From Vermamoeba vermiformis (taxonomy: Eukaryota): a stretch of DNA of 20,000 nucleotides. Below are positions 1 through 20,000 of this stretch, piece after piece. The translations under genes were made by a program, and so were the position numbers. The notes beneath the pieces are model-generated. The model did no database searches and had not been told where the DNA came from. It saw only the letters and a list, made by a program, of their open reading frames with translations. The DNA is taken from NCBI GenBank assembly GCA_045837725.1, contig JBEWZL010000291.1:46164-66163 (forward strand), in the 5' to 3' direction. Numbering within the stretch: the stretch's first letter is position 1; every line of letters begins with the position of its first letter.

Positions 1-2617
1 GTCGGCCATCCAAGGCAAGTTTGCAAGAGGTCCATTCAATTGGTATTGGTACTTAGTTACATCAAATTTGAATGGATCCGATTCGTCTAAGCTGCTTCCG
101 CCCAGTGAAACCAAAGCATTGAAGTCGGGATAAACTATGTCAACTGTGAACGTAGAATGCTTTTTGAAATGAGAATCCGTCGCCAGTGGCTTTCGTGTGC
201 TGACTAATGATACCTTCGAAGAGTGTCTCTTCAGCTGAAGCCCGTTGTCTAACGCCCAGTTCACACAGTCGACCGTTGTTAGAGTAGCACTACCAAATTC
301 GCTCGAATGCAACTTGTATGCATTAGTGATTACTGATCCATAAGCGATTATGATTTGTGGTTGGGTTGTGAAGAACATGACTTGTTTGGCGAGCTCATCC
401 TTCGCAGGCAGCGGATTAACCACTTGAGTCGATGTTTGCATCAGCCTCTTCAGTTCGAGGCAACGATCACAATGTTTTATGACACGCTGCTTTTCGTTTT
501 TCTCGCACTTGCACGCCTCATCCTGTAGCGTTGAGTACTGTTGTTGGATTTGATCTAACTTGTTTTGGCGCTCAATCTTCCTTTTTCTCTCATTTTCTCG
601 CTCTACGGCCAAGAGGCTCTTCATGTCCTCTTTTGAGTCGAAATACTTTTGAGCAAAATCTTGCGTTACTGAAGGGCACTCGTAGTCGAATAGACCGTTG
701 TAGCCCAATAATCGCTTGCGCTCAATTAGAGCAGCTGCTGTCTCCATTAGAAAGCGTTCTCTGAAAGTGAGACTCTCCAAAAGATCAACGGGAAGTGCCA
801 TGCCAACATTCGTAAACAAGTCCGGCCATCGTACACGAGCAATGCAATCGACCAAAGCAGTCAAACACCACACTGCCAAGACCTCTCGACTGCGTCGCTC
901 GGCTGACGTCTTCTTCACTTTGGCAACTAATGCTGTGTAGGCATCTGATAAGCTCCGTAGATTGCTAGCCCAGGCATCAAGATCCCCGTCTACATGTTGT
1001 GCACGCACGAGATTGAAGAGATGATAGATGAAGGACTCGGTTCCTTGCAGCATTAGAGAGGCCGTGAACATCGCCAACTCGGGCTTCTGTTTTGTAACAA
1101 TGACCAGCGCCCGTTCTATTTCGTGCGTGGTGGAATTAAGCAACGCAAAGGCTGAGCTCGGGTTGATGGATGTTACAAACTCTGCCGGATTGACAATTGA
1201 CGAAAACTCCTCTTTCAAGAAGTTGATCTCAACGTTCGAGCCAGCTTTCAGCGACCGCAGTATTTCTGGGGCCGGAAGAGCAAACCTGCCTAAAACGAGC
1301 GTTAAATTGGTCCTATGCTGATTAATTGCCTATTTACCAGATATGCCCTGCACATCAATTTTGCTCGGCAATCGCTCCTTCAGCATACGCTGCTTGAGGA
1401 CTTGCGGATAGAAATCATCAATTCGCTGCTGCATAGGCTGGCACTTTGTCGTAATGAACGTGATGACTTTCTCTGCCGCACTGTTCAGTGCTAGTAGCTT
1501 TCGTGATCTTAGGCCAATACGCTGCAGCATCTCCGCCTGCACTGCCGCACGATCTTGCTCTATCATAACCTCTTTGTGGCTCAACCTGTTGTATTGCAAA
1601 GCGAGCCAAGTCTTGAAGCCCAACACCAGGATTTTGTATTGCTCCAACGAGAAACCACCCCATCTCTGAGCCAGAGCAGTTGCAAACCGGATGGAGTTCC
1701 AGTGGATAGATCTGCGCCAGGGCACGCCCTGACCGACGAAGTTCTTGAGGGATCCAACAGTCTTCAGAGCATCGAGCGATGTTTCCACGAGAATGGTTTC
1801 TTTTGATAGTAATGGCAGTAGCCACTCGATAATGTACGTGGGTGTCGGTGGTTTTCTATTATCGGGAAGCTGACTTGCGCGGCTTTTCCCCAACGGATAC
1901 GCACCAGAAAACTCGTTGAGCTGCAGGTCAGCCATATAATGTAACCATCTGTCGGTAATTCTAGCCTTCTCCACTCTAAATATTGCTTTAGGCAGAGCGA
2001 TACGCCACGTGCGTGTGAATCCATCATCTTCTACAGGGTAGACCGAGGAATAGTTAGTGCGACGTAGCTCCATGGGCACAAATAGCAAGTGACCTGCCGA
2101 CTCTTTGTCGGCGAACACCACAATGTCACATGAGTGGTACGGAAAGTGCAACACGATGAAGCTGCCTAAGAACGCGGTTAATTGGATCGAGAAGCAATGA
2201 GATCTTGAGATACTTACTCTCTGATAACGAATTTATGGCACGTCGAGTTTTAGCGCAGACATCCTTTAACGAATTAGTAGCATTTCGGTAAATGTCCAAA
2301 GTGCTCTGCCAGCTGATTCGCAAAGAGGTGACAAAAAGTGGATCTAATCCGGGCAGTTTTGTGATGAAACTTGATGCTAGGTAAGCAATGAATGACTCTA
2401 TGTATATAGAGAAGCGAGCATCTTTGGCATAGTTTGGTTTGTTGAAGAGCGGAAATACATTTAAATAGACGTCTGAAAAAATTGAAAATAATTAATCTTC
2501 GCCTTCATATTGATCCCCGCACTCGATTACCTTCGATTTCACCATCCTAAAATTTTTTAAAATTAAAATAAGCCAAAATTAATTTTGGATCGTGTTACCA
2601 ACCTTTGAAGATTCCAT
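1..2617 (-). CDS. Giant DUF6606/DUF3638/DUF3645-like protein, 5' part (continues beyond position 1)
   Basis: Exons 2617-2603, 2546-2531, 2472-2218, 2165-1338, 1289-<1 joined by GT-AG introns; start could instead be ATG 2625. Motifs typical of this fungal/protist family: VPWRRSIHW, SREVLAVWCLTALVD..RWP, FAQKYFDS, HCDRC, NPLP..DELAKQVMF. Confidence 0.7.
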
Positions 2618-2776
2618 TGCACCATTTGTAGCTCCAATAAATTACCGATGCAAAAAATAGTTTTCAAATTAACCACAGTTAACATTATCTGTGGATGCAG
2701 ATCATTGTCGGCCTATCGACTAAAATTTATGAAACAATTTTTCGAAACGACAAATTTATTGGGATAGCCCGAACCC

Positions 2777-3004
2777 TCAAGAATTAGCATTGACTCTTCG
2801 CTCGTATCTTTCATTAGGAGCCTTGAGTGTACGGACGTACTTCATGTTCGTATTTGCAGTACAAAGGTGTCAAAACTAAGGAAAAAAAGTCTAGCTTACC
2901 TTGTGACGTCCGTCAATAATAAACAGCGCCACATTTGCGTGAATTGAAGGCAGCTGGTCGGCACCTGCTTCGAATCTTCTCCATATAGTACTCTCATCGA
3001 GTAA
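2777..3004 (-). pseudogene. Degenerate duplicate of the last two exons of the adjacent ANK/F-box/ParB-like gene
   Basis: Reads EYYMEKIRSRCRPAA, then a 2-nt deletion frameshift, then IHANVALFIIDGRHK|GTAAG; the intact gene reads EYYTERIRSECRPAALAISSNVELFIIDGHHK|GTACG with the donor at the same position. MKYVRTLKAPNERY matches MKYINHARNIENRY. No start or upstream exons. Confidence 0.75.
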
Positions 3005-3091
3005 GAGTACCATGAGTATGGCGCCGTTAAAAAGAATGGCATTACGAGTTGTTGATTTATTTGTAAATCGGATGTGATCGCGGGGCTTCCT

Positions 3092-5968
3092 TCACCAGTC
3101 TTCGTCAGAAATGCGCATTGAGTTCTTTGCTTGGTTGTACCGATTTTCTATATTTCTTGCGTGGTTGATGTACTTCATCTCTTCTTTCAGCGGTATTGTG
3201 TGGCTCAAGTCGACTTCATTAATACCGATGCTAACGACTACTAGCTCATTGATAAGGCCAAGATTCTTGTAAGCAGTGATCTATTATCGTGTTAAAAGGT
3301 GTAGCAATCGTTCAATGTAACACTTCGTACCTTATGGTGTCCATCAATAATAAACAGCTCTACGTTCGAACTGATAGCCAAGGCAGCAGGTCGGCATTCG
3401 CTTCGGATCCTCTCCGTGTAGTATTCGACCCGCTCCTCGCTCAACAAGTCAGAGGGTTGTGTGAAGTACACGAGCGGATAGAACGGAAACTCCGCTGAAA
3501 ATAATAAGTTAAAACCAACAGGTTGGACAATACAAAGTTTGACGTACTTTCAAGATTTGTAAAATCCGTAGTAGACGAGTATTCGAACAGCCTATAGTCT
3601 CCTCGACTTCGAACTTCAACGTCGTAATACCCTGACGAAAGACACTTCATGAAAGGCAGCAAGGTGTCGACAAGACTGTCAAATTCGATAATTCCGCTGT
3701 TTAGCGTATCCTCTGATCAGTGGCATTTAGTGTCAATCATAAGTGACGAATATTATATTCTACGTACCAATCTTCTTCACAGCACCTTCTATACTATCTC
3801 GTGAAAGCGACTGACACCTCGCGATGCAACGGTAGACTGATCCGCAGAATTGAGGCCAAGTTGACATAATTGGCTGCAACAATGTTATATACGTCACTAG
3901 GATGGATGAATGGCCACTACTTACCTCGCCATTGAGCTTGAGTCCAGTTAAAAAGCCATTCTCCAGTGCGAGCAACCCTTCACCGTCATCTAGTCGCACC
4001 ACTTGCCAGAATTGAGGCCGCTTTTTCAGCCGACCAACGATGTGAGACTTTTGAATTGAACGAAATGGGTTTGAACAATTTGGAACTGCTTGCGGGTGTC
4101 CCTGCCATAAACTCTTTGCTGTTATCACCCTGAACCAACTTTTTGACACCGAAGCGACCCGACACGCCTCATTAAAGGACAGATAGCCGAGCGTTAGCTT
4201 TACGATCTCTTGAGGGAGATTTGAGAACATTCCCAAATCGTATTCGGTAGTGTTTTTCCACAACTGGGATGACAACCGATAATCCTAAAATAATTGGGTT
4301 AAAATCGCATAATATGATTAACTTTTGATTACCTCTGGTAGTAGATTGCAACTCGCGACCAATTGCATCAATCGCCCTCCACTTTTAATCGGTGCGTCCA
4401 ACAGCATACGGACTTCTTCTGATGACAAATTTTTGACCAAATGTCGCCAGATTGCCCGTATATTCGACTCTAGTCTGTAAAAGTCCCATTGATTGTCCTT
4501 AATGTCGATTTGTTTTTGCAGGTCCTCGCAACTTCTGAAAAACTTTTCGATTGGCGTCATCGTTTCTTGTTTGCCCTCGATCTCATATAAACGTTCAGTC
4601 AACAGAGAAGCGACAACGTCTTGCTAAAATGGAGGTAAATCAATCAAGGAAAATATCAGTAACCCACAGACCTACCTTCGAAACAAAAGGCCACATCGTC
4701 ACAACGCCAGCATATTTTTCAGCGCTTAAAACGTCAGCAATGACCTGTCGGTCAAACTCAGAATCAACAGGCATTTTTGCCTTGAATCTATTGTACGATT
4801 AGAACACGCGTATTCTCGCTTAATTGAACATACTCGAACAGTTTGTTCAAAACATTGGTTTCCTGGCTAGACGCAGCAATTCCAAACACAGTTATCCCGT
4901 CCTGAATTGGTTCTCCGCCCTTCATATTTCGTGTTGTTGCTTTGATATCAAGCTCCGCATTAATCAACTTGTCAATGTCGCAGTAGTCATAAACAGCCGC
5001 GTAGAAGATAACTAAGTAATGGCCATTAATTAGCGACTCGTATCGTCTCTATCGTGCTTACTTGCCTGGATTGCCATGGATATCTTTTCCGTTAACATCT
5101 GCCCCACGTGACAAAAGATAGTCCACACAAGGCTTTTTCTTGTTCCACGATGTGAAAGCACGCTGCAGTGGCAATTTACTACCAACCCGATCGTTGACCG
5201 ACATACCTCGATCTTCAATCAAGTAGCGCAAAATGTCAACGCTGTATTTGCAAGCTAATTTTAGAACTTGATCCATTTGAGGATCCTGTAAAAAGGAACT
5301 GAGACACATGTAGGTACCAATACTTTCTTACCTTGCTATGTTGCAACATCTCCTTAAAATAGTTCAATGCGTTTTTTCGAATGGCAAGTTCAATGGGACT
5401 CTCGTGATGATGGTAATGATAATTAGCGCCTTGCGGATTTGGAGCGAACGGATCTACCGCACTCGGATGGGTCAAGAACATTCGCAGCTGCTCTGCTGTC
5501 AACTGTTTTGACATTGCAGCTATAGAAATATAAGGCTGCTGATCTGCAGCGAAATTAGGTCTTTCATTTTGAAAAAAGATACTTACGAGGATCAAAGGTA
5601 GCTTTGAATTTGAGTAGGACACGCAGCAGCGCTCCATCGCTCGGATCTCCTTTTTGACAGATTGACGAAATAGGATCGGCATAACCTTGTGGAGTTAATA
5701 TTGATTTCATATGTTGATAGACGCGCTCGGAAGGATTATTCCAGTCGTACAATAAATATTTCTGAATTTTTTCTTGGGTATTTTTGTTGATCCAATTAAT
5801 TAGGGTCTTTTGGTTTTGCCTGCAGACCCACTCTTCGATTGTAGGCTCTTCGCATTTTTTTTCTGGCTTAATTTTTACATCCGAAGGATCAACTAAGTCG
5901 TCACCAAAATCAAACGGGTTGTCTTCTTCCATTGCGCGGCTGAAATTGTTTTTCTGGTCTGTGTTCAT
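3092..5968 (-). CDS. Ankyrin-repeat + F-box + C-terminal ParB/Sulfiredoxin-like domain protein
   Basis: Ten exons keep one frame: 5968(or 5932)-5587, 5543-5332, 5285-5066, 5011-4834, 4787-4676, 4623-4333, 4284-3768, 3712-3548, 3494-3331, 3280-3092. Introns are 43-55 nt, one is GC-AG. ANK: YLLSRGADVNGKDIHGNPVIFYAA. F-box: FSNLPQEIVKLTLGYLSFNEACRVASVSKSW. ParB/Srx-like: TQPSDLLSEERVEYY..RP..LFIIDGHHKITAY. Confidence 0.75.
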
Positions 5969-6101
5969 TTTACTCCTGATGTTGTTGCGACGCCTCACAA
6001 CATTATTTTCAAGCGGTAATAGTACTCGGTGTATTACTATTACACGAAAATCAACACAAGCACCATCGTTATTTAAGAGAAGTTATAGATACGCTGCTCA
6101 C

Positions 6102-7916
6102 ATGGCTCAAACTGGCGTTGCAAGTCTAATTAACGCTCGCTGGGTCATCCCTATAGTGCCTGAGAATAAGGTGCTCGAGAACCATACCATTGCTGTCGAC
6201 AATGCAGGTAAAATCACGAACTAATTTCTCAAGATCCATTCCTTTAATTTAGAAAATTCGACTATCATTCTATTTATTCTCCAAATAATATTGTATGTTA
6301 TAGAGTCCGTTGTATTATAATTTTAAATTGCGGCTCTATTTTTTAAAAATACGCGATCCGCTTAGATCTTTATTTTCGTGCTAATTATCTTCATAATTAT
6401 TAGGAGATATCGTCGATGTTTTGCCGACCGAAGAAGCTAAAAAGAAGTATTTGAATGTTCCTAACATCGTGGATCGACCACACCACATCATAATGCCTGG
6501 TCTCATCAACATGCACTCCCACAGCCCGATGGTAAGAAAAATAATTACAACGGTTATTGATCCTTGATGAATAGCAATGACGGAATTAAAAAAATATTCG
6601 GCAATTGTCGAAACACGATCTGATCTCGTTCTTAGGTTTTACTTCGCGGCTTTGCGGACGATATGCAATTGATGGATTGGCTCAATAACAAGATCATGCC
6701 CGCTGAACAAAAGTGGGTCACACCTGAGTTCACCAAGGACGGCACTACTCTCGCTGCCGCTGAAATGATTCGCAGTGGTACTACGTGCTTCAATGACATG
6801 TATTTCTTCCCTGAAGCCTCGTACGTGATATAATTATCCATTGTCATTACCATTAACGTTAAATTTTTAGCGCTGAGGCCATTGAGCGTATTGGCATGCG
6901 TGCTGCTTTTGCTACTGTTATCTTGAAGTTCCCGTCAATGTACAGTGACACTCTCGACGGCTACTTCACTAAGGCACGTGACTTAGGGGTATAATGATTT
7001 GAGACTAATCACTTGTAAAGGCCCAACAACTGATCAAACAATACAAAAATCACCCACGTATTCAAATTACTTTGGGTCCTCATGCCCCTTACACCGTCAA
7101 TGACGCCCAATTTGAGCGTGTCGTGAAGATGGCACACGAGAACAACGTTAAGATTCACTTGCACTTGCACGAAACTGCCGCTGAAGTCGAAGGCGGATTG
7201 AAGGAGAACAACCAACGCCCGTTCGCTCGTATGGAGAAGTTGGGCGTTATTAATCCCAATTTGATTGCTGTGCACTGCACTCAATTGACTGATGAAGAGA
7301 TTGCTTCGCTCGCCAAGCACCATTGCTCCGTCGCGCACTGCCCTGAATCAAACGCCAAGTTGGCTAGCGGTTACTGCCCCGTGCCCAAATTGACTCAACA
7401 AGGCGCCAATGTCTGCCTCGGTACTGACGGTGCTGCCTCGAACAACGATTTGGACATGTTTGTAGAGATGCGCACATCTGCTTTGTTCGGTAAGTTCTAG
7501 TTGTTATGACCGAACTATTACTATTACTCTTTACTACGTCCTACGCATATGCAAACGTTTAACATGTTCATTTAGCCAAGTACTTCACTATGGACGCTAA
7601 GGCTGCTGACGCGTTCTCTGTGTTGAAGATGGCAACTATTAACGGTGCCAAAGCCTTGGGCCTCGAGAAACGTATTGGTTCGCTGGAAGCTGGCAAAGAA
7701 GCCGACATGATCTCCATTAACCTCAACACAATTGAGACCGTGCCTATGTACAACCCCCTCTCACACTTGGTCTACTGCTCTGGTCGCGAATCCGTCAACG
7801 ACGTCTGGGTCGCTGGCAAGCAATTGATGGAACACAGAAAACTGCTAACTATCGATGAAGCACAAGTTATGGCTAATGCTCGTGCCTGGGCTGAAAAGAT
7901 CGCTAAAGACCACTAA
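6102..7916 (+). CDS. mtaD: TRZ/ATZ-family amidohydrolase (5-methylthioadenosine/S-adenosylhomocysteine deaminase-like)
   Basis: Exons 6102-6207, 6404-6531, 6636-6820, 6871-6973, 7021-7489, 7576-7916. Motifs MPGLINMHSH (HxH), LRGFADD, GTTCFNDMY, GPHAPYTV, HLHLHET, AHCPESNAKLASG, LGTDGAASNNDLDM, GSLEAGKEAD. Substrate is inferred. Confidence 0.88.
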
Positions 7917-8094
7917 ACATTTGTAATAAACTCGTCATTCAAATTTCTCAAAGTATGTCTGACAGATGTGCAACAAGAATTGCGAAAAAGAATACATTTA
8001 AGGCCCTATACTCTTAGTATAGAGTCTGACTTTATTACATGGCTACTATAAATGAACTCAGGTTCACGAACAATAGCAAAATTCTTGAAACATC

Positions 8095-8700
8095 TTATTT
8101 GTTGGCAACGATGGTTTCTTCGAGCTTGGCAGCGTTGGCACCTATTTAATAGTACGATTAATATTTGGTCTACCGCAGCAAATAATCAGATCGAAATAGA
8201 AAAAATTTTCAATTTTCAAGAGGGCTTATCGCGATAGTCTTTAAGACCTACCCTTGAATTCAGCAACCTTAGCTCCGTTCTTGAAAAATTGGAAGGTGGG
8301 CATAGCAGTGATACCGCAAGCAGCAGCGACGTCTTCAGCCTCATCAACATCAACCTTGAAGCAGGCAATGTCGGTGAATTTCTTGGACATCTCCTCAAAT
8401 TTGGGAGAAATCATCTTGCAAGGACCGCACTATAGGACAATTATTAGTACGTATTAACAAAAACAAATCCGATGAAGGAAAACTTTCTACCAAATTATTC
8501 TATTAGCGCAAAAATTGATTTATCCCAGATTATTTTTTCATGTCGGGAGCAAGTTGGTACTGTGCCTAATAGTCACGTTAAGTGACGTAAATTTTTAAAT
8601 TACTTACCCAAGTGGCGCTAAAGTCAATGACGACGAGCTTGTCCTTGTTGGCAGCAAGAGCGTTGTCGAATTCGGCCTTGTTCTTAATTTCGTGGACCAT
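8095..8700 (-). CDS. trx: Thioredoxin (105 aa)
   Basis: Exons 8700-8608, 8429-8252, 8141-8095. Splicing builds VVIDFSATW|CGPC; also FKVDVDE, AMPTFQFFKNG, GANAAKLE. Confidence 0.96.
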
Positions 8701-9132
8701 TGTGTTATGTGTTGTTGTCTTGAGTTTTGATTTTGGACTGAAGAATGGAAAATTGCGCGCTTTTGTTGATCTTCCGACCACGTGCGGCTTCTAGAAACTT
8801 GACTAGTTTTGGTTCTCTTCCCGAGCGCCGAGTTATTCTAATTATACCGAAGCATCGAAGAAGCCACGAGAGGGATCTTAAATCACGGTGGTTGTTCTAG
8901 TCGCGAGGTACCAAATCCAATTTCGGACAACAGCATCCGCGGAGCTCGGTTCTATTGCAAACTAGAATACCGAAGACTGTTTTTTATTTACAAAGTATTG
9001 CTATTGTATTGTACATTTACTATAAGCGTCTCTAAGAGGAACGTGAAAGCTCCACGAATACCAAAAAAATATTTTACAATAATAGGGCGATACGGTCCCA
9101 TAGAATAGACGACTGATTATTACAACATGACA

Positions 9133-9999
9133 CTAATTGTCAATTTTAGTGTAGTGAGGTACGACTCTAAAGGCGAAATAAGAATTTAGCTGCGATCTAA
9201 TCGATCGTTTTAGCGTTTCCTGCTTACCGCTTGATACGTGGGTTGATAAGACTTCGTCCTGCCTTCCGTTTAACTCCTTTAGGCTGATTCGCGGCTCTGT
9301 TGTTATCTACAGTCAACGTGTCGACCATCGCAGAGGGCTGTGATTGCATCGAGAATGTTGCAACAGGCAAGCTGGATTTGACCTCAGTCTTGAAACCTGT
9401 AACGATCTTAGCTTCGTCCGTATATTCATAGCTGCACTTACCGTTATTTCTCGCAGAGCCGCCAGCACGCACTTGATCAACCAACGAGAAGACGAGTTGA
9501 ACAAACGCGGAGTCATTATCAGGAGCGCGTCTAAGAACGGTGAGGTAAGCAATTTTGAAGAGCAATCCGACAGAATTCACTTACGCCAACTCGAAAGTAA
9601 CCGAGGTCTGTTGTTTATCATCAAAAGAGCACCAAATAGTCATCGTAAGCTGATCTTCATCCATTGAAATGAACAAATCATCGTTTCCAAGCGCTTCTTT
9701 AATTTTCTCGAAAAATATTTGCCAAGAGAGGCTCTCCATATCGAGGGCGCGTTTCTGCACCAACAATTAGCAAATCTACGAATTTCAATGATTTCCTTAA
9801 AATAAATTCAAACTACCTGCTTATCCAATGCATCTAGCGAATAACTTGACGCCCATAGCTCTTTGTCGTCCAAGCAAGCACAGCTGACCTTCAGCTTGGC
9901 TTTTCTTGCCTCGAGCTTACAGATGTAGTTCTTACCCAGCGAGGTGACCTTAGCGTAGGTGCTGTCTACAATTATCAAATAATCCTCTGCTTTTGACAT
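9133..9999 (-). CDS. PAXX-like (XRCC4/XLF family) NHEJ accessory protein
   Basis: Exons 9999-9817, 9754-9585, 9530-9442, 9396-9228, 9166-9133; the last exon and the 45-nt in-frame intron are less certain. XRCC4-like head (ELWASSYSLDAL, FFEKIKEAL, VTFEL), short helix, disordered tail, and C-terminal KRKAGRSLINP resembling the PAXX Ku-binding motif GxSLINP. Confidence 0.6.
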
Positions 10000-10285
10000 C
10001 TACAGCTGTTATTTCATTTGAATATTGAAGGACGATTCAAATTGTGTAACGGATAGATTTGAGATTTCGCGGGCCAACAGTCACATGCCCAGTCCCGTGC
10101 AAAGCAAGGCGAATCAAGAAGCTCAAGCATAATTGTTGCAGCACGACGTAATTACGAACAATCTAATGAAGGTCCTGGCTCATAATTGGTCCACCAGGCA
10201 AACTCTTTGAAATCTGCGTTGTTTCTATTTTTGTCGAAGATTTTGGTTCAAAGCATTTAGTTTTATCAATTCGCACATTAACAAC

Positions 10286-13200
10286 ATGAGCGGACGTAAG
10301 ATTACTCTCGCCGAAGTGGCCCAACACAACAAAGCCGATGACTTGTGGATTGTCGTCGCAGGCAAGGTGTATGATGTGACAAAGTTCTTGTCCGAACATC
10401 CCGGTAAGTTCGTACTACGATAACGTATTTATAAATGATATATTCACCACAATTTAAACATTTTGGCTCGTAATTTCGAAAGTGCAACGTTTCTTCAAAG
10501 AGTTTTTTTGGATTCAAATTACGTATTTAAAAATAATTTCGAGAATGAAGCCTTGTAGAATTAGTTATTGTTAACCGGGCTCAAATCCCCCCGTAAACTG
10601 TTTTATAAAACTGTTCAAATTAAATTAAAGTTTTAATTTTATTCAAATGTTTAATTTGCGAAGCGATTTAGAACTTCGATTTCTACATTTTATTGAAAGA
10701 ATTTGTAAATTTAAAATGTTAATAATAATTAAACATTTTAATTAATTGATACCAGCGGTGCTCGCGGTCACGTTCGGCACGTGGCTTCAGTGAATAAGAC
10801 ACTAGTATTTAGTGAACGTAATTTTATTTAGCGTTGCAATTACAATGCACAGTACGACAGTTCAAGGCGGCTGGTTGCTCTGCTTGCTCGTGTGTCATTA
10901 GCGATAAACTTACCCAAGTGCAGTGCGTCGTGTGGCTACGTGGCTTGTGCTGACTTTGACAATGAAAAACATGACTTGCGGTGACAACGAATCAAAGCTC
11001 GCTAACGATTGGTCATTCTAGTTTTCGGACAAGAATTTCCTATGAATTTGGCCATTTTGACCATATTTGGAAGGAGCTTGACGTCACCGCAGAATCTTTT
11101 CCGTTCATTTTTCAAAGTTTAATCACGAAGTAAGCCACAAAACCACACGATACACGGCGCCTTGGGTAAGTGAACCTACCACCGCTACTGACACTCACAA
11201 GTGCACAACAGCTGTCCCGCTGATCGTACTGTATATTTGTATTGCAACGTTAAATAAATATTATATACTTCCCTAAATACGTGTGATATTACTATTGCTA
11301 ACGGGCGAGGGCAATGCATCGCACCGCCAGTATTGATTAATTAAAATGTTTAATTATTATTAAAATTTTTAATTTATCGAATTCTTTCAACAAAATAAAT
11401 TAAAAAGTTCTAAATCGCTTCGGAAATTAAACAATTGCATAAAATCAAAACTTAAATTTAATTTGAACAGTTTTATAAAACGGTTTACGGGGGGATTTGA
11501 GCCCGGTTAACAATATGAATTTACTACGATGATTTTTCGTAATATTTCCAATGGAATCATTTATTTAAATGGATTTGTCTCCTCAGGTGGCAAGAAGGTC
11601 CTCGTTAATGTCGCTGGCAAAGACGCTACCAATCAATTTAATCAATTCCACAAAGCCGATGTATTAGACAAATACGCGCCCAAGCTTTATATTGGAGACG
11701 TCACCGAAGGAGATGCGCGTCACTCCAACTTGGATAACAAGAAATCTGTTCGTACTAACCCCGAAGGAATGACAGTCGCTCCTATGCAATTTGCTGCTGC
11801 TTTAGGAGGTAAGCTCAACAAATAGTCGACAATTATGTCTTAAATACAGTAGTTAGATGAATAGCCGCTATTTAAATTTTACGTTATTGCTCAGAAAGTT
11901 TTTAGAAGGCGTTCTAATTAATGAAATACGTTGCTAATATAGTTTATAATAGAGGGCACGTTCGGCGACCTCGTTCCGTTTGGGGATCCGTCGTGGTACC
12001 AAACCTGGCACTCCACTTATTACAACGAATCTCACAAGAAATTCCGTGCTGCAGTCCGCGAGTTTGTTGAGAAGAACGTGATGCCGTTTGTTAACGAATG
12101 GGACATGAAGAAACATTTCCCTAGAGACTTGTTCAAAAAGTCGTATGAGGCTGGTGCGTGGATCTTTCATAATACCGCGATTCAAAGGAGTTTTCTAATA
12201 TTCGATTATGGACTATAGGTATTTTGCCGAGCGGTGCTGGTGCTCCTTGGCAGACTGAATACGCTGGCACTCACATCGCTGGTGGTGTCAAGCCCGAAGA
12301 GTTTGATTACTTCCACGAGTTGATTGCCGTCGATGAGATGTGCCGCTGTGGTGCTGCTGGTGTTTCCGCCAGTTTTGTTGGTCTTAGCATCGGTAAGCGA
12401 ACCACACATGCGCTGGATCTGCTCGCGTCCCTGGTCTTACTAGTCAATTAGGCTTGCCTCCTGTCTTGAAGTTTGCCAACAAGGCACTCAAGGATAAGGT
12501 CGCTGGTCCTTGCTTGAAGGGTGACAAGATCATCTGCTTGGCTATCACTGAACCGTGGGCCGGATCTGATGTTGCTAACATTCGCACTGAAGCCAAGTTG
12601 ACCGCTGACGGCAAGCACTACATTGTCAATGGCGAGAAGAAGTGGATCACTAACGGTAAGCGTTATGTCCAAAAATTAGTGGCCGTGCGCGGATGTGGAA
12701 CAAGTGCAGTTCTAGCTAAAGTAGTGACCCGAACACGGCGTTGCCAAGCGTCTCGGGCACGACCACACTAACAAGAATGCACCGCTTCCCGTCCGATCAG
12801 CGAAGTTAAGCTTGTTCAGGCCTTCTTAGTACTGGGGTAGGAGACTACCTGGGAATCGGAGGTGTTGTGCTCTTATCTTTTTGCATTCGGCTCTTATTCC
12901 TTTTTTTGTTTTCGTGTGGGATTCTTTCTTTTTCCAATTGAGATCCGGATGCGACATCCGCTCGTGGTTTACTTTTTTTTAACGTTACCAAATAATTAAC
13001 TTCCGTATTCAGGTGTCTACGCCGACTTCTTCACCGTTGCTGTTCGCACTGGCGGTCCTGGTATGGAAGGCATTTCGCTTTTGTTGTTGGAGAAGGGTAT
13101 GCCTGGCATTACCACCCGTGAAATGCACGTCAGCGGTCTCTGGGGCTCCGGCACCACTTATATTACCTTTGAGGACGTCAAGGTTCCTGTTGAGAACCTG

Positions 13201-13897
13201 ATCGGCAAAGAGGGTCGTGGATTCAAGTACATTATGAGGTACGCATGACTATAATATTACGATCTAGATACTAAACTGACTGTTTTGTTTCTTATTAGTA
13301 ACTTCAATCACGAGGTATGCATGACTATAATATTACATTCATAGTAAACTAACTGTCTTAGCGATGGGGCATTATTGTTCAAGCCATCCGTTGTGCTCGT
13401 GTTTGTTACGAAGAGTCCTTCACTTACGCCCACAAGAGAAAGGCATTCGGCAAGAGATTGATTGACCAGCCCGTCATTCGTAACAAGCTGGCTCACATGG
13501 CGTACGTATTATTATTCCAAATTTTCGAAATTATGACAGTAAATTGATCCGGTTAAATTTTAGTCGCCATATTGAGGCTACTCAAAACTGGCTAGAGAAT
13601 GTAACCTATCAAATGACCAAGATGGGTGAACAAGAGGCCAACATCAAGCTTGGTGGCCCTATTGCCCTCTTGAAGGCTCAAGCCACGCTCACCTTCGAGT
13701 TGTGCGCTCGTGAGGCCGCACAGGTTATGGGTGGTATTGCTTATACTATGGGCGGTCAGGGCGCTAAAGTTGAGCGATTAAACCGTGAAGTGCGTGGTTG
13801 TGCTATTCCTGGTGGCTCCGAAGAAATCATGCTCGATCTCGGCATGCGTCAAGCCATCAAGATCTACCAGATGACCTCAAAGATGTCAAAGTTGTGA
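10286..13897 (+). CDS. Cytochrome b5 domain / acyl-CoA dehydrogenase fusion
   Basis: Exons 10286-10403, 11587-11808, 11953-12153, 12219-12392, 12452-12655, 13013-13238, 13299-13314, 13362-13501, 13564-13897. b5: EVAQHN..WIVVAGKVYDVTKFLSEHP|GG, AGKDAT..FH. ACAD: CLAITEPWAGSDV, NGEKKWITNG, FEDVKVPVENLIG, NFNHER, RKAFGKRLIDQ, AIPGGSEEI. Confidence 0.93.
10566..11515. mobile_element. Non-autonomous foldback/MITE-like element in intron 1 of the b5-ACAD gene
   Basis: 33-bp perfect terminal inverted repeat TATTGTTAACCGGGCTCAAATCCCCCCGTAAAC, about 6 mismatches over the first ~110 bp, and degenerate complementarity continuing to the centre (~11015/11060). No ORF. Ends can be read as TTAA|CCGGG..CCCGG|TTAA or TA|TTG..CAA|TA. 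Confidence 0.8.
12755..12873 (+). rRNA. 5S rRNA gene inside intron 5 (12656-13012) of the b5-ACAD gene
   Basis: ~119 nt with the eukaryotic 5S fold: GGGCACGAC/GTTGTGCTC (helix I), AACAAG/CTTGTT, CGCT/AGCG, CCTTC/GGAGG, GGTAG-GAGA-CTACC. Conserved GAAGTTAAGC, TTAGTACTGG and TGGGAA segments. Confidence 0.95.
12878..12907 (+). terminator. Pol III oligo-T terminators of the 5S gene
   Basis: T5 at 12878-12882 just after the 5S 3' end, T7 at 12901-12907, further T runs downstream. Confidence 0.75.
13239..13361 (+). repeat. Two homologous introns flanking a 16-nt microexon
   Basis: Introns 13239-13298 and 13315-13361 share GTA(C/T)GCATGACTATAATATTAC (21/22) and TAAACT(G/A)ACTGT (11/12). Confidence 0.9.
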
Positions 13898-14247
13898 AGA
13901 GGCACGCAAGTACTCCGCTACCACGACTTGAATAGTGTTTATTAGTAACCCCATATATTGCAGTGTATTATTTGACAATAATACGAAATTTTTGCAAAGA
14001 TTAGATTTTCTATAACGTTCGAAATTTAAGTTTTACGGATACTATTAATAACAGGCATCTTGCTACACACAGCATAATATCCAAAGTAAATAGTACTGTT
14101 AAGCGGGCCGAGCAATGGTAAGCAATTTTCAAGCCCGTTTATTCGTACTTATTCGTTATACACGAGACCAAAATTAATTTTATTGCAAATAACGTGCAAT
14201 TTCATGTGCCAATCCAAATTTAGTGCAAAATCTTTTAAAATTTATTT

Positions 14248-14271
14248 GCACGTGGCCGAATCAACTATAAA
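14248..14271 (+). promoter_or_regulatory. Candidate promoter: E/G-box GCACGTGG plus TATAAA
   Basis: GCACGTGG at 14248-14255 and TATAAA at 14266-14271, upstream of a CA-rich leader and ATG 14328. The same motif sits at a similar distance upstream of thioredoxin (8785-8778). Confidence 0.4.
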
Positions 14272-14327
14272 TTTGAATGATTACGTCCGTTTATTCAACT
14301 CACAAACCAAACAACAACAACACAATA

Positions 14328-14984
14328 ATGAGCAAGCTAATTCTCATCGCACTCATTGCTTTCGTCGGCATTGTTTTCGCTGACATAGAGAGAGTAAGAT
14401 ACCAGCTCCCTGCCGGCGTGATCTACAATGGTCCTCTGTTTTCTGGCTATCGTGGTAGAGTTCAGCGTGCTATTTTCTCCTTCGCGGAATCCTACACGAC
14501 CTGCAACCGCAACAAAATGATTGAAGTCTTCGACGAGGATGTGCTCTTCTCGTACCTCTTCGCCAGATACCAAGGCCTTACAGCTGCTCTAACCGACATC
14601 GATAGTTACTGCGTGCCCACCTCTCGCCCCAACAACGTCTCTGTCTTCTTTGAAGCTGATGGGTTCTCAATCGATCCAGCCACACGCAACGTTGGCGTGA
14701 AGGTTCAATTCAGACAAACAACTCAAGCTGGCGTTCGCTCGGTAGTCAATGATATTTGGTTTGGCAAGACCAACTTCTGGGGCGACCAATTTACCGAGTT
14801 CACCGAGTGGTTGTCAGATTCCGTTCGATTCCTCCAACAATACGGAGTGTTGAACTACGACGAAGGCGCCAATCCTCTCTTGCCGTGGCCTACTTATGTA
14901 CCTGGTCGTGAAGGTTGTGCTCGCCGTGTTACGCACACTTGCCCAGATGCACCTTGCCAACCTTCTCAATGCGTTCGTCCCTAA
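14328..14984 (+). CDS. Secreted NTF2/SnoaL-like protein with Cys-rich tail (218 aa, intronless)
   Basis: ATG 14328 follows a CAA-rich leader. Signal peptide MSKLILIALIAFVGIVFA. SnoaL-like pattern FAESYTTCNRNKMIEVFDEDVLF..YQG and FTEFTEW. The ORF is solid; the fold call is inference. Confidence 0.7.
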   Translation: MSKLILIALIAFVGIVFADIERVRYQLPAGVIYNGPLFSGYRGRVQRAIFSFAESYTTCNRNKMIEVFDEDVLFSYLFARYQGLTAALTDIDSYCVPTSRPNNVSVFFEADGFSIDPATRNVGVKVQFRQTTQAGVRSVVNDIWFGKTNFWGDQFTEFTEWLSDSVRFLQQYGVLNYDEGANPLLPWPTYVPGREGCARRVTHTCPDAPCQPSQCVRP

Positions 14985-15292
14985 GCCTGTATATAAAGCG
15001 AACGCTGTATTAAATTATTATACCATTGTAGATTATGTAAAAACAAATCATTATTATTACTCAGTTTCCTCGTTCATTCGTCTTGCGAATAGCAAATAAC
15101 CAGTTTTGGTCCCTCTAGTAGTAGAGTACTACTATAGTAGTAGTACCCAATTTTTTTTTGCTATTATTCTTTGTCGCACAAATGGCCATTTAACAGACTC
15201 AAAAATGAGACTGGCGTTGTGTCCACAATACGTCAATTAGAATAACACAATGAAGTTTTTTCTATCTACCTTACAAACTTGTTCCATTGAAA

Positions 15293-18200
15293 ATGGCAGC
15301 AACAACACCCGAAGACATCGATTTAATTGATGATATATGGCAGAGGATATTTAGTAGCCTAGATTACAGGTGCAGAGTTTCCCTCTTTCAGGTAAATCTG
15401 CTACTCTTTTGAAAAATAGGAATATTTTCTATATTTAGTATTATTTCAAATATCAAGGCACCGAATTTTCTTACTCCAGCTGTATCTTGTTATTTTTCTT
15501 CGAAATAATCAATTAATTATAAATTAATTGAATAGCCGTTTTAAAATTGCTTTTCTTTAACAACCATTTCTCATCCTATTGAAAGATCTCAAAACGATGG
15601 AAAGCGCTTGCTTCTAACCCCGTTTGTTGGACATTTCTGGATGTGACGCTTCCCAGTGAAAGAGAACCCCAAGCTAGCGAGCGAACAACTCTGTTTTGCA
15701 AATTCGTAGCTAAGTATTGTTCTTTGACGACGAAGATCAAAATAGAGAAAGAGGACTCTTTCATGTTTTGGACGGTGATGCAGGCCCTCTTCCCACTTCG
15801 GCACTTGCGCTACTTGAAGATGATTGTCCGTGGAGGTGGCGGTTATCAACCTCTAAACGGGTCTTTATTTCCAAAACCAGATTGGTCGAATCTAATTTAC
15901 CTCAATTTGCAATTGCACGAAACAACAGTTTTAAATGAAGGGTGGGCTTGGGTCAGACTGACCGAAGTATGAACCGAATTCAGCTTTGTAATTTCGCTCA
16001 CAAATGTTATTTTAGGGTGCGCTTAACTTAGAAGAAATCCACTTGGCTCAAACGCGACCAAGAATGGATCGCACTTCGTTCGTAAATGGGTTGGCGAATT
16101 GCCAGAAATTGAAACTATTGACGATGCCAGATGTCTCGCGTCTAACAACTGGCGCTACAAATCCTGGCCCTCAAATTCAGCAGGTGGTCGTTATGGAGTC
16201 TATTTACGAACGCTTGCCGGATCTACAAACTGTGATTATTCCGACTATCGAGAAAGGTCTTCGAGTAGGAGGCTTTGGGCAAGCATTTGGTGCTCCTGCC
16301 AATCCACTCTTTGGAGCCCCGCAAGCATTCGGTGGAGGTTTTGGGCAAGGATTTGGTGCTCCTGCCAATTCAACACTGTTTGGAGCCCCACAAGCATTCG
16401 GCGGAGGGTTTGGGCAAGGATTTGCGCATGCCAATCCAACACAGTTTGGCGGAGGCTTCGGCGCTCCAGCCACACCGCCTCTGTTTGGCGGCCCACCACC
16501 ATTCGGTGAACAACAACAGACTGAAAAGTTATCGTTAGAGTACCATGGCAACACTCTTGTGGTCACCGAGGAAATTCTTCGCTCACGCGACTTGGAAATC
16601 GTAACGAAAATTGGACACCTGCTCAAGAAAACAAACTACGTTGGCTATTTTATGCGGAGACTTAACAGTGCCGGTGGTTTAGAACAGCTGACAGCTCCAT
16701 TGATGCACTGTTTAATCAACGAACTGAAGCTCGATATTAACCGCAGCTCTGCACAAGCGGATCCGTTTGCAGTTGATGTATTTCATGTGGAAGCATTTTC
16801 ACCAGTAAGTAGAAGCGATATCAAAAATCAATATTAACATGTAATCTTTTTACTGCAAGGTCTATCCGCTAAGTTCCGTATTGGATGATGTCGAACAAGT
16901 TCAGTTGATGCTTGACTTCGGAGCAGATCCGAATTGCCCTGATGGAGTCCCACCGCTGGGGTTTGGTACCACATCCAAAGATAGCTGCATTCTTCTACTT
17001 GAGCGTGGAGCGGATCCTCTGAAGCAAGTTGACCGGTCGTCACCCGCAATATGCGGCTGGTTTACAAAATTTTCTGACCAAGGTACATTTGACTTGTCTT
17101 TCAATTATAAAGCCTCAAGATCTGTCGAGCACTCATATTTCTAATTTTCATCCAGATCTTGCCGAGATTTTGACGGTGGTGTTAAACAAAGGATTAATTG
17201 AGGTTAATCAAAAGATTGATGGTTCGAAAACTCTCCTTGATGTAAGCATAGCTTTACTCTATCGAATTAAAAAAACTTATGTGAGTTCTAATGATTAGTT
17301 TGCCGTTGCAAACGAGTACTCGCTTACAATCCAAGAGTTGCTTGCACGCGGAGCAAGATGGACACCGCGAGCGATGGATAAGTTGATTCATTGGGATCTT
17401 AATCAGGTGAGGCAAAGTATTCGCGGGTAATACAACTAACACTCTATTTATTAGTGTTCTGATGTCATGACGAGCGGCAAGTTTGATGTTAGTCAATTGC
17501 TTCTCGGTACCGCGTTGACGGCGATACAACGTGACATGTATCCACTTGTGTAAGTGCCCATAATTTTGGTAGAACTTATTGGTTTAATCTAATTGAGCAG
17601 TCGTGAGCACCTTCAGAATCTTCCTCGCGATCTTGATCAGAACGGTTTTGGAGTGGTGCACTACCTTTCATTGCTACAACAAAATGCCATGCCGAGTCAG
17701 GCAAAGACTGGAATTACAGGAACGTTTTGGGGCGAAGATAGTGCTACTGTAGCACCCATCGAATCTGCAGAACAAAGTCTTCGTGAACTGGATCAAATGA
17801 TCAAAGAGCTCAACCTGGACGTCAACTTAAAGACGTCTAATGGAGAGACACCCTTGTTGTTAGTGTGTAGCGATGTCAACGAGAATGTCGGTGTCGTCAA
17901 GGCATTGCTCGATAACGGCGCAAATATCAACGAACCAGTAAGTATATTATTAGGAAGTCAGTGTATTGATAGCTTACTTGTTTTAACGTACAATTCTTAT
18001 CGAAGGACATTCATGGATGGACTCCACTTCACGCAGCGCTATTTGGAGGCAAACGTGATACGGCGCAATTGCTCTTGTCGCGTGGAGCGAATATTAACGC
18101 ACAAGACAAGCTCGGTATCACTCCTGTGATGGCGTTTTCACTCTCGTCTAGCCTTGATGATAACAAGGTCTTGCCACTCTGGAATATAATTGTCGAACAT

Positions 18201-20000
18201 GGTTTTGACGTCGCTCTGCCTGATAAAGTACGTCAATCAATTTCCTTTCGTATTACTAATCAACGTGTAGATCTTGCGCCGATCAATATTACATCATCTT
18301 ACTGCTTTCGGAACCTGCAAATGCGTCGAGATCCTCTTGGACAAAGTACCTGGACTTGATATTAACTGTCGGTACGTACACAAGACTTTTTCGGAACTTC
18401 ATTAACGAACTGCTGCTCAGTGACGTGCATGGATTCACGCCGCTACATTATGCAGCCCGAGCTGAGGACCAACAGATGATGGAGTTATTGGTCGAGCGTG
18501 GTGCAGACACCAACGCAACGAGTACCGTTCTGAAGTTGACACGTAAGTAGTTTATTTGGGCGAAGAATTATTTCTAACCGATACGTTGTAGCCTTCGCCG
18601 TCTTACTGGCGCTGTACAGCCAAACGTCTCCTTACACAATCTATGTAACACATTACGGCCACATGAATAGAGACAAAACATTAGATGAAAAAGTGGATAT
18701 TATTGTTGACCCAGATGCGTAAGTCAATTTTCCGTAAGTCGCCGGGCTAATTTTGCTTAGCACTGTGGCCTTATGCAAACTGAAGAAACCAGTGTGGTGC
18801 AGTGACAAAGTCAGCAATACTTTCTCGTAAGTTATCACCATCGGTGCCATATTTTAAATTAACCCTATGCAGTTTCCGCAGCGAACCTGGTACAATTTCA
18901 CCGCGTTTTATTCCATGGCCGACTGATTTGTCCCTCACGGATCGATTTGGAAATAACTCGTTGCATACGGTAAGCAGAACTATGTTATTCTAATTTAACT
19001 AGTCATGGATATTAATATTTTTCCAGCTGGTAATGGTATCGGGATGTGGGCAGCAGAACAGTCCGCTTAGATCAGGAGGCCTTTCAAAAGAGTGGCACAA
19101 ATTGTGGTCGAAGCCGAACAAGCGCGGAACAACTCCGTTTCATATGTAAGATTGATCTAGTTCTGTAATCGTGAACCTATGATTAATTACGACGGTTTTA
19201 GGTTTGTCAAGAATTACGCGTAGGTTTAGGGCTTAAACGATTGTCGGTTCTTACCTTTCTTTCTAGTCCCCCAGAAATTGATTATTTGACCGAGTTATTG
19301 ACATCTGAGCAACACGAACTACTGTATAGTCTCAACAACAAAGATGAGCACGGCAAAACCGCCCTTGAATACTTACTCGACAACGGCCACGTTCATGCCA
19401 TCGCCAATAAGCTGTTCAATATCAAAGGTTTGAACGCTACCTAGCAGCGCACGAAAATACCGTCGAATGTTCCAATGAATTAACATCGCTATTTTCCTGT
19501 AGGAATCAATTTTACGAGCCCTTCCGTTCTTCCTCCACCCACATCGTTGCTTCACTCAACAATTACTCACCGTAATGTGAGAACGGAATTGTTGACCAAG
19601 CTGGCTGAGACAGACCCGAGCGCGTTGAATCTGAAGGTCAATGGAAAGACTCCGTTAGTGCTATTTGTTGAGAAGGTACTGTGATACGACTCACTTATTT
19701 TCGGGTGCTGACGCTTTGCGAAGCTGTTGACTGATCCTGACCTATTCCGAGAAGACTCGTTGTTGGACTGTTTCTTGGAATGCAAAGGTACTCATGCTTA
19801 TCGATTTAGCGTGGATATTCGAAGCTGACACTTGTTTCGCAGTGGATCTGAACGCTCAAGACAACGAAGGAAACACTGCTCTCCATTACGCATCCTACTT
19901 CTTCCATCTTGGTGTTTGGGACAGTTATCACGTGCAAAGTCACACCTTGCAAGGGTCATCTGTGTTCAGTGTGACCTTATTCAAGCTTCTTGAAGGTAAA
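15293..20000 (+). CDS. F-box / LRR-like / FG-repeat / multi-ankyrin protein (continues beyond window)
   Basis: Exons 15293-15391, 15586-15966, 16016-16804, 16860-17082, 17156-17241, 17299-17406, 17455-17549, 17601-17937, 18006-18227, then further exons that splice in frame (including an 18-nt microexon 19202-19219). F-box: LIDDIWQRIFSSL..Q|ISKRWKALASNPVCW. ANK: GETPLLLVC, GWTPLHAA, GFTPLHYAA, GNTALHYA. Confidence 0.85.
16268..16506 (+). repeat. Coding tandem repeat, 3-4 imperfect units encoding FG-rich peptide
   Basis: Units start GGAGGnTT(T/C)GG; the first two are ~66-69 nt, encoding GGFGQAFGAPANPLFGAPQAFG and GGFGQGFGAPANSTLFGAPQAFG. Confidence 0.85.

What the first reader, a model, noticed from the sequence alone, without database searches (positions are those of the whole stretch)
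12656..13012. Intact 5S rRNA gene nested in a spliceosomal intron and enclosed by a G-U-rich stem
Seen: a complete 5S gene with oligo-T terminators lies in sense orientation in a 357-nt intron, where neighbouring introns are mostly ~50 nt. 12681-12696 (GGCCGTGCGCGGATGT) can pair with 12954-12969 (ACATCCGCTCGTGGTT) at 15 of 16 positions, four of them G-U, extendable by AGT/ACT and A5/T5. Inference: the wobbles suggest pairing in RNA. Looping out the cassette leaves ~50-70 nt, a normal intron size, so dispersed Pol III 5S genes could sit in Pol II introns without disturbing splicing. Alternatively the repeats are ends of a 5S-carrying mobile cassette. A local hairpin CGGATG-CGA-CATCCG (12946-12960) competes for the 3' arm.
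Basis: partly seen in the sequence, partly recalled or inferred. Interest (0 to 1): 0.78.

Follow-up and report, generated by a model that had tools for sequence, protein, structure and literature searches.

The report
5S rRNA gene inside a spliced intron
A complete 5S ribosomal RNA gene sits inside an unusually long intron of a fungal metabolic gene, the intron is still spliced out correctly, and a helix that could pinch the insert into a loop is better than chance but unproven.

Summary
Rfam calls a full-length 5S rRNA at 12755-12873 (+), at 104.7 bits against a threshold of 38. It lies in sense orientation in a 357-nt GT..AG intron (12656-13012) of a cytochrome-b5/acyl-CoA dehydrogenase gene. 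Contigs of 3 of 3 RNA runs from 3 studies join 12655 to 13013. The DNA run does not.

The arms 12681-12696 and 12954-12969 pair at 15 of 16 positions, four of them G-U. A helix this good arises in 70 of 3000 shuffles. With the published yeast "zipper stem" geometry it arises in 10 of 3000. Its predicted stability depends on how much exon is included. No orthologue was available to test covariation.

The unit shared with other 5S copies runs only from about -36 to +12. The arms lie outside it, so the "mobile cassette ends" idea is not supported.

A new lead came from the only two other contigs recovered with this 5S. Both place it in sense orientation after a mid-domain GTAAG splice donor of a coding gene, one together with a tRNA-Ile.

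Verdict: a real nested Pol III gene plus a candidate zipper stem, with about 0.45 probability that the stem is functional.

The parts
11586..13897 (+). Host gene, visible part: a cytochrome b5 domain fused to an acyl-CoA dehydrogenase. Exons lie at about 11586-11808, 11953-12153, 12219-12392, 12452-12655, 13013-13238, 13299-13314, 13362-13504 and 13566-13897.
   Evidence: Pfam finds Cyt-b5, Acyl-CoA_dh_N, Acyl-CoA_dh_M and Acyl-CoA_dh_1 on the exon translations. Three junctions are confirmed by RNA contigs. The other exon ends were read and are approximate.
12656..13012 (+). Spliceosomal GT..AG intron of 357 nt, phase 1 (G|GT forms a Gly codon), hosting the 5S gene
   Evidence: A joint skipping 357 nt is seen in contigs of 3 of 3 RNA runs and in 0 contigs of the DNA run. 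The Pfam domain is contiguous across the junction.
12755..12873 (+). 5S rRNA gene, full length, in the same orientation as the host gene
   Evidence: RF00001 scores 104.7 bits, covering model positions 1-120 of 120. All 119 aligned 5S columns are identical to the 5S of L001. An RNA contig of run X16 covers 12772-12859 with 0 differences.
12720..12736 (+). Upstream motif AGTAGTGACCCGAACAC (-35 to -19), shared by other 5S copies. It is probably an upstream promoter element of this 5S family (inference).
   Evidence: It occurs once in the window at up to 3 mismatches. It matches L001 at 14 of 14 positions and L002 twice at 17 of 18. Variants appear in 2 of 3 upstream loose ends of other copies in run X1.
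12748..12754 (+). GCGTCTC at -7 to -1, identical in L001
   Evidence: Alignment. The blastn match to L001 starts at intron position 93, which is 12748.
12878..12882 (+). First T-run (T5), 5 nt after the 5S 3' end; the likely Pol III terminator. A T7 back-up lies at 12901-12907.
   Evidence: Read. Exact sharing with other copies ends near 12885: the unique contig of X1 resumes at 12856 with k=31, and the X15 contig ends at 12884.
12681..12696 (+). 5' arm of the candidate closing (zipper) helix. It can be extended by 12671-12680.
   Evidence: 15 of 16 pairs. Duplex energy is -19.8 kcal/mol for the core and -24.6 extended. The helix is in the MFE fold of the intron.
12954..12969 (+). 3' arm of the candidate closing helix. 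It can be extended by 12970-12981.
12946..12960 (+). Local hairpin CGGATG-CGA-CATCCG that competes for the 3' arm
   Evidence: Read. Its predicted pair probability is 0.02 in the intron alone, 0.13-0.15 with 50 nt of exon on each side, and 0.04-0.24 with 100 nt.
12996..13000 (+). TTAAC, the likely branch site; branch A at 12999, 13 nt before the 3' splice site. Inferred, not mapped.
   Evidence: Read by analogy with the CTAAC-like strings near the 3' ends of the neighbouring introns.

Best explanation
Shown: the window carries one canonical copy of a highly multiplied, dispersed 5S rRNA gene family. The copy is nested in sense orientation in intron 4 of a cytochrome-b5/acyl-CoA dehydrogenase gene. 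The intron is removed at 12655/13013.

Shown: the unit that this copy shares with other copies is short. It comprises an upstream motif at -35 to -19, seven bases at -7 to -1, the 119-nt gene, and the trailer to the first T-run, about 12719-12885.

Inferred: the copy is transcribed on its own by RNA polymerase III. The basis is an internal type-1 promoter (textbook knowledge), the conserved upstream motif, and termination at the T5/T7 runs. RNA polymerase II reads through it as part of the host pre-mRNA.

Inferred, about 0.45: in the pre-mRNA the locus-specific arms 12681-12696 and 12954-12969 pair. The helix has 15 pairs, 4 of them G-U, at -20 to -25 kcal/mol. Pairing would loop out about 257 nt, including the 5S. 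The 5' splice site would then be an effective 54 nt from the branch site, close to the 47-65 nt typical of this gene's other introns. In that case the helix acts like the zipper stems of long yeast introns.
For: The 5S call is full length at 104.7 bits.

The spliced junction appears in 3 of 3 RNA runs and in 0 contigs of the DNA run. The Pfam domain is contiguous across the junction.

The family is multi-copy. Summed word depth over the 5S bins in DNA run X1 is 90,764-370,086, against 502-545 in the flanks. 165 contigs were laid. The tool warns that this is not a copy number.

The shared unit is bounded. X1's unique contigs stop at 12768 and resume at 12856. An X15 contig matches 12719-12884 and diverges upstream. 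blastn against L001 and L002 matches only 12719-12732 and 12748-12882 (alignment).

The helix is in the MFE of the intron. Mean pair probability is 0.83 for the intron alone, and also 0.83 when the 5S is blocked from pairing.

A helix of score >=30 arises in 70 of 3000 shuffles. One that also meets the yeast zipper geometry arises in 10 of 3000 shuffles and at 0 of 1714 overlapping same-geometry window placements.

All 4 non-Watson-Crick pairs that still pair are G-U and none is A-C. RNA-level constraint would favour that pattern.

The zipper-stem definition, and its frequency of 32 of 88 yeast introns, come from PMC12350175 (passages read).
Against: This is a single case with no orthologous intron, so there is no covariation test.

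The whole-intron fold is not unusual: z = -1.60, and 8 of 100 shuffles fold as well.

The helix depends on context. Pair probability is 0.56 with 50 nt of exon on each side and 0.00 with 100 nt. Enforcing the helix costs 0, 0, 0.5, 2.1, 8.9 and 1.5 kcal/mol at 0, 25, 50, 75, 100 and 150 nt of added exon.

The geometry filter was applied after the helix was known, and it assumes an unmapped branch point.

The Watson-Crick core alone (8 bp) is reached in 92 of 1000 shuffles.

The gene's other long intron (144 nt) shows no structure, z = +0.73. Long introns here therefore do not obviously need a stem.

Because copies are identical, Pol III expression cannot be assigned to this particular copy.
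Confidence: 0.45

Rival explanations
1. The nested 5S gene is real, but the flanking helix is a chance complementarity with no role. The 357-nt intron is spliced by ordinary intron definition without help.
For: The best helix is reached by 2.0-2.3% of shuffles or window placements when position is ignored. The whole-intron z-score is -1.60. The helix vanishes from the ensemble with 100 nt of exon on each side. The 144-nt intron of the same gene is unstructured.
Against: With arms placed as a zipper stem requires, only 10 of 3000 shuffles and 0 of 1714 placements match. Four G-U pairs and no A-C pair are seen. The sequence left outside the helix (46-68 nt) equals the normal intron size of this gene.
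Confidence: 0.3
2. The arms are a relic of the event that brought the 5S into a formerly about 60-nt intron. On this view they mark the edges of a roughly 290-nt piece of DNA copied from another 5S locus, for example by fold-back or microhomology repair, or by an old inverted-repeat element. They were not selected for RNA pairing.
For: The arms sit where the edges of an insert into a 46-68 nt intron would be. The shared 5S unit (166 nt) is much shorter than the extra length of the intron, so more than the unit was inserted. A T-rich string at 12968-12980 is identical (13 of 13, E 0.05) to the 3' trailer of the L001 5S.
Against: At DNA level the arms match at only 11 of 16 positions, and about 70% over the extended arms (my reading). 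I saw no target-site duplication beside them. Neither L001 nor L002 carries the arm sequences. Neutral decay of a perfect inverted repeat should give A-C as often as G-U, but 4 G-U and 0 A-C are seen.
Confidence: 0.15
3. The whole intron was created by a 5S-bearing insertion (an introner-like event), rather than a 5S landing in an older intron.
For: GGT stands at both exon-intron boundaries (ACG|GTAAG ... CAG|GTG). Two other loci also show this 5S family after splice donors inside coding genes.
Against: The intron ends share nothing with the L001 or L002 introns beyond GTAAG. A 3-nt repeat is trivial. The intron position could not be compared with other fungi because no eukaryotic genomes were available to these tools.
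Confidence: 0.05
4. The 5S RNA of this copy is matured from the Pol II host intron, as intronic snoRNAs are, rather than made by Pol III.
For: The copy is in sense orientation. Sense orientation is also seen in L001 and L002.
Against: The copy keeps an upstream motif shared with other copies and T-run terminators directly after the gene. Those are features of an independent Pol III unit. No RNA contig links the 5S to its unique intron flanks, although contigs cannot show absence.
Confidence: 0.03

Closest known systems
Dispersed 5S rRNA genes and truncated 5S pseudogenes of filamentous fungi (Neurospora, Aspergillus; birth-and-death evolution). Recalled from Selker, Metzenberg, Bartnik and Rooney & Ward; these papers were not read here. 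only lists later papers that use the terms.
   Same: There are many unlinked copies with unrelated flanks, a conserved gene plus short promoter-proximal sequence, and copies that keep only the 5' part of the gene. L002 retains about 50 nt.
   Different: This copy lies inside a spliced intron of a coding gene. So, apparently, do the two other recovered copies. I know of no description of that, and five literature searches found none. The upstream element is not the TATA-like box that I recall for Neurospora.
Pol III genes nested in Pol II introns: tRNA genes in nematode and human introns (recalled), and intronic Pol III units in human (PMC3509611, abstract seen in the listing)
   Same: An independent Pol III unit sits within a Pol II transcription unit, and host splicing proceeds.
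   Different: The nested gene here is a 5S rRNA gene, in a fungus whose introns are otherwise 47-144 nt, so the insert multiplies the intron length about six-fold.
Zipper stems of long S. cerevisiae introns, e.g. RPS17B (PMC12350175, passages read; PMC2536676, abstract seen in the listing)
   Same: A helix between a site shortly after the 5' splice site and a site shortly before the branch point shortens the effective distance. The published geometry is met: 15 pairs, 25 nt and 29 nt linkers, 54 nt in total.
   Different: The looped-out part is a complete foreign gene with its own stable fold. There is no structure probing or mutational evidence. The organism is not a budding yeast, and its branch point is unmapped.
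Intron-hosted snoRNAs
   Same: A stable non-coding RNA gene lies in sense orientation in an intron of a coding gene.
   Different: snoRNAs lack their own promoter and are trimmed from the excised intron. This 5S has its own upstream motif and terminators.
5S-carrying mobile elements (5S-derived SINEs; Cassandra TRIMs of plants). Recalled, not read here.
   Same: A 5S sequence is embedded in a repeated unit that spreads in the genome.
   Different: The unit shared between copies here is only the gene with about 36 nt upstream and about 12 nt downstream. No LTRs, poly-A tail, target-site duplication or shared terminal repeats were seen.

Membership tests
5S rRNA (Rfam RF00001) | Covariance-model score above the gathering threshold over the full model | tested here: met
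   104.7 bits against a threshold of 38, model positions 1-120 of 120, E 2.1e-22
5S rRNA (Rfam RF00001) | Helices keep standard base pairs | tested here: met
   No position is marked as a non-standard pair in the cmscan alignment
5S rRNA (Rfam RF00001) | Pol III terminator (T-run) just downstream | tested here: met
   T5 at 12878-12882 and T7 at 12901-12907
5S rRNA (Rfam RF00001) | This copy is itself transcribed by Pol III | not testable with these tools
   An RNA contig matches the gene with 0 differences. The copies are identical, so expression cannot be assigned to one copy.
Spliceosomal GT-AG intron | GT..AG ends and a spliced junction observed in RNA but not in DNA | tested here: met
   A joint skipping 357 nt is seen in contigs of 3 of 3 RNA runs and 0 contigs of the DNA run
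Spliceosomal GT-AG intron | Removal restores the reading frame and domain | tested here: met
   Acyl-CoA_dh_M profile positions 1-39 lie before the intron and 42-97 after it
Spliceosomal GT-AG intron | Mapped branch point | not testable with these tools
   TTAAC at 12996-13000 was chosen by eye
Zipper stem (definition of PMC12350175) | [quoted passage not shown] | tested here: met
   15 pairs; linkers of 25 and 29 nt, 54 in total. This holds only under the assumed branch A at 12999.
Zipper stem (definition of PMC12350175) | More stable or more frequent than in shuffled controls | tested here: inconclusive
   10 of 3000 shuffles with the geometry and 70 of 3000 without it. Whole-intron z = -1.60. 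Pair probability is 0.83, 0.56 and 0.00 depending on context.
Zipper stem (definition of PMC12350175) | Forms in vivo and affects splicing | not testable with these tools
   Needs structure probing and mutants
Zipper stem (definition of PMC12350175) | Conservation or covariation in orthologous introns | not testable with these tools
   No genome is held. RNA contigs of the diverged strain do not cover the intron flanks.
Mobile cassette with terminal inverted repeats | The same terminal repeats flank other copies | tested here: not met
   L001 and L002 share only 12719-12732 and 12748-12882 with the intron. The upstream flanks of 3 further copies in X1 and 1 in X15 diverge between -36 and -1. 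Only upstream flanks, plus one truncated copy, could be examined.
Mobile cassette with terminal inverted repeats | DNA-level inverted repeat beyond chance, plus a target-site duplication | tested here: not met
   11 of 16 Watson-Crick matches. The 8-bp perfect core is reached in 92 of 1000 shuffles. No direct repeat is seen beside the arms.

The most novel reading that the evidence does not exclude
In this fungus the very numerous 5S genes, and at least some tRNA genes, may be lodged preferentially in sense orientation inside introns of protein-coding genes. On this reading 5S insertion is a regular route of intron expansion. The host introns would then adapt by evolving closing helices that restore a short effective distance from splice site to branch point. 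The basis is that all 3 loci seen have this layout: the window and the only 2 other contigs recovered. The 3' ends of those two introns lie beyond the contig ends.
Probability: 0.25. Interest if true: 0.75.

Novelty: new member of a known kind. Interest (0 to 1): 0.5.

Why it matters
This is a clean natural case of a Pol III gene with a strong fold of its own sitting inside a short-intron Pol II gene, and it does not stop splicing.

If the closing helix works, the zipper-stem principle extends from budding yeast to another fungus. It would also show how an intron can tolerate a six-fold expansion by a foreign gene.

If the intronic, sense-oriented placement is the rule for this 5S family, it points to a biased insertion or retention process for Pol III genes. 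That could be avoidance of head-on polymerase conflict, or open chromatin in transcribed genes. It would also be a source of long introns.

Both ideas can be tested directly with the full assembly and simple minigene mutants.

Tried and rejected
- **Whole genome.** None is held for this window.
- **The listing of cluster members.** The query for the closest protein relatives could not be made because the database was switched off.
- **Taxon.** The best relative of the last exon is an unnamed JGI protein at 97% identity. The best named relatives are at 69-73%, in Pezizomycetes, other Ascomycota and chytrids. An Atlas look-up of the neighbouring gene gave only SnoaL/NTF2-like fungal clusters. 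Window GC is 0.37-0.49. My early guess of an arbuscular mycorrhizal fungus was dropped for lack of support.
- **Collection scans with two 5S words.** Metagenome contigs gave 2 loci. Genome contigs gave 0 and 0. Viral contigs gave 0 and 0.
- **RNAduplex on the whole flanks.** It pairs the entire flanks (observed -46.5 kcal/mol; 171 of 2000 shuffles as good). I replaced it with a local-helix score because it does not isolate the helix.
- **B-box idea.** I considered whether the reverse complement of the upstream motif is a tRNA-type B box. By eye only the GTTCG core fits, so I dropped it.
- **RNA cover of the intron flanks.** No RNA contig covers the unique flanks 12897-12978 in X8, X15 or X16. 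Contigs cannot show absence, so this is not used as evidence.
- **Bacterial promoter/terminator scan.** Not relevant to a eukaryotic locus.
- **Fold of the open-ended L002 intron.** Uninformative, z = -0.86.
- **Literature.** These term sets found no paper describing a 5S gene in a fungal spliceosomal intron: '5S rRNA gene'+'intron'+'Rhizophagus' (0 papers); '5S rRNA genes'+'within introns' (10 papers, none on this by title and abstract); '5S rRNA'+'dispersed'+'fungi'+'intronic' (26 papers, 20 listed, none on this; one preprint was checked by passages); '5S rRNA'+'introner' (0); '5S rDNA'+'inserted'+'intron of'+'fungus' (0). The library lacks most subscription journals, and supplements were not consulted.
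Full report
**What is there**

Rfam finds one match in the 20-kb window. It is a full-length 5S rRNA at 12755-12873 on the + strand, at 104.7 bits against a gathering score of 38, covering model positions 1-120 of 120 with no non-standard pair flagged. Nothing else appears even at E<=1, and there is no tRNA gene.

The surrounding gene is on the same strand. Its exon translations match Cyt-b5, Acyl-CoA_dh_N, Acyl-CoA_dh_M and Acyl-CoA_dh_1. The Acyl-CoA_dh_M profile runs to position 39 in the exon ending at 12655 and resumes at position 42 in the exon starting at 13013. The 357 nt between them therefore interrupt a domain.

The interval starts GTAAGC (12656) and ends CAG (13012). It is a phase-1 intron that splits a Gly codon.

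**RNA evidence**

No whole genome is held for the window, so I used public runs. Of 24 runs listed I laid four: one DNA run (X1) and three RNA runs from three studies (X8, X15, X16).

- A joint that skips exactly 357 nt, with GT..AG ends, is present in one contig of each of the 3 RNA runs and in none of the DNA run. The shorter side of the joint is 21, 118 and 21 letters.
- The same contigs also confirm the neighbouring 59-nt intron (12393-12451).
- They also confirm a 16-nt micro-exon (13299-13314) between introns of 60 and 47 nt.
- The remaining introns, read from the sequence, are 144 and 65 nt.

**The 5S family and the extent of the repeated unit**

In DNA run X1 the summed word depth is 502-545 over the flanks and 90,764-370,086 over the 5S bins. 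165 contigs were laid. The tool warns that this is not a copy number, but it shows a very abundant family.

X1's unique contigs stop at 12768 and resume at 12856. With 31-letter words, exact sharing with other copies therefore spans about 12739-12885. A 295-nt contig of X15 matches 12719-12884 with 5 differences and then diverges upstream.

A scan of metagenome contigs with a 22-base word of the gene returned 2 loci.

- **L001** carries a 5S with the same Rfam score. All 119 aligned 5S columns are identical to the window's, and the seven bases before the gene are identical too.
- **L002** carries the first ~50 nt of the gene (50 of 52 aligned positions identical) and then unrelated sequence.

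blastn of the whole intron against both loci finds only two shared segments: the gene with -7 to +9 (12748-12882), and a 14-18-nt upstream motif (12719-12736). In L002 the motif is duplicated in tandem. In L001 it lies about 40 nt further upstream. Variants of the motif also appear in 2 of 3 upstream loose ends of other copies in X1.

I read the motif as an upstream promoter element of this 5S family (inference). T5 and T7 runs follow the gene at +5 and +28.

**The helix**

The arms pair as described: 15 of 16 positions, four G-U pairs and one C-U mismatch. Duplex energy is -19.8 kcal/mol, or -24.6 with the AGT/ACT and A/T extension. The helix is part of the minimum-energy fold of the intron.

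*Is it more than chance?*

- Using a gapless local-helix score between the 99 nt before and the 139 nt after the gene, the observed score of 30 is reached in 19 of 1000 dinucleotide shuffles. A second run gave 70 of 3000.
- It is reached at 17 of 819 same-geometry places elsewhere in the window, and at 35 of 1714 in the second run.
[quoted passage not shown] The observed helix qualifies, with linkers of 25 + 29 = 54 nt, assuming the branch A at 12999.
- Only 10 of 3000 shuffles and 0 of 1714 overlapping placements produce such a helix.

*What counts against it?*

- The geometry filter was applied after the fact, and the branch point is assumed.
- The whole-intron fold is not exceptional: z = -1.60, and 8 of 100 shuffles fold as well.
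- Mean pair probability is 0.83 for the intron alone, and 0.83 with the 5S blocked. It is 0.56 with 50 nt of exon on each side and 0.00 with 100 nt.
- Forcing the helix costs 0, 0, 0.5, 2.1, 8.9 and 1.5 kcal/mol with 0, 25, 50, 75, 100 and 150 nt of added exon.
- The 144-nt intron of the same gene has no notable structure, z = +0.73.

**Cassette ends?**

The arms lie outside the unit shared by other copies, and neither L001 nor L002 has them. At DNA level they match at only 11 of 16 positions. The perfect 8-bp core is reached in 92 of 1000 shuffles. I saw no target-site duplication.

One oddity remains. A T-rich 13-mer at 12968-12980, which covers the end of the 3' arm and its extension, is identical to the trailer after the L001 5S (E 0.05). 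I treat this as low-complexity coincidence or a terminator-like string.

An insertion relic that marks the edges of a larger copied piece cannot be excluded. I give it about 0.15.

**A lead beyond the finding**

- **L001.** An aminopeptidase P / Peptidase_M24 gene on the same strand as the 5S ends its last visible exon at ...ASDITR|GTAAGT. This is profile position 96 of 208. The following 569 nt contain a tRNA-Ile(AAT) gene and the 5S gene, and no coding continuation. The contig ends 12 nt after the 5S.
- **L002.** A PIP5K gene ends an exon at profile position 188 of 288 with ...NPEDLR and a GTAAGC donor at 1154. The following 443 nt hold the duplicated motif and the truncated 5S in sense orientation, again with no coding continuation.

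So 2 of 2 independently recovered loci look like long introns that host this 5S family in sense orientation. Their 3' splice sites lie beyond the contigs, so this is not proven. With intronic-sense positions making up perhaps a tenth to a quarter of non-coding DNA (my rough estimate from this window), two of two is suggestive only.

**Comparison with what is known**

- Dispersed fungal 5S genes and 5'-half pseudogenes are known (recalled, not read here).
- Pol III units inside Pol II introns are known in animals (PMC3509611, abstract in the listing; nematode and human tRNA genes recalled).
- Helices that shorten long yeast introns are known (PMC12350175; PMC2536676, abstract in the listing).
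- Five searches of the paper library found no description of a 5S gene in a fungal spliceosomal intron. The library is incomplete.

**Verdict**

The nested, correctly spliced 5S gene is certain. The helix is a credible candidate zipper stem: functional about 0.45, chance about 0.30, insertion relic about 0.15. The mobile-cassette alternative is not supported.

The organism remains an unnamed fungus. The best named protein relatives are at 69-73% identity.

Noticed in passing
window 13239-13361: A 16-nt micro-exon (13299-13314) is confirmed by contigs of 3 of 3 RNA runs. The two introns flanking it (60 and 47 nt) begin with almost the same 22 nt (GTAYGCATGACTATAATATTAC) and stay similar along their length. 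This suggests an intron duplication.
   Followed up: partly
L001 1-569 (minus strand): A tRNA-Ile(AAT) gene (388-461) and a full 5S gene (13-131) lie in sense orientation after a GTAAGT donor that cuts a Peptidase_M24 domain at profile position 96 of 208. This looks like an intron of at least 569 nt hosting two Pol III genes. The contig ends before any acceptor.
   Followed up: partly
L002 1154-1596: After a GTAAGC donor in a PIP5K gene (profile position 188 of 288), the 5S upstream region is duplicated in tandem (motif at 1226 and 1282). It is followed by a 5S truncated after about 50 nt, a 5'-half pseudogene.
   Followed up: partly
window 12720-12736; L001 about 197-210; L002 1226-1243 and 1282-1299: A conserved motif AGTAGTGACC(C/T)GAAC lies upstream of 5S copies whose other flanks are unrelated. 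Its distance from the gene varies: -35 in the window and L002, and about -76 in L001. It is a candidate lineage-specific upstream promoter element.
   Followed up: partly
window 12600-12610 and 13128-13138: A perfect 11-nt inverted repeat (GACCGCTGACG / CGTCAGCGGTC) lies in the two exons that flank the 5S intron. It could also bring the splice sites together in the pre-mRNA, or it may be chance. In the fold with 100 nt of exon on each side, the first copy pairs elsewhere.
   Followed up: no
window 12801-12848 (run X1): One DNA contig of run X1 joins 12800 to 12849. This is a 5S variant with a 48-nt internal deletion elsewhere in that genome.
   Followed up: no
window 12968-12980 and L001 1-13: A T-rich 13-mer (TTTACTTTTTTTT) next to the 3' arm is identical to the terminator trailer of the L001 5S (E 0.05).
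   Followed up: no
window 14328-14981: The neighbouring single-exon gene encodes a protein of about 218 aa with an N-terminal hydrophobic stretch. Its nearest Atlas clusters are SnoaL/NTF2-like proteins (scores 0.90-0.92).
   Followed up: no
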